Source of the DNA: a virus | Virus genome (UHGV): UHGV-0203597 | Length of the DNA stretch: 41,485 nt | Reading direction: 5' to 3' (one strand) | Shown: piece by piece, positions 1 through 41,485 of the stretch | How positions within the stretch are numbered: the stretch's first letter is position 1 | How the letters are laid out: each line of letters starts with the position of its first letter | The notes under the pieces: model-generated | What the model was told of the DNA's origin: nothing | Seen by the model: only the letters and a program-made list of their open reading frames with translations | Databases searched by the model: none | Translations under genes and position numbers: made by a program

Positions 1-36
1 GTGGATTGGTGCTGTTTTTCCATGATAGGGGTAATT

Positions 37-417
37 ATGAGAAAAGTATTTTTGATTTTTGGATTTATGCTTCTCGTTGGATGCCAGTCAGCTGCACAGT
101 TTGAAAGAAATATGCTTACGTGGCGCGGGCAGAGTATAGACGCAATGGTTCAGCAGTGGGGGTATCCTCAGGGAGAGCTTACATCTCCAGATGGAAACAG
201 AGTGTATGTTTACTCAAGCTCTGGTAGTTATAACGTACCACAAACCACAACGTATAATACTACGTCTAATCTAATTGGTAATACTATATATTCAAACACA
301 TACGCAACAACTGATGGCGGTTATACACTCCATTTCAGTTGCTCTGTTTACGTTGAGTTTGGTGCTGATAAGATTATTAAAAATGTTACATGGCGCGGTA
401 ATAATTGCGTTGCGTGA
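37..417 (+). CDS. Putative lipoprotein (moron; candidate superinfection-exclusion or lysogenic-conversion protein)
   Basis: ATG at 37 with AGGGG 6 nt upstream; signal peptide MRKVFLIFGFMLLVGC with lipobox LVGC; Ser/Thr/Tyr/Asn-rich mature part; AT-rich; no TTACC-N5-GGTAA site upstream; followed by hairpin terminator. Confidence 0.6.
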   Translation: MRKVFLIFGFMLLVGCQSAAQFERNMLTWRGQSIDAMVQQWGYPQGELTSPDGNRVYVYSSSGSYNVPQTTTYNTTSNLIGNTIYSNTYATTDGGYTLHFSCSVYVEFGADKIIKNVTWRGNNCVA

Positions 418-425
418 CATGTCAC
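414..425. repeat. 12-bp perfect palindrome GTGACATGTCAC, copy 1 of 3
   Basis: Overlaps the TGA stop of the lipoprotein gene; identical 12-mer at 22054-22065 and 24541-24552. Confidence 0.5.
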
Positions 426-426
426 A

Positions 427-450
427 GGCCGCTTTCGCGGCCTTGTTTTT
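427..450. terminator. Rho-independent terminator hairpin GGCCGC-TTTC-GCGGCC plus T-tract
   Basis: Perfect 6-bp GC stem, 4-nt loop, then TTGTTTTT on + strand; lies between convergent genes; same 18-mer repeated at 3783-3800. Confidence 0.6.
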
Positions 451-610
451 AACGAATGCCACCGCCACCCGGGCGGGAATCCGCAGAACGCCCACCGCAG
501 CGGGAGCCGTCAGCGGCAGTATCGCTGTCGTGCTGACAACGACCGGCAAAGGCCTGAGTTGAAGCTACCAGAGACAACAAAACGAACAGTGCAGCAAATG
601 CTTTTTTCAT
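449..610 (-). CDS. Small secreted peptide (53 aa, SPase I-type signal, two Cys in mature part)
   Basis: ATG at 610; MKKAFAALFVLLSLVASTQAFA then GRCQHDSDTAADGSRCGG...; last gene of the minus-strand operon after the YafO-like gene; weak RBS. Confidence 0.35.
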   Translation of the reverse strand: MKKAFAALFVLLSLVASTQAFAGRCQHDSDTAADGSRCGGRSADSRPGGGGIR

Positions 611-691
611 TGTGAAATTTCCATCTATAAACCACCTCAATGTGGCGTCAATGAGTGTAGCACTGACTTTTGTTTCGTCCATAAAAAACTA

Positions 692-1204
692 CTATGCAGG
701 CTTTTTGGATTTGTACGAATAATCCCACGGATAAACATTTCTACTAAGTGGAGCTGTATTCGTTCGTTCATGAAATAATTTTGTGAAATTCAATACGGAA
801 TCCATCCAAACTTTTGCGTTAGCTTTGGTGTGTGCGGGCGGGTCCCAATAAGCTAGTAAGGCTGCATCTCTTATTTCATTGACTGCATATATGAGATATG
901 CGTTACTGGTTGGTTTTGGCCTGTAATTTCCTTGTTCATCAATCAATCCATATGACCACTCATCCCAACACTGTTCAGTACATGAGTATGAATATGATGC
1001 ATATTCACCAATATTGACATGAACCTTTCTGAGATGGAAGCCTAATACTTCGTCTGGTCTTTCAAAAAGAGTATCTTTTCCCAGATCAGGATGATGACCA
1101 TGACGCCAGTGTTGTTTAAAAGCATCTTTTAGCGAAATCAGAAAGTCATCAGTTTTAAACTCACCAGTAGGTATAACCTTCCCGCTATACTCACTCAAAA
1201 ACAT
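692..1204 (-). CDS. YafO-family toxin-like protein (paralog 1)
   Basis: 170 aa; motifs HWRHGHHPDLGKDTLF, RKVHVNIG, YLIY, AALLAYWDPPAH recalled as matching E. coli YafO (RDGxLPDxFGRD, VAHIHL, LVYC, AWLLIAILKPEPH); 14-nt overlap with upstream gene. Confidence 0.5.
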   Translation of the reverse strand: MFLSEYSGKVIPTGEFKTDDFLISLKDAFKQHWRHGHHPDLGKDTLFERPDEVLGFHLRKVHVNIGEYASYSYSCTEQCWDEWSYGLIDEQGNYRPKPTSNAYLIYAVNEIRDAALLAYWDPPAHTKANAKVWMDSVLNFTKLFHERTNTAPLSRNVYPWDYSYKSKKPA

Positions 1205-1517
1205 CGAATTCCTCTTCCTTCATATGCGTTTCTAATGAGTTAAGCTGGCGGAAAGATATCTCTTTTGATTCTGCAGATGAGAGCTTTTTTATCCGCTTTA
1301 TATTCTTTGTGATAGGAATAGACATTGTATGCACATCAGCGGATGCTCTTGGCTTTGTGCTGATAAAAATATGGCGCAATGCCGCATTTTCACTATTGAA
1401 CGAGCCAATAGCTGATTTACGTGCTACAACCTTACCAGTAAAAATACGACTCTTGCTACGCTTTGCATGAGTTCCGCTTCTTACCGGACCTCTCATCACG
1501 AATCCAAGTTTTGTCAT
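1191..1517 (-). CDS. Small basic protein, putative cognate partner/antitoxin of YafO-like paralog 1 (no family recognised)
   Basis: 108 aa, Lys/Arg-rich with acidic C-terminus EEEFDVFE; GGAGA RBS; overlaps toxin-like gene. Confidence 0.4.
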   Translation of the reverse strand: MTKLGFVMRGPVRSGTHAKRSKSRIFTGKVVARKSAIGSFNSENAALRHIFISTKPRASADVHTMSIPITKNIKRIKKLSSAESKEISFRQLNSLETHMKEEEFDVFE

Positions 1518-1559
1518 CTTTAATCTCCGGTAAGTTACAGGTATAAAATAAAAACAGGT

Positions 1560-1574
1560 TTACCTTTAAGGTAA
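1560..1574. promoter_or_regulatory. TTACC-N5-GGTAA operator-like palindrome
   Basis: ttacctttaaggtaa, 43 nt upstream of the minus-strand ATG at 1517. Confidence 0.45.
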
Positions 1575-1640
1575 TATTACGCGAATCTACATCACATCGC
1601 CAATGATTATTTTAAAGGCACATCCCTGTGCCGCCGCTCG

Positions 1641-2336
1641 TCAGAAGAACCCTGCCTTGTCGTTGATGTACTCCGCGTGGGTCTGGATATCACGCAGGCA
1701 TTTGCTCACACCGACGATGTAGCAGAACATGGTGGTCAGCTCCGCCGCCGCGCCCGATACGTCGTGCCCGTCTTCCTGTAACTGGTTCAGCAGATTCATC
1801 AGCAGTGAGTTCTCCGTCAGGCCGAGAACACCAGACGGCGAGTGAATCAAACTGCGGTAGCCGGGCTTCAGTGGGGCGCTGTAGGTTTTGTTCTCTATCT
1901 TCATTGCCTGCATCACTGCTGATGCTGTGGCGTTGGCTACCTGGTCGGCAACCATCTTTATGCGTTCTTCCTGCGGGAGCGAGTTTTTAATGTAACTTCC
2001 GGTGCGGCGGATCTGAGGAAGAACCTCACCTGTAACCCATTTACGAAAGCGGTAGGGGATAGTGCCTGGTGTCACTGCGTCGCGGCAGCGGAGGATCAGT
2101 GTGTAGAGGCCTGACTCGGAGATGATGATCGATTCTTGCTCACCGCCAGGGGTGTCGGTTGAAGCGACGCCCTTCTCATCATCATCAAGTTTTCGAACAG
2201 CATCTCGATGGTTTGCTATGCCTATAGCCCGACAAACATCTGAAGCGATAAACCATGGCTCACCATTTATGACGATTACTCGTATATCGGCTTGGGATTC
2301 GAAAGAAAAAATGGACGTGCTTTTTGTAGCTGTCAT
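1641..2336 (-). CDS. BRO-N domain antirepressor-like protein with Ant-type C-terminal domain
   Basis: 231 aa; N-terminal motif PWFIASDVCRAIGI typical of BRO-N; C-terminal ~70 aa paralogous to the small protein at 3805-4062. Confidence 0.75.
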   Translation of the reverse strand: MTATKSTSIFSFESQADIRVIVINGEPWFIASDVCRAIGIANHRDAVRKLDDDEKGVASTDTPGGEQESIIISESGLYTLILRCRDAVTPGTIPYRFRKWVTGEVLPQIRRTGSYIKNSLPQEERIKMVADQVANATASAVMQAMKIENKTYSAPLKPGYRSLIHSPSGVLGLTENSLLMNLLNQLQEDGHDVSGAAAELTTMFCYIVGVSKCLRDIQTHAEYINDKAGFF

Positions 2337-2605
2337 AGTGGTTACCTTTTAGTCTGGTTAATCACCACTACCGACGCCAATCGGTTGGTGGTGAACTGTG
2401 CAGGGTTGGCGTAACCGGCTAAAAGGACCCGGCGCACCTTTCGGTGCCCCCACACAGCCCACCATAATACGAATGTGGCCGTGCTATACGCATAAAAAAA
2501 CCGCTTGCGCGGTGAATGCGCCTTTTAGTAATCCGGAACGCCAATCCCGGCACTGGATTTTGCCAGTGCCCGATTACTATGGCACAAGAGGAGTGCAATG
2601 TAAAT

Positions 2606-2620
2606 TTACCGCAAAGGTAA
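2606..2620. promoter_or_regulatory. TTACC-N5-GGTAA operator-like palindrome
   Basis: ttaccgcaaaggtaa in the 420-bp divergent intergenic region between the BRO-N gene and 2758-3285. Confidence 0.45.
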
Positions 2621-2730
2621 TGATAAATGCATAACTCACGTCATTTCAACCCTATGTGGTTTGATTGATCCCATTTCAGAAAATACCTGCCTATTTTTTT
2701 GCCAGTGAGCGTATACTTTCGATAGAATGT

Positions 2731-2745
2731 TTACCCTAAAGGTAG
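2731..2745. promoter_or_regulatory. TTACC-N5-GGTAg operator-like site (one mismatch)
   Basis: ttaccctaaaggtag, 13 nt upstream of the ATG at 2758. Confidence 0.35.
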
Positions 2746-2757
2746 TTGGGGGTGCCC

Positions 2758-3285
2758 ATGAACACGAAGAGAGTTACAGCGATGAGGCATAGACGCTTTG
2801 CCTTGAAAAGGCCTGAAAAAGAAAAAGAGCAAGAGATGGTGATTGAAGCAGCCGCTTATGCTGCAGCTATGGCAACTGCTGATGCGATTAGAAATTATGA
2901 AGAAGAGGATAATAAAAATTCCTATCGCATTTACTTATATGAGAGCCGTCACAGTGTTACAGACCATGAAGCATGCCTAAAAAAACAAGGGGAAGTATTC
3001 CACTGCAACCTTGCTGAGTACATTAGGAATGAAATGGAAAGGAATTTGGCTTTATCTCATTTTGGATACAAGAGTCAGGAAAGTGGTTTCGCTGGCTTTA
3101 AGGATAAAATTAACGAAAGGTGGCAACGTTTATACAAGCCACTTCAAGTTGATGAGAAAACTCATCAACTTGTTATGCATGAGGTCCCAAAGATGTCCGT
3201 AGAGAAATCCCATGCAATCTCGCGCAGGATGTTTGCACGCACTGCTGAAGACATGGCTCAGGAGCTCTACGACGATGCCGAATAA
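2758..3285 (+). CDS. Hypothetical charged helical protein, putative partner of YafO-like paralog 2
   Basis: 176 aa from ATG 2758 (alternative 2746); acidic C-terminus ELYDDAE; stop overlaps start of downstream toxin-like gene; unrelated to the 108-aa partner. Confidence 0.4.
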   Translation: MNTKRVTAMRHRRFALKRPEKEKEQEMVIEAAAYAAAMATADAIRNYEEEDNKNSYRIYLYESRHSVTDHEACLKKQGEVFHCNLAEYIRNEMERNLALSHFGYKSQESGFAGFKDKINERWQRLYKPLQVDEKTHQLVMHEVPKMSVEKSHAISRRMFARTAEDMAQELYDDAE

Positions 3286-3781
3286 ATTCCAGGGGTTGGT
3301 TCACCCTGGAATTTTTGGGAAGGACCCTGAGCTAATACCTATCAAAAACGCGTTCATAGATCACTGGCGCTACGGTCATCATAAGGATTTCGGAAAGGAC
3401 ACTCTGTTTCGAGATCCACCGAAAGAGATGCTGGAATATCACATACGCCACGTTCACTTAAACATCGGAAACTATACTGACAAGTTTGGTGAGAGCGGTA
3501 CGGAACAATGCTGGAAAAACTGGGCGTCTGGGAAGAAAGACAAGACCACTAACAAGCATAAAAAGATCCCAACCAGTGACGTGTATGTGATTTATCTGGT
3601 CACATCTGAACGCCATGCCTTCCTTCTGGATTATTGGGATGAACCAGCGCATAAGACAGTAGAAATTGACGAGCAGAAGCAAAAATTAGTTGTCGAGTGT
3701 GACAGAATTTTGCGGCTGAAAAAGTTAGAATCCATGCCGCGCGATGCAAGTTTGTGGGACCCAGAATTTTACGACTGTTAA
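3275..3781 (+). CDS. YafO-family toxin-like protein (paralog 2)
   Basis: 168 aa from MPNKF; motifs HWRYGHHKDFGKDTLF, RHVHLNIG, YVIY, AFLLDYWDEPAH align with paralog 1. Confidence 0.5.
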   Translation: MPNKFQGLVHPGIFGKDPELIPIKNAFIDHWRYGHHKDFGKDTLFRDPPKEMLEYHIRHVHLNIGNYTDKFGESGTEQCWKNWASGKKDKTTNKHKKIPTSDVYVIYLVTSERHAFLLDYWDEPAHKTVEIDEQKQKLVVECDRILRLKKLESMPRDASLWDPEFYDC

Positions 3782-3782
3782 T

Positions 3783-3808
3783 GGCCGCTTTCGCGGCCTT
3801 TTCTTTAT
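3783..3808. terminator. Bidirectional terminator hairpin GGCCGC-TTTC-GCGGCC plus T-tract (second copy)
   Basis: Same 18-mer as 427-444; between convergent genes ending at 3781 and 3805. Confidence 0.6.
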
Positions 3809-4062
3809 GTGGTTTGTTTTCGTAATTGTTCGGCACAATAGTCGAGATGTGTTTGCAGATCCTGCATAGACATCTGTGAGCTGGTGACGTAGTTAATCAG
3901 TGCAGTCAGTTCGGCAAGTGGGCCATCGACATTAAATCCATCCTTATCGAGATCCCGGAGTAATTTCATCAAGTGCGATCCCTCCACCAGTGACCTGACG
4001 CCTCCCGGCGTGTGAATCCTTTCGGTAAATCCGTCTTCCAGTGGATAGTGATACTGCTGCAT
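3805..4062 (-). CDS. Small Ant C-terminal-domain-like protein; candidate SOS-inducible antirepressor
   Basis: 85 aa from ATG 4062 (GGAGAAG RBS); paralogous to the C-terminus of the BRO-N protein; LexA box about 20 nt upstream. Confidence 0.5.
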   Translation of the reverse strand: MQQYHYPLEDGFTERIHTPGGVRSLVEGSHLMKLLRDLDKDGFNVDGPLAELTALINYVTSSQMSMQDLQTHLDYCAEQLRKQTT

Positions 4063-4081
4063 CTTATCTTCTCCATGCAAT

Positions 4082-4101
4082 AACTGTATATTTATACAGT
4101 A
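4082..4101. promoter_or_regulatory. LexA (SOS) box
   Basis: aaCTGTatatttatACAGta; minus-strand reading TACTGTATAAATATACAGTT matches consensus TACTGTATATATATACAGTA at 18/20. Confidence 0.6.
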
Positions 4102-4138
4102 GCAAATAATTTGTTTGCTATCCAGCACGTTTTGCAAA

Positions 4139-4153
4139 TTACCTGAAAGGTAA
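4139..4153. promoter_or_regulatory. TTACC-N5-GGTAA operator-like palindrome
   Basis: ttacctgaaaggtaa, identical to the site at 25529; between the LexA-box gene (minus) and the tailspike (plus). Confidence 0.45.
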
Positions 4154-4257
4154 TATCTATTCGTATTTACAGCCTTTCTATCCATATGTGGTTTTCCAGG
4201 TAATAGAATAACCAGATATGCGGCGCAACGGGTGCTGCGACTATCTGGAGATTTAAC

Positions 4258-6909
4258 ATGACGGTCTCAACCGAAGTTGACCACAACGAATACACCGGTA
4301 ACGGAGCTACGACATCATTTCCGTATACCTTCCGTATTTTCAAAAAATCCGACCTGGTTGTTCAGGTGTCTGACCTGAACGGGAACGTAACAGAATTGGT
4401 TCTGGATACTGACTACACAGTAACCAATGCTGGAGGATATAATGGCGGTAATGTAATTCTGTCGAAGGCGTTGGCTAACGGTTATCATATTTCTATATCA
4501 CGAGAGCTCCCGGTTACGCAGGATACTGATTTGCGTAATCAGGGTAAGTTCTTCGCTGAGGTACATGAAGACGCGTTCGATAAACTGACAATGCTTATTC
4601 AAAAGTGTTTTTCATGGATGAGGTTAGCACTTATAAAACCAAGCATTCTGGCTAACTATTATGATGCAAAAAATAATAAGATATCAAATCTAGCAAATGC
4701 CACTGACAGAAACGATGCTGTCAATAAAGGTTATGTTGATGATCTTTTTACTGGAGGTGTAACGCCTACACCTAACAGCGCTAAAAACGATATTTTTACA
4801 AATCACCAAAGAAAGATTGTAGCTACGATGCCGCTTCTTTTTCCTGAATATGATGCGATTATGGCTGCTAACCCGTCAGCAACTTATATGTATCCTCAAG
4901 GATTCTGCGTTAGCGAAGATTTGATATACATCACTTATCCATTTGAGCCTAAACAGACGAATAATGTCGTCGCAGTATTTAACATATCTGGTATTTATCA
5001 AGGTTATTTCTATGTTCAGGCTGGCGGCCCAGGCTTCGCTGCTGAAGGAATCGTGGTTACGTCAGACTATGGCCCCAAAAAAATGTTTGTTGGTCACACA
5101 AACGGAATACTGCGTGAATTTAATATGGAGGGGGCATTATACGGAAGCAATCTGCCTCTTGTACAAAACCATGATGTTGGATTATTCAACCAGTTCAGCT
5201 ACAGAAGAGGTATATGGCTCGTTGAGCAGAATGCGCCAGAAGTAGGACAGAAAATCACAAGAACTGTACTTGCAGTGTTCGACAGTGGTTTCAATCGCCT
5301 GTCAACTATAACGCTGCCGTTACATGATGTTGGGTATGTAACTAAAAGCACCTCACCTTATGCGCCTTATTTCAACAAGCGTCAGGGTATTGCGGTAGGT
5401 GATAACTACTTTGTCTGCGGCTATGGCGGCTTCATAGCTGATGGGGCAGGAAGCGCAGGATATAACGAATATCAGGGCAGCAAAGTTTTTAACCCTGACG
5501 GTACAAAGCGAACTGAATCAATGCTTCATCCTCAGGCCATGATGGATTTAATGAAAGCCGCAGGATTGAACGTCACTCGCATAGAAAATGAAGGCGTTTG
5601 TGTTTCTCAGGATGGAAAATCCATTTATTCACTTTACATTCATCAGGAAAGAACTGGCTCTGAACCTTACAATTCAGGTTTGGTTATTTTCGAAGATTTC
5701 TCCACTGATAAAGATGCTATCGATTTTACACCTGCATCCAGGCTTTACCGCGGATTTGATATCGATCACGCGAGCATTGGGGTATATCCCCGTAGTGCGA
5801 AGGGGATTGTTAACCCTGTAGATGGTACGTTGTTCACTAACATGACTGAAATTCTTCGCTATATGCAGGAGATGAGTCAGAAGGCATTTAATTTTTACAC
5901 AGGGACTGTCAGCATTGCTGATATATCTGGCGTGGCAATCCCTTCCAGCACATATGTTGAAATACTGAATGCGAATAATCAGACTTTTATAGTCAACTAT
6001 TATTCATCTGATAGTGGCATTAGTTATTTGGTTGCAACTAATCCTTCTGGTGACTTTGTATTTGTGCGCCAGCGACCGGCACAGTGGGCATCTAACTTAA
6101 CCATTCAGCAAAACGCAGATCCTGATACAAACCAATTAAACCGCATCACTGCATCATCATATGCCGGTGCAACTACAAACTCTCAGAAAATATTGGTCCT
6201 TGACCAGCAGGCTACAGCTAGCGCAAATAGCTTGGTATTGGGCGGTAGTTCTTCTGTGTTTAGGTCTGCCACCACGGTGGATATTGCATGCAACAGCGAC
6301 CCGACAGCATTGGGAGGAACCATACGCTGGCGGTTTTATGATACAGGTCTTCGCCCGTTTGCTGACAATACCTATAATTTTGGTCAGGCATCGTTTCGTA
6401 TTAAAGACGCCTACTTTGCAAATGCCCCAACCGTTTCATCAGATGCCACGCTGAAAACCAATCCCGAGGCAATATCAGATTTAAGTGAAATGCTTTCTTC
6501 TGATAGAGACAGCATTCTTGATGCCTGGGGCGATATTTCTGTTGTGGCGTATCGATGGCTCGACGCTATATCCATGAAGGGCGATGGTGCCAGATGGCAT
6601 TTTGGCGTCATGGCTCAGCAGGTAAGGGATGTATTCTTGGCGCACGGAATTGATGGAACCAGATTTGGCCTTCTTTGCTATGACGAGTGGGATGATATTT
6701 TTGAGCCGGTAATCGCGACTAAAGAGATTACCGATACGTCTGGTGAGTTGGTCACCGTCGAATATGACACCGGAGAACAGAGGCTGGTTAAAAAAGCGGG
6801 TAGTTCATGGGGTATACGGCCTGACCAGTGCGCTTGGCTTGAGGCTGCATATCAGCGCCGTCGATGCGATCGTATTGAAGAGCGACTCGAACTATTGGAA
6901 TCAAAATAA
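4258..6909 (+). CDS. Tailspike / tail fibre with T7 gp17-like N-terminal domain and C-terminal S74 intramolecular chaperone
   Basis: 883 aa; N-terminus resembles T7-type fibre anchor; C-terminus has RWHFGVMAQQV and GLLCYDEWDD recalled as S74 auto-processing chaperone motifs; central domain unassigned. Confidence 0.8.
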   Translation: MTVSTEVDHNEYTGNGATTSFPYTFRIFKKSDLVVQVSDLNGNVTELVLDTDYTVTNAGGYNGGNVILSKALANGYHISISRELPVTQDTDLRNQGKFFAEVHEDAFDKLTMLIQKCFSWMRLALIKPSILANYYDAKNNKISNLANATDRNDAVNKGYVDDLFTGGVTPTPNSAKNDIFTNHQRKIVATMPLLFPEYDAIMAANPSATYMYPQGFCVSEDLIYITYPFEPKQTNNVVAVFNISGIYQGYFYVQAGGPGFAAEGIVVTSDYGPKKMFVGHTNGILREFNMEGALYGSNLPLVQNHDVGLFNQFSYRRGIWLVEQNAPEVGQKITRTVLAVFDSGFNRLSTITLPLHDVGYVTKSTSPYAPYFNKRQGIAVGDNYFVCGYGGFIADGAGSAGYNEYQGSKVFNPDGTKRTESMLHPQAMMDLMKAAGLNVTRIENEGVCVSQDGKSIYSLYIHQERTGSEPYNSGLVIFEDFSTDKDAIDFTPASRLYRGFDIDHASIGVYPRSAKGIVNPVDGTLFTNMTEILRYMQEMSQKAFNFYTGTVSIADISGVAIPSSTYVEILNANNQTFIVNYYSSDSGISYLVATNPSGDFVFVRQRPAQWASNLTIQQNADPDTNQLNRITASSYAGATTNSQKILVLDQQATASANSLVLGGSSSVFRSATTVDIACNSDPTALGGTIRWRFYDTGLRPFADNTYNFGQASFRIKDAYFANAPTVSSDATLKTNPEAISDLSEMLSSDRDSILDAWGDISVVAYRWLDAISMKGDGARWHFGVMAQQVRDVFLAHGIDGTRFGLLCYDEWDDIFEPVIATKEITDTSGELVTVEYDTGEQRLVKKAGSSWGIRPDQCAWLEAAYQRRRCDRIEERLELLESK

Positions 6910-6997
6910 GACCAAATTTAGGTAATTATTATCCGTAAATGGTTTATTGTGTATGATGGACCTCATCTTCTAAGGGGGTTTTTATGCACAATAAACG

Positions 6998-7408
6998 GTG
7001 GTTACCATGAATGGCACGGTTACGGCGGATTCACTGAATCAAGGGTTAAGCTTGGGTGCGCTGGCCTCTGTCGTCTACGGCGTTCCGCCAGAGGTGGCTC
7101 TCGGTGCTCTGGCTGGTGCGGTAATATTTGTTACCTCTGCTGTAGAGTATCCTGTTCGTCGTCGTGTACTCTTGTCGATACTCAGCTTTCTTTGTGGTCT
7201 TCTCTTTTACAAACCAACAACATCAATTCTTATCGGAATAGCCAGCATGATACCTACCATCACGCAGGACTCTTTCGAGAAAGGGATTGTTTTCTCTGCT
7301 GGCGCATTCGTGTCAGCAATTGTCGCAGTGCGAATTGGTATATGGCTCTATCACCGTTCTGATAATCCACGCCAGTTAATTCCTGGGAGAAAAGGCGATG
7401 GTAACTAA
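6998..7408 (+). CDS. Multi-pass membrane protein, holin-like (about 4 TM segments)
   Basis: 136 aa hydrophobic; directly upstream of second holin-like gene and endolysin; start ambiguous (6998 or 7007). Confidence 0.45.
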   Translation: MVTMNGTVTADSLNQGLSLGALASVVYGVPPEVALGALAGAVIFVTSAVEYPVRRRVLLSILSFLCGLLFYKPTTSILIGIASMIPTITQDSFEKGIVFSAGAFVSAIVAVRIGIWLYHRSDNPRQLIPGRKGDGN

Positions 7409-7706
7409 TGAGCTTGTTTTGCTTATCACCAATGCAATTATTTGTACTGGCATAGCAATTCGCGTTGTCACATTCCGGCGTAACGGCTCTCAACATCGAA
7501 GATGGGGAGGGTGGCTTGCTTATTTCCTTATTGTTGCTGCGGCCAGTATTCCTGTTCGTGTCGCCTATGCAATCTGGTTACGTACGCCAATGGCTGTGGA
7601 TTTATCTGAGGTCATTATCAACGCTGTCATGCTTGCCGCGGTTATTAAAACACGCGGTAACGTTGTTCAGATTTTCAAAACATCGAGGTCTAAACATGGA
7701 GATTAA
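7398..7706 (+). CDS. Holin-like membrane protein (about 3 TM segments, charged C-terminus)
   Basis: 102 aa; overlaps endolysin start by 11 nt. Confidence 0.5.
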
Positions 7707-8325
7707 ACAATTCCAGCGAGCTGCTGGTATTAGCGAGGCTCTGGCCGCACGCTGGTTCTCGCATATAACTTCTGCGATGAAAGAGTTTGGTATCAGAAAA
7801 CCCGAAGATCAGGCAATGTTTATTGCTCAGGTCGGGCATGAGTCTGGTGGCTTCACCAGGTTGCAGGAGAATTTCAATTACAGCGTCACCGGACTGGCTA
7901 ACTTCGTTCGTGCCGGTCGTCTTACTCAGGGACAGGCTAACGCATTGGGTCGTCGTGCAGGCGAGCCACCATTGCCACCTGAGCGCCAGCGTGCGATTGC
8001 CAATCTGGTGTACAGCAAACGCATGGGGAACAATGCCTCTGGTGATGGCTGGAATTACCGTGGCCGCGGACTTATCCAGATTACCGGTTTGAATAACTAT
8101 CGTGATTGCGGAAACGGCCTGAAAGTGGACCTGCTGGAGAATCCTGAACTGTTGGCGCAGGACGAATACGCGGCTCGTAGCGCGGCGTGGTTCTTCTCCA
8201 GCAAAGGTTGCATGAAGTATACCGGCGATATTGCACGTGTAACTCTGATTATCAATGGTGGCAGGAATGGCATCGACGACCGGCGCGTGCGGTACATCAC
8301 TGCCAGTAAGGTGCTGGCGGTATGA
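7696..8325 (+). CDS. Endolysin, glycoside hydrolase family 19 (chitinase-like) type
   Basis: 210 aa from MEIKQ; motifs [12 protein letters not shown] and [12 protein letters not shown]; no N-terminal SAR segment. Confidence 0.8.
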
Positions 8326-8819
8326 TCTGGGCATTCGCAAAAGCATACCGGAAACAGTTGGTTGTCATGGCGATGCTTGCTGTTCTGGTCATATCAGGAG
8401 TTGTTGCCTGGAATGTGCATGGCAGCCGCCAGTACGATGCCGGGTATGCTCAGGCGAAGGAAGATCAGAAACAGGCTGATGATAAGTTAAGGTCACAGCG
8501 TGAGCAGGAGAAAACACAAATTGAACGTGAAGCACAATCCCGTATCGATGCGGCGCGTGCTGATGCTGAGTATGCTAATTCCGCTGCTGACAGCATGCGC
8601 GCCGAGCTTGACAAAACCAGGCGGCTCGCCGAACACTATACCGGATCTTTCCCCCCTGGCACGCCAGCCAGCAAGGTCATCGGTGTGCTCGCCGACATGC
8701 TTGAAGAAAGCAACCGAGTTTACAACGCAACAGCAGCTGAGGCTGAAAAGTATCGTATCGCAGGGGAATTCTGCGAGCAGCAATACGATTCACTGAAGAA
8801 GCAAAAATCGTGGCACTGA
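8322..8819 (+). CDS. Rz-like inner-membrane spanin
   Basis: 165 aa; N-terminal TM, coiled-coil-like periplasmic part; follows endolysin with ATGA overlap. Confidence 0.6.
8548..8796 (+). CDS. Rz1-like outer-membrane lipoprotein spanin embedded in +1 frame of Rz
   Basis: [17 protein letters not shown] with lipobox LTAC; Pro-rich mature part; entirely inside the Rz gene. Confidence 0.45.
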   Translation: MRRVLMLSMLIPLLTACAPSLTKPGGSPNTIPDLSPLARQPARSSVCSPTCLKKATEFTTQQQLRLKSIVSQGNSASSNTIH

Positions 8820-8969
8820 TTTCCGGTGACGGTATATAAAACGGTACGGTGAAAATCATGTTACAGAAAGTTGTTACCAGTCAATTGGTTATGCATGCCG
8901 TAAATAATTGAGTGGGAATGATTAACAGCTAACTCATAGCAACTCATTCCTATTCAGATACTAATTTAA

Positions 8970-9000
8970 CCCTCTGTTTTTACAGAGGGTTTTTGTTTTT
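8970..9000 (+). terminator. Rho-independent terminator at the end of the tailspike-lysis unit
   Basis: ccctctg-ttttta-cagaggg followed by tttttgttttt. Confidence 0.7.
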
Positions 9001-9056
9001 ATGTATTCATTTCTATTCACTCTACACCATATTTTTCGTCGGTACAGGTGACGGTA

Positions 9057-9071
9057 TTACCTTAAAGGTAT
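9057..9071. promoter_or_regulatory. TTACC-N5-GGTAt operator-like site upstream of int
   Basis: ttaccttaaaggtat, 43 nt upstream of the int start. Confidence 0.35.
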
Positions 9072-9113
9072 ACTCTCATACCGTCATGAAAATGGTTTCT
9101 ATACGGGTGAATT

Positions 9114-10370
9114 GTGCTTACCGATACAAAATTAAAAAACCTCAAGCCGCAGGACAAACTGTACAAGGTCTCCGATCGTGACGGGCTGTATGTAGCTGTG
9201 CTTACGTCAGGCACGGTCTCGTTTCGCTATGACTACCGTATCAACGGTCGCCGCGAAACACTGGTAATCGGGCAGTATGGGCGTGACGGTATCAGCCTGG
9301 CAGAAGCGCGAGAAGAACTGATTGCTGCAAAGAAGCTGCTTAAAGCAGGCCAGTCACCGGCTGCGGCTAAACGTGACGGTATTAAAAAGATTCGTGGTGC
9401 CGAGACGTTTGCGGTACATACCGACAGTTATATGAAACACGTCATCCTGGCTGACAGTACCCGCGCAATGAAGCAGGCGGTGATCGACCGTGACATACTT
9501 CCGGTTCTTGGCAACAAAATGATGGCTGAAATTACCACATCAATGGTTCGTGATTTGTGTGACCGGATTGTCGAACGCGGTGGTCGGGCAACAGCAGTAC
9601 AGGCCAGGGAGATCATCAGCAGCGTATACCGTCACGCCAATGACCGTGGTCATGGTTTGTTTAATCCTGCGGCTGACATTAAACCTTCGTCTATCGCCAT
9701 ATTTAAACCACGAGAGCGAACACTGACACCAGAAGAAATTGGTCTGTTCTTCCGCACGCTGGATGCCATTGGTGCTATGGGCACTATGAAAATGGCTTTA
9801 AAGCTGGTGCTTATCACCATGGTTCGTAAGGGAGAATTCACCAATGCAACGTGGGATGAAATAGATTTTAAAAAATGGACATGGACAATTCCTTCAGACC
9901 GCATGAAGGGAAGTCGGGCGCACGTTATTTACCTGCCTAAACAGGCACAGGATATATTAGTCGGGTTGCAGATGTGCGCTGGTGGAAGTGAATATCTGGT
10001 TCCTGGTCGTTACAATTTCCGGAAGCCATTATCTAATGCCGCGCTGAACTCTCTGATCGACAGAACGGTGAAAATAATAAATGAAGATGGTGAGCATATT
10101 CAGGATTTTACTGTACATGATATGCGCCGTACAGCCAGTACATTGTTGCATGAGGCTGGTTATCCTTCAGACTGGATTGAAAAGGCTCTGGCACACGAGC
10201 AGAAAGGTGTGCGCGCCGTATATAACAAAGCGGAATACGCCAGACAGCGCGCCTACATGTTGCAGCAGTGGGCCGATATGATTGATTCCTGGATTAACGG
10301 GGAGCATACGGATCTGATTCCGTTCTCCCCGTCGAAGTTTGAGAAGTGGATGGAAGACAGTAATAAATAA
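9114..10370 (+). CDS. int: Tyrosine integrase (P4-like, N-terminal arm-binding domain)
   Basis: 418 aa, GTG start; N-terminal LTDTKLKNLKP...DGLYV; C-terminal catalytic region with HDMRRTASTLL and terminal Tyr region. Confidence 0.9.
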   Translation: MLTDTKLKNLKPQDKLYKVSDRDGLYVAVLTSGTVSFRYDYRINGRRETLVIGQYGRDGISLAEAREELIAAKKLLKAGQSPAAAKRDGIKKIRGAETFAVHTDSYMKHVILADSTRAMKQAVIDRDILPVLGNKMMAEITTSMVRDLCDRIVERGGRATAVQAREIISSVYRHANDRGHGLFNPAADIKPSSIAIFKPRERTLTPEEIGLFFRTLDAIGAMGTMKMALKLVLITMVRKGEFTNATWDEIDFKKWTWTIPSDRMKGSRAHVIYLPKQAQDILVGLQMCAGGSEYLVPGRYNFRKPLSNAALNSLIDRTVKIINEDGEHIQDFTVHDMRRTASTLLHEAGYPSDWIEKALAHEQKGVRAVYNKAEYARQRAYMLQQWADMIDSWINGEHTDLIPFSPSKFEKWMEDSNK

Positions 10371-10372
10371 TT

Positions 10373-11032
10373 CTATCCTTCCTGGACTTTGGTAAGCGTC
10401 AGATTTCCGCAGAACACTGCGCCGGTGTCGATGTACATTTGGTTTGCATACACCAGTGGGTGATGTGCTGGCGTATGACCGAAGATGAACAAATCGGCAC
10501 CGGTTATCTCCGAGACAATACCGTCCTGCGCGTCGCTAACCCGCTCACGATTCCATATCACCATTTCTTCCGGTACTGGCTTATCGAATGCGTATTCGTT
10601 GTGCGGGTAGTCTGCGTGGCAGATGACGACCTTCTTATTGCCGGTAACCAGTTCGATAATCATCGGGAGGTTGGTAACCTTTGGCAGAAGGTATTTGAGT
10701 TGCACATCCTGCTCAGAATCAAGTTGGTGCCACCATCCACCGCCGTTTGACATCCAATGTCCGAAACTTCCGCCGTTGACCAGTGCATCCAGCATCATCT
10801 GCTCATGGTTGCCACGAACAGCTCGGAACCACGGCATAGTAATCAAATCCAGGCATTCGACGTTTTCAGCGCCGCGGTCAACAAGGTCACCAACGGAAAT
10901 AAGCAAATCGCGCGCCGGGTCGAATGAAACTTTGTCGAGTTCGTTCATCAGCAGCGTGTAGCACCCATGCAGATCGCCGACGACGAAGATATTGCACCAG
11001 TCAGCGCCATTGATGCGTTGATATAGGTTCAT
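10373..11032 (-). CDS. Ser/Thr protein phosphatase (PPP / lambda-phosphatase-like)
   Basis: 220 aa from MNLYQRI; motifs VVGDLHG, GDLVDRG, GNHE. Confidence 0.85.
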
Positions 11033-11679
11033 GCTGCACGCTCCCGCCCCTGGTTGTCTGTTGGTGACAGCGGAGCATTGCTGAATGCATTTGTTAATCC
11101 GCCGATATCCAACGCGTATCCAGGGTGTAGTTGCACTGCCGGGTCTTCGCACTGATTACCCCAAACATCGAAGCCATGAGACGTCTGGCGGGCGAACAGT
11201 TCAATGCGAGAAACATCGCCTAATAATTGCACAAGTTTTTCACGAACGATATCTGGCTTTCTTGAATGCTCAAGCCGCGGTGCGGTAAATGACTGAACGA
11301 TCCCTGCATTAATGCGCGTAGGTAGTTTTCCCTTTACCGCAAACAGGCAATCTTCACTATTGGCGCGAGTCATGTGTCCCATACCCATAACCAGTTTATC
11401 TGGTTGTCGACTACCACATTTTATCCACGTGAAGCCCTTCATCGTCATCAGACGGAATCCCCAGGCTTCAACAACTTTTAGTGCTTCGAGTGGTTGTGTT
11501 GGCACCCACCACATGGCCAACAGACAGTTTTCATCGGCCAAATCCCACACAGGAAGGCGGCAGATATCCAGCACACTCATAACCGGATATTTAAAACCGG
11601 CACCGCGATTACCATCTGCGGCTTTGTCCCGGTATACCCAGGGTGGATCTGCATAGATTAGTGTGTATTTCTTAGTCAT
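11029..11679 (-). CDS. DNA N6-adenine methyltransferase, MT-A70-like (no restriction partner present)
   Basis: 216 aa from [14 protein letters not shown]; DPPW catalytic motif; 4-nt overlap with phosphatase start. Confidence 0.8.
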
Positions 11680-11971
11680 AAACCACCCCACAACATCCTA
11701 TGCCGCTATAGTCGCCACGGCGAAGGCCGTTACCTTTTGTGATACATTGGTCCCTGCGAACCGCGATCCTTGCACGTTCAACATCACCAGAAGCAACATC
11801 CATACACTGAAGCCAAAGGTGAGCGGCAATGCGGAATTGCCCTTTTTTCTCTCTTTCAATCGCGCGTTTTTCGATCTCTATCGCCGCAGGAGTAACGGCG
11901 ACAATCTTTGACGGACTGCGCATTGAAACCTTATTCATGTGATATTTTTCAAGTCGGCTTAACTTTCTCAC
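11672..11971 (-). CDS. PerC-like putative transcriptional regulator (start uncertain)
   Basis: Pattern GQFRIAAHLWLQC...RARIAVRRDQC recalled as PerC-like; candidate starts GTG 11971, ATG 11938, ATG 11923. Confidence 0.35.
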   Translation of the reverse strand: MRKLSRLEKYHMNKVSMRSPSKIVAVTPAAIEIEKRAIEREKKGQFRIAAHLWLQCMDVASGDVERARIAVRRDQCITKGNGLRRGDYSGIGCCGVVYD

Positions 11972-12080
11972 TTAATCCAACCCTCTCTGAAAATTAATGC
12001 CAGCAGATAAAGCCATGCTGAAACAGAGGCCAGGAATAAGTACCATCCTGACCATTTGCTCCAGTGCCTTAGCAGCGCAC

Positions 12081-12329
12081 TCATGCAGCGTTGCTCACGG
12101 GACGATATACACGTTGCTGAACAGGAGGCTTTTTACCCTGGAACTCTGCCGGGCTTGCTGCCTGACGTTCATCAAGCCAACGCTCAACTTCATCACGGTT
12201 CCATGCGCAGCGTTTATCGGTGATATACCAGCGTTTAGGAAATTCCCCTGCGCGCTCCATACGGTCGATAGTGCTCCATGACAGTGGCACCACCGCCAGG
12301 AGTTCTTTCTTACCTAATGCACCTTTCAT
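12081..12329 (-). CDS. AlpA-family excisionase / DNA-binding regulator
   Basis: 82 aa; LLAVVPLSWSTIDRMERAGEFPKR...WNRDEVERWL resembles AlpA/Xis winged HTH; AGAGAGG RBS. Confidence 0.6.
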   Translation of the reverse strand: MKGALGKKELLAVVPLSWSTIDRMERAGEFPKRWYITDKRCAWNRDEVERWLDERQAASPAEFQGKKPPVQQRVYRPVSNAA

Positions 12330-12378
12330 GAATACCTCTCTTGGTTGCAGTGCGGCGCACGTGGCGCCGCGGTGGTGG

Positions 12379-13320
12379 TTACATAGATGTTTCGTTTAAT
12401 TCTTCCCGACGAACGCTGTAAACGTCGGTTGCTTTTGCCAGCAGTTCGTCATCATCTGAAAGTTTTTGTGCAATGTATTTGTAAGCCTTATCCAGTTCGG
12501 AGACAGTGCTGTAATTCATCGCTGCGCTGGTAAAGGCCATCAGCATTTCTTCTGGATCACGGCTGTCCGATTTACGCGTTTGCTCATCAGGCTTTTTCGC
12601 TGGTTTAGCGTTGATCAGACTGTTCATTCCCGCAGCAGTGGTCGTTTGCGGAGTAATGTCTCGCTCAACGCGCGGTGCCGTTTCCTGTAATTCGTCTGGG
12701 GTGTAGACGCCCATGATTACGTCAGGACAGTGCAGGCGAGACCAGCGTTTTGTCGCAAGGTATGCGAGTTGTTGTTTCGGATCACTGGCCCAAAGTGTGG
12801 AGTTTCTTACCTGTGCTTGAGACAGCATTAACTCAAGCACTCGAGGTTGATCCTCGCCCTTCATGGTTGCCCATACGCGAACACCGCAGCCTTCTTCGTC
12901 TTTTAGAGTCCAGCCTGGTGCGATATATGGATTGCCGTTTTTGGATGTTTTCTCAACAAACTTACCGATCACGCGTTCCCACGGCCCGAACCACTCGTAG
13001 TTGATGCGATCTTTTGTTGGCGACATCGTTGAGATAACTGCGTTTACTAATTGGGCTTCATAACCTAGCGTGCCGTTCACAACATGGGTTTTCTGAGCCA
13101 CGGCAAACGGGTTCATTCCCCACTGCGCAGCCTGCATTGCCACGGCCATGCAATCAGCTGGTTTCCCGGCGAGGTGCGCCGGTACCGTTACGCGGCTTTG
13201 CGCCATTACCTCGGCGAATTTCATCAGTTGGTTCAAGCCGTCTGGGCTGAAAATAGTTGCAGCAGTTCCAGCGATTGCTGTGTCTACTGGTGCGTTGATG
13301 TTTGCGATGTCGTTGCTCAT
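12379..13320 (-). CDS. Single-strand annealing recombinase (RecT/Red-beta superfamily)
   Basis: 314 aa from MSNDIANI; motif similarities to Bet/RecT (AQWGMNP, WASDPKQQLAYLATKRW); start overlaps exonuclease stop. Confidence 0.65.
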   Translation of the reverse strand: MSNDIANINAPVDTAIAGTAATIFSPDGLNQLMKFAEVMAQSRVTVPAHLAGKPADCMAVAMQAAQWGMNPFAVAQKTHVVNGTLGYEAQLVNAVISTMSPTKDRINYEWFGPWERVIGKFVEKTSKNGNPYIAPGWTLKDEEGCGVRVWATMKGEDQPRVLELMLSQAQVRNSTLWASDPKQQLAYLATKRWSRLHCPDVIMGVYTPDELQETAPRVERDITPQTTTAAGMNSLINAKPAKKPDEQTRKSDSRDPEEMLMAFTSAAMNYSTVSELDKAYKYIAQKLSDDDELLAKATDVYSVRREELNETSM

Positions 13321-14138
13321 ATGTACATATCCTGTTTGCGTGCCCACTCAGGGCGTTTAATGATTTCCACACCGCCCCATTCATCATTGATGCGGCATTC
13401 GTGATAGGTATTCAGATCCCGGCGGAACAGAGCGTGCCCGGCATCGACATCCTGCGCATCCAGCTCGAACACGCGTACCGGATACCGACCACAATCAATG
13501 CTTTCGCTCACGGCAAGAAAGAAAAAACCATGCGGCTGACCAGTAACCCTCATTGCGCCTTCGCGGTACATTGCGTCCTGCACGTGGTAGCGGAATTCCT
13601 CGATGTGGCGTGCAAAACGGTCCATATCTGCAACCTTTTTCACGTCGACGATCACGTTGTGCTCGTTCAGCCATTTGTCTGGACGAATTCGGCACAACTC
13701 CCCCGTCTCTTCATCGTTCCAGTACATTGATGCTTCGCAGTAACCAGGTGCTTCCAGCATCCAGCGTGCCGCCGGGTGAGCCATTGCGCTATCACGCATC
13801 AGCTCCAGTTTCCGCCACTGCTCGGCATCAAGTACCGTAATCCCCATATCCGCCACATCACGAAGAAATTCCTCTTCGTCAGCTTTACCTTGTTTCGTCC
13901 GACGATCGAATTTCGGTGAAACAATGAAGCGTTTGTCGAACTCTCCAGGCTCCAGAAGCAGACAGTGCAATGCGGTTCCCATATCCAGTGCAGACTTTTT
14001 CTCTTCGTCTTCTGGTGCTGCCTGAACCCATTTAAGAAGCGCCGGATTCTTGGCAACCATGTCCAGTTGCGACTTACTCACGCCGTCACCGGCGTGGTAG
14101 TCTTCGTTGCTGATGTCGAAATAAATTCCCGGTTTCAT
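13317..14138 (-). CDS. Putative recombination exonuclease, PD-(D/E)XK type (RecE-like)
   Basis: 273 aa; nuclease-like motif IVDVKK; paired upstream of the annealing protein. Confidence 0.55.
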   Translation of the reverse strand: MKPGIYFDISNEDYHAGDGVSKSQLDMVAKNPALLKWVQAAPEDEEKKSALDMGTALHCLLLEPGEFDKRFIVSPKFDRRTKQGKADEEEFLRDVADMGITVLDAEQWRKLELMRDSAMAHPAARWMLEAPGYCEASMYWNDEETGELCRIRPDKWLNEHNVIVDVKKVADMDRFARHIEEFRYHVQDAMYREGAMRVTGQPHGFFFLAVSESIDCGRYPVRVFELDAQDVDAGHALFRRDLNTYHECRINDEWGGVEIIKRPEWARKQDMYI

Positions 14139-14434
14139 GCCGCGTCCCTCTGCCCATCAAGCTGATCAGCCAGATCCCAGCGGGCGATAATTGCCATTGC
14201 CTCGCGCCGGTAGGCATCCATTAGTTCTTCGAACTCAGGGCTGTCTTTAGCGGCCTCCAGTACTTCCTGGCGAACGCCTTTAACTGTTACAACGTCGAAA
14301 GTTGATGCCAGTTGATGAAGCCGGATACTCTCAATCAGTTCAACTTGTCGGTCATATAGCTGTTCTGACAGACGGTAGTCCTTGTCGAATGCCAGCATGA
14401 TTTTTTGAAGATTTTTCTGCTGATTAACGTTCAT
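14135..14434 (-). CDS. Hypothetical early protein
   Basis: 99 aa from MNVNQQ; GGAGGG RBS; in leftward early operon. Confidence 0.45.
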   Translation of the reverse strand: MNVNQQKNLQKIMLAFDKDYRLSEQLYDRQVELIESIRLHQLASTFDVVTVKGVRQEVLEAAKDSPEFEELMDAYRREAMAIIARWDLADQLDGQRDAA

Positions 14435-14436
14435 TA

Positions 14437-14589
14437 TCAGCCCTCCCATATCTCGTTATCGTTGGCCACATCGCGAGCTTCTTTGCTGACGAAAGCCCAC
14501 TTAATGCCTTCCTGTAAGGTGCGGAACTTCCAGCTCATGAATCCGCATGCAGTAACGCAGTACCAACCGTTGATGATTTTCCACTGCAT
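14437..14589 (-). CDS. Small ORF (50 aa), first gene of leftward operon; function unknown
   Basis: MQWKIINGWYCVTACGF...; GAGG about 10 nt upstream; stop overlaps next start; below ORF-track length cut-off. Confidence 0.3.
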   Translation of the reverse strand: MQWKIINGWYCVTACGFMSWKFRTLQEGIKWAFVSKEARDVANDNEIWEG

Positions 14590-14608
14590 AACTTGTTACC
14601 TCGGTCTG

Positions 14609-14623
14609 TTACCGTTGAGGTAA
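14609..14623. promoter_or_regulatory. TTACC-N5-GGTAA operator-like palindrome (left operator region)
   Basis: ttaccgttgaggtaa. Confidence 0.5.
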
Positions 14624-14670
14624 TAATTATGCGTATATGGTTTGATGTCAATAGATATGAGTTAAAAAAA

Positions 14671-14685
14671 TTACCCGTTAGGTAA
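14671..14685. promoter_or_regulatory. TTACC-N5-GGTAA operator-like palindrome (left operator region)
   Basis: ttacccgttaggtaa. Confidence 0.5.
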
Positions 14686-14704
14686 TCGAATAGGCAATAA
14701 AAAA

Positions 14705-14720
14705 GCCGCCATAAGGCGGC
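14705..14720 (-). terminator. Terminator hairpin downstream of the repressor gene
   Basis: gccgcc-ataa-ggcggc flanked by A/T tracts; T-tract follows on the minus strand. Confidence 0.6.
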
Positions 14721-14742
14721 TTACTTACTGAAAAATATGGTT

Positions 14743-15327
14743 TTATTGTTTGTTTTTTTCGTTCTGGTTGATGACAAATTCAATGTAACTTTCGATCTTT
14801 GCTTTCTCGGTTTCGGGTAACAATGCGTAGCGTGAGCGGTCATAGTTGATAGTCGCAGGGTCGTGCGGGTGAATCAGTAGTTCATATCCGTGACGCCCGA
14901 ATGCGGATGCAACATTCTCCAGGGTGGAAATGGAAACGCTGACCTCATTGTTTAACAGGCGGCTGATTGTCACCTGGGCGACGCCGGATGCGCGGTGAAG
15001 TTTTCCCTGAGTTGAAAGGTCGCGGCTTTCACTCATCCAGCGTTCCAGGTTGTGAGCTGCCAGCTGACCAATGTCGCTTGGGCCGACAGGCTGAAAACCT
15101 TCCTGAGAAAGCGAGCGATCGATATCAAGCCAGTTACGGGGTTTATTGGCGGCAGCTTCAATTTTTCGCGCAACCTGGTCGCCGATAACCTTCTTGCCAA
15201 GAGCCCAGCGGTTTACCAGATTTGCCTGAGTTCCAAGTTTTTCTGCCATCCGCGTCTGAACACCATTGAATTCACGGTCGATCAAGTCGTTGAGATTTTG
15301 CCTGCGGACGTCCTGGATACTTTTCAT
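14743..15327 (-). CDS. Prophage repressor, two HTH domains, no LexA-like autocleavage domain
   Basis: 194 aa; HTH-like segments near residues 25-45 and 105-130; no Ala-Gly/Ser-Lys protease module; flanked by operator palindromes on both sides. Confidence 0.6.
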   Translation of the reverse strand: MKSIQDVRRQNLNDLIDREFNGVQTRMAEKLGTQANLVNRWALGKKVIGDQVARKIEAAANKPRNWLDIDRSLSQEGFQPVGPSDIGQLAAHNLERWMSESRDLSTQGKLHRASGVAQVTISRLLNNEVSVSISTLENVASAFGRHGYELLIHPHDPATINYDRSRYALLPETEKAKIESYIEFVINQNEKNKQ

Positions 15328-15382
15328 TTTCTGGAAAATCGCCTCATATATGAATCAGTAGATGATTCAATTTAAAGCAATA

Positions 15383-15397
15383 TTACCCAACAGGTAA
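15383..15397. promoter_or_regulatory. TTACC-N5-GGTAA operator-like palindrome (right operator region)
   Basis: ttacccaacaggtaa between divergent repressor and cro-like genes. Confidence 0.5.
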
Positions 15398-15430
15398 ATG
15401 CACCCCATAGGTAACTATCCTTGATTTTTG

Positions 15431-15445
15431 TTACCTTATGGGTGA
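15431..15445. promoter_or_regulatory. TTACC-N5-GGTgA operator-like site (right operator region)
   Basis: ttaccttatgggtga, one mismatch. Confidence 0.4.
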
Positions 15446-15481
15446 ATATTTATTATCTGAAATAAATATCAGGCAATAGCT

Positions 15482-15712
15482 ATGAGCGATAACGGACATT
15501 TCGATTTCAAAAAGCACTGGCTTGCACTTACTCCGGATGAGCGTGAAGCCTTCGCACAGGAAGCCGGAACGACGAGTCACTATATCCAGACTCACTTAAC
15601 AGGTAAGCGCAAAATGCCAGGTAAGGTATTGATGAATGGGCTTTTTAAAGCATGTAAAACAAGACAATGGCTGCGCTCAAAAGCGGAACTGGCATACTTC
15701 TTCTACTCATGA
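15482..15712 (+). CDS. Cro/CII-position small HTH regulator
   Basis: 76 aa; divergent from repressor; HTH-like EAFAQEAGTTSHYIQTHLTGKRK. Confidence 0.5.
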   Translation: MSDNGHFDFKKHWLALTPDEREAFAQEAGTTSHYIQTHLTGKRKMPGKVLMNGLFKACKTRQWLRSKAELAYFFYS

Positions 15713-15734
15713 TATCTGGCAACAACCCTCTGTA

Positions 15735-15758
15735 GACCGCCATCCGGCGGTCTTTTCA
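15735..15758 (+). terminator. Terminator after cro-like gene
   Basis: gaccgcc-atcc-ggcggtc then tttt. Confidence 0.6.
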
Positions 15759-15767
15759 TATCTATTC

Positions 15768-15782
15768 GTACCTCAAAGGTAA
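15768..15782. promoter_or_regulatory. gTACC-N5-GGTAA operator-like site
   Basis: gtacctcaaaggtaa just after the cro terminator. Confidence 0.35.
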
Positions 15783-15862
15783 TAAAAAACCAAATCCGGT
15801 TGATCTTTTTTTTGTGTCAGCACAAAATAACCGTAATCCCAATACTAATAACAGGGCTTACC

Positions 15863-16063
15863 ATGGAAATCATTACACGTATTGATGCCGCAAAGCGCGG
15901 ACTTAAACGCTACTACACCGGAAAACCATGTAAGCACGGACATGACAGTGAACGCTGGGTTTACAACGGACACTGTGTTGAGTGCACCATGGAGTCAAAC
16001 CGTCGCATCAGGGCAGAGATTAAGCAGATCATGATTAATTCCTCCCCACAACATTCAAGCTGA
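15863..16063 (+). CDS. Small Cys/His-rich (zinc-finger-like) protein
   Basis: 66 aa from MEIITR; C-x3-H-x-H ... H-C-x2-C spacing; occupies the cII position. Confidence 0.4.
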   Translation: MEIITRIDAAKRGLKRYYTGKPCKHGHDSERWVYNGHCVECTMESNRRIRAEIKQIMINSSPQHSS

Positions 16064-16078
16064 TAGCGGAGATTAATC

Positions 16079-16888
16079 ATGAGCAGACATGCAACAGATT
16101 GGGCTTGGGAGACAGATCCAGGTAGCTCATCATTAAAGCTCATACTGCTCTCGATGGCTGACAGAGCCGATGAATATAACCTCTGCTACCCCAGCATAGA
16201 ACGCCTCGTTAAAGACACTTGCCTGAATAAAAAAACCGTGCAGGCCGGGCTTATATCGCTCATGAAAATGGGGATTATTTCAGATACCGGAGAGAGAAAG
16301 GGAGCGACAAAAAGAGTGCGGGTTTTCTCTCTTAATATAACCAAAAACGGGAACATTAAAGGCAACCGGGAGGGGGGCAATGAACCCGAAAACGGGAATA
16401 TACCCGAAAACGGGAATATACCCAAAAACGGGAATATACCCAAAAACGGGATGTTGAATGATCCCAAAAACGGGATCCAGAACCAGTCATATAACCAGTC
16501 ATTTAACCAAGAGAGGGAGAGCAGGACAAAAAGCGGGGATTCTGTGCCTCATGACCCCGGAGCAAACAACGCCGTGATGAATAACTTTGTTCCTCCTGGT
16601 GGGCCAGGGCAATTAGGCAAATTTGTCATGCATGAACAATGGCAGCCATCAGATGACTTTCTTCGGAAAAGCTCATTGCAGGGGATCTACCTGGACAGTC
16701 TGCCAACGGCACAGGAACTTGCAGAGTTCAGAATTTACTGGATGGCTGAGGGTAAGGCATACCATCAGGCACAGTGGGAGCAGAAGCTGGCAAGGCGGCT
16801 GCAGATTAGCAGACAGAAGCAATCAACATTACCTGATAACAACGTTCCGCACTGGAACAGCCCTGAAGCATGGGAGGATTTCTTGTGA
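16079..16888 (+). CDS. Replication initiator (lambda O-like role) with N-terminal HTH domain and internal iterons
   Basis: 269 aa; N-terminal winged-HTH-like segment; internal ENGNIP peptide repeats from DNA iterons; translationally coupled to P-like gene. Confidence 0.6.
   Translation: MSRHATDWAWETDPGSSSLKLILLSMADRADEYNLCYPSIERLVKDTCLNKKTVQAGLISLMKMGIISDTGERKGATKRVRVFSLNITKNGNIKGNREGGNEPENGNIPENGNIPKNGNIPKNGMLNDPKNGIQNQSYNQSFNQERESRTKSGDSVPHDPGANNAVMNNFVPPGGPGQLGKFVMHEQWQPSDDFLRKSSLQGIYLDSLPTAQELAEFRIYWMAEGKAYHQAQWEQKLARRLQISRQKQSTLPDNNVPHWNSPEAWEDFL
16385..16474 (+). repeat. Iterons: five copies of CCC(G/A)AAAACGGG, four at 18-bp spacing (putative origin)
   Basis: Copies at 16385, 16403, 16421, 16439, 16463; each is an internal palindrome; followed by aaccagtcat x2. 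Confidence 0.6.
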
Positions 16889-17670
16889 ACAACGTTTTTA
16901 CCGCGATACAAAACCGTGACGGAGAAGCCCTTTCTCGCATGTCAGGTTATGAGCATCAGTACGTCAACAATGACAATGTGGTGAACATGTCAGCAGAGAG
17001 GCTTGTTGATGCCCTTTTTAAACAGCTGAAACAACTGTTTCCGGCGGCAGTGGTAACCAACCTGAAGACGCCAGAGCAGGAAGTTGCTGCAAAACAGCAG
17101 TGGATTGCTGCGTTTGCCGAAGGGGGGATCCGAACCCGTGAACAGGTTTCTGCTGGTATGCGCCACGCCCGCGCCAGTGAATCTCCGTTCTGGCCGTCGC
17201 CAGGGCAATTTATCAAGTGGTGTAAAGACAGCAAGATGGTTCTTGGCGTCACCATTGACGATGTGATGGCGGAGTTTCACCGGTACAGCAAGGAAAAAAG
17301 TTTATATCCTGGTGGTCCCGAAAGATTCCCGTGGCGGCATCCGGTTATGTACTGGGTCGTATGTGATACCCGCCGTGCAATGTATCAGCGCCAGCTTAGC
17401 GAGATTGAGGTTGAGAAACACGCGCGCAGGCTGCTTGATGATTGGGCGAAAAAGGTGGCTTCCGGACAGCAGATACCCGATCCGGTGATCAGCATACAGG
17501 CAAAGCCAGAACCCATGAGTACGCCTCCGGACACAGGGAGAGACGTTTACCATCCACCAGGGCGAAGTTTCGGGTGTATGCCTAACGCCGCTACCCTGGG
17601 GGGAATAACACCGGCGCAGTGGCTGATGGAGGAATACAGGCGGGGAAAGGCGGCAGGATTTATCAAGTAA
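16885..17670 (+). CDS. Lambda P-like replication protein (helicase loader)
   Basis: GTG start overlapping initiator stop; extended similarity to recalled lambda P (SPFWPSPGQF vs RPFLPSPGQF; LYPGGPERFPW vs LYPDAESYPW). Confidence 0.8.
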   Translation: MNNVFTAIQNRDGEALSRMSGYEHQYVNNDNVVNMSAERLVDALFKQLKQLFPAAVVTNLKTPEQEVAAKQQWIAAFAEGGIRTREQVSAGMRHARASESPFWPSPGQFIKWCKDSKMVLGVTIDDVMAEFHRYSKEKSLYPGGPERFPWRHPVMYWVVCDTRRAMYQRQLSEIEVEKHARRLLDDWAKKVASGQQIPDPVISIQAKPEPMSTPPDTGRDVYHPPGRSFGCMPNAATLGGITPAQWLMEEYRRGKAAGFIK

Positions 17671-17707
17671 TACCAGCGCGATAGCGCATTTTTTTACGCC
17701 TCGACAA

Positions 17708-17722
17708 TTACCTGTTAGGTAA
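17708..17722. promoter_or_regulatory. TTACC-N5-GGTAA operator-like palindrome
   Basis: ttacctgttaggtaa. Confidence 0.45.
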
Positions 17723-17769
17723 TAAAATATTCTAAAATCTATTGATTTCGTGTCTTATGTGGTTTTTAA

Positions 17770-17784
17770 TTACCTCAGGGGTAA
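17770..17784. promoter_or_regulatory. TTACC-N5-GGTAA operator-like palindrome overlapping the RBS of 17788
   Basis: ttacctcaggggtaa ends 3 nt before the ATG. Confidence 0.45.
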
Positions 17785-17787
17785 ATC

Positions 17788-18141
17788 ATGAGAAAACAGA
17801 TACAGGCTCTTGGTCGACTCAAAACAGGCCAGATGAACAAAACAGAATCTGCGTATTGCCAGCACCTTGAGCTTCGTAAACGTGCAGGGGAAATCGCCTG
17901 GTATCGATTCGAGGGTATCAAGCTACGGTTAGCTGACAACTGCTTCCTGACTGTAGATTTTGCCGTGATGTTGGCTGACGGGCAGTTGGTGATGGTGGAC
18001 GTTAAGGGAAGTAAGTCAGTCTTTACTGACGATGCGAGAGTCAAGATGAAGGTTGCGGCAGACAGCTATCCGTTTGTCTTTCAGGTTGCTTATCCAAAAC
18101 CTAAAAAGCTCGGTGGTGGATGGGAGGTTGAGGAACTATGA
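17788..18141 (+). CDS. Putative PD-(D/E)XK nuclease (DUF1064-like), possible junction resolvase
   Basis: 117 aa; TVDFAV...VMVDVKG fits D...(D/E)xK; family recalled from memory. Confidence 0.4.
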   Translation: MRKQIQALGRLKTGQMNKTESAYCQHLELRKRAGEIAWYRFEGIKLRLADNCFLTVDFAVMLADGQLVMVDVKGSKSVFTDDARVKMKVAADSYPFVFQVAYPKPKKLGGGWEVEEL

Positions 18142-18746
18142 GCGAGAAGCCCAATGCTGCGGGATTGATTGTATCCGGTGATAAAAACCCGAATTGGAAG
18201 GGTGGGAAAATCGAAAAGGTTTGCTCCGTATGTGGCAGGCAATATCAGGTTAAGCGAGCCAACTCATCTTCAAGGTTCTGCTCACTTCAGTGTGTAGGAA
18301 TTTCACAGCGAGGCAAGACGGTAAATCGGGAACTAAAGCGAGTATTAAAAATATGCTGCGTATGCGGATCTTCGTTCTCCGTTTTCTTGAGTCATGAGAA
18401 GCGTCATAAATGCTGCTCGAAACAGTGTTCCAACATAATGCGTTCTTCTCTGATGAAGGGGGAAGGAAATCCAAACTGGTCTGGTGGATTATCGAGATTG
18501 CCGTATCCGTGGGATTTCCGAGAAACGAGCAAGAGGGTTATTGAGCGAGATGGTTTTACTTGTCAGAACCCAGGTTGTGATGGAACAGACAAAAGGCTAA
18601 CAACTCATCACATCAATTACGACAAGCAAGATTGTCGTCAGGAGAACCTTATTTGCCTTTGTTCGAGCTGTAACTCGAAGGCTAATTTCGGTCGGCATAA
18701 GTGGCAAAAGTTTTATGAATCACTGATGAAAAATAGATCGGCATGA
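18138..18746 (+). CDS. HNH homing endonuclease
   Basis: 202 aa; repeated NPNWKGG/NPNWSGG motifs; HNH core HHINYDKQDCRQENLICLCSSCN; AT-rich relative to neighbours. Confidence 0.8.
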   Translation: MSEKPNAAGLIVSGDKNPNWKGGKIEKVCSVCGRQYQVKRANSSSRFCSLQCVGISQRGKTVNRELKRVLKICCVCGSSFSVFLSHEKRHKCCSKQCSNIMRSSLMKGEGNPNWSGGLSRLPYPWDFRETSKRVIERDGFTCQNPGCDGTDKRLTTHHINYDKQDCRQENLICLCSSCNSKANFGRHKWQKFYESLMKNRSA

Positions 18747-18807
18747 ATCGACGATCTTTTTAGTTATCAATGTAATCAATAAGTTATGTGGATAAGCGAG
18801 GGTAAAG

Positions 18808-19245
18808 ATGGAAAGTAATATCAAAGGGTTAGTTTCCGCCGGGCATGAGATGGCTTCGGAACTGAAAGCAGAATGTGGTGCCGTTGATATGCGCAGTGTG
18901 GCAAAGCTGATCAGCGATTTGGCAACGCAGCTGGAAGTGCAACTGGTGCGTGCTAATGCGCTGGCTGCGGAGAATGCGCTGGCTCGTAAAGCAGTTCAGG
19001 CATTTTGCGATGTTGTTGGCGACAGCACCGAGGTTATCTGCGAGGAGATTGGGCGAGATGGCGTTCTGGTTATTTTGGAGGCAATGAAGGCAACAGGAAA
19101 TATGCCAGCCACCGATGCTTTCCTGTCTGAAGTGCGGGCGCAGGGGGTAGAGATGATGCGCGAACATCCATCAATCAAACTTTGTTCTTTGACGCACATA
19201 TGTGATGAGTTAGCCGCCCAGCTTCGCAAAGGAGGCAACCAGTGA
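18808..19245 (+). CDS. Hypothetical protein
   Basis: 145 aa; complete ORF with RBS; possible Ea22-like (low confidence). Confidence 0.4.
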   Translation: MESNIKGLVSAGHEMASELKAECGAVDMRSVAKLISDLATQLEVQLVRANALAAENALARKAVQAFCDVVGDSTEVICEEIGRDGVLVILEAMKATGNMPATDAFLSEVRAQGVEMMREHPSIKLCSLTHICDELAAQLRKGGNQ

Positions 19246-19466
19246 GCGGAAAAAGAATGACTAACAGAGAGCTTGTCGATGCCGCGATTAAGCTTGCTGG
19301 TGATTTTTATTCAATGATGGGGTACACGCATCGCCCAGGCTTCAAATATTGGGAGTCTCCTCACCCGCAAGAGCAACTGGTATTTCAAATGGCCTGCCGT
19401 GCTTTTGAGGTTATTCGCGGTTCTGATGTGATGGACGCCGTTGCCGACTTGGAGGATGAAGAGTGA
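19242..19466 (+). CDS. Hypothetical protein
   Basis: 74 aa; translationally coupled to neighbours. Confidence 0.4.
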   Translation: MSGKRMTNRELVDAAIKLAGDFYSMMGYTHRPGFKYWESPHPQEQLVFQMACRAFEVIRGSDVMDAVADLEDEE

Positions 19467-19822
19467 GCGAGATTAATTATCAGGAAGGGCATGAAAAGGC
19501 AGGGCAGGCAAAACCAGTGGCATGGCGATATCGCTACGTGAAAAAAGGCGTTACAGACTTTCAGGGGAAGCAGTGGGTTGGTGACTGGAAATATGTACCG
19601 ACAAAAGAGGATTGCAACGACAGACCGAACTATGAAATTCAGGCGTTATTCACTGCCCCGCCTGTGCCACTGACACCAGAAGGATTGATTAAAGCAGTGC
19701 GTTTCTATGAACAGGTAAAGCGTGAGAATCCGCCAGTCGAAACCGGAGCATGGAAAGACGCTGTTGACTGGGTGCTCAAAGAGGCTTGCCAGTCTGTAAA
19801 CATTGGCATCAAAGGAGAGTGA
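19463..19822 (+). CDS. Hypothetical protein
   Basis: 119 aa; coupled. Confidence 0.4.
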   Translation: MSEINYQEGHEKAGQAKPVAWRYRYVKKGVTDFQGKQWVGDWKYVPTKEDCNDRPNYEIQALFTAPPVPLTPEGLIKAVRFYEQVKRENPPVETGAWKDAVDWVLKEACQSVNIGIKGE

Positions 19823-19825
19823 GAA

Positions 19826-20316
19826 TGCAAATTTCACCGGTTACTCTTCGTGTTGCGAAGGCGTTTATATCCAGACATCACCGACACAATAACCCCCCGG
19901 TGGGGCATAAATTCAGCATTGGTCTGAGAAATGATGCCGGAGAATTGATAGGTGTGGCGACAGCCGGTCGACCTGTTGCACGACATTTGGATGATGGATT
20001 AACGCTTGAAGTAAATCGCACATGTACCACAGGAGAACGCAACGCTAACAGCGCGCTTTATGGTGCTGTCTGGCGGGCAGCAAAAGCTATGGGTTATCAA
20101 CGTTGTATTACGTACACCCGGGCAGATGAATCAGGAGCATCTCTTCGCGCAGCTGGTTTTGTTCGTGTGAAAGAGCTTCCTCCAAGAAAAAGCTGGGCGG
20201 AATCAAGCGTCGCCCTGCGGAGTAAACGCGATCCAGTCGGAAACGGTGGTGTTCCTCGTGTGCTCTGGGAAATCAGGATAATGAGTACCACTGGTATTCG
20301 CATCAAAGGAGAGTGA
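19826..20316 (+). CDS. Hypothetical protein, possibly acetyltransferase-like fold
   Basis: 163 aa from MQISPV; AAAGGAG RBS; pattern LIGVATAGRP...TYTRADESGASLRAAGF reminiscent of an acyl-CoA N-acyltransferase core (uncertain). Confidence 0.4.
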
Positions 20317-20317
20317 T

Positions 20318-20581
20318 ATGGCAACTTTGACAAAAAAAGAACGGGCATGGTTGAACGAATTACAGGACGTTCTTGATCGCTGCCCATCACCGAAAAAAAT
20401 TGGTTTTTACACCATTGGCGATAAAAGCATTTACCTGTATGACCTGCGCCGCATGGATGAAATCATGGAGGCTCTTGATAATCGTTCGTCGATGGATTGG
20501 TGTGTTGCTGTCCATGATATGAATGCCGGATTTGATGAAAGGATTTTGTTCCCCTCATCAGTTGAAAGCACTGCGGGTTAA
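20318..20581 (+). CDS. Hypothetical protein
   Basis: 87 aa. Confidence 0.4.
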   Translation: MATLTKKERAWLNELQDVLDRCPSPKKIGFYTIGDKSIYLYDLRRMDEIMEALDNRSSMDWCVAVHDMNAGFDERILFPSSVESTAG

Positions 20582-20591
20582 GGAGTAACAC

Positions 20592-21374
20592 ATGACCACT
20601 ATTACCAAAGAACGTATTGAATTGTTCATTAAAAATCCGCTTGAAAACGGGCTTACCCGTGGTGAACAAATGGAACTGGCACGGATTGCGCTGGCATCAC
20701 TGGAAGCAGAACCAGTTGCTTATATTTTCAAACATCCGGCCGGGAAATTATTCTGGGCTTTAACGGATGAAAGCAATAAAGAGCAACCGGACGTTATTCC
20801 TGTTTATGCTGACTCACCTGCGCCGGTTGTGCCGGATGAAATAGACGTAAACGATGTACCAAGGGCGGTGACATATTTCAAGACACACAGAGATTGTTAC
20901 GCAGATGGCTGGAACGCCTGCCGCGCCGCCATGCTTCAGTCCGGAAACTTTCGGGAAAATAAGAATTCGTCAACCAATAATTTTCGGGAAATCGCGGAAA
21001 CGTCAACCAACTATCCGGTAATTCCGGATGGTTTATCCACGGTATGCGCTGAGGCTTATCAGGTTGTAGGAGTTATGGCAGATGCGCTTGGTGTATTCGG
21101 TGATGCAGCAGTACAGAAAGTTCTGGATAACCTGTCACAGCAAAAACTTGTTCACAGAGATGTGCTGCCGTTCTCGCTTCCGGTAACTCCGGATGGTTGG
21201 ATAAGCTGTAGTGATCGAATGCCGAACGACGCGCAGTGGTGCGTAGTGAACACAGAATACGGGTATTACGTGCAATGCTGGTCTGAAGGTCAAGGGTGGC
21301 TTGGTGATGATATCAGCATCCCTAAATGCGATGTAATCAATTGGATGCCTCTACCAGAACCGCCGCAGGGGTGA
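20592..21374 (+). CDS. DUF551-like C-terminal domain protein
   Basis: 260 aa; C-terminal WISCSDRMP...WCVVNTEYGYYVQCW...WMPLPEPP; internal direct repeat 20949-21010. Confidence 0.5.
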   Translation: MTTITKERIELFIKNPLENGLTRGEQMELARIALASLEAEPVAYIFKHPAGKLFWALTDESNKEQPDVIPVYADSPAPVVPDEIDVNDVPRAVTYFKTHRDCYADGWNACRAAMLQSGNFRENKNSSTNNFREIAETSTNYPVIPDGLSTVCAEAYQVVGVMADALGVFGDAAVQKVLDNLSQQKLVHRDVLPFSLPVTPDGWISCSDRMPNDAQWCVVNTEYGYYVQCWSEGQGWLGDDISIPKCDVINWMPLPEPPQG

Positions 21375-21440
21375 AATGATGCTTGGCCTGAAGTATTTTA
21401 TGTAATTGGTATTGCTATATTTTTATCTGGGGATAAACGA

Positions 21441-21683
21441 ATGTTCTCTCTGATTCAACGTGGTCAGATATACACCGATAGCGCTGGCTATCCAGTAAAA
21501 ATCATTCGTAGTACTGATCACTCAGTATTCTTCAAGAGGATGGATGGCTATCCTGGAAGAGTGTGCATCAGAAAATTCAATAATTTATTCGAACACATTG
21601 ATCACAGAGAATATCACCAGATCCTGGCTGAAACAGAACAGGAGAACCATCTGAAAAAATTACGTGCTATGCAAAGGAGATAA
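21441..21683 (+). CDS. Hypothetical protein
   Basis: 80 aa. Confidence 0.4.
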   Translation: MFSLIQRGQIYTDSAGYPVKIIRSTDHSVFFKRMDGYPGRVCIRKFNNLFEHIDHREYHQILAETEQENHLKKLRAMQRR

Positions 21684-21718
21684 ACCGGTAAATGTGTTCG
21701 CGATAAAGGTAAATATTG

Positions 21719-22057
21719 ATGGCTAAATCAGCAGCAGAGCGCAAAGCCGCTCAGAGAGCCAGACAAGCTGCATCTGGTGTGCGTAAGCTGGAAATTGTGC
21801 TTGATGCTCAGGAAATTGAAATGCTGGAGCGTAACTGTGCCACGCGTCGCCCCGGGCGTGCGCCTTACGAATTTGGTGAGTATATAGCGTTACTGATCCG
21901 CCAGGATGATGCACGCGTGCGCGGGCGTATAAAATCGATCAGCAGAAAACGTTGCGGTAAGTGCGGCGAGAGAGTTCCAGTTAATTCATGCCCGTGTAAT
22001 GGTGACTCGCAATGCTGGGTGACCAAAGGCTGGCATGAAACGAAATTAATAGTGTGA
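21719..22057 (+). CDS. Putative regulator with basic N-terminus and C-terminal Cys cluster (candidate late-gene regulator)
   Basis: 112 aa; CGKCGERVPVNSCPCNGDSQC; close upstream of the late operon; stop lies in GTGACATGTCAC. Confidence 0.4.
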   Translation: MAKSAAERKAAQRARQAASGVRKLEIVLDAQEIEMLERNCATRRPGRAPYEFGEYIALLIRQDDARVRGRIKSISRKRCGKCGERVPVNSCPCNGDSQCWVTKGWHETKLIV

Positions 22058-22065
22058 CATGTCAC
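22054..22065. repeat. 12-bp palindrome GTGACATGTCAC, copy 2 of 3
   Basis: Overlaps stop of 21719-22057 and the start region of the next ORF. Confidence 0.5.
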
Positions 22066-22074
22066 GAAGGTGTT

Positions 22075-22287
22075 ATGCCAAAAATACGCTACGACCTTGA
22101 AGATATGAGAGATAACTCAGCAAATTTTCCGAAAGAGGTTAAATTTCTCATGAATAAGTATGGTTGCGCCAGGAGGGATATAGTTATCGACAGTCAGCAC
22201 CCTTGCGGCGAGGATGTAATTTTCATTCGCGGTAAATGGGAATGGTATCTTGACGAGAGTTTTTACGATGAATTTGATGGACTTTGA
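22075..22287 (+). CDS. Hypothetical protein
   Basis: 70 aa from MPKIRYDL (alternative GTG 22054); GAAGGTG RBS. Confidence 0.35.
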   Translation: MPKIRYDLEDMRDNSANFPKEVKFLMNKYGCARRDIVIDSQHPCGEDVIFIRGKWEWYLDESFYDEFDGL

Positions 22288-22292
22288 ATACT

Positions 22293-22319
22293 GCCGCCAA
22301 CTATGGCGGCTTTATTTTG
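22293..22319 (+). terminator. Terminator preceding the terminase operon
   Basis: gccgcc-aactat-ggcggc followed by tttattttg. Confidence 0.6.
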
Positions 22320-22329
22320 CATGGTACTA

Positions 22330-22344
22330 TTACCACAACGGTAA
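22330..22344. promoter_or_regulatory. TTACC-N5-GGTAA operator-like palindrome upstream of terminase
   Basis: ttaccacaacggtaa 18 nt before terS ATG; second imperfect copy at 22348-22362. Confidence 0.45.
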
Positions 22345-22361
22345 CTATTACCACGGTGGTT

Positions 22362-22994
22362 ATGATGCCTGCTGAACCTAAAACCTATAAACGTAAATCA
22401 ACGCAATTTAAGCCACTAACAGCAATGCAGGAGGCTTATTGCCAGTCATACATCAAAACGCCTGAAAACCAGACTCAGGCAGCGATTAACGCAGGATTCT
22501 CCCCAAATACAGCGGCAGTTAAAGCAAGTGTCATGATGCGCGATGAACGCATTCAAAAACGGATTGCCGAGTTGATGGAGGAGCGCAACAAACGAATGCG
22601 CGTCAGTGCTGATTACGTTCTCATGCGCCTGGTGGAGATCGACCAGATGGACGTGCTGGATATACTGAACGATGACGGCGGGATGAAGCCGATCGCTGAA
22701 TGGCCGAAGGTCTGGCGTACCTCTCTCAGTGCTATGGATATCGCTACCATCAAGACAACCCAGGCTTCCCTGCAAAAAGAGAATGGCGAGGCGGATCTCT
22801 CTGTTGAGGATGTCGAGCATATCCTGAAGAAGGTGAAATGGCCTGACAAGGTGAAGAACCTTGAGCTGATTGGTAAGCATGTTGATGTCAACGCATTCAA
22901 AGAACGTCTGGATGTTAATGTGAATGTGACAATTGCTGATCGCATAGCAGCAGCCAGGAAGCGACTCAAAGAACGTCAGGATGGTAATCAGTGA
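22362..22994 (+). CDS. Terminase small subunit
   Basis: 210 aa from MMPAEP; position before large terminase with 4-nt overlap; N-terminal DNA-binding-like region. Confidence 0.6.
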   Translation: MMPAEPKTYKRKSTQFKPLTAMQEAYCQSYIKTPENQTQAAINAGFSPNTAAVKASVMMRDERIQKRIAELMEERNKRMRVSADYVLMRLVEIDQMDVLDILNDDGGMKPIAEWPKVWRTSLSAMDIATIKTTQASLQKENGEADLSVEDVEHILKKVKWPDKVKNLELIGKHVDVNAFKERLDVNVNVTIADRIAAARKRLKERQDGNQ

Positions 22995-24466
22995 CAGATA
23001 CAGCGTTATCTCCTGAAGAGCAGTTAATCGAGGATATTGCAGGGTTCACTCACGATCCGCTTGGCTATGCCCTCTATGCGTTCCCGTGGGGGGAAGATGG
23101 GACTGAACTGGCACATGCCACCGGTCCACGTCAGTGGCAGGCTGATGCGTTCCGAGAGATACGTGATCACCTGCAGAATCCAGAGACGCGCTATCAGCCG
23201 CTTATGCTGGCACGCGCTTCGGGTCACGGTATTGGTAAATCCGCATTCATCTCAATGCTGATCAACTGGGGCATGTCCACTTGCGAGGATTGTAAGGTTG
23301 TGGTGACCGCCAACACCGACAACCAGCTACGAACGAAGACCTGGCCGGAAATTATCAAGTGGTCGAACCTTGCTATCACGAAAGACTGGTTTACCTGTAC
23401 CGCTACCGCGATGTACAGCAATGATCCTGGACACGACAAGCGGTGGCGAGCTGACGCAATACCCTGGTCTGAGCACAACACTGAGGCATTCGCCGGACTA
23501 CACAACGAGCGCAAACGCATCATCGTGGTATTCGATGAAGCGTCGAACATTGCGGATCTGGTGTGGGAAGTTGCCGAGGGTGCGCTAACGGACGAAGACA
23601 CTGAGATTATCTGGGTGGCGTTCGGAAACCCGACGCGTAATACCGGACGTTTCCGCGAATGTTTCCGCAAATATAAACACCGCTGGAAAACTGCGCAGAT
23701 TGACAGCCGGACGGTGGAAGGCACCAACAAACAGCAGTTGCAGAAATGGGTTGATGACTACGGGGAAGACAGCGACTTCGTTAAAATCCGTGTGCGCGGC
23801 ATATTCCCGGATGCATCTGAATTGCAGTTTATCCCTACCGGACTTACTGACGAGGCAATGAAACGGGTGGTCACCGCTGCGCAGGTTGCACATGCTCCGG
23901 TGATAATCGGCGTTGACCCGGCATACTCAGGCGTTGATGACGCTGTGATATACCTGCGGCAGGGGCTGCACAGTAAGGTGCTGTGGACTGGCAACAAGAC
24001 CACTGACGATCTGATTATGGCGAAGCGTATCGCTGACTTTGAAGACCAGTACCAGGCTGACGCAGTGTTCATCGACTTCGGTTACGGAACTGGTCTGAAG
24101 TCAATCGGTGACGGCTGGGGTCGTACATGGCAACTTGTTCCGTTCGGTGGCGCGTCTACTGACCCGCAGATGCTCAACAAGCGTGGGGAGATGTTCAACT
24201 CATGTAAGACATGGCTGAGGCTGGGCGGCATGCTGGATGACCAGGAAACTGCAGACGACCTGTCGGCGGCAGAGTACAAAGTTCGAGTGGACGGTAAAAT
24301 CGTTATCGAACCGAAGGAAGATATCAAAGAGCGACTTGGGCGTTCGCCGGGTAAAGGCGATGCGCTGCTGCTGACGTTTGCTTTCCCGGTGTCGAAGCGC
24401 CTGCGACTTCCCTGGCAGCAGAACCAGCAAGGCAAGGCCATCACAGATTATGACCCGTATGCTTAA
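22991..24466 (+). CDS. Terminase large subunit
   Basis: 491 aa; Walker A-like ASGHGIGKS; nuclease-domain acidic motifs (VIIGVDPA, AVFIDFGYG). Confidence 0.85.
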   Translation: MTDTALSPEEQLIEDIAGFTHDPLGYALYAFPWGEDGTELAHATGPRQWQADAFREIRDHLQNPETRYQPLMLARASGHGIGKSAFISMLINWGMSTCEDCKVVVTANTDNQLRTKTWPEIIKWSNLAITKDWFTCTATAMYSNDPGHDKRWRADAIPWSEHNTEAFAGLHNERKRIIVVFDEASNIADLVWEVAEGALTDEDTEIIWVAFGNPTRNTGRFRECFRKYKHRWKTAQIDSRTVEGTNKQQLQKWVDDYGEDSDFVKIRVRGIFPDASELQFIPTGLTDEAMKRVVTAAQVAHAPVIIGVDPAYSGVDDAVIYLRQGLHSKVLWTGNKTTDDLIMAKRIADFEDQYQADAVFIDFGYGTGLKSIGDGWGRTWQLVPFGGASTDPQMLNKRGEMFNSCKTWLRLGGMLDDQETADDLSAAEYKVRVDGKIVIEPKEDIKERLGRSPGKGDALLLTFAFPVSKRLRLPWQQNQQGKAITDYDPYA

Positions 24467-24523
24467 TCCGCTGGTGGGGATAATGTCGTTGATATCCTCT
24501 GATGAGGATAAAACAAAGCCAGC

Positions 24524-24931
24524 TCATCGGCTGGCTGTTTGTGACATGTCACTGTGTTGTTGCTCGCTTAACTTCTGCTTCAGCAAGTAACCTTCAAGCA
24601 TCCAGATTTTGTTTACAGCATTCTGCCGGGCAATCTTCCGACCAATTTCTGCATCAAAATTTTCCGGACTTGCACAGGCACTCTCTCCGGTGACAGTGAA
24701 GCCATTCTTCAGCACCAGTACGCAGAAAGTGAGAAGGTGCAGAGCATCAGGGGTGGCTTCGACATAAGGCTCCGGATTATAAATAAGGTCATCTTCTTTA
24801 GCCTGGTGATCACCCTGCGCAGCAGTGAAAAAATGCTCACTGCAAATGAGGCCTTCAATTTTCTCAGGTGTTACACGCGGTGCCGTTTTGCCTTTCTCAA
24901 CGATTTCTTTTTCGATTTGCTGGTCGTTCAT
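24524..24931 (-). CDS. Hypothetical protein, antisense to the late operon, downstream of tRNA
   Basis: 135 aa; AAGGTGAG RBS; same strand as tRNA; family not recognised. Confidence 0.5.
   Translation of the reverse strand: MNDQQIEKEIVEKGKTAPRVTPEKIEGLICSEHFFTAAQGDHQAKEDDLIYNPEPYVEATPDALHLLTFCVLVLKNGFTVTGESACASPENFDAEIGRKIARQNAVNKIWMLEGYLLKQKLSEQQHSDMSQTASR
24541..24552. repeat. 12-bp palindrome GTGACATGTCAC, copy 3 of 3
   Basis: Inside the last codons of the minus-strand gene; adjacent to hairpin gccagc-tcatcg-gctggc. Confidence 0.5.
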
Positions 24932-24942
24932 AATCTCACCTT

Positions 24943-24966
24943 AAAAAAATGCCCGGCGAACCGGGC
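24943..24966 (-). terminator. Minus-strand terminator hairpin between tRNA and the 135-aa gene
   Basis: gcccgg-cgaa-ccgggc with T-tract on the minus strand, only about 12 nt upstream of the 135-aa gene ATG. Confidence 0.45.
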
Positions 24967-25052
24967 GAACTGGAAGCAATGAGTTATGCCTTCCGTGGCT
25001 GTACTGGTTTACAGCATGAAGTCATCGCAATGGCGTCCTGCTGTAAAAAGGG

Positions 25053-25095
25053 CGGTGATAGTCCTTCAAGGGAAACCATCACCGCCAAGCCCCTG
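25053..25095 (-). terminator. Long imperfect hairpin terminator directly 3' of the tRNA
   Basis: ggcggtgat...atcaccgcc stem followed on the minus strand by CTTTTT. Confidence 0.45.
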
Positions 25096-25129
25096 GAACT
25101 TCTGGCATCACGGTCCTTAGGCGTGATTC

Positions 25130-25206
25130 TGGCGTGGCATGCAGGATTCGAACCTGCGACCAACCGCTTAGAAGGCGGTTGCTCTGTCCAACTGAGCTAA
25201 TGCCAC
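25130..25206 (-). tRNA. tRNA-Arg (anticodon UCU), phage-encoded variant
   Basis: 77 nt GTGGCATTAGCTCAGTTGGACAGAGCAACCGCCTTCTAAGCGGTTGGTCGCAGGTTCGAATCCTGCATGCCACGCCA; full cloverleaf with 7-bp acceptor stem, GTTCGAATC T-loop, encoded CCA; D and T arms match recalled E. coli argU, acceptor and anticodon stems differ. Confidence 0.85.
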
Positions 25207-25528
25207 AACGCTGAGAGCACTTAGCCTGTTAAGGCGCCACACTTTGTCGCGGCTCCATAAATGCTCTCATCGTTGTACCCTCGTCTCTTCCGAGGCGTCA
25301 CACCGAATCGCCGGGATGGTGAATCCCCGTGCGCGGAATAAAACCGCTCGACTTGCACATTCCGGCTACCTGGTTCGTTTGCCCGAGCAAGGGAGGGTGC
25401 CCCTTAAACGTATCCAGACCGCTATCGGCGCATGTGCCATACGCCGTACTGCTCAAAATAAAAGCTCACTCCACCTGTTCAATTTAACGACAATCCAGTC
25501 AGGTTAGTAACCGGAATGAACTCTTTGG

Positions 25529-25543
25529 TTACCTGAAAGGTAA
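25529..25543. promoter_or_regulatory. TTACC-N5-GGTAA operator-like palindrome upstream of portal operon
   Basis: ttacctgaaaggtaa, identical to 4139-4153. Confidence 0.45.
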
Positions 25544-25633
25544 TAATTTGTGCGTTAAATGTCAACTATCTACGATAAATAAATCATATGTGGTTAAATT
25601 GGTAATAATTTAATTGCGTACGGAGTCATTGAT

Positions 25634-25840
25634 ATGTGCATGGGTAGCTCACCATCAGTGCCTGCAACACCAGAAGTTCAGGCAGCACCACAGGAGCAGG
25701 ATGCCGCCGTTGTTGATGCCCGCGACGAAGAAACACGTCGCCGTCGCGCTGCTGCTGGTCGTAGTTCTACGCTGCTTACCGGTTCTCAGGGCGACACATC
25801 AACCGCTAATACCAGCGGTAAAACGCTGCTTGGTCAGTAA
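25634..25840 (+). CDS. Small hypothetical protein upstream of portal
   Basis: 68 aa; GGAG RBS; the initiation context ggagtcattga is repeated before the portal ATG. Confidence 0.35.
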   Translation: MCMGSSPSVPATPEVQAAPQEQDAAVVDARDEETRRRRAAAGRSSTLLTGSQGDTSTANTSGKTLLGQ

Positions 25841-25854
25841 CCGGAGTCATTGAA

Positions 25855-27534
25855 ATGGCGGAAACAACTAAAGAGCGATTGAACAAACAGTTCGCACAAC
25901 TTGAAAGCGAGCGTCAGTCGTTCGAGCCGCACTGGCGCGAGTTGAGTGATTACATCAACCCGCGTGGTTCCCGCTTTCTGACTTCTGAGGCCAACCGTAA
26001 CGATCGGCGCAATACACGCATTATTGATTCGACCGGGACTATGGCGGCGCGCACTCTCGCCAGCGGCATGATGTCAGGCATCACAAGCCCCGCGCGTCCG
26101 TGGTTTCGCCTGGCTACGCCAGATCCTGAAATGATGGATTATGGCCCTGTTAAGTTGTGGCTTGAGGCGGTGCAGAACCGCATGAACGATATGTTCAATA
26201 AGTCGAATCTCTATCAGTCTCTGCCGCAGTTATACGGAAGCCTCGGCACATACAGCACTGGTGCAATGGCAGTGCTGGAGGATGACGAGGACATCATTCG
26301 CACAATGCCATTCCCGATAGGCAGTTACTACCTGGCTAACTCACCTCGTGGCAGTGTGGACACCTGTTTTCGCAAGTTCTCTATGACTGTTCGTCAGCTT
26401 GTTCAGGAGTTCGGGCTAAATAACGTCAGCGAATCCGTAAAAAGCATGTGGGAAAGCGGCACCTACGAGAAGTGGATTGAAGTGATGCATTCGGTTTACC
26501 CGAACATTGACCGCGATACATCGAAGCTGGATAGCAAGAACAAGCCATTCAAATCGGTTTATTACGAGGTTGGTGGCGATAACGACAAGTTGTTGCGTGA
26601 GTCCGGATTCGATGAGTTTCCAATTATGGCTCCGCGCTGGGAAGTTAACGGCGAAGATGTTTATGGATCATCATGCCCGGGTATGCTGGCGCTTGGACCT
26701 GTTAAGGCATTGCAGCTTCTCCAGAAGCGCAAGTCGCAGTTGATTGATAAAGCCACCAATCCGCCGATGGTTGCTCCGACTTCCCTCAAGAATCAGCGTG
26801 CCTCCCTTCTTCCTGGCGACATCACGTATATCGATCAGATTACTGGTCAGGATGGTTTCAGGCCTGCTTATCTGGTTAACCCCAGTACAGCAGATTTGGT
26901 GGCAGACATTCAGGACACCCGTCAAATCATTAACAGCGCCTACTTTGTCGATCTGTTCATGATGTTGCAGAACATCAATACCCGCTCGATGCCTGTTGAA
27001 GCGGTGATCGAAATGAAAGAAGAAAAACTTCTGATGTTGGGGCCGGTTCTGGAGCGTCTGAACGACGAATGTCTTAATCCTCTCATTGACCGCGCTTTCT
27101 CGATGATGGTGCGTAAAAACATGCTGCCGCCACCGCCTGACGCGATGGAAGGCATGCCCCTGAAGGTCGAATACATTTCCGTCATGGCTCAGGCGCAGAA
27201 GTCTATCGGCCTGTCCAGTCTGGCGTCCACGGTTAACTTCATTGGTCAACTTGCGCAAGCGAAACCAGAAGCTCTCGACAAACTCAATGTTGATCAGGCG
27301 ATCGATGCATTCGCTGATATGTCCGGAGTGTCTCCAACCGTCATTGTTCCGCAGGAACAGGTTGAGCAGGCTCGCCAGCAACGGGCACAGCAGCAACAGC
27401 AGCAACAAATGATGGCGATGGGAATGGCGGCGGCACAGGGCGCCAAGACGCTAAGCGAAGCTAAAACTTCGGATCCGAGTGTTTTGTCAGCTATGGCGAA
27501 TGCAGTTAGTGGTCAGGGTGGGCAATCACAATGA
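25855..27534 (+). CDS. Portal protein
   Basis: 559 aa; position after terminase and before scaffold/capsid; acidic Q-rich C-terminus. Confidence 0.7.
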   Translation: MAETTKERLNKQFAQLESERQSFEPHWRELSDYINPRGSRFLTSEANRNDRRNTRIIDSTGTMAARTLASGMMSGITSPARPWFRLATPDPEMMDYGPVKLWLEAVQNRMNDMFNKSNLYQSLPQLYGSLGTYSTGAMAVLEDDEDIIRTMPFPIGSYYLANSPRGSVDTCFRKFSMTVRQLVQEFGLNNVSESVKSMWESGTYEKWIEVMHSVYPNIDRDTSKLDSKNKPFKSVYYEVGGDNDKLLRESGFDEFPIMAPRWEVNGEDVYGSSCPGMLALGPVKALQLLQKRKSQLIDKATNPPMVAPTSLKNQRASLLPGDITYIDQITGQDGFRPAYLVNPSTADLVADIQDTRQIINSAYFVDLFMMLQNINTRSMPVEAVIEMKEEKLLMLGPVLERLNDECLNPLIDRAFSMMVRKNMLPPPPDAMEGMPLKVEYISVMAQAQKSIGLSSLASTVNFIGQLAQAKPEALDKLNVDQAIDAFADMSGVSPTVIVPQEQVEQARQQRAQQQQQQQMMAMGMAAAQGAKTLSEAKTSDPSVLSAMANAVSGQGGQSQ

Positions 27535-27827
27535 CAGATTACGAAGACGATCAACTGAAAGAAGAAAACGCCCGTAAGCAACGTGACATGGCGCAGCGTG
27601 AAATTGATGACATTCGCTTTGTCATGAGCAGTGAACAAGGGCGTCGCGTTGTCTGGTCGGTGCTGGAGAAAGGCCGTGTGTTTTCCGCTATCTCACCGAT
27701 GGACGCTATGGCAATGGCATTTAATGAGGGGCAACGCAATCTGGCGCTGGAACTGTTTCAGCGCGTTATGGCGCATTGCCCTGAACAGTATTTGAAGATG
27801 GCCAAAGAGGCCAGTGAACAGGAGTGA
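27531..27827 (+). CDS. Hypothetical head-assembly protein
   Basis: 98 aa; coupled between portal and scaffold. Confidence 0.4.
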   Translation: MTDYEDDQLKEENARKQRDMAQREIDDIRFVMSSEQGRRVVWSVLEKGRVFSAISPMDAMAMAFNEGQRNLALELFQRVMAHCPEQYLKMAKEASEQE

Positions 27828-28525
27828 TCATGAATTTATTTGAGCGTTTGCTGTATAGCCGTCTTTGCAATGAGCAACCAGTCGATGGTGGAGCAGCTCC
27901 GGCTGCGTCAGAACCGTCAGCTCCTGCAGGTGATAACCCTGCTCCAGTTGGTGATCCATCACAACAGGAAGGTGATAAGCCACAACCTGTTGCTGATGGC
28001 GATAAACCTGCTGATGACAAAAAGCCTGAAAACGATAAGCAGGATGAAAAAAAGGACGGCGATAAACCAGAGGGTGCGCCTGAGAAGTACGAGTTTCAGG
28101 CTGCCGAAGGCGTAGAGCTGGATACAGAAGCGTTGAAGGAATTCGAGCCGGTGGCGCGAGAACTAAACCTGACCAACGAGCAAGCGCAAAAGCTGGTTGA
28201 TGCTTATCCGAAGATTCTGGCAGGTGTTCAGCAGCGCCAGGCAGAAGCCTGGCAGAAAACAACCGAGCAGTGGGCTGCGGATGTAAAAGCCGACAAAGAA
28301 ATCGGTGGCGACAAGTTGATTTCTAACCTTAGCGCCGCACAGCGTGCGCTTGACCAGTTCGGGACACCTGAACTCAAAGAATATCTGAACACCTCCGGGC
28401 TGGGTAATCACCCTGATCTGGTCAAAACGTTCGTGAAAATCGGAAAGGCGATGTCTGAAGATGGCATGGTCACCGGTGGTAATGAAGGCCAGCGTAGTGC
28501 GGCCGAAGTGCTCTATGGCAAATAA
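27824..28525 (+). CDS. Scaffolding protein
   Basis: 233 aa; acidic, Pro/Ala/Lys-rich low-complexity N-terminus then helical C-terminus; directly upstream of capsid. Confidence 0.5.
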   Translation: MIMNLFERLLYSRLCNEQPVDGGAAPAASEPSAPAGDNPAPVGDPSQQEGDKPQPVADGDKPADDKKPENDKQDEKKDGDKPEGAPEKYEFQAAEGVELDTEALKEFEPVARELNLTNEQAQKLVDAYPKILAGVQQRQAEAWQKTTEQWAADVKADKEIGGDKLISNLSAAQRALDQFGTPELKEYLNTSGLGNHPDLVKTFVKIGKAMSEDGMVTGGNEGQRSAAEVLYGK

Positions 28526-28539
28526 GAGAGGAAATGACA

Positions 28540-29526
28540 ATGGCTGTTAAAGGCTTAACTGCGCTAACGCTGGCTGACTGGGGTAAGCGCGTCGATCCAA
28601 ACGGGAAAGTCGATAAGATTATCGAGCTTCTCGGTCAAACTAACCCGATCCTTCAGGATATGCCTTTTGTCGAAGGGAACCTTCCTACCGGACACCGAAC
28701 CACCATTCGTTCTGGTTTACCTTCAGCTACCTGGCGTTTGCTGAACTATGGCGTACAGCCAAGCAAATCAACCACAGTGCAGGTAACCGATTCCGTTGGC
28801 ATGCTGGAAACCTATGCTGAAGTCGATAAGTCACTGGCTGATCTGAACGGTAATACTGCCGAATTCCGCCTGTCTGAAGACCGCGCATTTATTGAAGCGA
28901 TGAATCAGCAGATGGCGCAGACACTGTTTTATGGTGATTCCAGCGTTAACCCTCAGCAGTTTATGGGACTGTCCTCCCGCTATTCCAGCCTGTCTGCGGG
29001 TAATGCTCAGAACATCATTGATGCTGGTGGCACGGGTACAGATAACACCTCAATCTGGTTAGTGGTGTGGGGCGAAAACACCGTGCATGGCATCTTCCCG
29101 AAAGGGCAGAAGGCTGGCATCCAGATGGAAGATAAAGGCCAGGTGACACTGGAAGATGCTAATGGCGGCAAGTACGAAGGCTACCGTACCCATTACAAAT
29201 GGGACAACGGACTTGCTCTGCGTGACTGGCGTTATGTTGTTCGCATTGCAAACATCGATGTCAGCAATCTTTCAGAACCATCCTCTGCCGCAAATATTGC
29301 GAAGTTGATGGTTAAAGCACTACATCGCATTCCAAACCGTGGCATGGGCCGCCCGGTGTTCTACATGAACCGCACTGTAGGCCAGGCTCTTGATCTGCAG
29401 TCTCTGGAGAAAACATCTCTGGCTATCAGCGTAAAAGAGACAGAAGGCGAGTGGTGGACTTCATTCCGTGGTGTACCAATCCGTGAAACTGATGCGCTTC
29501 TGGAAACAGAAGCCCGCGTGGTGTAA
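28540..29526 (+). CDS. Major capsid protein
   Basis: About 329 aa (ATG 28540 with AGAGAGG at 8 nt; alternative 28534); position and size typical of HK97-fold coat proteins. Confidence 0.7.
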   Translation: MAVKGLTALTLADWGKRVDPNGKVDKIIELLGQTNPILQDMPFVEGNLPTGHRTTIRSGLPSATWRLLNYGVQPSKSTTVQVTDSVGMLETYAEVDKSLADLNGNTAEFRLSEDRAFIEAMNQQMAQTLFYGDSSVNPQQFMGLSSRYSSLSAGNAQNIIDAGGTGTDNTSIWLVVWGENTVHGIFPKGQKAGIQMEDKGQVTLEDANGGKYEGYRTHYKWDNGLALRDWRYVVRIANIDVSNLSEPSSAANIAKLMVKALHRIPNRGMGRPVFYMNRTVGQALDLQSLEKTSLAISVKETEGEWWTSFRGVPIRETDALLETEARVV

Positions 29527-29577
29527 CGCCTGTTATTAACCTGTGGGTCGTAACAGACCCACTAATGGAGAAAGAAG

Positions 29578-30015
29578 ATGATCACCGACAAACTGTTGAT
29601 GTTCTCCGAAGCTCAGGCGGTTACGAATACCGCGGCTTCTACTGACGTAATCGATCTCGGTCCAATTGACGGAAAACGTCGTGATATCGGCGTGGGTTAC
29701 CCGCTTGAGTTTTGGGCGCTGGTTAACGCAGCCGCCGCGGCAAGCGGTGATGCAACTGTAAACATCCAGTTGCAGACGAGTGAGAATAACAGCTCATGGA
29801 CCACTATTTATGATAGTGGCGCACTGGCAAAGACCGCCCTGACAGCAGGTAAACGAGTTGTTTCTGCAAAGGTGCCTGCCGGTGTTCAGCGATATCTGCG
29901 TGTTAACTACTCCGTCGCAACTGGCCCACTAACGGCTGGCAAATTCACTGCGGGTATCAGTCTGGATGTTGATGCCAATACGCCGTACCCGATCCGCTCA
30001 AAAGTAACTGGTTAA
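29578..30015 (+). CDS. Hypothetical structural protein (possible capsid decoration)
   Basis: 145 aa; Ala/Thr-rich; immediately after capsid. Confidence 0.4.
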   Translation: MITDKLLMFSEAQAVTNTAASTDVIDLGPIDGKRRDIGVGYPLEFWALVNAAAAASGDATVNIQLQTSENNSSWTTIYDSGALAKTALTAGKRVVSAKVPAGVQRYLRVNYSVATGPLTAGKFTAGISLDVDANTPYPIRSKVTG

Positions 30016-30025
30016 GGTGATATCG

Positions 30026-30361
30026 ATGTCAGGTGAGAAACCAAGATACCGCGTTCTGCGCCTCTCTCATATCCATAACACTCTGTGGCCGGAGGGGGCA
30101 GAAATCGAATACGAAGGTGAGCCTGGTAGCGCACTGGAACCTGTTAACGATGCAGCCAGACAGGCAAAAGCAAAAGTTGCAGGAAAGGTGTCAATGGCAG
30201 CAACCAGCACCAAAATCATCAACGATGTGTCAGATGATGGTGAACTGGATAAGCTCCGTGAAGAGTACGAATTGCTCTTTAACGAGAAGCCACACCATAA
30301 CGCCAAAGCCGAAACGCTACGCGAGAAGATCGCAGATAAGCGTAAAGAACTGGGCGTGTAA
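30026..30361 (+). CDS. Hypothetical protein
   Basis: 111 aa from ATG 30026 (alternative GTG 30017). Confidence 0.4.
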   Translation: MSGEKPRYRVLRLSHIHNTLWPEGAEIEYEGEPGSALEPVNDAARQAKAKVAGKVSMAATSTKIINDVSDDGELDKLREEYELLFNEKPHHNAKAETLREKIADKRKELGV

Positions 30362-30417
30362 GCCTCGCGAATCAGACAAGGGGCTTCGGCCCCTTTATTG
30401 CAGGAGTATAGAAACTT

Positions 30418-31023
30418 ATGGCCTCTGTAGTAGAGATCTGCAATCGTGCGCTGTCCAATATTGGCAACAGCCGCAGCATTAACAGCCTGACGGAAGCCAG
30501 CAAGGAAGCGGGGGAATGTTCGCTGCACTTTGAGGCCTGCCGTGATGCTGTGCTTTCTGATTTTGACTGGAACTTTGCTACCAAACGCGTGGCGCTTGCA
30601 GATACGAGCAATCCACCGCCTGACTGGGAATATGCGTACCAGTACCCGTCAGATTGTCTGCGCATTACTGAAATTATGCTTCCTGGTGTACGCAATCCAA
30701 CAGCAGCAATGCGCGTTCAGTACGAAGTTGGTGCAGACACCAACGGAACAGGAAAATTGATCTACACAGACCAGCCGCAGGCATGGCTCAAGTATGTCTC
30801 TCGCGTTTCAGATGTAAACATGTTTGATGCCATTTTTATGGAGGCGCTGGCCTGGCGTCTTGCGGCAGCCATTAACATGGCGCTGACTGGGAATGCGGAT
30901 CTCGGTACATTTGCTCTCAATATGTACAATCGCGTGATTCTTAGTGCTGGCTCGCATAGCCAGAATGAATCACAGGAACCACAGCCACCGGTTGACGAGT
31001 TTACCATTGCGAGGTTGTCCTGA
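30418..31023 (+). CDS. Tail tubular protein A / adaptor-like (T7 gp11 position)
   Basis: 201 aa; N-terminal pattern VVEICNRALSNIG resembles adaptor/gp11-like starts; gene order. Confidence 0.45.
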   Translation: MASVVEICNRALSNIGNSRSINSLTEASKEAGECSLHFEACRDAVLSDFDWNFATKRVALADTSNPPPDWEYAYQYPSDCLRITEIMLPGVRNPTAAMRVQYEVGADTNGTGKLIYTDQPQAWLKYVSRVSDVNMFDAIFMEALAWRLAAAINMALTGNADLGTFALNMYNRVILSAGSHSQNESQEPQPPVDEFTIARLS

Positions 31024-33494
31024 TGGCTATCAGTTGGATCCAGCCCAGCTTTGCCGGTGGTGAGATTGGACCGTCGTTGTACGGGCGTATTGACATGGCG
31101 AAGTACCAGGTGGCATTGCGCAAGTGCGATAACTTTATCGTGCGGCAGTATGGCGGCGTTGAGAATCGACCAGGTACGCGTTTTGTCGGTGCCGCCAAAT
31201 ACCCAAATCGGAAATGCCGCCTGATCCCGTTCCAGTTCTCGACGGTTCAGACCTATGCTCTGGAGTTCGGACACCAGTACATGCGCGTTATCAAAGATGG
31301 TGCGTTGGTGCTGAACAGCAGCAATGTTATTTATGAAATTGCCACGCCATATACTGAAGCCGATCTGTTCCGAATTAAATTCACGCAAAGCGCCGACGTG
31401 CTTACGCTTGTTCATCCGGCATACCCGCCGAAAGAGTTGCGTCGCTATGCGCATGACAACTGGCAACTGGTTGATGTGGTAACGAAGAACGGACCATTTG
31501 AAGATATCAATATTGACGAGTCAGTGACGGTTTATGCCAGCGCCAGCACCGGGACAATTACGTTAACGGCAAGCGCCTCTATTTTTGGCGCGGAGCAGGT
31601 AGGCAAATTGTTCTATCTGGAACAGCCTGCAGTGGATTCTGTGCCGGTATGGGAAACCAGTAAGAGTACGTCAATTGGCGATATTCGCCGTGCAGACAGT
31701 AACTACTATCGCGCCGTTACAGTAGGCAAAACAGGCACTTTGCGCCCTTCGCATACAGAAGGCACATCATGGGATGGCTGGGGCGGATCCGGTGATGATG
31801 ATACCGGCATTGAGTGGGAGTATCTGCACAGTGGTTTTGGCATTGCCCGTATCTCTGCTGCAAATGGAACTACTGCAACTGCCGAGGTGATTTCCTATAT
31901 CCCTTCGCAGGTAGTTGGCGAGGATAATGCCAGCTATAAATGGGCTAAATATGCCTGGAACAGTGTTAATGGTTATCCTGGCACTGTTGTTTATTATCAA
32001 CAACGTCTTTACTTCGCCGCATCGACTGCGTTTCCTCAGACTATCTGGGCCAGCCGTACCGGGGATTATAAGGATTTTGGCAAAAGCAATCCTACGCAGG
32101 ATGACGACAGAATTATCTACACCTATGCCGGGCGTCAGGTTAATGAGATCCGCCACCTGATTGATGTTGGTTCGCTGGTGGCGCTGACTTCCGGAGGTGA
32201 GTACGTCATCACTGGCGACCAGAACAAAGTGCTTACCCCATCATCATTTGCATTCAGCTCTCAGGGATCAAATGGCTCGAGCAATGTCCCACCAATTGCC
32301 GTGGCGAATATTGCTCTGTTCGTCCAAGAGAAAGGCAGTGTTGTCCGTGATCTGGCCTACTCATTCGATGTTGACGGCTATCAGGGGAACGACCTGACCA
32401 TCCTTGCCAATCATCTTTTTCAGAAGCACAGCATTGTTGACTGGTGCTTCTCGATAGTCCCTTACTCCAGCGCCTTCTGCATTCGTGATGACGGTAAATT
32501 ACTGGTGATGACCTATTTGCGTGATCAGCAGGTTTTTGCATGGGCACCACAATCCAGTACCGGAAAATATGAAAGCACATGCAGTATCAGCGAAGGAAAT
32601 GAAGATGCGGTGTATTTCGTCGTTAACCGAACCGTTAACGGGCAAACAGTGAGATACATCGAGCGACTGTCCAGCCGTTTATTTACCAGCGATGAAGATG
32701 CTTTCTTTGTTGATTCTGGCCTTAGCTATGATGGAAGAAATACGTCTGACAGAACGATGATCATCACTGGTGGTTCTGGCGAATGGGATTACCGCGAGGA
32801 ATATACAATCAGTGTTTCTGGTGGTGCGTACTTCACCAGTAGTGATATCGGTGCCCAACTACAGTTCCCTTATACCGGAACTGATCCTGATACTGGCGAT
32901 GAAGTGTCAAAAGAATTACGTTGCGACATTATTTCTGTAACCAGCAATACCGCTGTAGTGGTTCGTGCTAACAGGAACGTCCCGCCATCCCTCAGGAATG
33001 TGGCCACCACGAACTGGCAGATGGCGCGCCGGACATTTGGAGGCCTGTCTCATCTTGAAGGCCAGACCGTAAACATTCTCTCTGATGCGAACGTGGAACC
33101 ACAGAAAGTGGTTTCCGGAGGTGCCGTCACGCTGGAATCTCCGGGGGCTGTAGTGCACATCGGCCTGCCAATAACTGCTGAATTCGAAACACTGGATATC
33201 AACATTAACGGACAGGAAACGCTGCTGGACAAAAAACAGGTGATCCCCTCCGTTACTCTGGTTGTGAATGCCAGTCGCGGCATCTGGGCGACTACGCCCG
33301 GCGGTAAATGGTACGAATATCCACAGCGTGAATTCGAGTTCTACGATGATCCTGTTGATGATGCTACCGGAAAAGTAGAAGTGAAACTGGACAGTAACTG
33401 GGGCAAAAACGGACGTGTAAAAATCCGTCAGCTTGATCCGTTGCCGCTGTCTGTTCTTGCCGTTATTCCTCGCCTTACTGTTGGGGGATTCTGA
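31023..33494 (+). CDS. Tail tubular protein B / nozzle-like (T7 gp12 position)
   Basis: 823 aa; N-terminal pattern and gene order; overlapping start/stop with neighbours. Confidence 0.5.
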   Translation: MAISWIQPSFAGGEIGPSLYGRIDMAKYQVALRKCDNFIVRQYGGVENRPGTRFVGAAKYPNRKCRLIPFQFSTVQTYALEFGHQYMRVIKDGALVLNSSNVIYEIATPYTEADLFRIKFTQSADVLTLVHPAYPPKELRRYAHDNWQLVDVVTKNGPFEDINIDESVTVYASASTGTITLTASASIFGAEQVGKLFYLEQPAVDSVPVWETSKSTSIGDIRRADSNYYRAVTVGKTGTLRPSHTEGTSWDGWGGSGDDDTGIEWEYLHSGFGIARISAANGTTATAEVISYIPSQVVGEDNASYKWAKYAWNSVNGYPGTVVYYQQRLYFAASTAFPQTIWASRTGDYKDFGKSNPTQDDDRIIYTYAGRQVNEIRHLIDVGSLVALTSGGEYVITGDQNKVLTPSSFAFSSQGSNGSSNVPPIAVANIALFVQEKGSVVRDLAYSFDVDGYQGNDLTILANHLFQKHSIVDWCFSIVPYSSAFCIRDDGKLLVMTYLRDQQVFAWAPQSSTGKYESTCSISEGNEDAVYFVVNRTVNGQTVRYIERLSSRLFTSDEDAFFVDSGLSYDGRNTSDRTMIITGGSGEWDYREEYTISVSGGAYFTSSDIGAQLQFPYTGTDPDTGDEVSKELRCDIISVTSNTAVVVRANRNVPPSLRNVATTNWQMARRTFGGLSHLEGQTVNILSDANVEPQKVVSGGAVTLESPGAVVHIGLPITAEFETLDININGQETLLDKKQVIPSVTLVVNASRGIWATTPGGKWYEYPQREFEFYDDPVDDATGKVEVKLDSNWGKNGRVKIRQLDPLPLSVLAVIPRLTVGGF

Positions 33495-33958
33495 TGATCG
33501 ATGTTCAAATTATTCCCGCAACCGAAGAGCATCTTCAGATGATTTTGCCGGATGTTCGTCAGGCTGATATTGACGAACTGTATGCGGTATCACTGATGAC
33601 TACCGAAGATGCGCTGCGTGTTGGTCTGCGTACTGCGACTATGGCCTGGTCAGGATTTGCGAACGGAGAACTGGTAACCATGTTTGGCGTATCTCCGGCG
33701 TCAATGATCGGTGGCAATGGTACGCCATGGCTGGTAGGAACCAGCCGTATTGAAAAATATCAGAAGACATTTCTTCGCCACTGCCGCCCTGTATTGCAGC
33801 AGATGCTGGCAGTTTATCCGCGTCTGGAAAACTACGTCGACGAGCGAAACCATGTTGCCAAAGCATGGCTCCACTGGCTTGGATTCAGGCTTGAAGAAGC
33901 CGCGCCTTATGGTGCTCTTGGTCTTAATTTCCACAGATTTCACATGGAGAGAAAATAA
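33494..33958 (+). CDS. Internal virion protein (T7 gp13 position)
   Basis: 154 aa; TGATG coupling. Confidence 0.4.
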   Translation: MIDVQIIPATEEHLQMILPDVRQADIDELYAVSLMTTEDALRVGLRTATMAWSGFANGELVTMFGVSPASMIGGNGTPWLVGTSRIEKYQKTFLRHCRPVLQQMLAVYPRLENYVDERNHVAKAWLHWLGFRLEEAAPYGALGLNFHRFHMERK

Positions 33959-34497
33959 TGTGTAACCCAGCCATCGCTTTGGTTGCCGTCACAGTGGCAT
34001 CCACAGCCGCGTCAATGTACAGCCAGAGCAAGCAGGCAAAATACCAGTCAGCCATAGCTGATCGGAATGCTGAAATTGCTGAAGCTCAGGCACAGGATTC
34101 AATCAATCGTGGGAATATTGAAGCGGATCAGCGTCGTCGTGAAATGCGTCAACGCTCAGGCACTGCGGCGGCCACTATGGGGGCTACCGGTGCGGAATTA
34201 AGTAGCGGAACAGCTCTTGACGTTTTTGCGGATAATGCTCAGTTCGGCGCTCTTGATGCGTTAACGACAGTGAATAATGCTCAGCGTGAGGCATATGGGT
34301 ATCAGGTTCAGGGAATGAATGCTCAGGCACAGGGGGCTGCTGCTCAGTCGGCTGCTAAATCATCGATGACCAGCACTTTGTTAACAGCACCACTAAAAGC
34401 ATACGGTGCATACCAGATGGGCGGAGGAACGTGGAGCCCATTCTCTCAGAAGGCTGCGCCGATTTCTGCTGCTGTTGGCACTCCAACCGGTCGATAA
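33958..34497 (+). CDS. Internal virion / ejection protein (T7 gp14 position)
   Basis: 179 aa; N-terminal hydrophobic segment, Ala/Gln-rich. Confidence 0.45.
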   Translation: MCNPAIALVAVTVASTAASMYSQSKQAKYQSAIADRNAEIAEAQAQDSINRGNIEADQRRREMRQRSGTAAATMGATGAELSSGTALDVFADNAQFGALDALTTVNNAQREAYGYQVQGMNAQAQGAAAQSAAKSSMTSTLLTAPLKAYGAYQMGGGTWSPFSQKAAPISAAVGTPTGR

Positions 34498-34509
34498 GGG
34501 GATAATAAG

Positions 34510-37023
34510 ATGCCAGTTGTACCAACAACATCGGGCCGTCAGGTTCAGAGCAGAGGGATTTCGACGCAGGGATTCTCATCGTTTCAGACGCCAAATGTCG
34601 GTGATGTACTTGGCGATGTTGCAGAGCAATATGCAGGTATTATTGCGCAGGCAAAACAGCGTGCGAATGTTGCTATGGCTCAGGATGCTTCTCTTAGCTT
34701 AAGCCAGATAAGCAGCGATCTGCTGAATAACCCTGAAACAGGTTTGCTTAACCTGAAAGGGAAAAATGCTATTGGAAAAGGTCAGGAGTATACGCAGCAG
34801 TTTGATGCCCAGGTCGAGCAACTGGCTATGTCGCTGCCGGATGAACAGGCTCGTAATGCTTTCATGCAGCAGGCGCAGCAGCAGCGCATTCAGTTCACTA
34901 CGCAGGCCGGGCGGCACGAGATAGGGCAAATAAATGCCTACGAAGAAGGCCAGTTTCAGGCGACGCTGCTGAACAATGGTAAAAATGCCGCAGCATTGTA
35001 TGGCGACAACGCCGCATACGTATTGGCTAATAAGCAAACTTTCCAGCAAATTGAGGATTACGGCATTGCGCATGGCTGGAGCGACGAGCAAATCCAGGCC
35101 AAGAAAATCGAGTTTAAAGAGAAGGTTGCTGATGCAGCATTGTCCCAGTGGTCGGCAAACAATGCGACCGCATTCATCCAAAGTAATGGCGAGTTAAGTG
35201 ATACTGCTGCTGGAGCTAGCCGTGCTGTAGCAGATAGTGATTCTTCCGAGCGTGCCCGTGGCATACGCAACAATAACCCAGGAAATCTCGAATACAGCAA
35301 AACCAATCCGTGGGTAGGCCAGACCGGTGATGATGGTCGATTTGCTAAATTCGAAACACCTGAACACGGGATTCGTGCATTAGGGCGGAACCTGATGTCG
35401 TATCAGAGGCAGGGTATTGATACCGTCAGCGAGATAATTAATCGCTGGGCACCGCCTACTGATAAAAATGACACTATGTCGTATATCAAAGCAGTGTGCG
35501 AACAACTTGGCGTTTCTGCTGATGAGCCTCTCGATGCATCTAATCCTGATACCCTGAAGGCGCTTTGTGCAGCCATTATCCATCATGAGAACGGTAGCCA
35601 GCCATACAGTGATCAGCTGTTAAGTGCTGGTGTCAGTGCAGCACTTGGTTTATCAACAATTCCAACCAACACCAAACGCTATACCGGTAATGCAGCATTC
35701 GATGCGGCATCTCCTGAGGCGCAGGCAAGTTTTATGCGACAGGCGGATCAACTGCGTCGGCAGCAGCAGGCTGAATATAAAACGATGATTGACAGCCAAG
35801 TTCGCGATGCGACAGCTGCGTATATGCGTGGCGTTGAATTTCCTAACCCACCTGGTGAGGCTGATTTTATTGCAGCTTATGGAGTCAGAGAAGGAAACCT
35901 GCGATATACCGAGTTCAGAAATACGCAAATCGCCGGACAGTATATAGGCTCTTTCCGCAACATGCCGACAAGCAGCATTACAGCATATGTTGAGCAATTA
36001 CGCCCGGATACTGGTGAGACAGGGGAGGGTTATGCGGCACGAGCCGCTCTTTATGACAACGTTGTGTCGGCTGCAAGTCAGGTGATAAAGCAGCGACAGG
36101 CTGATCCTGTACAGTTCTCTCTTGCCGCCGGACAGGCAAAGCCTATCGACATGAGCAATAAGGATAACTTTGGACAGAGCGTTGCCTTGCGTGCTGCTCA
36201 GGTCAGTGACCTTGCTAAGTCATATGGCACTCCACTGACGTTCTTTTCCAAAGACGAGGCCAATCAGATCGGTGTTTTCTTTCGTAATGCGCCCGTTTCC
36301 CAACAGGCAGCATATCTCGATACCATCAGGCAGAGCACTGGTGGTGGGCAGGTGTATATGTCAGCACTACAGCAGATCAGTGCCAACGCTCCATCTGCTG
36401 CCGTTGCCGGGATACTGATGGATAAGCCAGGTGGTATTTTGGCAGAAAAAAACTGGTTTAATCCGGATGTTTCCGTGTCTCCTGAAACCGCTGCGCAGAC
36501 AATTCTTGCTGGCGCGGCGGCTCGTAAAGGTACTGATGACGCGAAAGGTATTCCGATGCCTAAAGATGCTGATCTTCGCCTTGAGTTTTCTGACATGGTG
36601 AAGGATGCATTTGCTGGTGATGCTCAGGGGGCATCAATGGCATACGAGATCGCAAAGGACTATTACGCTGGTGTGATGGCGAAAAAAGGCGTGGTATCAG
36701 GCGAAATTGACAATGATATCTGGAAACAGGCTGTTAACGTAGCTACAGGTGGCGTGCATGACTATAACGGAATGGGGAATGTTCTTTTGCCTTGGGGAAT
36801 GTCTGCAGAGCAATTCGATAAGCAGGTTAATCAGGTTTGGAATGAACAAGTTGTTGGCACAGGGATAAAAACACCGCCTGGTCAGTATGGTTTGCAAAGT
36901 TACGGCGATAGTCAGTACCTGGTGAAACTTGGTACTGGTTATCTGCTAAAAGATGATGGTTCTCCCGTTGTTCTTGATCTGACACAGAAGCGTCAGAGAT
37001 TCTCCGGAGATATTCCGCAATGA
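34510..37023 (+). CDS. Internal virion / ejection protein (T7 gp15 position) with possible cell-wall hydrolase segment
   Basis: 837 aa; segment GIRNNNPGNLEYSKTNPWVGQ...RFAKFETPEHGIRA looks like a conserved enzymatic motif (unverified). Confidence 0.5.
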   Translation: MPVVPTTSGRQVQSRGISTQGFSSFQTPNVGDVLGDVAEQYAGIIAQAKQRANVAMAQDASLSLSQISSDLLNNPETGLLNLKGKNAIGKGQEYTQQFDAQVEQLAMSLPDEQARNAFMQQAQQQRIQFTTQAGRHEIGQINAYEEGQFQATLLNNGKNAAALYGDNAAYVLANKQTFQQIEDYGIAHGWSDEQIQAKKIEFKEKVADAALSQWSANNATAFIQSNGELSDTAAGASRAVADSDSSERARGIRNNNPGNLEYSKTNPWVGQTGDDGRFAKFETPEHGIRALGRNLMSYQRQGIDTVSEIINRWAPPTDKNDTMSYIKAVCEQLGVSADEPLDASNPDTLKALCAAIIHHENGSQPYSDQLLSAGVSAALGLSTIPTNTKRYTGNAAFDAASPEAQASFMRQADQLRRQQQAEYKTMIDSQVRDATAAYMRGVEFPNPPGEADFIAAYGVREGNLRYTEFRNTQIAGQYIGSFRNMPTSSITAYVEQLRPDTGETGEGYAARAALYDNVVSAASQVIKQRQADPVQFSLAAGQAKPIDMSNKDNFGQSVALRAAQVSDLAKSYGTPLTFFSKDEANQIGVFFRNAPVSQQAAYLDTIRQSTGGGQVYMSALQQISANAPSAAVAGILMDKPGGILAEKNWFNPDVSVSPETAAQTILAGAAARKGTDDAKGIPMPKDADLRLEFSDMVKDAFAGDAQGASMAYEIAKDYYAGVMAKKGVVSGEIDNDIWKQAVNVATGGVHDYNGMGNVLLPWGMSAEQFDKQVNQVWNEQVVGTGIKTPPGQYGLQSYGDSQYLVKLGTGYLLKDDGSPVVLDLTQKRQRFSGDIPQ

Positions 37024-38822
37024 GTTACTTTGGCCTTAATCCAGTAAACCAGAATCAGCAGCTTGACGAAGCAGCATCAAATCCAGCTGGCTTTAACAGC
37101 GATGTTGGTTTTTTCGACAATGCTGTAGGAGCGGCATTGTCTGGTTTGTACTCCGGGCTGGTGGCAAAGCCAGATCAGTTGCTCTGGGCAGGGATGGATA
37201 AAATCGTATCCCCGATTGCTCAGTTTGTTAACGAAAACACCTCGCTCAATGACACTTCAGTTTCATACATTGCCGAGCAGAGAAAACTAGCAGAGCAGCA
37301 GGTTAAGCGGCTGACGCCTGATGCCGCGACAACCGGAACCGCCGGGCAGGTTCTTTATGGGTTGTTCGATATGGGCGGGCAGGCTGTTGTCGGTACAACG
37401 CTCGGTGGTCCTGTCGGAGGTGCAGCGGCGGTAACTTCGCTACAGGGTTTTTCTGAGTTTGAACGGCTGACAGCACAGGGTGTTGATTTCAGGACGGCGC
37501 AGGAAGCGGGATTAGTGCAGGGCATTACTGCTGGTGCCGGAACACTGATCCCTATGAGCCTCGGGTTACGTGCTGGTGGTGCGCTGGCGGAAGGTGTGGC
37601 GGCTCAGCTTGCGCGGACGGGTGAGAGTTCAGTGCGACGCGCCGCAGCAACAGCAGTACGTGCAACGCCAGATATTGCCTATGCCGCAGGTACAAATATT
37701 GCGTTCGGTATGGCACAGCGTGGGCTTACTGCAAAAACGCTTCGTGATGGTGGCTATAGCGAAATGGCTAACCAGTATGATGTGTTGGATCGACAGGCAA
37801 TTGCTATTGATGCTGTTCTTGGGGTGGCGTTTGGTGGTGTCGGCAGATTTATTAACTCTCGCGGCGAGTCTACAAGCGCACCAAATTTTTCACAAGTTGA
37901 TGTTGATGCTGCACTGGCGGCGAATGCCGCTCATCATGCTGAAATTGATATTGCGCCCGGCGTGCCGATCAACGTGCTTTCGCGCAATTCTCACATTCAG
38001 GCTCTGCGAAAAGCTATGTCTGATGTTAGCCAAGGGAGACCTGTAGACGTTGCCAGCATTGTTGAGTCTGCATCTTTCAGTGAAATTCCTGGGCGCAAGA
38101 GTCTGCTGTCTCAGGCAGTTAATGAGGCTCTGTCATCTGTAGATGATGGAGTAACGGCGCGCTCTATAGAAAATCGGTTGCTTGAAGAACAGGCCGCGCA
38201 GCTTTTGCCGCGTGGAGATAGACAGGTTTACCAGTCTGAAATCGCTAATAGCCAACGAATTATTGAAAATCTCACTGAACAGCGTGCACAAATTCTTGCA
38301 GAAGATCCAACCGGTAGCGGTAAAGCTTTGTCTCGTGCTCGATCAGATAAACAGGCCAGACTTCGCGATATTGATCAACGAATCCGGCAGGCACAAGAAC
38401 GCCTGGAATTTTCCCGTAACGCGTTGGCACCGCACGAGCCTGGCGGTCAGTTTTTTGAAGCTCGAGCAGAACTGGCTCGGAGACAGCAGGCAGAAAGTGA
38501 ACTTAATGCTCAGGCTGTTTCATTCTATAAAACAGCAGAGGTCAGGACGCCAGACGAAGTAGCTCCTTTTGAGCCTGATAAAATATTGCAACAGGCAGAA
38601 CAAAAAATGATGGCGGATCAGGCGGGAGATATTGATCTGCGCATAGCTGAAGACTCGCTGCTTGAATCACCTGACATGATAATCACCGTGCTGGATGATG
38701 ATGGTAATCCACAATCGCGCAGCGCGCGTGAAGTACTGGATGAAGCGAACAGGGAAAGTGAGCAGGCAATACAGGATTCAAGCCTGTTTGATGTAGCTGT
38801 GGCGTGTTTCTTGAGAGGTTAA
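37020..38822 (+). CDS. Internal virion / ejection protein (T7 gp16 position, part 1)
   Basis: 600 aa; ATGA coupling; Gly/Ala-rich N-terminal region. Confidence 0.45.
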   Translation: MSYFGLNPVNQNQQLDEAASNPAGFNSDVGFFDNAVGAALSGLYSGLVAKPDQLLWAGMDKIVSPIAQFVNENTSLNDTSVSYIAEQRKLAEQQVKRLTPDAATTGTAGQVLYGLFDMGGQAVVGTTLGGPVGGAAAVTSLQGFSEFERLTAQGVDFRTAQEAGLVQGITAGAGTLIPMSLGLRAGGALAEGVAAQLARTGESSVRRAAATAVRATPDIAYAAGTNIAFGMAQRGLTAKTLRDGGYSEMANQYDVLDRQAIAIDAVLGVAFGGVGRFINSRGESTSAPNFSQVDVDAALAANAAHHAEIDIAPGVPINVLSRNSHIQALRKAMSDVSQGRPVDVASIVESASFSEIPGRKSLLSQAVNEALSSVDDGVTARSIENRLLEEQAAQLLPRGDRQVYQSEIANSQRIIENLTEQRAQILAEDPTGSGKALSRARSDKQARLRDIDQRIRQAQERLEFSRNALAPHEPGGQFFEARAELARRQQAESELNAQAVSFYKTAEVRTPDEVAPFEPDKILQQAEQKMMADQAGDIDLRIAEDSLLESPDMIITVLDDDGNPQSRSAREVLDEANRESEQAIQDSSLFDVAVACFLRG

Positions 38823-38827
38823 ATTAA

Positions 38828-41302
38828 ATGAGACAGGAATGTATACAAGCGGTCCAGCAGGCGGCGCAGCGCACGTTAACGGCGCGAGAAATACAGAACA
38901 TTGAAGACCGCATTTATCGAAATATGCGCTCCATTGCTCGTGATGACCCGATGTCGTGGAGACAACTTTCCGAATCAGAGCGGCTATATCGTGCAGCACA
39001 ATTGGCATCTGAAGAATTACAGCGAGAAGCGGCATTAAAGAAACGTCGTGTGGCCCTCACTATAGCCGCACGTCAGAGATTGGATAAATTTATCAATAGC
39101 TATCAAGGGGCTGATGGGAAACTTGGCGCTCTTAACCGTACTATTGCTTTTAATGCAGACGGTAAATCGAATTTCCTCTCTGTTGAGTCCAGAACAAAAG
39201 CCACTCGTGATTATGCATTGAGTCAATTGCAAGAGGCATTTGAAGCAGTTGATCCTCGCTTTTTTGGCCTGTTTGAAGATGAAGCTGGCGTGCGTGACCT
39301 GGTATATGAAATGCGAGGGCAAAATACTGGCAATGCTAAAGCAAGAAAAGGTGCTAAGGCGTGGAGAGAAGTTACAGAGCTGCTGCGCCGCCGGTTTAAT
39401 GATGCTGGTGGGGACATTGGCTATCTCGAAAACTGGGGGATCCCTCAACATCATTCTATGGAAAAGGTTGGGGCGGTATCAAAGGATAAGTGGGTTGGCG
39501 ATGTTATAGGTAAGCTGGATCGCAAATATTATACCCGAGCCGATGGACAACTGATGAACGATGCCGAGTTGTCTGCATTTCTTGGAGAGGCTTATAACAC
39601 GATAGCTACTGGTGGGCTGAATAAGCTTACTGATACCGGAATGCGAATTTCCGGCGCACGTGCTAACCGTGGTAATGCATCACGACAGATACATTTCAAA
39701 AATGCAGATTCCTATCTCCAATATCAACAACTTTATGGTGATCGCTCTCTATGGGAAATCATGGTCGGTCACCTGGAAGGTATCAGTAAAGATATTGCTC
39801 TGGTGGAAACATATGGTCCAAACCCCGATCATGTTTTCCGCTCCCTTCTTGATCAGGTTAAGGCAGAAACGGCAACAGCTAACCCTAGTAAAACCGGTAA
39901 AGTCGAGCGGCTGGCGAACAACACAGAGAATCTGTACAACTTTATTTCCGGAAAGACACAGCCTGTAGCGAATCCGCACATCGCGCGATGGTCTGACAAT
40001 ATCCGCAACTGGCTGGTTGCCAGCAGACTCGGATCCGCGTTGCTGTCATCGTTCTCTGATCTTGGAACCATGTATCTGTCTGCGAAGGTTACCAACCTTC
40101 CAATGAACCAGTTATTCCGCAACCAGCTTGAAGCTATGGACCCAACGAACCGTACAGAACTTGCGCGGGCGCGCCGCGCTGGTCTGGCGATGGAATCTCT
40201 ACTTGGCAGCGTTAACCGCTGGGCGATGGATAATATGGGGCCGTCAGTGTCTCGTTGGGCGGCAACGGCGGTAATGCGTGCCAGTGGGCTTACAGCATGG
40301 TCAGATGCGCACAAGCGCGCCTATGGCGTAACCATGATGGGAAGCCTGGGAGAAGTAGTGTCACGGACACCAGACCTTCGTAGCCTCGATGACTCTGATT
40401 TTCGTATCCTGAAAAGCAAAGGGATTACTGACACAGACTGGAGCGTATGGAAGCTGGCGCAACAGGAGGACTGGGGGAACGGTAATAATACGATGCTGAC
40501 ACCGGAAAGCATTATGCGTATCCCTGATTCAGCAGTTAAACATCTTGGTGAGCCTGAACGCGTGAAATTTGAGGCAATGCGTAAACTGCTCGGTGCCGTA
40601 ACTGAAGAAGTTGATATGGCTGTTATTACACCGGGAGCACGTGAGCAACTGATAACCGGTTCTGGTATTCAGCGTGGAACATGGAAAGGTGAATTAACGA
40701 GAAGTGTTTTCCTGTTTAAATCGTTCCCTATCTCGGTGGTTATGCGTCACTGGCATAGAGCTATGGGGATGTCGTCTGCTGGTGGGCGTGCGGCATATAT
40801 AGCAACGTTTTTAGCAAGCACAACCATGCTTGGTGCTCTTTCCATGCAGATTACTGATCTTATTAATGGGAGAAATCCAAAGGAAATGACCGGTGACCAC
40901 ATGGTTAAATTCTGGATAAATGCATTTTTAAAAGGTGGTGGGGCAGGGTTGTACGGTGATTTTCTCTTCTCTGACCACACTAGGTACGGGAGCGGCGCGC
41001 TGGCGTCGATGCTTGGCCCGGTAGCTGGTCTGGTTGATGACGTAGTGAAGATAGCTCAGGGCATACCTCTAAATGCTGTGGAAGGGAAGAATGAGCAGAC
41101 TGGTGGTGATCTGGTCAAGCTGGGGAAAGGTCTGATGCCAGGTGCGAATCTCTGGTACTTGAAGGCGGCTCTCGATCACATGATCTTTAACCAGATGCAG
41201 GAGTATTTTTCACCAGGCTATTTGCGTAAAATGGAGCAACGTTCGAAGAAAGAGTTTAACCAGACATACTGGTGGCGACCACAGGATGTCACTCCGCAAT
41301 AA
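38828..41302 (+). CDS. Internal virion / ejection protein (T7 gp16 position, part 2)
   Basis: 824 aa; GAGAGG RBS; last large structural gene before the accessory island. Confidence 0.45.
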   Translation: MRQECIQAVQQAAQRTLTAREIQNIEDRIYRNMRSIARDDPMSWRQLSESERLYRAAQLASEELQREAALKKRRVALTIAARQRLDKFINSYQGADGKLGALNRTIAFNADGKSNFLSVESRTKATRDYALSQLQEAFEAVDPRFFGLFEDEAGVRDLVYEMRGQNTGNAKARKGAKAWREVTELLRRRFNDAGGDIGYLENWGIPQHHSMEKVGAVSKDKWVGDVIGKLDRKYYTRADGQLMNDAELSAFLGEAYNTIATGGLNKLTDTGMRISGARANRGNASRQIHFKNADSYLQYQQLYGDRSLWEIMVGHLEGISKDIALVETYGPNPDHVFRSLLDQVKAETATANPSKTGKVERLANNTENLYNFISGKTQPVANPHIARWSDNIRNWLVASRLGSALLSSFSDLGTMYLSAKVTNLPMNQLFRNQLEAMDPTNRTELARARRAGLAMESLLGSVNRWAMDNMGPSVSRWAATAVMRASGLTAWSDAHKRAYGVTMMGSLGEVVSRTPDLRSLDDSDFRILKSKGITDTDWSVWKLAQQEDWGNGNNTMLTPESIMRIPDSAVKHLGEPERVKFEAMRKLLGAVTEEVDMAVITPGAREQLITGSGIQRGTWKGELTRSVFLFKSFPISVVMRHWHRAMGMSSAGGRAAYIATFLASTTMLGALSMQITDLINGRNPKEMTGDHMVKFWINAFLKGGGAGLYGDFLFSDHTRYGSGALASMLGPVAGLVDDVVKIAQGIPLNAVEGKNEQTGGDLVKLGKGLMPGANLWYLKAALDHMIFNQMQEYFSPGYLRKMEQRSKKEFNQTYWWRPQDVTPQ

Positions 41303-41312
41303 AAGGAGATAT

Positions 41313-41438
41313 GATGGTTCAAATAACTTTTATTGTACTAATATGTGCAGCGTTTTTATGCTATTCATACATTTTGATAAAAATGGGTTTCAATTGGAAT
41401 CTCTGTTGCGTGCAGCGGCATGGTTCGGCTTTGTAGTA
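41313..41438 (+). CDS. Small single-pass membrane protein (41 aa)
   Basis: AAGGAG RBS; MMVQITFIVLICAAFLCYSYILIK...; AT-rich; below ORF-track cut-off. Confidence 0.3.
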
Positions 41439-41485
41439 TTCGGAATTGTATTGTTCGGAAGAATAATAAAATAACTAGTTAATTT

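Follow-up and report, generated by a model that had tools for sequence, protein, structure and literature searches.

What occupies the 421 bp (2337-2757) upstream of the antirepressor gene ant in the UHGV virus genome UHGV-0203597, and how might it control ant? The window analysed here is a 41,485-nucleotide stretch of DNA from that genome. The initial annotation had described a BRO-N antirepressor-like gene with a structured leader of 420 bp, carrying two operator palindromes and several inverted repeats, and had suggested a regulatory RNA or an attenuator. The gap holds five small ORFs, the longest of which has at most 78 aa, and a Pfam search of these five found no match. Within the gap lie IsrK and C4, small-RNA genes of catalogued families that form a P1-type antisense switch silencing the antirepressor. 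The explanation as a whole, in which the region is a P1-type "immunity I" module of an epsilon15/phiV10-like (Uetakevirus) E. coli prophage, is in our opinion highly probable.

IsrK and C4 upstream of ant

Table 1. Positions of the ant locus features and of related control elements in the window.
Feature	Position	Strand	Details
ant	1641..2336	minus	231-aa antirepressor; Bro-N residues 17-107; C-terminal domain about 150-226
b2 target	2345..2352	minus	CUAAAAGG; ant Shine-Dalgarno region, 8 nt before the AUG at 2336
a2 target	2374..2380	minus	UUGGCGU; complements the C4 3′ linker; loop of a small predicted hairpin, 2370-2385
C4 RNA gene (Rfam RF01695)	2384..2469	minus	77.7 bits vs gathering score 45, E 1e-13
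C4 segment a′	2406-2412		ACGCCAA; exposed, 3′ linker
C4 segment b′	2419-2426		CCUUUUAG; exposed, hairpin-2 loop
IsrK RNA gene (Rfam RF01394)	2494..2569	minus	72.3 bits vs gathering score 50, E 1e-13
IsrK intrinsic terminator	2494-2513	minus	ACCGC-GCAA-GCGGU + U7; also found by an independent terminator scan
IsrK linker, b1	2521-2528		CUAAAAGG
IsrK hairpin 2	2533-2550		a1 UUGGCGU in loop, 2538-2544
IsrK hairpin 1	2550-2569
Predicted sigma-70 promoter, isrK-C4-ant	2576..2604	minus	-35 TTTACA 2604-2599, 17-nt spacer, TG-extended -10 CATAGT 2581-2576
Operator palindrome	2606-2620		TTACCGCAAAGGTAA; TTACC-N5-GGTAA, perfect; abuts -35 hexamer; presumed Rep site
Second promoter-like site	2620..2649	minus	-35 TTGAAA, -10 TATCAT; start would fall inside the operator; status uncertain
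Divergent promoter	2699-2728	plus	-35 TTGCCA, -10 TAGAAT; serves the two-gene cassette starting at 2758
Second palindrome	2731-2745		TTACCCTAAAGGTAG; one mismatch; operator copy of the divergent cassette
Small antirepressor, 88 aa	4071..3805	minus	PDB 5D50 chain E, E 1e-47
LexA box	4084-4099		CTGTATATTTATACAG; at the small antirepressor promoter
Rep	15327..14743	minus	PDB 5D50 chain A, E 4e-42; helix-turn-helix domains only, no peptidase domain

Both RNA assignments come from full-length matches above the Rfam gathering scores (Table 1), extending over model positions 1-77 of 77 for IsrK, with its two 5′ hairpins and terminator included, and over positions 1-87 of 87 for C4. A regulatory RNA is thus present before ant, as had been suggested, and so is an attenuator, in that IsrK ends in an intrinsic terminator within the leader. 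The c4-a1b1 motif, which overlaps IsrK, reaches 39 bits and stays under its gathering score of 46.7. In the window, IsrK lies directly upstream of a C4-type RNA and an antirepressor gene; it is separated from C4 by 24 nt, and in 15 of 19 sampled C4 loci it lies approximately 25 nt upstream of C4. Of the two inverted repeats quoted in the initial annotation, the first (2430-2449) corresponds to C4 hairpin 1. The second, gcgc-ggtgaat-gcgc (2507-2521), does exist as a plus-strand pairing, but the real element at this place is the overlapping minus-strand terminator of IsrK.

The C4 fold is a long closing stem around two hairpins, and alignment to the annotated P1 c4 RNA predicts a mature molecule at about 2463..2387 (77 nt). 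The covariation alignment comprises 68 diverse homologues and leaves out two probable chance matches of the search pattern, L016, which has no C4 match in the Rfam scan, and L075, in which the conserved 5′ AUGG is missing by eye. In this alignment, 93.8% of cells are paired, compared with 35-50% in slid controls, and 15 of the 27 pairs show double changes; helix 3 is uninformative because it was fixed by the search pattern. Double-change cells number 280, as against 83 in shuffles, and none of 500 shuffles is as high. For the 233 nt of the leader predicted to be transcribed, the fold is also far more stable than in shuffles (z = -5.27, 0/200). It should be noted that the plus strand of the leader folds well too (z = -4.82); with z close to -5 for either strand, folding energy is no guide to the strand of the RNA.

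Another line of evidence is the complementarity between C4 and its presumed targets. The exposed segment a′ (ACGCCAA) pairs perfectly over 7 bp with UUGGCGU, and b′ (CCUUUUAG) pairs perfectly over 8 bp with CUAAAAGG; IsrK and the ant UTR contain one copy each of both targets. A search of the entire 41-kb window for the 8-mer CUAAAAGG on the minus strand found it only at the ant Shine-Dalgarno region and in IsrK. In related loci, the site equivalent to b2 ends 7-12 nt before an ATG in 80 of 90 cases. Placement of a2 in a hairpin loop is not a general feature: a crude local fold puts it there in 30 of 103 loci only.

The comparison across loci uses 127 matches, or 112 non-redundant loci, a set whose counts include one or two chance loci (L075 and, at least in the complementarity test, L016). 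Complementarity of at least 7 nt to the C4 of the same locus is found for b2 in 84%, for a2 in 92%, for a1 in 89% and for b1 in 60% of these loci; between different loci it is found in 4-10% of pairs (4% for a2). The offsets of the sites are fixed; the a2 match lies about 22 nt downstream of C4. The loci present about 88 combinations of a′ and b′, and in phage Tyrion and Stx phage P27 the switches are coordinated at all three places, i.e., in the C4 segments and in both target sets. The a′/b′ combination, or "address", differs even between the window phage and Tyrion, which belong to the same genus. Whole-molecule duplex energies are only modestly more favorable than those of shuffles (7/500 for C4-UTR and 5/500 for C4-IsrK), with C4 unrealistically unfolded in the calculation, and carry less weight than the cross-locus complementarity test. 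In the minimum-free-energy fold of the leader, IsrK and C4 pair in a long helix. The predicted stability of this cis helix, -102.6 kcal/mol, exceeds the sum of about -88 kcal/mol for the parts folded separately; therefore, the availability of free C4 may depend on the kinetics of termination or processing.

The predicted ant transcript and its product

The elements follow one another on the ant strand in the order presumed Rep operator, predicted sigma-70 promoter, IsrK, C4 and a 47-nt ant 5′ UTR. From the position of the promoter, transcription is predicted to start near 2569, where the IsrK match begins; this placement is based on a consensus promoter scan in which sites are no commoner than in shuffles (4 vs 4.6). 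The predicted leader RNA is accordingly only about 233 nt long (2569-2337): the 420-bp region exists as a gap, but as a leader it had been overstated by about 190 bp. The remainder, 2621-2757, consists of a junction and the divergent promoter-operator of the neighboring cassette. Both palindromes reported in the initial annotation are present, but the copy at 2731-2745 belongs to the divergent plus-strand promoter and not to the ant leader. Neither phiV10 nor SPC32H has this cassette (2627-3804). The -35 hexamer of the second promoter-like site on the minus strand is not conserved in phiV10, because the phiV10 homology ends at about 2626.

The operator motif is present in 15 copies in the window, compared with 0.64 expected, and none of 100 shuffles reaches 15; the copies cluster around the repressor/cro-like region, 14609-15782. 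Tyrion, whose Rep is 78% identical, has the same motif in the same place and keeps the layout of operator, -35 and -10 at 78% overall identity. The same palindrome stands beside the ant promoter of SPC32H. The copy next to the isrK-C4-ant promoter is presumed to be a binding site of the phage repressor Rep, and a palindrome that abuts the -35 hexamer, recurs genome-wide and is kept in Tyrion is consistent with control of this promoter by the main repressor.

The description of ant as a BRO-N antirepressor-like gene agrees with matches to Pfam Bro-N (E 2.3e-21) and to PHROG 130, "anti-repressor Ant" (E 3.7e-63). Residues 148-229 match PHROG 450, and residues 150-226 match chain E of PDB 5D50, "Anti-repressor protein" (E 1e-13). 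Thus, as judged by sequence comparison, the C-terminal domain is homologous to the LexA-controlled small antirepressor of the SPC32H type, the structure of which was solved together with its repressor (5D50). In related C4 loci, 58 of 106 downstream ORFs fall in a single antirepressor-like cluster. The ORF4 gene of phage vB_EcoP_ZX5 has 98% DNA identity to ant, and overexpression of ZX5 ORF4 reduced the lysogen titre about 1000-fold (PMC9782041). The ant start lies 47 nt past C4, with no ORF between the two, i.e., no icd-like ORF.

Known switches and alternative readings

The locus is a clear yet ordinary instance of a known system, the P1/P7 immI (c4-icd-ant) or Gifsy-1 IsrK-STnc1160-AnrP design, here without icd. 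With P1/P7 immI it shares the one-strand order of operator, promoter(s), a1, b1, c4, a2, b2 and antirepressor given in the annotation of the P1 record, a presumed operator of the main repressor at the promoter (Op51/Oc4 in P1), a b2 site on the ribosome-binding site, and sites of 7 and 8 nt. P1, however, has icd before ant1/2, whereas in the window, without icd, b2 covers the ribosome-binding site of ant itself. Further differences are that Ant of the window is a Bro-N + SPC32H-type protein and not P1 Ant1/Ant2; that the operator is TTACC-N5-GGTAA, presumably for an SPC32H-type Rep, whereas that of P1 is an asymmetric 17-mer bound by C1; and that the upstream element is a full IsrK of 72 bits, compared with only 35 bits in P1, an Rfam scan of which returned C4, c4-a1b1 and a sub-threshold IsrK-like match. 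Translational coupling through an icd-like ORF that lies between c4 and ant is a peculiarity of P1/P7, and the wider C4 family is not defined by it. In P1, the C4 precursor is processed by RNase P to an RNA of about 77 nt, which represses Ant synthesis in trans.

The Rep/Ant lytic switch of the Salmonella phage SPC32H, reportedly the work of Kim and Ryu in 2013 and Kim et al. in 2016, has its counterpart in the Rep, small Ant and LexA box of the window and in the match of the Ant C-terminal domain to 5D50. Unlike the window, SPC32H has only the small LexA-controlled Ant and no Bro-N ant, IsrK or C4; the window adds a second, RNA-gated antirepressor. Phage P4 resembles the locus in that a processed small RNA, CI, is flanked by upstream and downstream complementary sites (seqA/seqC) on the same transcript. 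P4 CI acts by transcription termination of replication genes and is not known to mask the ribosome-binding site of an antirepressor. The authors who studied IsrK cite P4 CI RNA as a structural homologue (PMC4825925).

The isrK-orf45(STnc1160)-anrP locus of Gifsy-1 in Salmonella likewise combines IsrK and its terminator with a C4-type region and an antirepressor, and the predicted long-range helix that joins the C4 linker to the central part of IsrK in the window corresponds to the mutationally supported "structure A" (Hershko-Shalev et al. 2016, PMC4825925). In Gifsy-1, the short form of IsrK activates translation by way of coupling to orf45, and toxicity of AntQ follows from AnrP; short and read-through IsrK isoforms, trans activation by the short form and Hfq binding are described for Gifsy-1 only (PMC4825925). 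In contrast, the putative ORF of the window that is equivalent to orf45 has 35 aa and stops 21 nt short of ant, and both phage type and repressor are different. Only one sampled locus, L007, has isrJ after C4, the Gifsy-1 order, with isrK, C4 and isrJ all at gathering score. In the APSE phages of Hamiltonella, an isrK-family and a c4-family RNA are reported to lie beside a gene with a BRO N-terminal domain, and a′/b′ to match a region upstream of this gene; host and phage lineage are different, and an SPC32H-type Rep/Ant context is not described there (PMC7313666).

The initial annotation drew its analogy from P22 immI, with which the locus has in common an antirepressor gene near a tailspike gene, controlled by operators and a small RNA. 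In P22, arc and mnt lie next to ant and encode local repressors, and sar is a convergent cis-antisense RNA from the opposite strand. A switch of this kind, with Arc/Mnt-like ribbon-helix-helix repressors on the palindromes and a sar-like plus-strand RNA across the ant start, could appeal to the palindromic operators flanking the region, to the stable fold of the plus strand and to a terminator-like site on that strand at 2507-2521. Nevertheless, a promoter scan of the plus strand over 2300-2690 found no promoter for a convergent sar, the family search of the leader ORFs found no local Arc or Mnt nor any other Pfam family, and both Rfam matches are on the minus strand, that of ant. Moreover, copies of the palindrome are spread genome-wide, with a cluster at the Rep/cro-like region, as would suit a site of the main repressor rather than of a local Arc or Mnt. 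The analogy is given up, and we regard a P22-type arrangement as extremely improbable.

It is very unlikely that the gap encodes functional small proteins, as related records would have it. Small CDS are annotated over the homologous stretch in ZX5, Stx phage P27 and phiV10, and the labels used in related records include "ash family protein", "hypothetical protein", an SF0880-like feature and "putative protein". An AUG at the 5′ end of C4 (2465 in the window) is conserved in 101 of 112 loci and leaves room for a short translated ORF. The ORFs that begin at this AUG, however, range from 5 to 64 aa (median 35) and are no different in length from control frames (median 27), the small ORFs of the gap lack a Pfam match, and the substitutions are compensatory in RNA helices. 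The annotated 5′ end of mature P1 c4 lies inside the AUG, and the start codon would thus be lost on processing. In Gifsy-1, a tagged product of orf45, an ORF overlapping the C4-equivalent region, has been detected, and orf45 has a part in coupling (PMC4825925); a review points out, however, that its nucleotide sequence is conserved and its amino-acid sequence is not (PMC12197685). A purely cis-acting attenuator, in which the IsrK terminator and alternative folds would set read-through into ant and C4 would be a structural element with no RNA acting in trans, is also unlikely. Such a device would agree with the terminator inside the leader, with the pairing of the IsrK and C4 regions in a long-range cis helix as the fold of lowest energy, and with the cis alternative structures that control translation in Gifsy-1 (PMC4825925). 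On the other hand, changes in the C4 loops are matched at the downstream sites a2 and b2 as well as at those upstream, and b2 lies on the Shine-Dalgarno sequence, which is the layout of an intermolecular repressor acting in trans. P1 c4 is a processed, trans-acting RNA according to the P1 record and one further source (PMC8546580), and STnc1160 and IsrK of Gifsy-1 are stable separate species (PMC4825925; PMC7067206).

A proposed switch and its wider meaning

For the P1-type immI module, the following sequence of events is proposed. A single promoter beside the Rep operator would transcribe isrK, C4 and ant in this order; most transcripts would end at the IsrK terminator, and those that read through would carry C4 and ant. 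C4 would probably be cut out as an RNA of about 77 nt, as in P1, and its segments would pair with UUGGCGU (a2) and CUAAAAGG (b2, the ribosome-binding site of ant), blocking translation of Ant from the phage's own transcripts as well as from those of an incoming phage with the same specificity. IsrK, with its second copy of both sites (a1, b1), could pair with C4 in cis or in trans and should therefore be a decoy or activator that sets a threshold for Ant synthesis, as for Gifsy-1 IsrK. We infer the direction and strength of each RNA effect: the P1 model, in which C4 represses, and the Gifsy-1 model, in which IsrK activates via a translated upstream ORF, differ in detail, and either may apply. 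The translational-coupling and Rho-polarity step of P1 is not transferable as such, because the window has no icd-like ORF.

Once made, Ant should bind and disassemble Rep through its C-terminal domain, and Rep would also repress the isrK-C4-ant promoter. Therefore, if Rep is lost, for example following synthesis of the neighboring small antirepressor under LexA control, transcription of isrK-C4-ant would increase and induction would be reinforced. That the isrK-C4-ant switch is a P1-type immI module controlling Ant in the way described here is, in our view, very likely.

A broader proposal is more speculative, and we put it forward only as a possibility. This lineage might possess two antirepressors built on the same Rep-binding domain, an ancestral 88-aa protein under LexA control and a Bro-N fusion placed behind a Rep operator and IsrK/C4. 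The latter could then be a positive-feedback latch, derepressed on loss of Rep and with a threshold set by RNA, by which the prophage is committed to induction, and the variable a′/b′ address could form a second layer of heteroimmunity between otherwise co-immune phages. A limited literature search found neither this feedback loop nor an address code on the scale of about 88 combinations.

The finding mainly corrects annotation, since the two RNA genes are covered in several phage records by small genes labelled "hypothetical" or "ash family". Part of the leader is matched in 941 of 5426 complete E. coli genomes; in the 10 best-matching E. coli records no annotated feature lies under the match, and in the next two only the flanking BRO gene is annotated. 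The E. coli strains Nord58 and B19695 match 2337-2757 with 100% identity. The finding also supplies a missing link for coliphages of the phiV10 and ZX5 types: in the ZX5 paper, the Bro-N protein was taken as "the" antirepressor, and both its RNA control and the adjacent LexA-controlled antirepressor of the SPC32H type went unnoticed (PMC9782041). The two-antirepressor feedback, if true, would account for the input of SOS-independent signals and of superinfection immunity into a switch so far described in terms of LexA, Ant and Rep only.

The isrK and C4 RNAs ahead of ant

The gap upstream of ant, the minus-strand Bro-N antirepressor gene, spans 421 bp (2337-2757), and its ORFs are all short and lack Pfam matches. 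The regulatory RNA proposed for it in the initial annotation is borne out by isrK and C4, both of which exceed the Rfam gathering scores on the ant strand; the c4-a1b1 motif overlaps IsrK just under threshold (39 vs 46.7). The two operator palindromes described in that annotation are real. Of the two GC-rich repeats quoted there, the first (2430-2449) is a true hairpin, and the second (2507-2521) overlaps a real terminator, but the pairing quoted for it is that of the plus strand. The leader is shorter than the 420 bp claimed: homology to phiV10 ends at about 2626, positions 2621-2757 are not leader, and part of them forms a divergent promoter with operator. Thus, the minus-strand order, 5' to 3', is operator, predicted promoter, IsrK (hairpin 1, hairpin 2, linker and intrinsic terminator), a 24-nt spacer, C4, a 47-nt UTR and the ant AUG at 2336. 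Transcription from the predicted promoter would begin near 2569, where the IsrK match also begins.

Features of the antirepressor region and related elements of the window
Feature	Position	Strand	Details
Operator palindrome TTACCGCAAAGGTAA	2606-2620		perfect; abuts -35 hexamer of isrK promoter
Operator palindrome TTACCCTAAAGGTAG	2731-2745
Divergent predicted promoter and operator	2699-2745	plus	for plus-strand ORF at 2758
Predicted consensus promoter	2604-2576	minus	-35 TTTACA, 17-nt spacer, TG-extended -10 CATAGT
isrK (RF01394)	2569..2494	minus	Rfam 72.3 bits, gathering score 50
IsrK intrinsic terminator		minus	ACCGC-GCAA-GCGGU + U7; overlapped by plus-strand pairing 2507-2521
C4 antisense RNA (RF01695)	2469..2384	minus	Rfam 77.7 bits, gathering score 45
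a1 UUGGCGU	2538-2544	minus	loop of IsrK hairpin 2
b1 CUAAAAGG	2521-2528	minus	IsrK linker
b' CCUUUUAG	2419-2426	minus	loop of C4 hairpin 2
a' ACGCCAA	2406-2412	minus	3' linker of C4
a2 UUGGCGU	2374-2380	minus
b2 CUAAAAGG	2345-2352	minus	Shine-Dalgarno region, 8 nt before ant AUG
Small antirepressor ORF, 88 aa	4071..3805	minus	5D50 chain E, nearly end to end, E 1e-47
LexA box CTGTATATTTATACAG	4084-4099		perfect; ahead of 88-aa ORF
Rep-type palindrome	4139-4153		ahead of 88-aa ORF
Repressor Rep	15327..14743	minus	5D50 chain A, E 4e-42
tRNA-Arg gene (anticodon TCT)	25130-25206	minus	within prophage
TTACC-N5-GGTAA, 15-nt sites	1560, 2606, 2731, 4139, 9057, 14609, 14671, 15383, 15431, 15768, 17708, 17770, 22330, 22348, 25529

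The z score for folding of the 233-nt segment 2569-2337 is -5.27 on the ant strand and nearly as low (-4.82) on the opposite strand; therefore, folding energy alone has no power to assign the strand. Covariation of the C4 fold is strong. Among 68 homologues, 93.8% of cells are paired (35-50% in slid controls), and two-sided changes occur in 280 cells vs 83 in shuffles, none of 500 being as high. Of 19 loci sampled, 15 have IsrK about 25 nt 5' of C4.

Prophages of E. coli Nord58 and B19695 have a leader 100% identical to this one; over 1606-2626, the window shares 95-98% identity with TL-2011b, vB_EcoP_ZX5 and phiV10. In related GenBank records this stretch is annotated as small proteins or left blank. 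An IsrK-C4-Ant module also occurs in Stx phage P27 (L003, 1800-2700) and, at 60-80% identity, in 127 other phage records; in many Shiga-toxin phages it lies in the nin region between ninE and roi, its RNA genes being annotated as small "putative proteins".

Antisense sites and their coordinated change

The exposed C4 segments a' and b', named like their targets after the annotated P1 record, each have two perfect complements on the same strand, one in IsrK (a1, b1) and one in the ant UTR (a2, b2). Throughout the 41-kb window, the minus strand contains CUAAAAGG at b1 and b2 and nowhere else; b2 overlaps the ant ribosome-binding site. When viral contigs were scanned for the invariant core of C4, with the loops left free, the outcome was 112 non-redundant loci, including one or two chance pattern matches (L016, L075), with about 88 distinct a'/b' combinations. 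Complementarity of at least 7 nt is found for b'/b2 in 84% of comparisons within a locus and in 6% across loci; the corresponding values are 92% and 4% for a'/a2, 89% and 8% for a'/a1, and 60% and 10% for b'/b1. The site offsets are fixed in this set (a2 ~+22, b2 ~+50-57, a1 ~-95, b1 ~-79), and b2 ends 7-12 nt ahead of an ATG in 80 of 90 loci.

In Tyrion, a phage of the same genus, both specificities are switched at all three places: a' AGACCAA pairs with UUGGUCU at two sites, and b' CCUUUGUAG pairs with CUACAGAGG (one G-U pair) and CUACAAAGG. Leader DNA and Rep protein are each 78% identical to those of the window, and the layout of operator, -35 and -10 is identical. A third b specificity, GAAAAAGG, is found in P27. 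Two related viral loci, L055 (9709-11209) and L029 (4574-5421), carry two or three IsrK-C4-ORF units in tandem; those of L055 are spaced by 656 bp, with an ORF of about 115 aa and a different a'/b' combination in each. A single element thus holds a series of C4 switches that differ in address.

An AUG at the 5' edge of C4 (window 2463-2465) is kept in 101 of the 112 loci, and such conservation could mean that it starts a short ORF like Gifsy-1 orf45. The lengths of the ORFs that it opens look random, however, and in the P1 record the annotated 5' end of mature c4 falls within this AUG. For the latter reason, its conservation may reflect RNA processing, perhaps the surroundings of an RNase P cut site, rather than use as a start codon.

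Antirepressors, Rep and neighboring cassettes

The 231-aa product of ant (2336..1641) comprises Bro-N at residues 17-107 (Pfam E 2.3e-21) and a C-terminal domain, residues 150-226, resembling PDB 5D50 chain E, "Anti-repressor protein" (E 1e-13); it matches PHROG 130, "anti-repressor Ant", with E 3.7e-63. When the near-identical ORF4 of ZX5 was overexpressed, lysogens fell from 1e9 to 1e6 (PMC9782041), which is consistent with antirepressor activity. In phiV10 (L001, 3012-3691), ant, at 1641-2336 in the window, is split into two annotated CDS of 90 and 585 nt. Through a short deletion relative to the window, at about 1779-1795, phiV10 has lost the reading frame for the Rep-binding-type domain at the C-terminus, and its Bro-N Ant may therefore be inactive.

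PDB 5D50 is the Rep-Ant complex of the epsilon15-like Salmonella phage SPC32H, whose LexA-controlled Ant breaks up Rep tetramers (PMC9638917; GenBank annotation). The 88-aa ORF of the window is nearly identical in sequence to this antirepressor and shares 42% identity (E 9e-20) with the C-terminal domain of the Bro-N Ant; in related E. coli phage entries it is labelled a hypothetical protein. Kim and Ryu reportedly described in 2013 that SPC32H Ant, under LexA, dismantles Rep tetramers. The window Rep, homologous to SPC32H Rep (PDB 5D50/5D4Z), has two helix-turn-helix regions and no peptidase (S24) domain, and palindromes lie in the divergent intergenic region next to it (15383-15445). SPC32H carries the small ant only, flanked by the tailspike gene and a gene for a membrane protein, with a TTACC-N5-GGTAA palindrome in its promoter as in the window. 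The window phage has therefore added a second antirepressor, in which Bro-N is joined to an Ant domain and supplied with its own predicted Rep operator and an IsrK/C4 switch.

With at most one mismatch, TTACC-N5-GGTAA occurs 15 times in the window vs 0.64 expected. The copies cluster round the repressor/cro-like region and also stand ahead of several accessory cassettes; Tyrion likewise has 15. Repressor operators thus seem to be scattered over the genome, reminiscent of P1 C1.

Two two-gene cassettes, 692-1517 (minus) and 2758-3781 (plus), each have a Rep palindrome copy ahead. The second genes of the two are paralogous to each other (46% identity, E 3e-38) and weakly resemble YafO toxin, under the Pfam cutoff; no common family was detected for the first genes. 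Neither phiV10 nor SPC32H has segment 2627-3804, in which the second cassette lies. Direct repeats around TATGTGGTTTG are found close to both ends of this insert (2650-2666, 3803-3819) and also ahead of the tailspike gene (4182-4194); they may be junctions at which cassettes are exchanged by recombination. An identical GC-rich hairpin, GGCCGCTTTCGCGGCC, annotated as a terminator in phiV10, closes a gene block at ~427-442 and another at 3783-3798; they resemble bidirectional terminators that have been reused where modules meet.

A probable switch of the P1 immI type

The window layout is colinear with P1 immI, annotated in NC_005856 as C1 operator, promoters, a1, b1, c4 (77 nt), a2, b2, icd and ant. 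In Rfam searches, P1 itself matches C4 and c4-a1b1; its IsrK match stays below threshold and includes a hairpin with a U-run after it. As described in PMC8546580 and PMC7313666, P1 c4 is cut from the operon transcript, pairs with a2 and b2, and stops translation of the first downstream gene and hence Ant synthesis. Unlike P1, the window has no icd, and the ant ribosome-binding site would be the direct target. Citron and Schuster (1990, 1992) and Biere et al. (1992) reportedly established c4 processing, a2/b2 pairing and the block of Ant synthesis. Every testable defining feature of C4, IsrK and P1-type immI is present in the window, except the P1-specific icd; control of the promoter by the main repressor is predicted from the palindrome. 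The P22 analogy of the initial annotation is not upheld: the promoter scan gave no plus-strand promoter in 2300-2690, and the leader ORFs match no Pfam family.

In Gifsy-1, most isrK transcripts end at the IsrK terminator, the read-through RNA is translationally silent when the middle of IsrK pairs with the STnc1160 region, and short IsrK in trans turns translation on (PMC4825925). The STnc1160 region is now recognizable as C4, and the minimum-free-energy fold of the window leader is a long-range helix of the same kind, IsrK(a1, b1):C4(b', a').

APSE phages were earlier reported to carry isrK and c4 together with a BRO-N gene (PMC7313666); our literature search found no paper linking isrK/c4 RNAs to Uetakevirus phages. 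Mildly novel, in our opinion, are the joining of Bro-N to an SPC32H-type Ant domain, with RNA control of the fusion, and the wide range of a'/b' specificities.

The sequence analysis shows the RNA family membership, the structure, the co-varying complementary sites, the overlap with the ribosome-binding site and the enrichment of the operator, whereas transcription start, processing, Rep binding, and the sign and strength of each effect are inferred. In the resulting scheme, Rep would limit transcription of isrK-C4-ant, the IsrK terminator would limit read-through, C4 would mask the ant ribosome-binding site, and IsrK would titrate C4. As Rep seems to be a repressor of PisrK, its loss would raise isrK-C4-ant transcription, and the switch could possibly act as a feed-forward latch.

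Follow-up and report, generated by a model that had tools for sequence, protein, structure and literature searches.

Why does a temperate phage carry two related YafO-like genes, each preceded by a small gene, when the two small genes appear to have nothing in common? The question arises from UHGV-0203597, a 41,485-nt stretch of DNA (hereafter the window) that is the genome of a phiV10-like (Uetakevirus) temperate E. coli phage. The initial annotation had described two paralogous effectors with non-homologous upstream partners and had proposed either partner swapping or two specificities, for example with one partner acting as an antitoxin and the other as a regulator. The reading that we favor, with a probability of roughly two in three, is that two paralogous type II toxin–antitoxin (TA) modules, insulated from each other and equipped with modular antitoxins, lie side by side in this region. 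Our literature search turned up no publication on such YafO-like pairs in phages. The idea that the window beyond ~9 kb belongs to the E. coli chromosome, by analogy with strain 2/0, was rejected: the BLAST match to 2/0 covers only positions 412-8923, and the window outside this interval consists of phage early and structural genes.

Two overlapping gene pairs flank an antirepressor operon

Both modules lie in a variable region, with ejection-protein genes on one side and the tail-fibre gene on the other, and a P1-like C4-RNA/ant operon sits between module 1 and module 2. The genes and the control region of the ant operon are listed below.

692-1204, minus strand: effector 1, 170 aa, paralogue of effector 2 (ORF, BLASTP, PHROG)
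1191-1517, minus strand: partner 1, putative antitoxin of module 1, 108 aa, phrog_5933 (ORF, PHROG)
1641-2336, minus strand: Bro-N antirepressor (Ant), 231 aa, given for context (Pfam Bro-N E=2e-21; PHROG anti-repressor; PGAP "phage antirepressor Ant")
2384-2649, minus strand: control region of the ant operon (promoter scan, motif scan, Rfam)
2758-3285, plus strand: partner 2, putative antitoxin, 175 aa, phrog_9503 (ORF; PHROG E=4e-65)
3275-3781, plus strand: effector 2, 168 aa, divergent YafO-family/RelE-fold putative toxin (ORF)

The partner 2 gene encodes 175 aa, not the 176 aa first given; it overlaps the effector 2 gene by 11 nt from the ATG at 3275, and an AGGAG sequence lies 11 nt 5' of this ATG. 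Module 1 is arranged alike, with a 14-nt overlap between partner 1 and effector 1. A partner ORF is found upstream of the effector in 41/41 related loci, and the overlap measures 11 or 14 nt in all 38 loci of clades A–C. The two pairs thus show the layout of type II TA loci, i.e., small, adjacent, co-oriented and overlapping paired genes with the antitoxin gene first. A DNA-binding domain with autoregulation is common in type II antitoxins but not strictly defining of the class, and Pfam detected no HTH, RHH, AbrB or Phd/YefM domain in partner 1 or 2, including the Phd/YefM N-terminal domain. More broadly, neither these two partners nor five other partner types have a Pfam match above threshold. 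NCBIfam returned nothing useful for effectors or partners, and in PADLOC-DB 2.0 neither the effectors nor partner 1 were matched, while partner 2 gave weak, scattered matches only (E>=3e-4) that do not place it in a defence system.

The effectors resemble YafO in sequence and RelE in fold

Effectors 1 and 2 share 46% identity over 150 aa (BLASTP, E=3e-38), identifying them as paralogues, and both match phrog_1651 (E=7e-46 and 2e-52). The statement that they align over all conserved motifs is borne out: columns F27, G40, H61, Y107 and H126, invariant in an alignment of 57 family members that includes bona fide PF13957 proteins, are present in both. Frameshifts, by which the initial annotation would have recognized non-functional duplicates, are absent from both effector genes.

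The label “YafO-like” likewise stands. Against PF13957 in Pfam, the scores are 17.6 bits for effector 2 and 19.7 bits for effector 1, both under the gathering threshold of 25; P0005, a homologue at 66% identity, has a precomputed PF13957 match. A profile of the phage subfamily, searched against 1.84 billion proteins, retrieves P0110, P0112, P0117 and P0119 (E 6e-5 to 6e-4), which are bona fide PF13957 proteins with 52-87 bits on PF13957. The (nearly) invariant motifs FG[KR]D, HxH, TS[DN]xxxxY and AH are kept in the aligned bona fide proteins, and E. coli YafO itself shows the same motifs in alignment. Several matches were discarded as false positives, namely the large representatives P0097, P0098, P0102, P0103, P0108, P0113, P0115, P0116 and P0120 and the 149-aa P0121. 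They were rejected because they matched via a CW..W motif; RCC1-like repeats (...CWG.N..GQLGDG) were seen in the inspected sequence parts of P0102, P0116, P0120 and P0121.

The effectors have a RelE/HigB-like alpha/beta fold, as expected of the RelE/ParE superfamily. Similarity to superfamily members of known structure, HigB2, HigB1, RelE, YafQ and YoeB (5mje, 7nbu, 1wmi, 4q2u and 2a6q), is remote, with 6-16% identity to the effector and matches that span about 60% of it. These structures were missed by Foldseek, which gave nothing significant for the effector in PDB and BFVD; the effector profile found no match at E<=10 among PDB sequences, and a profile search of genome contigs with the effector alignment found none either. 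Collectively, the profile, motifs and fold support the assignment of both effectors to a divergent YafO subfamily with a RelE/HigB fold.

The predicted module promoters bear a palindrome found across the phage

Upstream of both modules, candidate control elements were located, and module 2 is followed by a terminator-like hairpin.

1560-1603, minus strand: control region of module 1, with operator-like TTACCTTTAAGGTAA at 1560-1574 (motif scan)
2699-2728, plus strand: predicted sigma-70-type promoter of module 2, with -35 TTGCCA at 2699-2704, an 18-nt spacer and -10 TAGAAT at 2723-2728 (consensus scan, 10/12)
2731-2745, no strand assigned: operator-like palindrome TTACCCTAAAGGTAG (TTACC-N5-GGTAA, 1 mismatch), 2 nt past the module 2 -10
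3783-3806, plus strand: intrinsic terminator-like hairpin GGCCGCTTTCGCGGCC, followed by a T tract, ending module 2 (terminator scan)

Other phage loci keep the promoter sequence of module 2 ahead of partners of the module 2 type. For module 1, hexamers read from the minus strand (-10-like TAATAT at 1579-1574 and -35-like TTGGCG at 1603-1598) reach 8/12 consensus matches, under the scan cut-off; the operator and the -10-like hexamer share 1 nt, and this layout is kept in loci L027-L041. A terminator-like hairpin was identified for module 2 only. The palindrome TTACC-N5-GGTAA is found at 15 places in the window, where 0.64 would be expected, is the sole palindrome at the module promoters, and stands on both sides of the CI-like repressor gene in the manner of OL/OR-like sites; in other loci its half-sites are kept and the spacer varies. 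The repressor has 194 aa and is encoded at 14743-15327 on the minus strand, and candidate sites for it include those at 1560, 2606, 2731 and 4139. Because the module promoters bear the palindrome that brackets the CI-like repressor gene, both modules are likely under phage-repressor control; repression would probably hold in the lysogen and give way when the early lytic genes are turned on. The ZX5 repressor, homologous to the one here, controls lysogeny (PMC9782041). Such repression would count against the TA reading, as the usual prophage TA roles of stabilisation and abortive infection fit less well if the modules are repressed in the lysogen.

The ant operon carries the palindrome as well, its minus-strand promoter (-35 at 2649-2644, -10 at 2625-2620) having an operator at 2606-2620. 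Rfam places in its control region an isrK-like RNA at 2494-2569 (72.3 bits, GA 50), a C4 antisense RNA at 2384-2469 (77.7 bits, GA 45), and a c4-a1b1-like target at 2530-2582 whose a1b1 score of 39 bits is under the GA of 46.7. In its RNA and antirepressor content the operon is like P1 immI (c4 antisense RNA - icd - ant, under C1 control) and Salmonella IsrK, with the C4 RNA, a1b1-like target, isrK-like RNA and ant all behind an operator-bearing promoter in the window. It differs from P1 in its setting: the phage here is a phiV10/epsilon15-type podovirus, and its repressor has a tandem HTH. P1 immI itself is not known to have YafO-like pairs on its flanks.

This regulatory setting feeds the alternative that survives best, namely that the pairs serve lytic-phase functions instead of acting as addiction or defence TA systems. 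The phage would then use a RelE-fold RNase at induction or infection, silenced by the repressor in the lysogen, to shut off host mRNA or counter a host system, and the upstream protein would be a timing inhibitor or chaperone. The OL/OR-like palindrome located where transcription of ant and of each module starts, the position of the modules on either side of the antirepressor operon, and the near restriction of the effector family to phiV10-like phages (76 representatives among 1.8 billion proteins, with 6 plasmid records) all speak for it. However, the gene order, overlap, small size, RelE fold and neutralising-type tail (below) are exactly those of type II TA loci, and a single operator may repress only partially. 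We regard lytic-phase use as unlikely; it differs from the two-module TA reading in biological role, and the molecular mechanism would be the same.

The partners appear to share a C-terminal tail that follows the effector

The reported lack of similarity between the partners is accurate for their N-terminal bodies, which are unrelated (~140 aa in partner 2 and ~75 aa in partner 1), and for BLASTP, which gives no alignment of partner 1 with partner 2. It fails for the last ~33 residues, where the two align without gaps, end to end.

3184-3282, plus strand: tail of partner 2, type A, residues 143-175, VPKMSVEKSHAISRRMFARTAEDMAQELYDDAE, proposed toxin-binding element (conservation)
1194-1292, minus strand: tail of partner 1, type C, residues 76-108, IKKLSSAESKEISFRQLNSLETHMKEEEFDVFE, putative homologue of the partner 2 tail

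When the two partner families were compared by hhalign, the aligned region was exactly the tails (P=0.0012, probability 19.5%). Tail HMMs were built in a leave-one-type-out fashion, i.e., without the type searched for. Among 1422 six-frame ORFs, the A+B HMM places the type-C partners next best (L039, E=8e-6; partner 1, E=0.0025), with the best unrelated ORF at E=0.37, and the B+C HMM finds partner 2 at E=0.0041. Composition-preserving shuffles gave P=0.01 for the tails of partners 1 and 2 and P<=0.0007 against the L039 variant. Tail A is connected to tail B through full-length homologues, P0033 and the L018 partner (E=2e-22), whose tails align to the final residue, and tails B and C have a common register (E=0.03). 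The tail motif, [VI]-[KP]-x-[ML]-[ST]-x3-[SA]-x2-[IL]-S-x-R... with the end [FY]-D-x2-E, also occurs in partners of the more distant effectors L042, L043, L044 and TL-2011b. These comparisons support homology of the two tails, the direct A-versus-C statistics being modest (P about 1e-2 to 1e-3) and the case running partly through type B and position. Homology of the partners under sensitive alignment, which the initial annotation had named as counting against its proposal, is thus seen for the tail.

One could argue that the partners are truly unrelated, that the inhibitors were recruited independently, and that the tails are alike through convergence or composition, as short acidic amphipathic helices. 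The blank BLASTP, the low hhalign probability and the shuffle P for the pair in the window are in keeping with this view, as are the short acidic C-termini common among antitoxins. Yet the similarity outlasts shuffles that preserve composition, with P<=0.0007 for several tail pairs, the HMMs pick the true upstream ORFs in both directions, and every tail alignment is ungapped in one register to the last residue. With tails A and B co-located in full-length homologues and the motif recurring beside more distant effectors, we consider independent recruitment improbable.

Tail A is nearly invariant among the 29 homologues of partner 2 found, including ones with unrelated N-terminal bodies, and its pN/pS of 0.22 at a pS of 0.59 indicates purifying selection despite many synonymous changes. 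The AF2 model of partner 2 is poor (pLDDT 60, pTM 0.20) and mostly helical; the tail, which ends in ...ELYDDAE, holds one of its two best-predicted parts (pLDDT ~80 at residues 141-160), with helices at 148-159 and 163-172.

Tail type and effector clade correspond one-to-one in 38/38 phage loci, and the bodies are shuffled: each effector clade has 2-4 body types, four kinds of body being found with tail A and two with tail B; one kind is joined to A in some partners and to B in others. In TL-2011b-type modules, the partner has 59 aa and is little more than the tail, preceded by a basic stretch. The tail is the likely specificity element. Partner swapping, as first proposed, describes the bodies well and does not extend to the tail. 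The suggestion of two specificities fits as two insulated cognate pairs, since the partners have homologous tails whose type goes with the effector clade, whereas a division of labor with one antitoxin and one regulator finds no support because both partners have the same kind of tail and the same gene arrangement. Very improbable, finally, is that one module is a decaying or non-functional duplicate or that one partner is purely a transcriptional regulator: most related phages do have one module only, not both, but the effectors are full length with all family-invariant residues, both partners keep the conserved tail and overlapping layout, most related phage contigs keep each module type with 96-100% protein identity, pN/pS is 0.44 for the effector and 0.22 for the tail, and a DNA-binding domain was found in neither partner.

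Relation to known toxin–antitoxin systems

In E. coli, yafNO has been established as a genuine TA locus, whose toxin YafO is related to RelE and acts as an mRNA interferase in a translation-dependent manner (PMC2814082). The phage modules are like YafN-YafO (in the dinB-yafN-yafO-yafP operon) in having the antitoxin gene first and the toxin gene directly after it, in the toxin motifs FG[KR]D, HxH, T[SN]D..LVY and AH, with a profile search linking the two groups, and in the acidic C-terminal end of the antitoxin (...DDDFNDFKE in YafN, ...EEEFDVFE in partner 1). They differ in that the phage effectors are ~35 aa longer, with ~20-25% identity to bona fide members and sub-threshold scores in Pfam; YafN has a Phd/YefM-type N-terminal domain, whereas the phage partners have no known domain; and yafNO is controlled by LexA and autoregulation, whereas the phage modules are apparently under a phage repressor operator. 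Searched with the tail HMMs, YafN gives E=10-48, and the best shuffle P values were 0.012 and 0.007 among 24 comparisons; an E. coli YafO scan found just 8 close loci, too few for a YafN tail profile. The pattern ..EI[ST].R....L..M.[DE][DE][DE]F.[DV]F.E, seen in YafN and the phage tails, is a lead only.

Evolutionary partner swapping in TA systems is established, as are modular antitoxins that neutralise through a short, exchangeable element at one terminus (“linear neutralisation”, of which Phd-C is an example) (PMC10440598, PMC8832971), and in this sense our findings are not surprising in kind. A close likeness is with the Phd-C helices of Phd and some PanA proteins, where, as here, a short two-helix C-terminal element appears to give neutralisation and specificity and bodies are swapped between lineages. 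In Panacea systems, however, it is the globular domain that stays constant and the toxins that vary, whereas in the phage modules the tail and the toxin family are constant and the body varies. Also in contrast to Panacea and Phd, the phage partners have no Panacea, Phd/YefM, HTH or RHH domain.

Proposed mechanism and implications

In the model that we propose, each module would be a bicistronic unit of promoter, operator, partner and overlapping effector. The effector would most likely be a translation-dependent mRNA endonuclease like YafO, judging from its family and fold. The partner would be a modular antitoxin, whose acidic two-helix tail may bind and neutralise the cognate effector and whose exchangeable body, which has no known domain, could serve regulation, stability or sensing. 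The co-variation of tail type with effector clade and the purifying selection on the tail lend such binding indirect support. Tail and effector would have diverged together (type A alongside effector 2, type C alongside effector 1), which makes cross-neutralisation between the two pairs improbable. Given that the start sites of ant and of the two modules all carry the palindrome, the modules would come on together with the early lytic genes.

A bolder extension, speculative and in our view rather unlikely, treats the tail as a portable neutralising peptide for YafO-type toxins and the bodies as input domains that time toxin release, making the modules together a repressor-gated toxin switch; it draws on the wiring of both modules to the repressor operator beside the antirepressor operon. 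If true, the switch would stay off in the lysogen and be thrown by induction or infection, a device for commitment or host shut-off with two insulated channels per phage and a role distinct from addiction and abortive infection.

For the protein families concerned, our analysis offers a function-level hypothesis for phrog_1651, phrog_9503 and phrog_5933, PHROG families without assigned function, and it covers the “hypothetical protein” partners that stand beside genes named YafO family toxins in RefSeq. With the tail motif as a guide, experiments on cross-neutralisation and tail swaps can be designed easily. The phage also provides a compact natural case of two paralogous TA pairs coexisting in one genome, with an antitoxin modularity in which the neutralising element would be constant and the body variable. 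Moreover, both modules appear to be wired to the operator of the prophage repressor and stand next to a C4-RNA/ant immunity operon, which suggests that they respond to the lysis-lysogeny switch; if true, this would bear on the purpose of phage-borne TA systems.

Two paralogous modules flank an antirepressor gene in a phiV10-type phage

The entire window is a circularly permuted phiV10/epsilon15-type podovirus genome of the genus Uetakevirus. Its region 2640-3800 is 100% identical, and 2358-8923 is 99.3% identical, to a prophage carried by E. coli strain 2/0. The match to this prophage is confined to 412-8923 and gives way beyond ~8923 to integrase and early genes, indicating a circular or permuted phage form rather than an integrated prophage with host flanks. 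The remaining window is ~97% identical to PAS61, phiv142-3, ZX5 and TL-2011b (integrase, early, replication and head genes), and the segment from the ejection-protein genes to the tail fibre varies among phiV10-type phages, which cover 13-53% of window 1-4300. Within this segment, two modules, each consisting of an effector and an upstream partner (a putative antitoxin), are arranged around the antirepressor gene ant as follows:

692-1204, minus: effector 1, 170 aa, paralogue of effector 2
1191-1517, minus: partner 1, 108 aa, overlapping the effector 1 ORF by 14 nt
1641-2336, minus: Bro-N antirepressor (ant), 231 aa, between modules 1 and 2
2758-3285, plus: partner 2, 175 aa, overlapping the effector 2 ORF by 11 nt
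3275-3781, plus: effector 2, 168 aa
3805-4062, minus: 85-aa ORF related to the antirepressor C-terminus
4258: start of the tail-fibre gene

The coordinates of the initial annotation are correct, except that partner 2 has 175 and not 176 residues. Two further small ORFs adjoin the modules. An ORF directly downstream of effector 1 (449-682, minus) has a signal-peptide-like N-terminus (MKKAFAALFVLLSLVASTQAFA) and hits phrog_3117 and phrog_14503 “membrane associated protein”; it may share a transcript with module 1. The 85-aa ORF beside the tail fibre shares ~40% identity with the last ~80 residues of the Bro-N antirepressor, and both proteins match phrog_450; it is a stand-alone version of the Ant C-terminal domain and has an operator-like site of its own at 4139.

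The effectors are divergent, putative YafO-type toxins

The two effectors are 46% identical over 150 residues (E = 3e-38), and both match phrog_1651; the duplicated module noticed earlier is real and not a chance resemblance. Direct Pfam matches to YafO_toxin (PF13957) are sub-threshold (17.6 and 19.7 bits versus a cut-off of 25), and a precomputed PF13957 hit is present on a 66%-identical homologue. An exhaustive search of 1.84 billion representatives with a profile of ten subfamily members returned no more than 76 proteins at E ≤ 1e-3; the most remote of them include 131-144-aa proteins scoring 52-87 bits on PF13957, bearing out the description “YafO-like”. In a 57-sequence alignment covering the phage subfamily and the PF13957-scoring proteins, F27, G40, H61, Y107 and H126 are invariant and D42, P49, W80 and S101 nearly so; these columns correspond to the E. 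coli YafO motifs FG[KR]D, HxH, TS[DN]xxxxY and AH, common to both effectors. Foldseek searches of PDB and BFVD and a sequence search of PDB gave no match, showing that the relationship is distant. YafO itself, which YafN neutralises, has been shown by experiment to be a RelE-related, translation-dependent mRNA interferase (PMC2814082). The effectors thus constitute a longer, divergent RelE-fold subfamily of YafO-type toxins, for which catalytic activity is predicted.

Ten multi-stretch matches of the effector profile (P0097, P0098, P0102, P0103, P0108, P0113, P0115, P0116, P0120 and P0121; 149 to 3067 aa) were rejected as fused toxin domains, being CW..W-motif false positives; where the sequence was read (P0102, P0116, P0120 and P0121), it contains RCC1-like repeats (…CWG.N..GQLGDG…).

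The partners share a C-terminal tail on unrelated bodies

No Pfam, NCBIfam or meaningful PADLOC match was obtained for either partner; partner 2 falls in phrog_9503 and partner 1 in phrog_5933, both of unknown function. The initial annotation held the two partners to be dissimilar. BLASTP indeed yields no alignment between them and their N-terminal bodies are unrelated, but they share a homologous C-terminal tail. Among 29 aligned homologues of partner 2, conservation is confined to the last ~38 residues, VMREVPKMSVEKSHAISRRMFARTAEDMAQELYDDAE, which are almost invariant, and in P0032-P0039 the N-terminal 100+ residues are unrelated, yet the tail is kept. The partner 1 family likewise conserves its C-terminal ~33 residues, plus an N-terminal MTKLGFVMRG motif. 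The two tails align ungapped to the last residue (VPKMSVEKSHAISRRMFARTAEDMAQELYDDAE in partner 2, IKKLSSAESKEISFRQLNSLETHMKEEEFDVFE in partner 1). The AF2 model of partner 2 is poor overall (pLDDT 60) but builds the tail as two helices (148-159 and 163-172); at residues 141-160 it reaches a pLDDT of ~80, equalled only by a helix around 31-40.

Several comparisons bear on tail homology. Alignment of the two families with hhalign recovers exactly the 34 tail columns (P = E = 0.0012), with a database-calibrated probability of only 19.5%. An upstream partner ORF is found in 41/41 IMG/VR loci encoding effector homologues, and the tails fall into type A (effector-2-like), type B, type C (effector-1-like) and three singletons. 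When 1422 six-frame ORFs from the window and 13 loci were searched with an A+B tail HMM, type-C partners ranked next after the training families (locus L039, E = 8e-6; window partner 1, E = 0.0025), followed by the L043 and L042 partners, the best unrelated ORF having E = 0.37; a reciprocal B+C HMM found all type-A partners (E = 0.003-0.004). Against 1500 composition-preserving shuffles, Smith-Waterman scores give P = 0.01 for the window tail pair and P ≤ 0.0007 for A versus C (L039), B versus C (L039), A versus D and C versus D. The tail-A protein P0033 and the tail-B partner of L018 are full-length homologues (36% identity, E = 2e-22) with both tails in register to the C-terminus, and tails A and B are therefore positionally orthologous; tails B and C align in the same register (E = 0.03). 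The tail is conserved as protein, and not as a side-effect of the effector ribosome-binding site: its 32 codons outside the gene overlap have pS = 0.59 versus pN = 0.13 (ratio 0.22). Collectively, we conclude that the partners have a homologous C-terminal module in common, carried on unrelated N-terminal bodies.

Tail type follows effector clade

Tail type matches effector clade one-to-one in 38/38 loci (14 A, 9 B and 15 C). The bodies, by contrast, are shuffled: tail A is found on four body types and tail B on two, the “MH[RQ]TK[RK]AGP” body being common to both tails. The partner swapping proposed earlier hence applies to the bodies but not to the tails. In TL-2011b (locus L002, 2293-2992, minus), L010 and L017, the module-1 position is taken by a third YafO-like paralogue (31-35% identical), which also occurs in L043; its partner has only 59 aa, a basic N-terminal stretch followed by the conserved tail (...VKVTMTKDHASRVSRAFFDSRNNKENYEFVCVAE). 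This pattern is what would be expected of a tail that binds the toxin and determines specificity, with the body as an accessory, and the shared tail most probably does the neutralising. The suggestion that one partner is an antitoxin and the other a regulator finds no support, both partners having the tail. The pattern corresponds to the “linear neutralisation” reported for Phd-C and some PanA antitoxins, which works through terminal elements that can be exchanged (PMC10440598). The YafN C-terminus (...EEITRRAEQYLNDMTDDDFNDFKE) resembles the phage tails suggestively by eye, though not at a statistically significant level.

The effector subfamily is small and largely confined to phiV10-like phages, with relatives in six plasmid records. 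Most related phages carry one module only; A-type and C-type modules occur together in the window, E. coli 2/0 and loci L005 and L015, and A-type and TL-2011b-type modules are combined in other phages.

Control elements probably link the modules to the prophage repressor

The control elements around the modules and the repressor gene are:

1560-1574: palindrome, at the -10 of the module 1 promoter
2384-2582, minus: ant leader
2606-2620: palindrome, at the -10 of the leftward ant promoter
2699-2728: sigma-70-type promoter of module 2 (TTGCCA, 18 nt, TAGAAT)
2731-2745: palindrome TTACCCTAAAGGTAG of module 2, 2 nt past the promoter
3783-3798: terminator-like hairpin of module 2, directly after the effector 2 stop
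4139-4153: palindrome, upstream of the 85-aa ORF and tail fibre
14609 and 14671: palindromes on the leftward-operon side of the repressor gene
14743-15327, minus: tandem-HTH, CI-like repressor, 194 aa
15383, ~15403 (degenerate, by eye) and 15431: palindromes in the repressor/cro-like intergenic region

The palindrome, TTACC-N5-GGTAA, has 15 copies in the window versus 0.64 expected and at most 4 in shuffles (starts 1560, 2606, 2731, 4139, 9057, 14609, 14671, 15383, 15431, 15768, 17708, 17770, 22330, 22348 and 25529), and a description of it was not found in the literature searched. Copies bracket the repressor gene like OL/OR operators and also lie at the -10/+1 of the ant promoter and of both module promoters. 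In other loci the half-sites in front of the partner genes are kept, but the 5-nt spacer varies. Experiments on phage ZX5 have identified its homologous repressor as the key determinant of lysogeny (PMC9782041). The palindrome is probably the operator of the phage repressor, and we infer that both modules, like ant, would be repressed in the lysogen.

The repressor has two HTH regions, a sub-threshold YdaS/Cro-like match (residues 21-61; 21 bits versus a cut-off of 30) and HTH_3 (residues 106-147). It is of the tandem-HTH kind rather than a LexA-like CI, which would carry a peptidase domain. Since this domain is missing, induction may depend on the antirepressor instead of repressor self-cleavage. 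The ant leader matches the Rfam models for C4 antisense RNA (77.7 bits) and the Hfq-binding RNA isrK (72.3 bits), with a c4 a1b1 target below threshold (39 bits), which together make this a P1-type immI operon. The window thus holds, in a phiV10-like podovirus, a counterpart of the P1 immI control region with modules 1 and 2 on either side. A 16-nt hairpin (GGCCGCTTTCGCGGCC) followed by a T tract is present twice, at 427-442 (after a 138-aa ORF, 1-417) and at 3783-3798 (after effector 2), and has the look of a terminator cassette used repeatedly to border inserted gene blocks.

RefSeq/PGAP annotates the two effectors of the E. coli 2/0 prophage as “type II toxin-antitoxin system YafO family toxin” and leaves their two partners as “hypothetical protein”. 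By sequence, the system is a YafO/RelE-fold toxin, the half already recognised by RefSeq, paired with a putative modular, non-Phd antitoxin. Beyond this existing annotation, our analysis adds a tail motif that co-varies one-to-one with effector clade and the shuffling of N-terminal bodies, together with the probable wiring of the modules to the prophage repressor, beside the C4/ant operon.

Follow-up and report, generated by a model that had tools for sequence, protein, structure and literature searches.

A small gene at positions 3805-4062 of the window, that is, of the whole 41,485-nucleotide stretch of viral DNA analysed here (UHGV-0203597), is very probably ant, the gene of a LexA-held antirepressor which would trigger SOS induction of the prophage by inactivating the repressor Rep, as in phage SPC32H. 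The window is the complete genome of an Escherichia coli Uetakevirus belonging to the epsilon15/phiV10/SPC32H group. In the lysogen, host LexA sitting on the box in front of ant would keep the gene silent, because the box is predicted to cover the -10 element of the ant promoter and its start site, and Rep bound to operators of the type ATTACC-N5-GGTAAT would repress the lytic genes. Since Rep cannot cleave itself, DNA damage would act indirectly: RecA* would drive the self-cleavage of LexA, ant would then be transcribed, Ant would bind Rep and remove it from its operators, and the prophage would go into lytic growth.

This finding is correct but already known: in the sister Salmonella phage SPC32H, genetic and structural work has established the switch of Ant, Rep and LexA (Kim & Ryu 2013, J Virol 87:11775; Kim et al. 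2016, PNAS 113:E2480; PDB 5D4Z and 5D50). Consequently, because the switch is textbook-level for Uetakevirus, its confirmation here has mainly annotation value. The first-pass annotation had proposed a LexA-controlled antirepressor as the induction route and had taken Tum of phage 186 and the Gifsy prophages as the reference; the route itself is supported by the orthology with SPC32H, but Tum and the Gifsy proteins are analogues only and SPC32H is the proper reference. In the passage of PMC7380047 that cites Kim & Ryu 2013, LexA self-cleavage permits the synthesis of Ant, which then inactivates the repressor, and in that of PMC9638917 citing Kim et al. 2016, the SPC32H Ant tetramer binds two Rep dimers, breaking the DNA-binding Rep tetramer. 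Furthermore, phage ZX5 carries Rep and Ant identical to those of the window, and mitomycin C raises the titre of a ZX5 lysogen from 1e7 to 1e9 PFU/mL (PMC9782041).

Table 1. Features of the window that bear on the proposed ant switch.
Feature	Position	Strand	Remarks
Second antirepressor gene, 231 aa	1641..2336	minus	N-terminal BRO-N and C-terminal Ant-paralogous domain
GC-rich hairpin GGCCGC-TTTC-GCGGCC	3783..3798	plus	Terminator call; between the convergent YafO-like gene and ant
ant, 85-aa small antirepressor	3805..4062	minus	Very probable, by orthology to SPC32H Ant; range includes the stop codon
Shine-Dalgarno sequence GGAG	4071..4074	minus	8 nt before the ATG at 4062
LexA (SOS) box	4082..4101		Palindrome, no strand; 20 nt; 18/20 to consensus
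Putative ant promoter	4096..4124	minus	-35 TGGATA (4124-4119), 17-nt spacer, -10 TACTGT (4101-4096)
Rep-operator-type palindrome ATTACC-N5-GGTAAT	4138..4154		No strand; perfect copy; between ant and the tail-fibre gene
rep, 194-aa prophage repressor	14743..15327	minus	Presumed target of Ant; two HTH-like domains, without S24 peptidase domain
Operator-like cluster, rep/cro-like intergenic region	15382..15446		No strand; ATTACCCAACAGGTAAA (15382-15398), GTTACCTTATGGGTGAA (15430-15446)

The identity of the gene product is clear from several comparisons. Residues 2-85 of the 85-aa protein align with residues 3-86 of PDB 5d50_E 'Anti-repressor protein' (E=1.3e-47), and the identity to SPC32H Ant is 88% by tblastn and 89% (76/85 identical) by global alignment over the full length; the SPC32H orthologue is named 'ant: anti-repressor protein' in GenBank. 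The homology to SPC32H Ant (~86 aa) is of the full-length, single-domain kind. In addition, the protein matches phrog_450 (E=1e-47). It corresponds to the C-terminal domain alone of the BRO-N protein of the window and is not an Ant of the BRO-N/P22-P1 type; the paralogy with the BRO-N protein C-terminus, which had been noticed beforehand, amounts to 42% identity over 74 aa (E=8e-16), and both proteins match phrog_450. A Pfam search of the 85-aa protein gave no Bro-N (PF02498), DinI or Tum match, and DUF724 was dismissed as sub-threshold (17.6 bits vs a cut-off of 38.4). When ant is compared with its counterparts in SPC32H, epsilon15 and Tyrion, dN/dS is ~0.05 at a pS of ~0.65, with synonymous sites near saturation, and the gene is under strong purifying selection. 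Its start codon lies at 4062-4060, and the Shine-Dalgarno block TTGCATGGAG is kept across orthologous ant loci. At the other end, the hairpin sits 7 nt past the ant stop codon, and in the epsilon15 record a rho-independent terminator is annotated at the equivalent place after gp19; the hairpin may terminate ant transcripts.

Rep, the presumed target, aligns over its full length (residues 1-190) with PDB 5d50_A 'Repressor' (E=4e-42) and is 100% identical to the repressors of phiV10 and ZX5. That the repressor has no autocleavage domain, as had been stated at the outset, is confirmed, since the Pfam matches of Rep are to HTH-type families alone (HTH_3, HTH_26 and similar) and Peptidase_S24 is absent from them; moreover, neither an Ala-Gly nor a Cys-Gly dipeptide is present in the Rep translation. 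Rep, the presumed cognate repressor, belongs to the same family as SPC32H Rep and has no S24 domain, but its identity to SPC32H Rep is just ~42% (41.8-42.7% overall, 54% in the N-terminal and 38.5% in the C-terminal domain). In SPC32H, Ant reportedly binds the C-terminal domain of Rep (Kim et al. 2016). By orthology, Ant would bind the Rep of this phage too, on the assumption that the interface is conserved; the C-terminal domain of Rep is only 38.5% identical, against 89% for Ant. Furthermore, the two proteins go together: Rep homologues of full length occur in 36 phage records, and these include all 35 records with Ant.

Sites of the type ATTACC-N5-GGTAAT with at most two mismatches number 15 in the window against 1.2 expected, and 12 of the 15 are intergenic; the motif is also clustered in the rep-cro intergenic region of SPC32H. 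The perfect copy beside ant is located 36 nt upstream of the LexA box, a spacing kept in 15/15 loci (35 nt in the Klebsiella phages), and the homologous palindrome is annotated 'protein_bind: repressor' in the epsilon15 GenBank record. Because of this palindrome, ant may have a second input which the simple model ignores. On the side of the tail-fibre gene, TTGCAA-N16-TATCTA, with the operator as its spacer, is a weak promoter candidate that is not conserved in SPC32H.

The window also encodes a second antirepressor, a 231-aa protein with a Bro-N domain (E=2e-21), which is 100% identical to ZX5 ORF4 'anti-repressor'. Overexpression of ZX5 ORF4 lowers lysogeny 1000-fold, with a prophage titre of 1e6 instead of 1e9 and 75% less rep mRNA (PMC9782041). 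Directly upstream of the BRO-N gene are Rfam-significant isrK and C4 antisense RNAs. Within the C4 loop, 8 nt (CCTTTTAG) show complementarity to the Shine-Dalgarno region of this gene (candidate pairing CCUUUUAG/CUAAAAGG). The BRO-N gene preceded by isrK and C4 RNAs is like P1 immI (c4-icd-ant) and Gifsy-1 isrK-anrP, but the isrK and C4 RNAs of the window do not control the small, LexA-boxed ant, and in its C-terminal domain the BRO-N protein resembles SPC32H Ant, not P1 Ant. It might be asked, then, whether LexA controls ant but the BRO-N/Ant-like protein is the chief inactivator of Rep in this E. coli lineage, the small Ant being auxiliary or acting mainly in trans on the repressors of other prophages. 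The effects of ORF4 on prophage titre and rep mRNA speak in favour of this explanation, the BRO-N type being the one of the two antirepressors tested experimentally in ZX5, as do the C-terminal domain of Rep, 38.5% identical to that of SPC32H against 89% for Ant, and the crosstalk by trans-acting antirepressors documented for Gifsy prophages (PMC3121763). Nevertheless, this explanation is improbable. The BRO-N/Ant-like gene is accessory, being absent from SPC32H, and the phiV10 record has a single Ant-like place, whereas all phage records with this Rep family bar one have ant and its LexA box, and ant is subject to the strong purifying selection described above. In addition, the PWM scan of the window gave no LexA box at the BRO-N gene, so this gene cannot alone link induction to SOS, and yet ZX5 is mitomycin-inducible.

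It is conceivable, if rather doubtful, that the two antirepressors make up a two-stage circuit, in which a LexA-gated pulse of Ant would inactivate Rep and thereby derepress the Rep-operator-flanked, isrK/C4-gated BRO-N antirepressor, and in which ant would be Rep-sensitive through the Rep operator upstream of the LexA box. If this were true, the BRO-N antirepressor would fix the lytic decision or carry it in trans to further prophages, and the Rep operator by ant would be a double lock or a feedback loop; such a circuit is undescribed so far.

As for the LexA-held ant itself, the box reads AACTGTATATTTATACAGTA on the plus strand and TACTGTATAAATATACAGTT on the minus strand, the latter with 2 mismatches to the consensus TACTGTATATATATACAGTA, and its core CTGT-N8-ACAG lies at 4084-4099. 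A match to the LexA consensus with at most 3 mismatches occurred in 0/100 dinucleotide-preserving shuffles. On a position-weight matrix (PWM) built from 20 E. coli SOS boxes, whose absolute bit values are approximate, the box scores 27.4 bits, the best training site 26.5 and the weakest 12.7, with a maximum of 19.2 over 100 shuffles; the second-best site in the window, at 10.3 bits, is under the weakest training site. Because of this gap and of the shuffle maximum, the window is held to have no other credible LexA box. The core is present in three copies, at 4084, 24999 and 29541, and only that at 4084 has an AT-rich spacer; the other two have GC-rich spacers and are attributed to chance, scoring 10.2 bits at 24999 and falling outside the 12 best PWM sites (<5.8 bits) at 29541. 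The first-pass annotation had reported a near-consensus box at 4084-4099, matching at 18 of 20 positions, about 20 nt upstream of the start of the small protein and the only LexA-like one in the window; scoring with the matrix bears this out (27.4 bits vs 10.3 for the runner-up), the distance from the end of the box to the ATG is 19 nt, and one credible site remains once the two GC-rich, low-scoring cores are discounted. With its palindrome, its AT-rich spacer and a score in the range of proven sites, the box has the properties of an E. coli-type LexA operator, and by orthology host LexA is expected to bind it.

The box was further compared in 15 diverse loci, including SPC32H, epsilon15, phiV10, Klebsiella phages, Citrobacter, Enterobacter, Erwinia, Pseudocitrobacter and Scandinavium. 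It is in the same position in all of them, with conserved CTGT and ACAG arms but a variable N8 spacer and variable flanks. Arms kept across genera around a free spacer are the signature of LexA recognition and not of a -10 element. The box arms, the block GCTGGATA (in the non-Klebsiella loci), the Shine-Dalgarno sequence and the operator stand at fixed spacing in the 15 loci despite the synonymous saturation in ant. The surroundings are likewise maintained: ant is divergent from the tail-fibre or tailspike gene in SPC32H, SPC32N, phiV10, epsilon15, EC.W1-9, Tyrion, BUCT554 and the Klebsiella phages, and the window, an epsilon15-like genome, has ant divergent from its tail-fibre gene. There is also a natural mutant. 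SPC32N differs from SPC32H by 2 substitutions in the 6.2-kb locus, and one of them, a C-to-A change, turns ACAG into AAAG and so destroys this arm of the homologous box, the PWM score being 19.1 bits in SPC32N vs 25.4 in SPC32H. These data bear on the view that the LexA-like palindrome is a promoter-associated AT-rich lookalike, with ant controlled by Rep via 4138-4154 or expressed constitutively at a low level. A Rep-operator-type palindrome is indeed conserved beside the ant promoter, but the box outscores all 20 of the bona fide E. coli SOS boxes in the matrix, the cross-genus pattern of arms and freely changing 8-nt spacer is that of LexA, and the SPC32N substitution hits the ACAG arm, which is downstream of the putative -10, so this view is highly improbable.

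The ant promoter is probably TGGATA-N17-TACTGT, judging from conservation and from the example of phage 186. Its proposed -10, TACTGT, is the left arm of the LexA box, and all non-Klebsiella orthologous loci have the block GCTGGATA unchanged, the spacer being variable. A generic sigma-70 promoter scan of 3700-4300 found none; it missed TGGATA-N17-TACTGT because this agrees with the consensus at only 7/12 positions. The hand-picked candidates TTGCTA-N17-TATTGC, TAGCAA-N18-TATAAA and TTGCAA-N17-ACAAAT were set aside. TGGATA-N17-TACTGT is preferred because it has the sole -35 block invariant across genera and mirrors p95 of phage 186, and by the same conservation and the p95 layout the LexA box would overlap the ant -10. 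The maximal reading frame in the ORF list is one of 126 aa (3805-4185, ATG at 4185), but that this is the real gene and the LexA-like sequence coding and not operator is next to impossible and is rejected, as the alignment of the crystallised SPC32H Ant, 86 aa long, starts at residue 2 of the 85-aa protein, the GenBank and PGAP annotations all take the short form, GGAG stands before the internal ATG, and the 120 nt upstream, compared with SPC32H, show an indel and conserved regulatory-like blocks (operator, -35 block, box) between variable stretches, which is not codon-like.

Among the known systems, SPC32H is the closest. It is of the same genus, Uetakevirus, its Ant is 89% identical over the full length, and its Rep has the same architecture and is matched over the full length. 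The two phages also share the distance from the LexA box to the ant start codon, the 36 nt between the box and the Rep-operator palindrome upstream of it, the operator motif ATTACC-N5-GGTAAT and an ant gene divergent from that of the tailspike or tail fibre. The differences are the host (Salmonella vs E. coli), the ~42% identity of Rep and the N8 spacer of the box (ATGTTTAT in SPC32H vs ATAAATAT here); furthermore, SPC32H is without the moron block found here downstream of ant, which consists of the BRO-N/Ant-like antirepressor, the isrK and C4 RNAs and two YafO-like pairs.

Phage 186 shares the logic with its Tum and p95, namely a non-cleavable CI, a LexA-repressed antirepressor and SOS induction. 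In the p95 layout, TTCACA-N18-TACTGT, the LexA box starts at the -10 and ends 18 nt before the start codon (19 here), and the box of phage 186, TACTGTATGTTTATACAGTA, is identical at 20/20 positions to the ant box of epsilon15. However, phage 186 is a P2-like myovirus, a different type of phage, with a repressor of another family, Tum (146 aa) resembles DinI in its C-terminal half (PMC3121763), and a one-to-one comparison of Ant with Tum gave no significant similarity (16.5 bits, E=0.07). By sequence, Tum is a functional analogue and not a homologue of Ant. Small antirepressors whose synthesis follows the cleavage of LexA are also known from Gifsy-1/-2/-3 (GfoA, GftA and GfhA) and Fels-1 (FsoA) (Lemire et al. 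2011, PMC3121763); they bind non-cleavable repressors and sit far from the immunity region (PMC3121763). The ant of the window differs from the Gifsy operons in being monocistronic, beside the tail-fibre gene and without dinI: ant is directly behind the box and is followed by the hairpin and a convergent gene, which is not a Gifsy-type operon. The Gifsy proteins are taken here as functional analogues only.

PhiV10/TL-2011b-type prophages are found in O157, O103 and ExPEC strains and are O-antigen modifiers. Recognising ant explains how such prophages would be SOS-inducible without a cleavable repressor. The points raised by the window are an Ant conserved at 89% with a Rep conserved at 43%, a Rep operator near the ant promoter and an RNA-gated second antirepressor. 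The ZX5 paper studied the BRO-N antirepressor alone and makes no mention of LexA or SPC32H (PMC9782041), and the small ant gene is a 'hypothetical protein' in the ZX5 GenBank record, as the gene is in all of the RefSeq records listed and in nearly all E. coli phage records. Of 5,426 complete E. coli genomes, 529 carry the locus of ant and its LexA box.

The evidence supports reading the ant locus as the E. coli orthologue of a switch described for the Salmonella phage SPC32H, and because that switch was published in 2013 and 2016 the locus is rated as already known. The 41,485-bp window is the whole genome of an epsilon15/phiV10-type podovirus (genus Uetakevirus), and its ant region is 96-99.6% identical to that of the E. 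coli phages EC.W1-9, TL-2011b, ZX5, phiv142-3 and phiV10. By tblastn the 85-aa product, Ant, is found in 35 phage records including the Salmonella phages SPC32H and SPC32N, whose homologue (88% identity) was deposited as "ant: anti-repressor protein"; in a global alignment with SPC32H Ant, 76 of the 85 residues are identical (89%). Among PDB sequences it matches only chain E of 5d50, the 86-aa "Anti-repressor protein", along the full length (E=1.3e-47), and the prophage repressor Rep matches 5d50_A, "Repressor" (E=4e-42, residues 1-190), as well as 5d4z, the Rep C-terminal domain. Therefore, Ant and Rep are orthologous to the two SPC32H proteins whose complex has a solved structure. A Pfam search of Rep gave HTH-type families only and no S24 peptidase, in agreement with the first-pass annotation that the phage repressor has no autocleavage domain. 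Its reading of the small gene as a LexA-controlled antirepressor is upheld by the orthology of both partners and by the SPC32H LexA box (TACTGTATGTTTATACAGTG), which lies at the homologous position.

The two partners have diverged from SPC32H very unequally, Ant being 89% identical and Rep 42.7% (54% in the N-terminal and 38.5% in the C-terminal domain), and the repressors of phiV10 and ZX5 match the window Rep at 100% identity. Because of this inequality, the binding of Ant to Rep in the window phage is put forward as a prediction from sequence. It is supported by co-occurrence, all 35 phage records with Ant being among the 36 with a full-length Rep homologue, by an operator motif common to this phage and SPC32H, and by the mitomycin C inducibility of a ZX5 lysogen (1e7 to 1e9 PFU/mL, PMC9782041). 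Two readings would fit this inequality: Ant may bind Rep through a small patch that has been conserved, or something other than Rep may also constrain Ant.

The LexA box has two mismatches to the 20-nt E. coli LexA consensus, and dinucleotide-preserving shuffles of the window gave no match to this consensus at three or fewer mismatches. A position weight matrix (PWM) was trained on 20 E. coli SOS boxes, its absolute bit values being approximate, and the box scores higher on it (27.4 bits) than does the best training site (26.5 bits). The runner-up in the window has 10.3 bits, below the weakest training site (12.7 bits), and the maximum over 100 shuffles is 19.2 bits; therefore, this is the sole LexA-like box in the window, as had been claimed. 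For the bare core CTGT-N8-ACAG, three copies were counted where 0.48 would be expected, and the two outside the box have GC-rich spacers. The start codon of ant follows 19 nt past the end of the box, so that the proposed near-consensus box upstream of an 85-aa reading frame is borne out.

The regulatory region was compared in 15 diverse loci from phages (SPC32H, SPC32N, phiV10, epsilon15, EC.W1-9, the Enterobacter phages Tyrion and BUCT554 and three Klebsiella phages) and prophages (Citrobacter braakii, C. werkmanii, 'Ca. Erwinia dacicola', Pseudocitrobacter and Scandinavium). The box is present at a constant distance from the start codon in all 12 non-Klebsiella loci, 11 of which score 22.6-27.4 bits and SPC32N, with an arm mutation, 19.1 bits; the arms CTGT and ACAG are invariant except for the SPC32N change and the eight spacer bases vary freely. 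The three Klebsiella Uetakevirus-like phages have ATGT for CTGT in the left arm (ATATGTATATATATACAGTA, 17.5-18.8 bits), and SOS control of ant may be leakier there or of another kind. Fixed spacing across loci is also kept by the Shine-Dalgarno block TTGCATGGAG, by a GCTGGATA block that precedes the box by 17 nt and by an ATTACC-N5-GGTAAT palindrome that precedes it by 36 nt (by 35 nt in the Klebsiella phages). Recent divergence is rejected as the cause of this conservation because synonymous sites of ant are near saturation against SPC32H, epsilon15 and Tyrion (pS about 0.65, dN about 0.08, dN/dS about 0.05). In addition, the box is present in 77 of 80 near-identical IMG/VR contigs, the other three probably having no upstream DNA.

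Direct comparison of the SPC32H and SPC32N loci gave two differences in 6,252 bp, one of which changes a box arm from ACAG to AAAG, and with it the PWM score drops from 25.4 bits in SPC32H to 19.1 bits in SPC32N. This mutation is said, in the work of Kim and Ryu of 2013, to make Ant constitutive and to send SPC32N into the lytic cycle. The mutated SPC32N box and the Klebsiella phage boxes (17.5-18.8 bits) are weak to a similar degree. PMC7380047, citing Kim and Ryu (2013), states that LexA self-cleavage permits synthesis of the antirepressor, which inhibits the repressor through protein-protein interaction, and PMC9638917, citing Kim et al. (2016), describes the DNA-binding form of Rep as a tetramer that is split when an Ant tetramer binds two Rep dimers; a 2025 preprint gives the SPC32H Ant mechanism in similar terms.

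The palindrome adjoining ant corresponds exactly to the epsilon15 GenBank feature "protein_bind: repressor". With up to two mismatches, the motif occurs 15 times in the window against 1.2 expected, 12 of the 15 copies being intergenic, and clusters in the rep/cro-like intergenic region; the set looks like Rep operators. In two pairs the copies are spaced 62 bp (14608/14670 and 17707/17769), and a similar pair is present in SPC32H (1255/1317 of its locus); this spacing may fit tetrameric Rep.

A generic sigma-70 scan of 3700-4300 found no promoter. In phage 186, the annotated promoter p95 (-35 TTCACA, 18-nt spacer, -10 TACTGT) has as its -10 the first six bases of the LexA box, and 18 nt separate the end of that box from the start codon of tum. 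Applied to ant, this layout gives TGGATA-N17-TACTGT as the most likely promoter, and between operator and box nothing but the TGGATA block is invariant; LexA would cover roughly -12 to +8 of this putative promoter. The LexA boxes of 186 tum (29044-29063) and epsilon15 ant are identical at 20 of 20 positions (TACTGTATGTTTATACAGTA), start at the putative -10 and end 18-26 nt before the start codon, although the antirepressor genes are unrelated, and this looks like convergent promoter design. Ant has no significant similarity to Tum (16.5 bits) and neither a DinI-like nor a BRO-N domain was found in it. Gifsy antirepressors belong to a LexA-controlled operon with a dinI homologue first, downstream of replication genes (PMC3121763), a layout not found at the window ant locus. 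Thus, the suggested likeness to 186 Tum and Gifsy prophages holds for the mode of working but not for descent, and Ant belongs with the Ant proteins of the SPC32H family.

The 231-aa BRO-N protein, a second antirepressor, combines a BRO-N domain with an Ant-like C-terminal domain, which confirms the paralogy noticed earlier. It is 100% identical to ORF4 of vB_EcoP_ZX5, called "anti-repressor" in PMC9782041, where its overexpression lowered lysogeny about 1000-fold. Directly upstream of its gene lie isrK-like and C4 RNAs in tandem; the Shine-Dalgarno region of the gene lies in CTAAAAGG, to which the C4 loop segment CCTTTTAG is complementary, and a one-mismatch operator copy (2605-2621) directly adjoins a -35-like TTTACA that lies upstream of the isrK-like RNA. 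This module has no LexA box and is separate from ant, and the arrangement points to control of the second antirepressor in the manner of P1 immI or Gifsy-1 isrK. Two phrog_1651 paralogues, to which PGAP gives the name "type II toxin-antitoxin system YafO family toxin", each follow an overlapping ORF, and the two sets look like toxin-antitoxin-type moron pairs on either side of the BRO-N module; the right-hand pair, not present in ZX5, separates ant from the BRO-N gene.

Features of the ant locus and associated elements
Feature	Coordinates	Strand	Remark
LexA box	4082-4101	+	AACTGTATATTTATACAGTA; minus strand TACTGTATAAATATACAGTT
ant	3805-4062	-	85 aa, ATG at 4062
GGAG	4074-4071		upstream of the ATG
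Putative ant promoter	-35 TGGATA 4124-4119; -10 TACTGT 4101-4096		17-nt spacer; layout as phage 186 p95
Other CTGT-N8-ACAG copies	24999, 29541
rep	14743-15327	-
ATTACC-N5-GGTAAT, perfect	4138-4154, 14670-14686, 17707-17723
ATTACC-N5-GGTAAT, one mismatch	1559, 2605, 14608, 15382, 17769, 22329, 22347, 25528
BRO-N protein gene	1641-2336	-	231 aa
C4 antisense RNA	2384-2469	-	Rfam 77.7 bits, above gathering score
isrK-like Hfq-binding sRNA	2494-2569	-	Rfam 72.3 bits, above gathering score
YafO-like pair, left	692-1204, 1191-1517	-	phrog_1651 gene and overlapping upstream ORF
YafO-like pair, right	3212-3781, 2746-3285	+	phrog_1651 gene and overlapping upstream ORF
attP core	8907-8923		ATTGAGTGGGAATGATT
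tRNA-Arg(TCT)	25130-25206	-	one tRNA-Arg gene in phage

The practical value lies in annotation of the ant locus in E. coli genomes. Of 5,426 complete E. coli genomes, 529 carry the segment with ant, LexA box and operator (query 3805-4160) at 90-100% identity, and among the matches listed the feature is a "hypothetical protein" in all but one, a partial match without an annotated feature. The LexA-boxed small ant of ZX5 (100% identical over 84 aa) is likewise a "hypothetical protein" in its GenBank record, and PMC9782041 on ZX5, the only paper with experiments on an E. coli phage near-identical to this one, does not discuss the small ant and mentions neither LexA nor SPC32H. Relative to the prophage, the window is circularly permuted: 1-4300 is found at 100% identity in E. 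coli B19695, where the final 183 nt of the window directly precede position 1, and the attP core is intact between the lysis genes and the integrase gene.

Follow-up and report, generated by a model that had tools for sequence, protein, structure and literature searches.

What do three small overlapping genes beside the integrase contribute to a temperate phage of E. coli, and do they form one unit? In the window, by which we mean the whole 41,485-nucleotide stretch of DNA that was analysed, three minus-strand ORFs occupy positions 10373-11971 and are predicted to encode a protein phosphatase, an adenine methyltransferase and a PerC-like protein. A reading made from the sequence alone had described them as an integrase-adjacent cluster at the distal end of a leftward operon and had regarded them as candidates for self-protection, epigenetic regulation or manipulation of the host. 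We have compared the genes, their arrangement and their neighbours with those of related phages and prophages, and with the published work on close relatives of the proteins.

The leftward array and the phage that carries it

The stop codon of the methyltransferase gene and the start codon of the phosphatase gene share the sequence ATGA, a 4-base overlap, and the PerC-like and methyltransferase genes overlap by 8 bases. Only 2 bases separate the stop codon of the phosphatase gene from that of the integrase gene, which is convergent with it. As regards the ORFs and their identities, their overlaps and their adjacency to the integrase, the sequence-only reading was correct. A Shine-Dalgarno-like sequence precedes each of the three starts. 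The three genes are the distal members of a series of nine closely packed minus-strand genes that runs from 14589 to 10373 (Table 1), and in the lower part of this array, from AlpA to the phosphatase, overlaps of 4-8 bases are the rule. The AlpA-family gene is probably an excisionase or regulator, and the 38-aa ORF that follows it is labelled a membrane protein in the phiV10 record. A promoter-like site, situated just past the hairpin that trails a repressor-like gene, is a candidate for the early leftward promoter, and no terminator-like site was seen on the minus strand between it and 10373. The nine-gene array, the promoter-like site and the lack of a terminator-like site in between fit the suggestion that these genes would form the distal end of a leftward operon.

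Table 1. Features of the integrase-proximal region of the window (positions are those of the whole stretch).
Feature	Coordinates	Strand	Remarks
P4-type tyrosine integrase	9114..10370	+	Arm-DNA-bind_3, Phage_int_M and Phage_integrase domains; convergent with the array
Swapped cassette segment	10354..11027	.	From comparison of the window, phiV10 and L018
Lambda-type (NinI-like) predicted Mn-dependent Ser/Thr protein phosphatase, 219 aa	10373..11032	-	Last gene of the array
Orphan MT-A70-family predicted N6-adenine methyltransferase, 216 aa	11029..11679	-	DPPW at residues 11-14
PerC-family small helical protein, 99 aa	11672..11971	-	GTG start in a GTGA overlap with the preceding ORF
38-aa ORF with hydrophobic stretch	11968..12084	-	phrog_17484 E=3e-27, named 'membrane protein'
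AlpA-family protein	12081..12329	-	PF05930 E=3e-5; phrog_66 'excisionase and transcriptional regulator' E=2e-16
RecT	12379..13347	-	PF03837 E=2e-44
PD-(D/E)XK RecE-like nuclease	13317..14138	-	PF12684 E=1e-22
Two promoter-proximal small genes, 104 aa and 50 aa	14135..14589	-	phrog_856, phrog_898
Promoter-like site TTGACA-17-AATTAT	14623..14651	-	10/12 consensus match only
Terminator-like hairpin	14703..14722	-	Downstream of the repressor-like gene at 14743-15327

The window represents a phiV10/epsilon15-like phage of the genus Uetakevirus and is close kin of phiV10 (NC_007804). The region is 98% identical to the Escherichia phages vB_EcoP_PAS61 (OQ921333) and BP9. PAS61 has the gene order of the window, with 98% identity across 9000-12500; its tailspike region and some portions of the rightward early region are different. 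The PAS61 record names the phosphatase, the adenine methyltransferase and the integrase and lists the PerC-like gene as hypothetical. In phiV10 the integrase, methyltransferase, PerC-like, 38-aa and AlpA genes are the same as in the window, but in this phage and in most relatives a gene for a 64-aa DUF1382 protein occupies the position of the phosphatase. The whole cluster is present in 143 of 5426 complete E. coli genomes, many of the copies being 100% identical, and at least part of the region is matched in 626 of these genomes. The RefSeq product names are serine/threonine protein phosphatase, MT-A70 family methyltransferase and PerC family transcriptional regulator. Public E. coli genomes therefore already contain the cluster, annotated with the same product names, so that little in it is new, and close relatives of its genes have previously been characterised experimentally (PMC10810198, PMC7556043). 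All three are accessory genes of an ordinary kind in a temperate E. coli phage of the phiV10 type.

The methyltransferase and its target

Translation of the methyltransferase was taken to start at the ATG at 11679, within an ORF that spans 11029-11691. The protein matches the entire profile of the beta-class MT-A70 family (PF05063, positions 1-172 of 172; E=3e-22, 79.9 bits against a cut-off of 23.9) and the PADLOC Type II MTase model (E=3e-77), and IMG/VR holds 100% identical copies of it. The solved structures nearest to it by sequence are those of ciliate MT-A70 family proteins and METTL3. A non-specific enzyme of the M.EcoGII or Hia5 type was considered and rejected, M.EcoGII being a 349-aa DPPY protein and the Hia5 group belonging to the alpha class (PMC5778455). 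No nuclease gene adjoins the methyltransferase gene, the neighbours of which are the PerC-like and phosphatase genes. The only endonuclease-like ORF found among those scanned is an HNH gene (18138-18746) in the rightward operon, 6.5 kb away, and none of the 49 features of PAS61, the nearest annotated relative, is a restriction enzyme. The description of this enzyme as solitary, with no restriction partner, is accordingly borne out by the adjacent genes and by the PAS61 annotation.

Over residues 1-187 the protein is 83% identical to the enzyme of the Stx2a phage phiPA8; beyond residue 187 its tail, the C-terminal 29 residues, is unrelated to that of the phiPA8 protein. M.EcoPA8orf6770P and M.EcoGV, both from Stx2a phages, possess DPPW and, as in the window, are encoded at an integrase-proximal site in the leftward operon. 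In the Stx2a phages, however, the gene upstream of the methyltransferase encodes PNB-2, whereas in the window this position is taken by the PerC-like gene. The HK639 methyltransferase is about 45% identical to that of the window and contains a 24-residue mid-protein insertion that the window enzyme lacks; we would expect this insertion to fall in the target-recognition region. The HK639 enzyme is in turn 75% identical to that of Serratia phage BZS1 (PhiBZS1_p32), and both belong to the same family as the window enzyme and are encoded, as it is, downstream of the integrase region.

Published reports disagree as to whether the target of this clade is GATC in DNA or 16S rRNA. The BZS1 enzyme was found by experiment to be GATC-specific (PMC7556043), and M.EcoGV is listed as a GATC enzyme and, according to two papers that both cite Fang 2012 for the result, methylated GATC in vivo on overproduction (PMC10810198, PMC6602927). 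On the other side, Gong et al. reported that purified M.EcoPA8orf6770P was nearly inactive on DNA in vitro, including DNA from which Dam methylation was absent (dam-minus), and that it bound PNB-2, which the upstream gene encodes, in a 1:1 complex with a preference for 16S rRNA (PMC10810198). Together with PNB-2 the enzyme raised spontaneous prophage induction; a version in which DPPW was mutated to APPA was also made, and the modified rRNA base was left unidentified (PMC10810198). A C-terminal tail of about 27 aa, typical of the STEC enzymes, was proposed to be necessary for PNB-2 binding (PMC10810198). With the help of the published terminator we located PNB-2 in phage PA8 as a protein of 143 aa with a winged-helix-like segment. 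A tblastn search of the whole window with E up to 10 revealed no homologue of PNB-2, and the STEC-type tail is absent from the window methyltransferase, the alignment stopping at residue 187.

The occurrence of GATC in the phage DNA sheds little light on this question. GATC occurs at 146 sites in the window, an observed/expected ratio of 0.71 that makes it mildly under-represented, and no GATC site is present in the region upstream of int or in the region of the leftward promoter. The GATC content of the window offers no independent sign of the specificity of the methyltransferase, and the sites do not cluster at these promoters. Self-protection against restriction or epigenetic regulation had been suggested as the role of the enzyme. 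As a default this was reasonable, although it overlooked the published work on the clade, and since GATC is missing from both regions there is no support for epigenetic control of the int and leftward promoters. It must also be borne in mind that the E. coli hosts already possess Dam, with which a GATC enzyme would be partly redundant.

Related loci were also compared. The comparison set consisted of nine species-representative genome loci that carry the AlpA/PerC-like/integrase module, and in seven of these the 38-aa ORF is also matched. An MT-A70 gene is present in six of the nine, always separated from the PerC-like gene by other genes. The remaining three have a PerC-like gene and no MT-A70 gene, and at the same position encode a 183-aa protein that belongs to an unrelated family of methyltransferases, phage Dam (PF05869; E=6e-59 and 1e-55 in the two loci scanned, the third protein being a clear homologue). 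In 9/9 loci, therefore, the interval between the PerC-like gene and int contains an adenine methyltransferase gene, either MT-A70 or phage Dam. Members of PF05869 include the Dam proteins of phages T1, HP1 and VT2-Sa, which we take to be GATC DNA methyltransferases, and the exchange of MT-A70 for phage Dam would then have put in its place a gene of separate ancestry whose expected function is similar. Such a displacement favours the inference that DNA adenine methylation is the function under selection at this position. Because M.EcoPA8orf6770P was nearly inactive on DNA in vitro, the assignment of GATC rests on in vivo overexpression of relatives; by analogy with them, the window methyltransferase most likely acts on DNA, at GATC.

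The surroundings of the gene are also variable. Its immediate upstream neighbour is a winged-helix gene in Tyrion, DUF1317 in a Klebsiella phage and a DndB-like gene in SPC32H, and in all three the PerC-like gene is found further upstream; DUF1317, the DndB-like gene and the winged-helix gene are the genes that intervene between PerC-like and MT-A70 in these relatives. HK639 and a Hafnia phage are more distant; the gene upstream of the methyltransferase is an ORF of no known family in the former and DUF4060 in the latter, and no PerC-like gene was seen in the region examined of either. The methyltransferase is thus optional cargo beside a conserved AlpA/38-aa/PerC block.

The PerC-like protein, the phosphatase and the cassette slot

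The GTG start of the PerC-like gene at 11971 is supported by conservation of the N-terminal 11 residues among its homologues, which are confined to enterobacterial prophages and, in the alignment that we used, are 59-94% identical over their full length across genera. The protein matches phrog_868 (E=6e-62) and, over profile positions 5-50 of 90 only, the PerC family PF06069 (E=6e-7, 30.1 bits with a cut-off of 22.6). It therefore shares a family with PerC of the EPEC plasmid pEAF and with Pch of EHEC prophages, the match covering just the first half of the profile. A weak resemblance to the ANR family, of which Aar is a member, falls below the cut-off (NF033650, 23.6 bits against 32). A similar resemblance was noted for the PICI protein EcCIMP1_025, a repressor of LEE1 whose authors suspected it to be ANR-like (PMC11773190, PMC6092414). 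Gram-negative PICIs present PerC-like genes in the same AlpA-PerC-integrase context as that of the window (PMC11773190, PMC6092414).

An AlphaFold model of the protein consists of four helices, with a core (residues 28-82) at pLDDT 85-90 and a low-confidence C-terminus. When the PDB was searched with this model no significant fold match was returned, the best being MIT/TPR-like three-helix bundles with E>0.7, and no DNA-binding or helix-turn-helix fold was recognised in the model. The protein had been called a PerC-like activator. Its membership of PF06069 stands, but PerC-family proteins of mobile elements differ in their influence on LEE1, which some activate, others repress and still others leave unaffected (PMC11773190, PMC6092414), and 'activator' must for this reason be regarded as a family label rather than a reliable prediction.

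For the phosphatase, whose ORF extends over 10373-11152, the ATG at 11032 is a likelier start than the GTG at 11152. The protein matches Metallophos (PF00149, calcineurin-like phosphoesterase; E=2e-15), phrog_246 (E=9e-108) and the lambda phosphatase structure 1G5B, the last with E=7e-100 and without gaps over residues 1-217. The metallophosphoesterase motifs GDxHG, GDxVDRG and GNHE and the downstream His ligands are all present. In lambda numbering, the protein retains D20, H22, D49, R53, N75, H76, H139, R162 and H186, nine residues that we take from the 1G5B literature to be those of the lambda active site. These matches and residues agree with the earlier assignment of the gene to the PPP phosphatases, which is correct. 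The NCBIfam equivalogs for phosphatases of the E. coli PrpA/PrpB type are matched below their cut-off (266 versus 326 bits), so that the protein would be a paralogue of these host enzymes and not an equivalog.

Lambda NinI (ORF221, 1G5B) is about two-thirds identical to the window phosphatase. Its gene belongs to the nin region, within the rightward operon, whereas the window gene is the last of the leftward operon, beside the integrase. A recent lambdoid source of the cassette was looked for and not found: apart from PAS61 and one other record (>=99%), the best phage matches are lambdoid NinI proteins with only 65-67% identity, so that the gene was not recently acquired from a nin region.

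The comparison of the window with phiV10 and L018 reveals exactly where the phosphatase gene has been exchanged. On the methyltransferase side the three sequences diverge directly after the ATGAA at the methyltransferase stop, and on the other side the junction falls inside the final codons of int, the integrase ending in ...WMEDSNK in the window and in ...WMAGE in phiV10 and L018. The identity of the junctions is based on these three sequences. The contents of the slot were then tallied in 80 IMG/VR loci, namely those with a methyltransferase 98-100% identical to that of the window. DUF1382 was found in 55, the phosphatase in 19 and a third cassette, composed of an 82-aa ORF and an AntA-type antirepressor, in 6. 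As alternative cassettes occur at the same junctions in relatives, the phosphatase is interchangeable cargo, one of at least three cassettes that are swapped at exact junctions. Treating the three genes as one unit is consequently right as regards their adjacency but not otherwise, because the phosphatase is swappable and the methyltransferase is optional beside the AlpA/38-aa/PerC block.

Weighing the explanations

The explanation that we prefer, to which we assign a probability of roughly 60%, is that these are accessory genes of a leftward operon that encode a helical regulator, a DNA methyltransferase and a swappable phosphatase. The comparison establishes what the genes are, that their catalytic residues are intact, how they overlap, where the cassette junctions fall and how the genes are distributed among relatives; for the timing of expression, the substrates and the benefit to the phage, we infer the following. 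The three genes would be non-essential and, in a temperate podophage of the phiV10 type, would close the early leftward operon as the genes farthest from its promoter; this operon also carries recombination and excision genes. The PerC-like protein would be a small helical regulator that works by contacting proteins and does not itself bind DNA. Between the AlpA/38-aa/PerC block and the integrase there would be a region of variable cargo, which has held an adenine methyltransferase in every related locus examined. After induction or infection the orphan MT-A70 enzyme would methylate adenine in DNA, most probably at GATC; this would keep the fast-replicating phage DNA fully methylated and would protect it against restriction enzymes that cut unmethylated sites. 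The last slot would be a swap site, from which, in this phage, a lambda-type phosphatase may dephosphorylate proteins of the host or the phage in the lytic cycle, while being as dispensable as lambda ninI.

The main rival is that the methyltransferase is chiefly a 16S rRNA enzyme, which tunes spontaneous prophage induction either alone or with some other partner. Its identity over residues 1-187 to M.EcoPA8orf6770P, an enzyme reported both to prefer rRNA and to alter induction (PMC10810198), argues for this, as does the eukaryotic MT-A70 character of the nearest solved structures. Yet PNB-2, the defining partner that confers the RNA preference, is not in the window, the tail that has been tied to PNB-2 binding is different, a Dam-family enzyme (PF05869) fills the same position in three relatives, and the published work did not say which rRNA base is modified. 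On balance we consider such a role unlikely. The gap left by PNB-2 might be filled by the PerC-like protein, acting as a specificity subunit of the methyltransferase, with the 8-base overlap ensuring coupled synthesis of the complex. The two genes are indeed adjacent and overlapping in both the window and phiV10, MT-A70 enzymes often require a partner (PMC10810198), and the PerC-like model resembles a protein-binding helical bundle. But the PerC-like protein has no sequence similarity to PNB-2, and its adjacency to the methyltransferase is not conserved: one to three genes intervene in Tyrion, the Klebsiella phage, SPC32H and 6/9 genome loci, and in 3/9 loci the PerC-like gene is found with no MT-A70 gene at all. 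Overlaps of this size, moreover, are usual in the lower array, so that the overlap says nothing specific about this pair. We have rejected the PerC-like protein as a PNB-2-like partner on these grounds and give the proposal very little credence.

The phosphatase raises a different alternative, that it counters host kinase-based anti-phage or toxin systems and that the swap slot is an anti-defence hotspot. Accessory and counter-defence loci typically exchange their cargo at fixed junctions, as this slot does, and the phosphatase is intact and present in about a quarter of related prophages (19/80 loci; 143/626 matching genomes). It has no known target, however, and the other cargo of the slot, the antirepressor and the DUF1382 protein, is not known to act against defence. 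There was no PADLOC match, in a library that covers defence rather than counter-defence proteins. Lambda ninI is non-essential and has no reported phenotype beyond this (PMC10695390). We therefore regard a counter-defence role as doubtful. A broader version would join the two rivals: the MT-A70 enzyme would set induction through 16S rRNA in the absence of PNB-2, by means of its own tail or of another protein, and the slot would exchange cargo for host manipulation or counter-defence, with the phosphatase directed against kinase signalling. This combination seems to us quite improbable. At the other extreme, the genes might be inert passengers, decaying or never expressed. The three genes could be read in this way only against several observations, namely that the frames are intact, that the catalytic residues checked are all there, that Shine-Dalgarno-like sequences precede each start, that 100% identical copies occur in many independent genomes, and that PerC-like homologues from different genera are conserved along their entire length, with 59-94% identity. 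Inertness is accordingly a reading in which we place hardly any weight.

The displacement of one methyltransferase by another at the same place in the module, MT-A70 or phage Dam, argues that selection there is for DNA adenine methylation. The window enzyme is a natural PNB-2-free variant and as such provides test material for the dispute over GATC in DNA versus 16S rRNA. The slot that may contain DUF1382, the phosphatase or the antirepressor offers naturally near-isogenic phages with which the role of a lambda-type phosphatase can be probed in vivo. No such enzyme, lambda ninI included, has an in vivo substrate known to us. A 76-aa ORF of phage 06-3462 was considered as PNB-2 and rejected, the PA8 terminator placing PNB-2 at 143 aa, and phage 06-3462 carries a different or split version of this protein.

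Gene exchange beside and at the methyltransferase position

In the integrase-proximal slot, between the methyltransferase gene and int, some relatives carry a third cassette, described for locus L018 in the table below and present too in L048, L072, L073, L019 and L049. Its 82-aa ORF starts at the same ATGA. The MT-A70 position itself is occupied by a PF05869 Dam-family gene in three related prophages, of Pseudocitrobacter, Scandinavium and Candidatus Erwinia dacicola; there the MT-A70 gene has been displaced by one whose ancestry is different. In L099, from Klebsiella pneumoniae ATCC 13883, and in L094, from a prophage of Scandinavium, the ORF immediately 5' of the MT-A70 gene gives a PDDEXK_5 match (E=5e-5, under the cut-off) and could encode a nuclease partner of the methyltransferase; no counterpart was seen in the examined part of the window. 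Loci L046 and L075 contain about 1.1 kb of additional DNA between the PerC-like and methyltransferase genes (about 1902-3001), and there the methyltransferase match begins at residue 3. This DNA is possibly an insertion sequence, and is reminiscent of phage PA2, in which IS629 disrupts the homologous gene (PMC10810198).

Features of the window and of related loci (L-numbers, each with its own coordinates)
Feature	Location	Strand	Evidence or content
phrog_1651 protein	window 692-1204	-	phrog_1651; weak YafO-toxin-like Pfam match
Bro-N protein	window 1641-2336	-	
Paralogue of the 692-1204 product	window 3212-3781	+	phrog_1651
Tailspike	window 4258-6909		Peptidase_S74 chaperone domain
HNH endonuclease, 202 aa	window 18138-18746	+	phrog_1271, E=4e-23
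Mom-like DNA modification protein, 176 aa	window 19786-20316	+	phrog_1384, E=3e-42
Third slot cassette	L018 3648-4877		82-aa ORF, then 218-aa AntA/AntB-type antirepressor
Phage Dam-family methyltransferase	L092 3754-4344; L095 3799-4350; L096 3942-4493		PF05869
ORF directly upstream of MT-A70 gene	L099 3819-4325; L094 3754-4332		weak PD-(D/E)XK endonuclease match

Candidate partners and a putative second modification gene

The HNH product also has weak ZorE-like matches (PADLOC). Its gene belongs to the early genes on the rightward side, at a distance of 6.5 kb from the methyltransferase gene, and by this position the product is no restriction partner of that enzyme. With the Mom-like protein the phage would have two putative adenine-modifying functions; Pfam Mom matches this protein at only E=2e-4, under the cut-off. 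Its gene has no DNA-level counterpart in PAS61, the nearest annotated relative, which differs from the window also at the phrog_1651/Bro-N region and at the tailspike.

Where the Stx2a phage PA8 encodes the 143-aa PNB-2, the published partner of its methyltransferase (L090 2054-2485), phage 06-3462 has two short annotated ORFs of 55 and 76 aa (L003 2607-3004). Since these agree with PNB-2 only in the last few residues, some Stx2a phages carrying this methyltransferase may be without an intact PNB-2.

Convergence of int and the leftward array

The stop codons of int and of the leftward array converge 2 bases apart (window 10368-10375), with no terminator-like site between them. From this arrangement antisense read-through is predicted in both directions, so that leftward transcripts should continue into int, and int transcripts should enter the phosphatase and methyltransferase genes. 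A similarly close convergence at int is common to PAS61, phiV10, Tyrion and SPC32H.

Follow-up and report, generated by a model that had tools for sequence, protein, structure and literature searches.

Rep of a phiV10-like phage as an SPC32H-type repressor probably inactivated by a LexA-controlled antirepressor without cleavage

We analyzed a window of 41,485 nucleotides, the whole stretch of virus genome UHGV-0203597, to which all coordinates below refer. Its master lysogeny repressor, Rep, is the 194-residue product of an ATG-to-stop open reading frame on the minus strand (14743..15327) and belongs to the SPC32H Rep family. Our main reading, to which we give a probability of roughly 0.85, is that Rep is the lysogeny-maintenance repressor of a phiV10-like Uetakevirus, an ortholog of SPC32H Rep, and that it is inactivated without cleavage by a small antirepressor, Ant, whose gene is under LexA control.

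By homology with the SPC32H system, the switch would operate as follows. A Rep tetramer would bind palindromic operators through its N-terminal domains and block PR and PL and probably a number of other promoters. DNA damage would lead to RecA-stimulated cleavage of LexA and to de-repression of ant. Tetrameric Ant would then bind the C-terminal part of Rep and split the tetramer into dimers, with release of the DNA, and Rep itself is predicted to stay uncleaved during this Ant-driven induction.

Genomic context of the repressor gene

The DNA of the rep region is 97.8-98.4% identical to that of Escherichia phage phiV10 and of phages closely related to it, namely PAS61, the O157 typing phages 9 and 10, phiv142-3 and ZX5. 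phiV10 and its kin are epsilon15-like temperate podophages of the genus Uetakevirus. The order of the genes is as in phiV10, running from ant through the tail fiber gene, the lysis genes, the integrase gene and the recombination genes to rep, and from rep through a cro-like gene, the replication genes and the terminase to the structural genes. A terminator-like hairpin lies directly 3' of rep (14703..14722, minus strand), at the same place where the phiV10 annotation has a terminator. On this side rep is flanked by the terminator and small early genes, and on the other side by a divergent cro-like early regulator (15482..15712, plus strand) that matches phrog_35, a transcriptional repressor family (5.6e-13). 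The preliminary description had placed the gene at the cI position, and this placement holds: rep is divergent from the cro-like gene, and the PL and PR regions to either side are rich in operator-like palindromes.

Rep matches phiV10 gp40 and ORF21 of vB_EcoP_ZX5 at 100% identity, with no difference at the protein level. In GenBank, gp40 carries the note 'two helix-turn-helix motifs (PF01381); similar to putative repressor epsilon15p38'. Overexpression of ZX5 ORF21 abolished free phage and lowered the transcripts of holin and endolysin by 99.97-99.99% (PMC9782041). In addition, a DNA-damaging microcin induces prophages of the phiV10 species 21- to about 50-fold, which fits an SOS-linked switch.

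We considered whether the ORF at 14743-15327 might instead encode some accessory protein with an HTH, such as a HigA/VapI-like antitoxin, and not the immunity repressor. One phage record labels the identical protein 'plasmid maintenance system antidote protein VapI', and there is a weak, sub-threshold match to the NCBIfam HigA model (18.7 bits vs a cut-off of 47.7). Such an assignment is nevertheless hard to credit given the location of rep, divergent from cro and between operator-rich PL and PR, the full-length homology to a characterized repressor that is described below, the block to lytic growth on overexpression of the identical protein, and the absence of a toxin gene adjacent to rep. 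We regard the antitoxin reading as barely worth entertaining.

Domain organization of Rep

A phmmer search of the PDB aligned residues 1-190 of Rep with residues 2-197 of SPC32H Rep (5D50_A; E 4e-42), and 5D4Z aligned over Rep residues 89-190. In a BLASTP comparison the two repressors are 42% identical (E 2e-53). PMC9986798 describes SPC32H Rep as composed of an N-terminal DNA-binding domain (DBD), a middle dimerization domain (MDD) and a C-terminal CAD/TetDloop, the last of which tetramerizes the protein and also binds the antirepressor. Divided in this way, Rep is closest to its SPC32H counterpart in the DBD, with 53% identity; the MDD is at 32% and the CAD at 43%. The references for the SPC32H system are PDB entries 5D4Z and 5D50, Kim & Ryu 2013 (J Virol) and Kim et al. 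2016 (PNAS).

By homology, Rep would likewise be built of three modules. Residues 1-72 (15112..15327, minus strand) are the predicted N-terminal HTH DNA-binding domain, placed by alignment, model and homology. Residues 85-152 (14872..15075, minus strand) form an HTH_3-like domain that is the likely equivalent of the SPC32H MDD, recognized by Pfam and by a Foldseek match to 5D4Z; its boundaries were drawn from the AlphaFold model and the alignment. Residues 153-194 (14746..14871, minus strand) make up a C-terminal tail that aligns with the C-terminus of 5D4Z/5D50 and would be the equivalent of the CAD/TetDloop, serving in tetramerization and Ant binding. Every defining feature of the SPC32H Rep-Ant family that can be tested in a sequence is found in the window.

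The structural model that we used is of the Rep monomer and was built by AlphaFold from a 41-sequence homolog alignment (mean pLDDT 80), a single-sequence prediction having been unusable (pLDDT 45). It consists of two helical bundles (residues 4-59 and 85-151), with a disordered linker between them (74-83), and a long C-terminal helix (172-193). The helices of the N-terminal bundle span residues 4-19, 24-31, 35-43 and 50-59. DSSP assigns no beta strands to the model, nor does this monomer show a strand where the TetDloop has its short beta segment. The best Foldseek matches in the PDB are all chains of 5D50 and 5D4Z, with TM scores of 0.69-0.75 (normalized to the target) for the C-terminal part of Rep against 5D4Z; the other listed matches are HTH/XRE-type regulators and a few HppE/HEPD/MPnS enzyme chains.

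The preliminary description had read the protein as a repressor with two HTH domains. Both HTH-like segments are real, as judged from Pfam, PHROG and the model, but by homology the second of them corresponds to the SPC32H MDD and would be a dimerization domain, not a second DNA-binding domain. It is this second segment that Pfam recognizes most clearly, as HTH_3 at residues 106-147 (38.5 bits vs a cut-off of 23). The N-terminal half (residues 21-61) draws only sub-threshold HTH-type matches from Pfam (YdaS_toxin at 21 bits, and DUF739). PHROG repressor families match both halves, the N-terminal one with phrog_5736 (2.8e-11) and phrog_12107 (4e-10), and the same half aligns with the N-terminal part of 5D50_A. 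Across the Rep family the predicted recognition helix, NLVNRW, is conserved, and it is present in both Rep and SPC32H Rep; N36, R40 and W41 do not vary in the 41-sequence alignment. In the C-terminal tail, Y162, L170 and F184 are invariant in the family alignment. We also asked whether the two HTH halves could have arisen by internal duplication and found no evidence for it, as BLASTP gave no alignment between them at E<=100.

Absence of a self-cleavage module

It had further been proposed that Rep lacks the Ala-Gly / Ser-Lys peptidase module of LexA-like repressors, with domain search and structure prediction as ways to look for a cryptic S24 fold. Both methods bear the proposal out, returning two helical HTH-like bundles and no S24 module. 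Pfam gives no match of Rep to Peptidase_S24 (PF00717) even at E<=1, no LexA or cI C-terminal-domain structures are among the listed Foldseek matches, and the model is all-helical. The dipeptides AG and CG are absent from the entire Rep sequence. Rep has neither the S24 domain nor the AG/CG site that define the self-cleaving repressor class. It resembles lambda CI, LexA and P22 C2 in genomic role and position, and in having an N-terminal HTH for palindromic operators at divergent promoters, but their S24 domain, Ala-Gly site and Ser/Lys dyad are missing from it.

ImmA/IrrE-type metalloproteases cleave XRE-family repressors. Proteolysis might inactivate Rep in either of two ways, by a cryptic RecA-stimulated self-cleavage or by a partner metalloprotease of this type, and the middle domain is indeed XRE/HTH_3-like, with weak fold matches that include DdrO, a substrate of IrrE. 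No other observation favors proteolysis. Against this stand the missing S24 domain, AG/CG site and beta structure, and also the gene content of the phage, in which, unlike in an ImmR/ImmA system, no Peptidase_M78/ImmA-like or other protease domain was found among the ORFs scanned, those outside the virion structural genes. The SPC32H ortholog, moreover, is said to remain uncleaved during SOS. In Salmonella prophages of this type, repressor cleavage is not the major outcome, according to PMC7380047. Taken together, inactivation of Rep by proteolysis appears very improbable.

The small antirepressor and its LexA box

The gene that would supply the inactivator of Rep is ant (3805..4062, minus strand), which encodes an 85-residue antirepressor of the SPC32H Ant family, as identified by 5D50_E and phrog_450. 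The match to 5D50_E, 'Anti-repressor protein', has an E-value of 1.3e-47, and identity is 88% (tblastn). A predicted LexA box, CTGTATATTTATACAG, lies at 4084..4099, 21 nt upstream of the ant ATG; it is a perfect CTGT-N8-ACAG and directly precedes the GGAG Shine-Dalgarno sequence of ant. The position of this box, of its flanking blocks and of a palindrome at 4139-4153 is conserved in SPC32H and phiV10. No ant promoter emerged from a consensus promoter scan. A weak candidate found by eye, TAGCAA-18-TATAAA, has its -10 hexamer inside the LexA box, and similar hexamers occur in the corresponding SPC32H sequence. From the position of the box, and from what is reported of SPC32H, we infer that it overlaps the ant promoter. 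SPC32N is said to be constitutively lytic owing to a point mutation in its ant LexA box.

Rep and Ant travel together. Homologs of Rep were found in 36 full-length phage records and homologs of Ant in 35, in essentially the same genomes, which are Uetakevirus-like and come from Escherichia, Salmonella, Klebsiella and Enterobacter.

The biochemistry of the SPC32H pair has been described. SPC32H Rep binds DNA as a tetramer, and Ant, itself tetrameric, binds to two dimers of Rep and disassembles the tetramer, as stated in PMC9638917; in Salmonella prophages of this type the antirepressor is made after self-cleavage of LexA, as stated in PMC7380047. The present phage shares with SPC32H its genus, Uetakevirus, the position of rep, the length class of the repressor (194 vs 198 residues), its full-length homology and DBD-MDD-CAD layout, an Ant protein that is 88% identical, a LexA box equally placed upstream of ant, and the operator core palindrome TTACC-N5-GGTAA at matching intergenic positions. 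It differs in that its Rep has just 42% identity, the operator-like palindromes are less A/T-rich in their central 5 bp, OL has two full sites where SPC32H has three, and a gene for a Bro-N/Ant fusion with accompanying C4 and IsrK RNAs is present here and absent from SPC32H. The earlier suggestion that induction probably depends on a second, LexA-controlled protein is supported by this comparison: an SPC32H-type Ant and a LexA box are both present, and by analogy with the ortholog, for which the mechanism is published, they would act in the same way here.

Some observations weigh against the proposed mechanism. Rep is only 32-43% identical to SPC32H Rep in the dimerizing and Ant-binding domains, and conservation is much higher in Ant (88%) than in the protein it presumably targets (42%). 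Given the low identity of Rep, Ant is predicted by extension from SPC32H to bind it. The gap in conservation between Ant and Rep could reflect mosaic exchange rather than co-evolution. In the ZX5 study, the antirepressor assayed was the Bro-N protein, not the small Ant (PMC9782041).

Two further perfect matches to CTGT-N8-ACAG, at 24999 and 29541, bring the total in the window to 3 vs about 0.6 expected by our own estimate. We did not accept these two as LexA boxes, as they are probably chance occurrences or unproven.

Operator-like palindromes

A search for TTACC-N5-GGTAA with at most one mismatch found 15 sites vs 0.64 expected, a number reached by none of 100 shuffles. Every one of the palindromes lies between genes, in a genome with a coding fraction of about 92%, and they overlap or abut predicted PL, PR and other promoters. 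The gap between rep and cro holds an OR region (15383..15445) of three palindromes, one perfect (15383-15397), one with two mismatches (15400-15414) and one with a single mismatch (15431-15445), and SPC32H has three sites in the corresponding gap. The last of these overlaps the predicted PR, whose -35/-10 hexamers span 15428-15456 on the plus strand. In the OL region (14609..14685), the predicted PL (TTGACA-17-AATTAT, 14651 down to 14623 on the minus strand), a strong promoter-like match that would drive the leftward early operon, has a palindrome on either side, at 14609-14623 and 14671-14685.

Operator-like sites extend well away from this switch region. The palindrome at 4139..4153, in the gap between ant and the tail fiber gene, has a counterpart in SPC32H at 20013-20027, and a pair at 17708-17722 and 17770-17784 (17708..17784) lies at a promoter predicted downstream of the replication genes. 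The remaining intergenic copies are at 1560, 2731, 9057, 15768, 22330, 22348 and 25529. The units with such sites are the early left and early right units, the post-replication unit, the terminase, a gene in the portal region, the integrase, the gap between ant and the tail fiber gene, and the moron region.

The same motif recurs in relatives. SPC32H carries TTACC-N5-GGTAA in three copies at OL, in three at OR and at matching distal intergenic positions, and a Klebsiella relative likewise has it at syntenic positions. That SPC32H and the present phage have the palindrome in common fits the conservation of the NLVNRW recognition helix, and Rep is predicted to bind these sites.

A second antirepressor module

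The window contains a second gene for a protein with an Ant domain (1641..2336, minus strand), in which an N-terminal Bro-N domain is fused to a C-terminal Ant-like domain. Its C-terminal 74 residues (150-223) are 42% identical to the small Ant, and the protein as a whole is a 100% match to ZX5 ORF4, the 'anti-repressor' of that phage. Overexpression of ZX5 ORF4 lowered prophage titer about 1000-fold and repressor transcripts by 75% (PMC9782041).

The predicted control region of the fusion gene (2384..2649, minus strand) comprises a promoter-like site, an operator-like site and two RNAs. The promoter scan places TTGAAA-18-TATCAT at 2649 down to 2620 on the minus strand, and a Rep-like operator lies beside it at 2606-2620. 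An isrK-like RNA (2494-2569, minus strand; Rfam isrK, 72.3 bits) and a C4 antisense RNA (2384-2469, minus strand; Rfam C4, 77.7 bits vs a gathering score of 45) complete the region. Positions 44-51 of C4 are complementary to 2345-2352 of the leader, a segment that covers the Shine-Dalgarno sequence of the fusion gene, and positions 58-64 to 2374-2380. The 8-mer taken alone is weak, since 75 of 1000 shuffles reach an 8-mer complementarity; RNA duplex folding against the leader was uninformative, with a z-score of -1.6 for C4 and of +0.7 for IsrK, and the exact-word matches say more, though their significance is weak.

The choice of antirepressor is the most serious alternative to our main reading. 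The fusion protein, gated by the C4/IsrK RNAs, could be the main physiological inactivator of Rep, the small gene with the LexA box having a minor role or none. The effects of overexpressing the identical ZX5 protein, the kinship of its C-terminal residues to Ant, and its own promoter-like site, Rep-like operator and RNA control elements would all suit such a role. However, we found no LexA box near the fusion gene, yet phiV10-type prophages respond to DNA damage. In phiV10 the C4 and IsrK RNAs are present but the fusion is truncated inside its Ant-like domain, whereas both the small ant and the LexA box upstream of it are intact. The small Ant is, in addition, 88% identical to a protein that has been shown to work in SPC32H, and the two antirepressor routes are compatible with each other. 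We therefore consider it unlikely that the fusion protein is the main inactivator and retain the LexA-controlled Ant in that part. The Bro-N/Ant fusion is probably a second, SOS-independent route to inactivation of the same Rep, which does not replace the route through LexA and Ant.

The arrangement of this module resembles that of P1 immI (c4 antisense RNA - icd - ant), including the presence of a C4 antisense RNA. In both, a C4-family RNA precedes an antirepressor gene on the same strand, two segments of the C4 RNA are complementary to the downstream leader including the ribosome-binding site, and a repressor operator, here an operator-like site, is found at the promoter of the module. P1 also has many dispersed intergenic operators, for C1, as the present phage has Rep-like sites. 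On the other hand, Rep is unrelated to C1, the antirepressor here is a fusion of Bro-N and Ant domains, and no icd-like ORF is evident. A functional parallel would rest on this analogy of arrangement.

These observations raise a broader picture of Rep in phiV10-type phages, which we put forward tentatively and hold, as a whole, to be somewhat less probable than not. Rep might be a genome-wide silencer that acts beyond the PL/PR switch through about 13-15 operators, these would stand at nearly every transcription unit in a manner resembling P1 C1, and Rep might integrate two homologous inputs, the LexA-gated Ant and the C4/IsrK-gated Bro-N/Ant fusion.

Comparison with other systems

The finding on Rep is correct and already known, because the exact protein has been annotated (the two-HTH note in GenBank) and tested as a repressor (in ZX5), and the antirepressor mechanism has been published for an ortholog. 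The phiV10 and ZX5 studies make no connection to the small Ant of SPC32H or to LexA, and neither 'SPC32H' nor 'LexA' occurs in the ZX5 paper (PMC9782041). Our analysis adds nothing new to the Rep-Ant paradigm and extends it by inference to the phiV10 group, which comprises phages of E. coli O157 and gut commensals that are in use for reporting and typing and that DNA-damaging bacteriocins induce.

For the combination of a LexA-gated Ant, an RNA-gated Bro-N/Ant fusion and genome-wide operators in phiV10-type phages, we found no description in the literature searched, which did not extend to the primary papers on epsilon15 and SPC32H; dispersed operator-like sites may be mentioned in those papers. 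The dual antirepressor modules and the dispersed operator-like sites are of modest interest and could justify a small follow-up. Both rep and the 85-residue ant merit specific names, as NCBIfam has a model for neither and Pfam gives Rep generic HTH matches. In phage records, Ant is mostly a 'hypothetical protein', and Rep appears generically as 'helix-turn-helix protein' or 'VapI antidote'.

The logic of a non-cleavable repressor is shared with Gifsy-1/-3 and Fels-2 (Lemire et al. 2011) and with CI/Tum of coliphage 186, although the proteins are unrelated and we saw no sequence relationship to the present Rep or Ant. The SPC32H-type Ant is reportedly distinct in structure from the Tum and Gifsy antirepressors. 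In the Gifsy, Fels-2 and 186 systems, SOS is sensed indirectly, via a LexA-repressed antirepressor that acts by protein-protein contact (PMC7380047).

A more distant likeness is to Rco/Rap of the Bacillus plasmid pLS20, where an N-terminal HTH DNA-binding domain is combined with a C-terminal p53-like tetramerization module (PMC9986798). The anti-repressor also targets this module, as is argued for SPC32H Rep in that article. The pLS20 system differs in that Rco is without the middle HTH-like dimerization domain and serves in the control of conjugation.

Candidate Rep-type operators across the genome

The window contains 15 TTACC-N5-GGTAA palindromes of 15 bp each, the candidate operators of the lysogeny repressor Rep, at positions 1560, 2606, 2731, 4139, 9057, 14609, 14671, 15383, 15431, 15768, 17708, 17770, 22330, 22348 and 25529, and every one of them is intergenic. 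Several overlap or adjoin promoter-like sites, often directly 3' of the -10 hexamer, and the motif recurs at syntenic intergenic positions in Salmonella phage SPC32H and Klebsiella phage BUCT711. This placement, together with the synteny, suggests from sequence that the Rep regulon is genome-wide, reaching beyond OL and OR, the palindrome clusters at the predicted promoters flanking rep.

Three such palindromes lie in the moron-like region, which is situated between the structural genes and ant, the gene for the small putative antirepressor, and is ~2.4 kb larger than in phiV10. Two paralogous phrog_1651 proteins are encoded within it, at 692-1204 (-) and 3212-3781 (+), one of which has a weak, sub-threshold match to the YafO toxin.

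A second Ant-domain gene preceded by C4 and IsrK RNAs

A second Ant-domain protein is encoded at 1641-2336 (-), where a Bro-N domain is fused to a C-terminal Ant-like domain. This domain shares 42% identity with the small Ant of the SPC32H type, and the fusion protein and the small Ant each match phrog_450. The fusion protein has the same sequence as ORF4 of ZX5, an 'anti-repressor' examined in overexpression experiments. In phiV10, the homologue of the fusion protein is truncated within the Ant-like domain. Upstream of the gene, a C4 antisense RNA (2384-2469 (-); Rfam, 77.7 bits) and an IsrK Hfq-binding RNA (2494-2569 (-); Rfam, 72.3 bits) are arranged in tandem. They are preceded by a promoter-like site, where a Rep-like operator lies at 2606-2620. 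Parts of the leader of the fusion gene, including its Shine-Dalgarno sequence, are complementary to the C4 segments CCUUUUAG and ACGCCAA. This layout, which resembles that of P1 immI, is present in phiV10 and absent from SPC32H and BUCT711.

Control and conservation of ant and rep

A second perfect match to the LexA box pattern CTGT-N8-ACAG, CTGTACTGGTTTACAG, occupies an intergenic position at 24999-25014, 68 bp upstream of a gene for a Phage_gp49_66 family protein (24524-24931 (-)) and adjoining a tRNA gene (25133-25206 (-)). It may be a chance occurrence, since the equivalent region of SPC32H has no perfect match. In BUCT711, the stretch 16866-17314 holds an Ant homologue that shows 63% identity, and a palindrome of the Rep type lies upstream of it, at 16965. 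No perfect LexA box was found near this gene, the only one in that genome being at position 384, and BUCT711 ant may be under different control or have a degenerate box.

Ant, encoded at 3805-4062 (-), is 88% identical to its SPC32H counterpart, whereas Rep, its presumed target, encoded at 14743-15327 (-), is only 42% identical, with 32-43% identity in the parts for dimerisation and Ant binding. Mosaic exchange or a tolerant interface could account for this gap; a tolerant interface, if real, might allow cross-induction between phages.

The MKSI N-terminus of Rep is invariant among 41 homologues. No good Shine-Dalgarno sequence is found at normal spacing ahead of rep (15328-15345), the closest GAGG lying ~13 nt upstream of the ATG. 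The rep mRNA may be weakly translated or may carry little leader, much as with the PRM transcript of lambda cI.

Follow-up and report, generated by a model that had tools for sequence, protein, structure and literature searches.

A hypervariable accessory gene array in a phiV10/epsilon15-like phage contains a shorter relative of the DNA-modifying enzyme Mom

Introduction

UHGV virus genome UHGV-0203597, a DNA stretch of 41,485 nucleotides referred to below in its entirety as the window, carries a string of nine small genes at positions 18808-22287. What do these genes encode, and does any of them help the phage against its host? An initial annotation took the string for a nin-like region of a lambdoid phage, considered none of the nine products confidently assignable, and pointed to a 163-aa protein with a pattern reminiscent of a GNAT-type fold. 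Here, we analysed the block gene by gene and compared it with related phages, prophages and protein families.

Gene content of the block

The nine-gene string proved to be real. The block is packed with nine successive plus-strand open reading frames separated by gaps or overlaps of -4 to +66 nt (g1 and g2 overlap by 4 nt), a Shine-Dalgarno-like sequence precedes every one of the nine starts, and all nine products match PHROG families (E 1e-33 to 1e-56). Seven antisense open reading frames in the block (63-112 aa) have no PHROG match. The gene for the 163-aa protein had been placed at 19826-20316, which is off by one: that frame contains eight stops, and the true start is the ATG at 19825. The PGAP annotation of a prophage with 99.8% identity and the reach of the PHROG matches favoured ATG 21719 (112 aa) over 21716 (113 aa) as the start of g8, and ATG 22075 (70 aa) over GTG 22054 (77 aa) as the start of g9. 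The features are as follows.

18808..19245, plus strand: g1, 145 aa, acidic (pI 4.9); mosaic protein with Eae/Ea22-type N-terminus; phrog_492, E 9e-56.
19242..19466, plus strand: g2, 74 aa, acidic; phiV10 p47 homolog; phrog_4132, E 9e-43.
19463..19822, plus strand: g3, 119 aa; phrog_660, E 8e-46; cassette boundary sequence in its 3' end.
19802..19837, plus strand: left copy of the boundary repeat, …ATCAAAGGAGAGTGA followed by the next ATG; holds the g3 stop and the g4 Shine-Dalgarno sequence and start.
19825..20316, plus strand: g4, 163 aa, pI 10.9; XF1762-family protein with GNAT-type fold; candidate nucleic-acid (DNA) base-modifying enzyme.
20296..20331, plus strand: right copy of the boundary repeat; holds the g4 stop and the g5 Shine-Dalgarno sequence and start.
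20318..20581, plus strand: g5, 87 aa, acidic; phrog_1714, E 2e-50, full length.
20592..21374, plus strand: g6, 260 aa, acidic; modular EaA-like protein with C-terminal DUF551 domain.
21441..21683, plus strand: g7, 80 aa, basic; DUF4222 (Pfam 56 bits, cut-off 27); phrog_285, E 2e-33.
21719..22057, plus strand: g8, 112 aa, basic (pI 9.8), six conserved Cys; phrog_536, E 8e-55, labelled 'transcriptional regulator'.
22075..22287, plus strand: g9, 70 aa, acidic; phrog_1541, E 3e-37, matched from residue 11.
22293..22318, plus strand: intrinsic-terminator-like hairpin, GCCGCC-AACTAT-GGCGGC, then T-run TTTATTTTG; 3' of g9 and before the terminase gene.

The source is a phiV10/epsilon15-like Uetakevirus, a temperate E. 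coli podophage, and not a lambdoid phage. Its backbone is 96-97% identical to the Uetakevirus phages PAS61, phiv142-3, TL-2011b and phiV10, and the block matches the same four phages in patches only (17-29% coverage). On its upstream side the block has DnaT-like and P-like replication genes, with DUF1064 and HNH genes immediately before it, and on its downstream side the terminator and terminase; this position, between replication genes and terminator, suggests that its genes are early. The terminator-like hairpin would end the accessory operon ahead of the terminase gene, and the phiV10 annotation has a rho-independent terminator at the matching place, after p55.

All nine products fall into catalogued families, including one NCBIfam equivalog (XF1762), so that the earlier view that none can be assigned with confidence no longer applies to family, and still applies to function. 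Over its first 56 aa, g1 does not differ from the phiV10 p46 'eae-like protein', and the two diverge beyond that point; g1 further matches phrog_614, phrog_250 and phrog_368, and searches of Pfam and the PDB returned nothing for it, the Pfam Ead_Ea22 (PF13935) coiled-coil signature being unmatched at E <= 0.1. Protein g2 is 99% identical to phiV10 p47, and the same gene as g3 precedes the XF1762 gene of an E. coli 042 prophage. The DUF551 domain of g6 (residues 202-259; Pfam 42 bits, cut-off 22) belongs to a mosaic protein with 16 partial PHROG matches, whose gene contains an internal 33-nt tandem duplication at 20946-21010. The sole Uetakevirus-conserved gene of the block is g8, 99% identical to phiV10 p55 and homologous to epsilon15 p49. 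It has five invariant cysteines (C40, C79, C82, C91 and C93) and a near-invariant one (C99); with a pLDDT of 68 its AF2 model is weak, and it gave neither a fold match nor a PDB match.

These families bear on the question whether the array as a whole is mainly directed against host defence. It is possible, although we lean against it, that the block instead consists of lysogeny-modulating, regulatory or selfish genes, kept since the slot tolerates insertions. Ea22 of lambda and Stx phage favours lysogeny, and both YfdS and variants of Ea22 contain DUF551 (PMC10834534; PMC4776307); RgdR, an EHEC prophage regulator of the same DUF4222 family as g7, activates the type III secretion regulon (PMC10877973); and directly upstream of the block lies an HNH homing-type endonuclease gene. 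However, RgdR, YfdS, Ea22-V2 (DUF551) and lambda Ea22 are related to g7, g6 and g1 at family level only and are analogies of that order, g1 has only the N-terminal module of Eae/Ea22-type proteins, and g7 has RGQ at the position of the RGD motif of RgdR. None of the nine products matches a PADLOC model (the upstream HNH gene alone matches generic ZorE HNH models), which would suit such an array but says little, because PADLOC holds defence models and not anti-defence models. Such an array would be compatible with a Mom-like enzyme encoded by g4.

Mosaic structure of the block

The block was initially attributed to the type of region where counter-defence genes accumulate, and as a region type this description is sound: it is a hypervariable accessory region whose gene content differs among related phages. 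The same slot holds different gene sets in PAS61 and phiV10, and, of the eight genes besides g4, all but g8 are dispensable and swapped among related phages. In the closest prophage, that of E. coli Nord58, the genes g1 and g5-g9 are present at 99.8% identity, with a single ead/Ea22-like gene replacing g2-g3-g4.

A direct repeat of 36 nt (D1) brackets g4 exactly, its two copies being 83% identical and spaced 494 nt apart. The window contains exactly two occurrences of the 17-mer core of this repeat, GCATCAAAGGAGAGTGA, where none would be expected, and the same 17-mer stands at the ends of unrelated genes where the XF1762 gene is absent, namely in the Nord58 prophage (L248, positions 4126-4142) and in PAS61 (L002, positions 3725-3741). 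The array is built of gene cassettes, each exchangeable on its own, with recombination probably occurring at short conserved boundaries that comprise a stop codon and the ribosome-binding site and start codon of the next gene. The repeat around g4 provides a clean example of cassette movement. Should g4 turn out not to modify DNA, the block would simply show, in textbook fashion, how cassettes are shuffled among the accessory genes of a phage.

Affiliation and distribution of g4

The suspected GNAT-type fold of the 163-aa protein was confirmed by its AF2 model (pLDDT 84) and by structure comparison. The model is mixed alpha/beta with the element order of the GNAT superfamily, b1-a1-(a2)-b2-b3-b4-a3-b5-a4-b6-b7, and its top structural match is Mom (PDB 8BV8). 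By profile, g4 is a typical member of the XF1762 family, with a full-length, equivalog-level match to NCBIfam NF045478 ('XF1762 family protein') that scores 202.6 bits against a curated cut-off of 50 bits, spans model positions 2-130 of 143, and lies in the range of distant members (191-215 bits). The prototype of the family is XF1762 of Xylella fastidiosa, and phi1026b gp66, ZF40 gp36 and Min1 gp31 are members. The motifs HHRH, GRPVAR, TxEVxR, NANS and ExGxSLRAAG are kept throughout the family, for which a search of the literature library used here found no paper.

Genes annotated as XF1762 and 97-99.8% identical to g4 occur in 154 of 5,426 complete E. coli genomes. Clustered at 50% identity, the family falls into at least 3,283 groups, which are distributed among temperate phages of Actinomycetota, Pseudomonadota, Bacillota, Cyanobacteria and other hosts. 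Its members remain 50-65% identical between hosts from Actinomycetota, Pseudomonadota, Bacillota and Chloroflexota, a level that points to universal substrates. No conserved partner gene was found in 80 close or 100 diverse loci, and this fits a single-enzyme system; the commonest neighbour, g5, is present in 38 of the 80 close loci and is not obligatory, and g3 accompanies g4 in 30 of them. Some relatives occur as fusions with C5 or N6-adenine DNA methyltransferases, with a PAPS-reductase domain or with polyvalent-protein domains; these fusions are metagenomic predictions and may be artefacts. In phi1026b, the XF1762 gene overlaps a DNA methyltransferase gene, which is followed by ParB. DNA methyltransferases are the commonest identifiable immediate neighbours, a weak association at 9 of 180 neighbour positions (about 5%).

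The sole Pfam family detected for g4 is Mom (PF25680; E 3e-4, profile positions 3-126 of 202), at 21.0 bits against a gathering cut-off of 27.1. That cut-off is passed by at least 8 of 20 longer (fusion-candidate) XF1762 relatives scanned (27.3-32.5 bits), and many close g4 homologs carry a precomputed PF25680 match; XF1762 members cover only about positions 2-130 of the 202 in the Mom profile. Mu Mom shares PHROG 1384 with g4 and does not match the XF1762 NCBIfam model. Profile-profile alignment of the two families with hhalign gave E 6e-4 at a probability of only 28%. Of the earlier proposal of a DNA- or protein-modifying enzyme, the first half has gained ground, the nearest characterised relative of g4 being the DNA-modifying Mu Mom.

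A conventional acetyl-CoA-dependent GNAT, acting not on DNA but on a host or phage protein or on a small molecule (polyamine or antibiotic-like) as a host-takeover or fitness factor, is an alternative that we consider unlikely. Other GNAT Pfam families were matched neither by g4 nor by the 20 relatives scanned. The pyrophosphate-binding loop between b4 and a3 (motif A, Q/R-x-x-G-x-G/A) is absent: the loop reads T-G-E-R-N-A-N-S-A-L-Y in g4 and has the family consensus N-A-[NC]-S, with no Gly pair and with the N-x-x-S signature of Mom in its place. The pI of 10.9 (family median 9.8; Mom 10.0), together with many invariant Arg residues in the family, suggests a nucleic-acid ligand, and the high identity across phyla speaks against a host-specific protein target.

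Comparison of g4 with Mu Mom

Mom, an anti-restriction enzyme of phage Mu, is a GNAT that uses Gly-tRNA(Gly) to produce N6-carbamoylmethyl-adenine (6-NcmdA) in dsDNA. R111 and S124 are essential in Mom, and conservation of R111 extends to Mom homologs but not to GNATs at large (PMC13219725; PMC7261163). In the hhalign alignment, near-invariant residues of XF1762 pair with Mom residues: H19 with H58, E62-x-x-R65 with E108-x-N-R111, and N73-x-x-S76 with N121-x-x-S124. The g4 sequence E62-V-N-R65 agrees with the E-x-N-R motif of Mom, E62 and R65 each being 99% conserved among 149 family members, and S76 (96% conserved) aligns to the essential S124 at the start of a3, with N73 at N121.

Other residues differ. 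Two tyrosines that matter for activity and show 99-100% conservation among Mom proteins, Y59 and Y159, are replaced in XF1762 by R20 (97% R) and L107 (91% L). In Mom, D149 and R151 follow b5, R151 being essential and D149A greatly reducing activity, whereas g4 has no secure counterparts: the local and global hhalign registers disagree in this region, position 99 is L, Q or R, position 101 is D in just 31% of XF1762 members, and only E102 (95%) is conserved nearby. The HTH-like insertion of Mom (about 175-209, between b6 and b7), essential for activity, is represented in g4 by a shorter, unrelated segment of 26 residues (119-144) that has a pLDDT of 53-60 in the model, lies outside the match to the Pfam Mom profile, and contains the conserved residues W124 (87%) and R135 (73%). 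Both insertions open with a conserved Trp, W124 in g4 and W181 in Mom, in a low-confidence alignment. At 163 aa against 241 aa, g4 also lacks the N-terminal extension, and the Mom dimer residue W48 is not conserved.

Because Y59, Y159, a clear D149/R151 pair and the HTH-like insertion are missing, XF1762 is a sister family to Mu Mom and not Mom itself, of which g4 is a shorter relative.

By analogy with Mom, g4 is a candidate stand-alone nucleic-acid, probably DNA, base-acylating enzyme for restriction evasion. It would act alone, as Mom does, use a cleft of positive charge to bind nucleic acid, and move an activated acyl or aminoacyl group onto a nucleobase, the donor being a charged tRNA and not acetyl-CoA. 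The target would most probably be phage DNA made in lytic growth, which, once modified, would escape host restriction endonucleases. Since several catalytic residues and the DNA-binding insertion are replaced, the donor, target base or product probably differ from the glycyl-tRNA, N6-adenine and 6-NcmdA of Mom. We tentatively suggest, while judging it less than probable, that XF1762 proteins are minimal stand-alone Mom-type enzymes that perform a DNA base hypermodification other than 6-NcmdA, through another aminoacyl-tRNA or acyl donor, another target base, or both.

An enzyme that works on RNA, acylating or de-charging aminoacyl-tRNA (cf. the TacT/AtaT toxins) or modifying a tRNA base (cf. 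TmcA) and thereby reprogramming or arresting host translation, would also be conceivable, but appears quite improbable. Charged tRNA is bound by Mom itself and tRNA-targeting GNATs exist (PMC13219725), a basic charge suits RNA as well as DNA, and it is the DNA-binding insertion of Mom that g4 lacks. Conversely, no antitoxin-like gene adjoins g4, which has no conserved partner of any kind, and the recurrent fusions and neighbours of the family are DNA methyltransferases, ParB and recombinases rather than translation factors. Returning to modification of DNA, our overall reading, whose chances we regard as about even, is that the block is a hypervariable accessory array ending the replication-side (rightward) operon, in which one cassette encodes a Mom-like, stand-alone base-acylating enzyme used against restriction.

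Significance

The chemistry of Mom, solved in 2026, makes it the founder of a new functional class among the GNAT enzymes: glycine from a charged tRNA is moved to DNA adenine, where the adduct subsequently undergoes rearrangement. XF1762 is a much larger and very strongly conserved sister family that keeps the signature Arg and Ser of Mom. If g4 modifies DNA, it would represent a second, simpler form of this chemistry, common in prophages of E. coli and of many phyla, with a bearing on restriction evasion, the host range of phages in therapy, and sequencing artefacts. Were the minimal Mom-type reading true, tRNA-dependent DNA acylation would be a widespread phage counter-restriction strategy and not a peculiarity of Mu-like phages.

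Comparison with known systems

Both g4 and Mom are strongly basic proteins encoded by stand-alone genes without biosynthetic partners. Expression of Mom is late and tightly controlled and its gene lies at the genome end, whereas g4 is part of a replication-side, apparently early operon and has no Com-like translational regulator.

The proposed likeness to a nin region was correct in part. No homologs of NinA-NinH, Rap, Orf, RusA or Q were found among the nine products in Pfam and PHROG, and the phage is not lambdoid; yet the g3-g6 module occupies the true nin position in a lambdoid prophage of E. coli 042. The nin region of lambda lies between the P and Q genes, whereas here no Q follows and the array runs into the terminator and terminase; unlike in the lambda nin setting, lysis genes are not located downstream of the block in this Uetakevirus. 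The families in the block are of the ea type, with an Eae/Ea22-like N-terminus in g1 and a DUF551/EaA-like protein in g6. With the phiV10 p46-p55 block, this block has the N-terminus of g1, g2 and g8 in common (p46, p47 and p55, respectively). The lambda nin region, the ea (exo-xis) region of P22 and lambda, the phiV10 p46-p55 block and the block described here all consist of small, tightly packed, mosaic and dispensable genes beside replication genes.

Gene content and organization of the block

Nine consecutive plus-strand ORFs of 70–260 codons fill positions 18808-22287, with 4-nt overlaps or gaps of 1–66 nt between them. A Shine-Dalgarno-like sequence precedes each gene, and all nine products, none of which had been assigned confidently in the initial annotation, fall into PHROG families (E 1e-33 to 1e-56). 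None of the seven antisense ORFs in the block (63–112 codons) matched a PHROG, and we do not count them as genes; an Rfam scan revealed no RNA families inside the block. We thus conclude that the nine genes are real, which upholds the string of nine genes described earlier at this location. The 163-codon frame of g4 begins at ATG 19825, one base before the start given initially (19826); the stretch 19826-20316 was rejected as a frame, its translation containing eight stops. How far the PHROG matches extend, and where PGAP begins the genes in a prophage with 99.8% identity, suggest starts at ATG 21719 for g8 and ATG 22075 for g9.

Features of the block and its flanks
Upstream of the block: DnaT-like and P-like replication genes
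17788-18141: DUF1064 gene, upstream of the block
18138-18746, +: HNH endonuclease gene, directly 5' of the block; product of 202 aa, Cys-rich
18808-19245, +: g1, acidic, with an Eae/Ea22-type N-terminal module
19242-19466, +: g2, small protein of a PHROG without assigned function
19463-19822, +: g3, small protein of a PHROG without assigned function
19825-20316, +: g4, 163-aa protein of the XF1762 family
20318-20581, +: g5, small protein of a PHROG without assigned function
20592-21374, +: g6, modular and acidic, with a C-terminal DUF551
21441-21683, +: g7, DUF4222 protein
21719-22057, +: g8, basic, with six conserved cysteines; PHROG label 'transcriptional regulator' (putative)
22075-22287, +: g9, small protein of a PHROG without assigned function
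22293-22318: terminator-like hairpin GCCGCC-AACTAT-GGCGGC, then TTTATTTTG, directly 3' of g9

Phage background and flanking sequences

The backbone is 96–97% identical to the Uetakevirus phages vB_EcoP_PAS61, phiv142-3, TL-2011b and phiV10. Judged from its sequence, the phage is an epsilon15/phiV10-type temperate podophage and not lambdoid, and the earlier label of a lambdoid nin region is imprecise. The position of the block suggests that its genes are early. Past the stop of the P-like gene and before the DUF1064 gene, positions 17668-17728 hold a weak terminator-like element, which consists of a short GC hairpin plus T7 run, and a sigma-70-like promoter (17701-17728; TCGACA-16-TAAAAT, 10/12 match). 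Because this hairpin is followed by a promoter, the DUF1064 gene, the HNH gene and the accessory block may form a separately controlled transcription unit. In PADLOC, the HNH product had no matches other than to generic HNH models of the ZorE type (E 3.5e-10), and the corresponding interval of the E. coli Nord58 prophage lacks an annotated gene; the HNH gene may be a homing-type insertion.

At the place equivalent to the hairpin at 22293-22318, phiV10 has an annotated terminator, and the genes for the small and large terminase subunits come after this hairpin. The mechanical ORF of the small subunit (22284-22994) starts at TTG 22284, as does the PGAP annotation in a relative, which puts the hairpin within the gene; ATGATG at 22364, with GGTGG ahead of it, is a more plausible start. 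A tRNA-Arg gene (anticodon TCT; 25130-25206, minus strand) is located between the genes for the portal protein and the large terminase subunit, and in the Nord58 prophage a tRNA-Arg is likewise annotated downstream of the terminase genes. C4-type RNAs are part of P1/P7-type immunity regions (antirepressor control). At 2384-2469 on the minus strand, Rfam identified a member of the C4 family (77.7 bits), which it describes as antisense RNA, adjacent to an isrK Hfq-binding RNA at 2494-2569 on the same strand (72.3 bits).

Mosaic composition and boundary repeat

Coverage of the 3.5-kb block did not exceed 70% in any phage or complete E. coli genome, while its pieces are common to thousands of them. 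PAS61 and phiV10 carry other gene sets in the equivalent slot; phiV10 p47 and p55 are 99% identical to g2 and g8, respectively, and the 'eae-like' protein p46 of this phage has only the first 56 residues in common with g1. The genes g3-g4-g5-g6 occur together again in a lambdoid prophage of E. coli 042, where they occupy the nin position. The closest relative, the Nord58 prophage, contains g1 and g5–g9 at 99.8% identity, with one ead/Ea22-like gene where the window has g2-g3-g4. Across the 80 closest viral loci, the companions of g4 were g5 (38 loci), g3 (30) and g6 (24), and 22 loci contained g4 without any other gene of the window.

A 36-nt direct repeat (19802-19837 and 20296-20331, 83% identical) brackets g4 exactly and encodes the C-terminal '...IKGE-stop' common to g3 and g4. 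Its 17-nt core, GCATCAAAGGAGAGTGA, of which the window has two exact copies with none expected, supplies both the stop codon that ends one gene and the ribosome-binding site for the gene after it. The same core is found at the ends of unrelated genes in loci without g4, namely those of the Nord58 prophage (L248, 4126-4142) and PAS61 (L002, 3725-3741). Since it ends unrelated genes in related phages without an XF1762 gene, it looks like a cassette-exchange boundary sequence. The block is very probably an accessory cassette array, and the region is of an ordinary kind for phages, made up of catalogued families.

Products of the other eight genes

The DUF551 of g6 is a portable domain, which is also present in Ea22 variants and YfdS (PMC10834534, PMC4776307). 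A 33-nt tandem duplication in g6 (20946-21010; NFRENKNSSTN / NFREIAETSTN), together with a PV(I/T)PDG motif occurring twice, 165 nt apart (21014-21033 and 21179-21198), suggests that an internal duplication arose recently in the linker that precedes this domain. The DUF4222 family of g7 includes the EHEC prophage regulator RgdR (PMC10877973). Only g8 among the genes of the block is conserved across Uetakevirus. The model predicted for it was weak (pLDDT 68), and Foldseek retrieved no matching fold (best E 4.8), so that its annotation as a transcriptional regulator stays putative; our impression is of a ribbon-helix-helix and a zinc ribbon. PDB sequence searches with g1, g6, g7 and g8 returned nothing significant, and none of the nine products matched a PADLOC model. 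Small acidic proteins make up five of the nine. Acidic composition is frequent among DNA mimics; the acidity of these five products is no evidence of such a role.

Family and fold of g4

The g4 protein is a full-length member of the NCBIfam family NF045478, 'XF1762 family protein' (202.6 bits, cut-off 50), and of PHROG 1384, 'Mom-like DNA modification protein' (E 1.4e-41), in which Mom of phage Mu is also found (E 8e-84). The sole Pfam family touched by g4 was Mom (PF25680), at 21.0 bits, below the cut-off of 27.1, and limited to profile positions 3–126 of 202. At least eight of 20 longer, fusion-candidate XF1762 relatives scanned exceeded the Mom cut-off, and none of the 20 matched another GNAT family. 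Sequence searches of PDB chains, with g4 singly or as a 30-sequence profile, gave nothing relevant, and Mom was retrieved for g4 by fold comparison only; on the predicted structure, Mom appears to be the nearest characterised relative by a slim margin. The family matches and the Mom matches of the relatives bear out the GNAT-type fold guessed earlier for the 163-aa product, and g4 is very likely a GNAT with Mom as its closest kin. The earlier interpretation is partly supported: apart from the nin label, its idea of a GNAT-type, possibly DNA-modifying enzyme holds and can be narrowed to the XF1762 family, a sister family to that of Mom, DNA modification by g4 being predicted and any anti-defence activity putative.

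The XF1762 family comprises 4,868 clusters at 90% identity and at least 3,283 representatives at 50% identity (E <= 1e-3). Its gene is present in 154 of 5,426 complete E. coli genomes, always annotated as 'XF1762 family protein', and 20 of its 169 sites in complete E. coli assemblies are on plasmids, possibly phage-plasmids. Within the library searched, no paper mentioned XF1762, and a search for 'Mom-like' likewise returned none on this family. We regard g4 as the most interesting element of the block, as it represents a large uncharacterised family akin to an enzyme with newly solved, unusual chemistry.

Proposed function of g4

We propose that g4 is a stand-alone Mom-type GNAT modifying nucleic acid, which would hold its substrate in a basic cleft. 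A nucleobase would receive an activated acyl or aminoacyl group, supplied, by analogy with Mom, by a charged tRNA; the target would most probably be phage DNA, which would thereby be protected against restriction. That g4 modifies DNA to evade restriction is a serious possibility, which we advance tentatively. The pI of g4 is 10.9 (family median 9.8, with 91% of members above 9; Mom 10.0), and many arginines are among the invariant residues of the family. Identities of 50–65% between prophages of Enterobacterales, Burkholderia, Mycobacterium, Streptomyces, Microbacterium, Paenibacillus and Chloroflexota, and cyanophages, suggest that the substrates are universal, as opposed to a protein specific to one host. 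This bears on the rival explanation that g4 is an ordinary acetyltransferase, with acetyl-CoA as donor and a protein or small molecule as substrate; the acetyl-CoA pyrophosphate-loop motif is absent from the XF1762 and Mom families alike.

In longer XF1762 members, the fusion partner is a C5-cytosine DNA methylase, a D12 N6-adenine DNA methylase or a PAPS-reductase domain, and further partners are DUF6884, resolvase/recombinase domains and polyvalent-protein modules (YodL, LPD28). The fusions to methylases, the PAPS-reductase domain, DUF6884 and the YodL/LPD28 modules (library proteins P0178, P0155, P0239, P0257 and P0232) are predicted from metagenomic gene calls, which may contain frameshifts; their architectures could steer functional work. 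In phi1026b, the XF1762 gene and a DNA methyltransferase gene overlap, and ParB comes next. Neighbours of g4 were heterogeneous, and no obligatory partner, Com-like or otherwise, was present, in 80 close viral loci and in about 100 diverse, non-redundant ones; in the latter set, the commonest identifiable immediate neighbour was a DNA methyltransferase, at only 9 of 180 positions. In a second rival explanation, the target of g4 would be tRNA or other RNA.

Comparison with Mom of phage Mu

Mom (241 aa) takes glycine from Gly-tRNA(Gly) and attaches it to the N6 of adenine in double-stranded DNA, and the adduct rearranges to 6-NcmdA (PMC13219725). The enzyme cannot do without R111, S124, R151 or its HTH-like insertion (~175-209); the change D149A lowers activity greatly, and H58, Y59, W48, Y159 and W181 also affect it (PMC13219725). 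R111 is conserved among Mom homologs and not in other GNATs (PMC7261163). A first hhalign comparison, of a shallow alignment with the single Mom sequence, was uninformative (3% probability), and a profile-profile alignment of 149 XF1762-family with 111 Mom-family sequences was still weak (E 6e-4, 28% probability). H19 of the XF1762 family (96% conserved) pairs with H58 of Mom, E62 and R65 (both 99%) with E108 and R111, N73 and S76 (both 96%) with N121 and S124, and G104 (95%) with G156. In contrast, Y59 and Y159 of Mom are not conserved, being replaced by R20 and L107, and the D149/R151 region is ambiguously aligned, with only E102 conserved nearby. In place of the HTH-like insertion there is a shorter segment with a conserved tryptophan, W124, possibly equivalent to W181.

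Three defining features of Mom were tested and not found in g4, and its naming as 'Mom' was rejected. Because these residues and the insertion are not conserved, and Mu Mom does not match the XF1762 model (NF045478), we class g4 in the XF1762 family, a sister of Mom, and not as a Mom. Given the differences in the DNA-binding insertion and in several catalytic residues, g4 may use another donor or target than Mom or yield another product.
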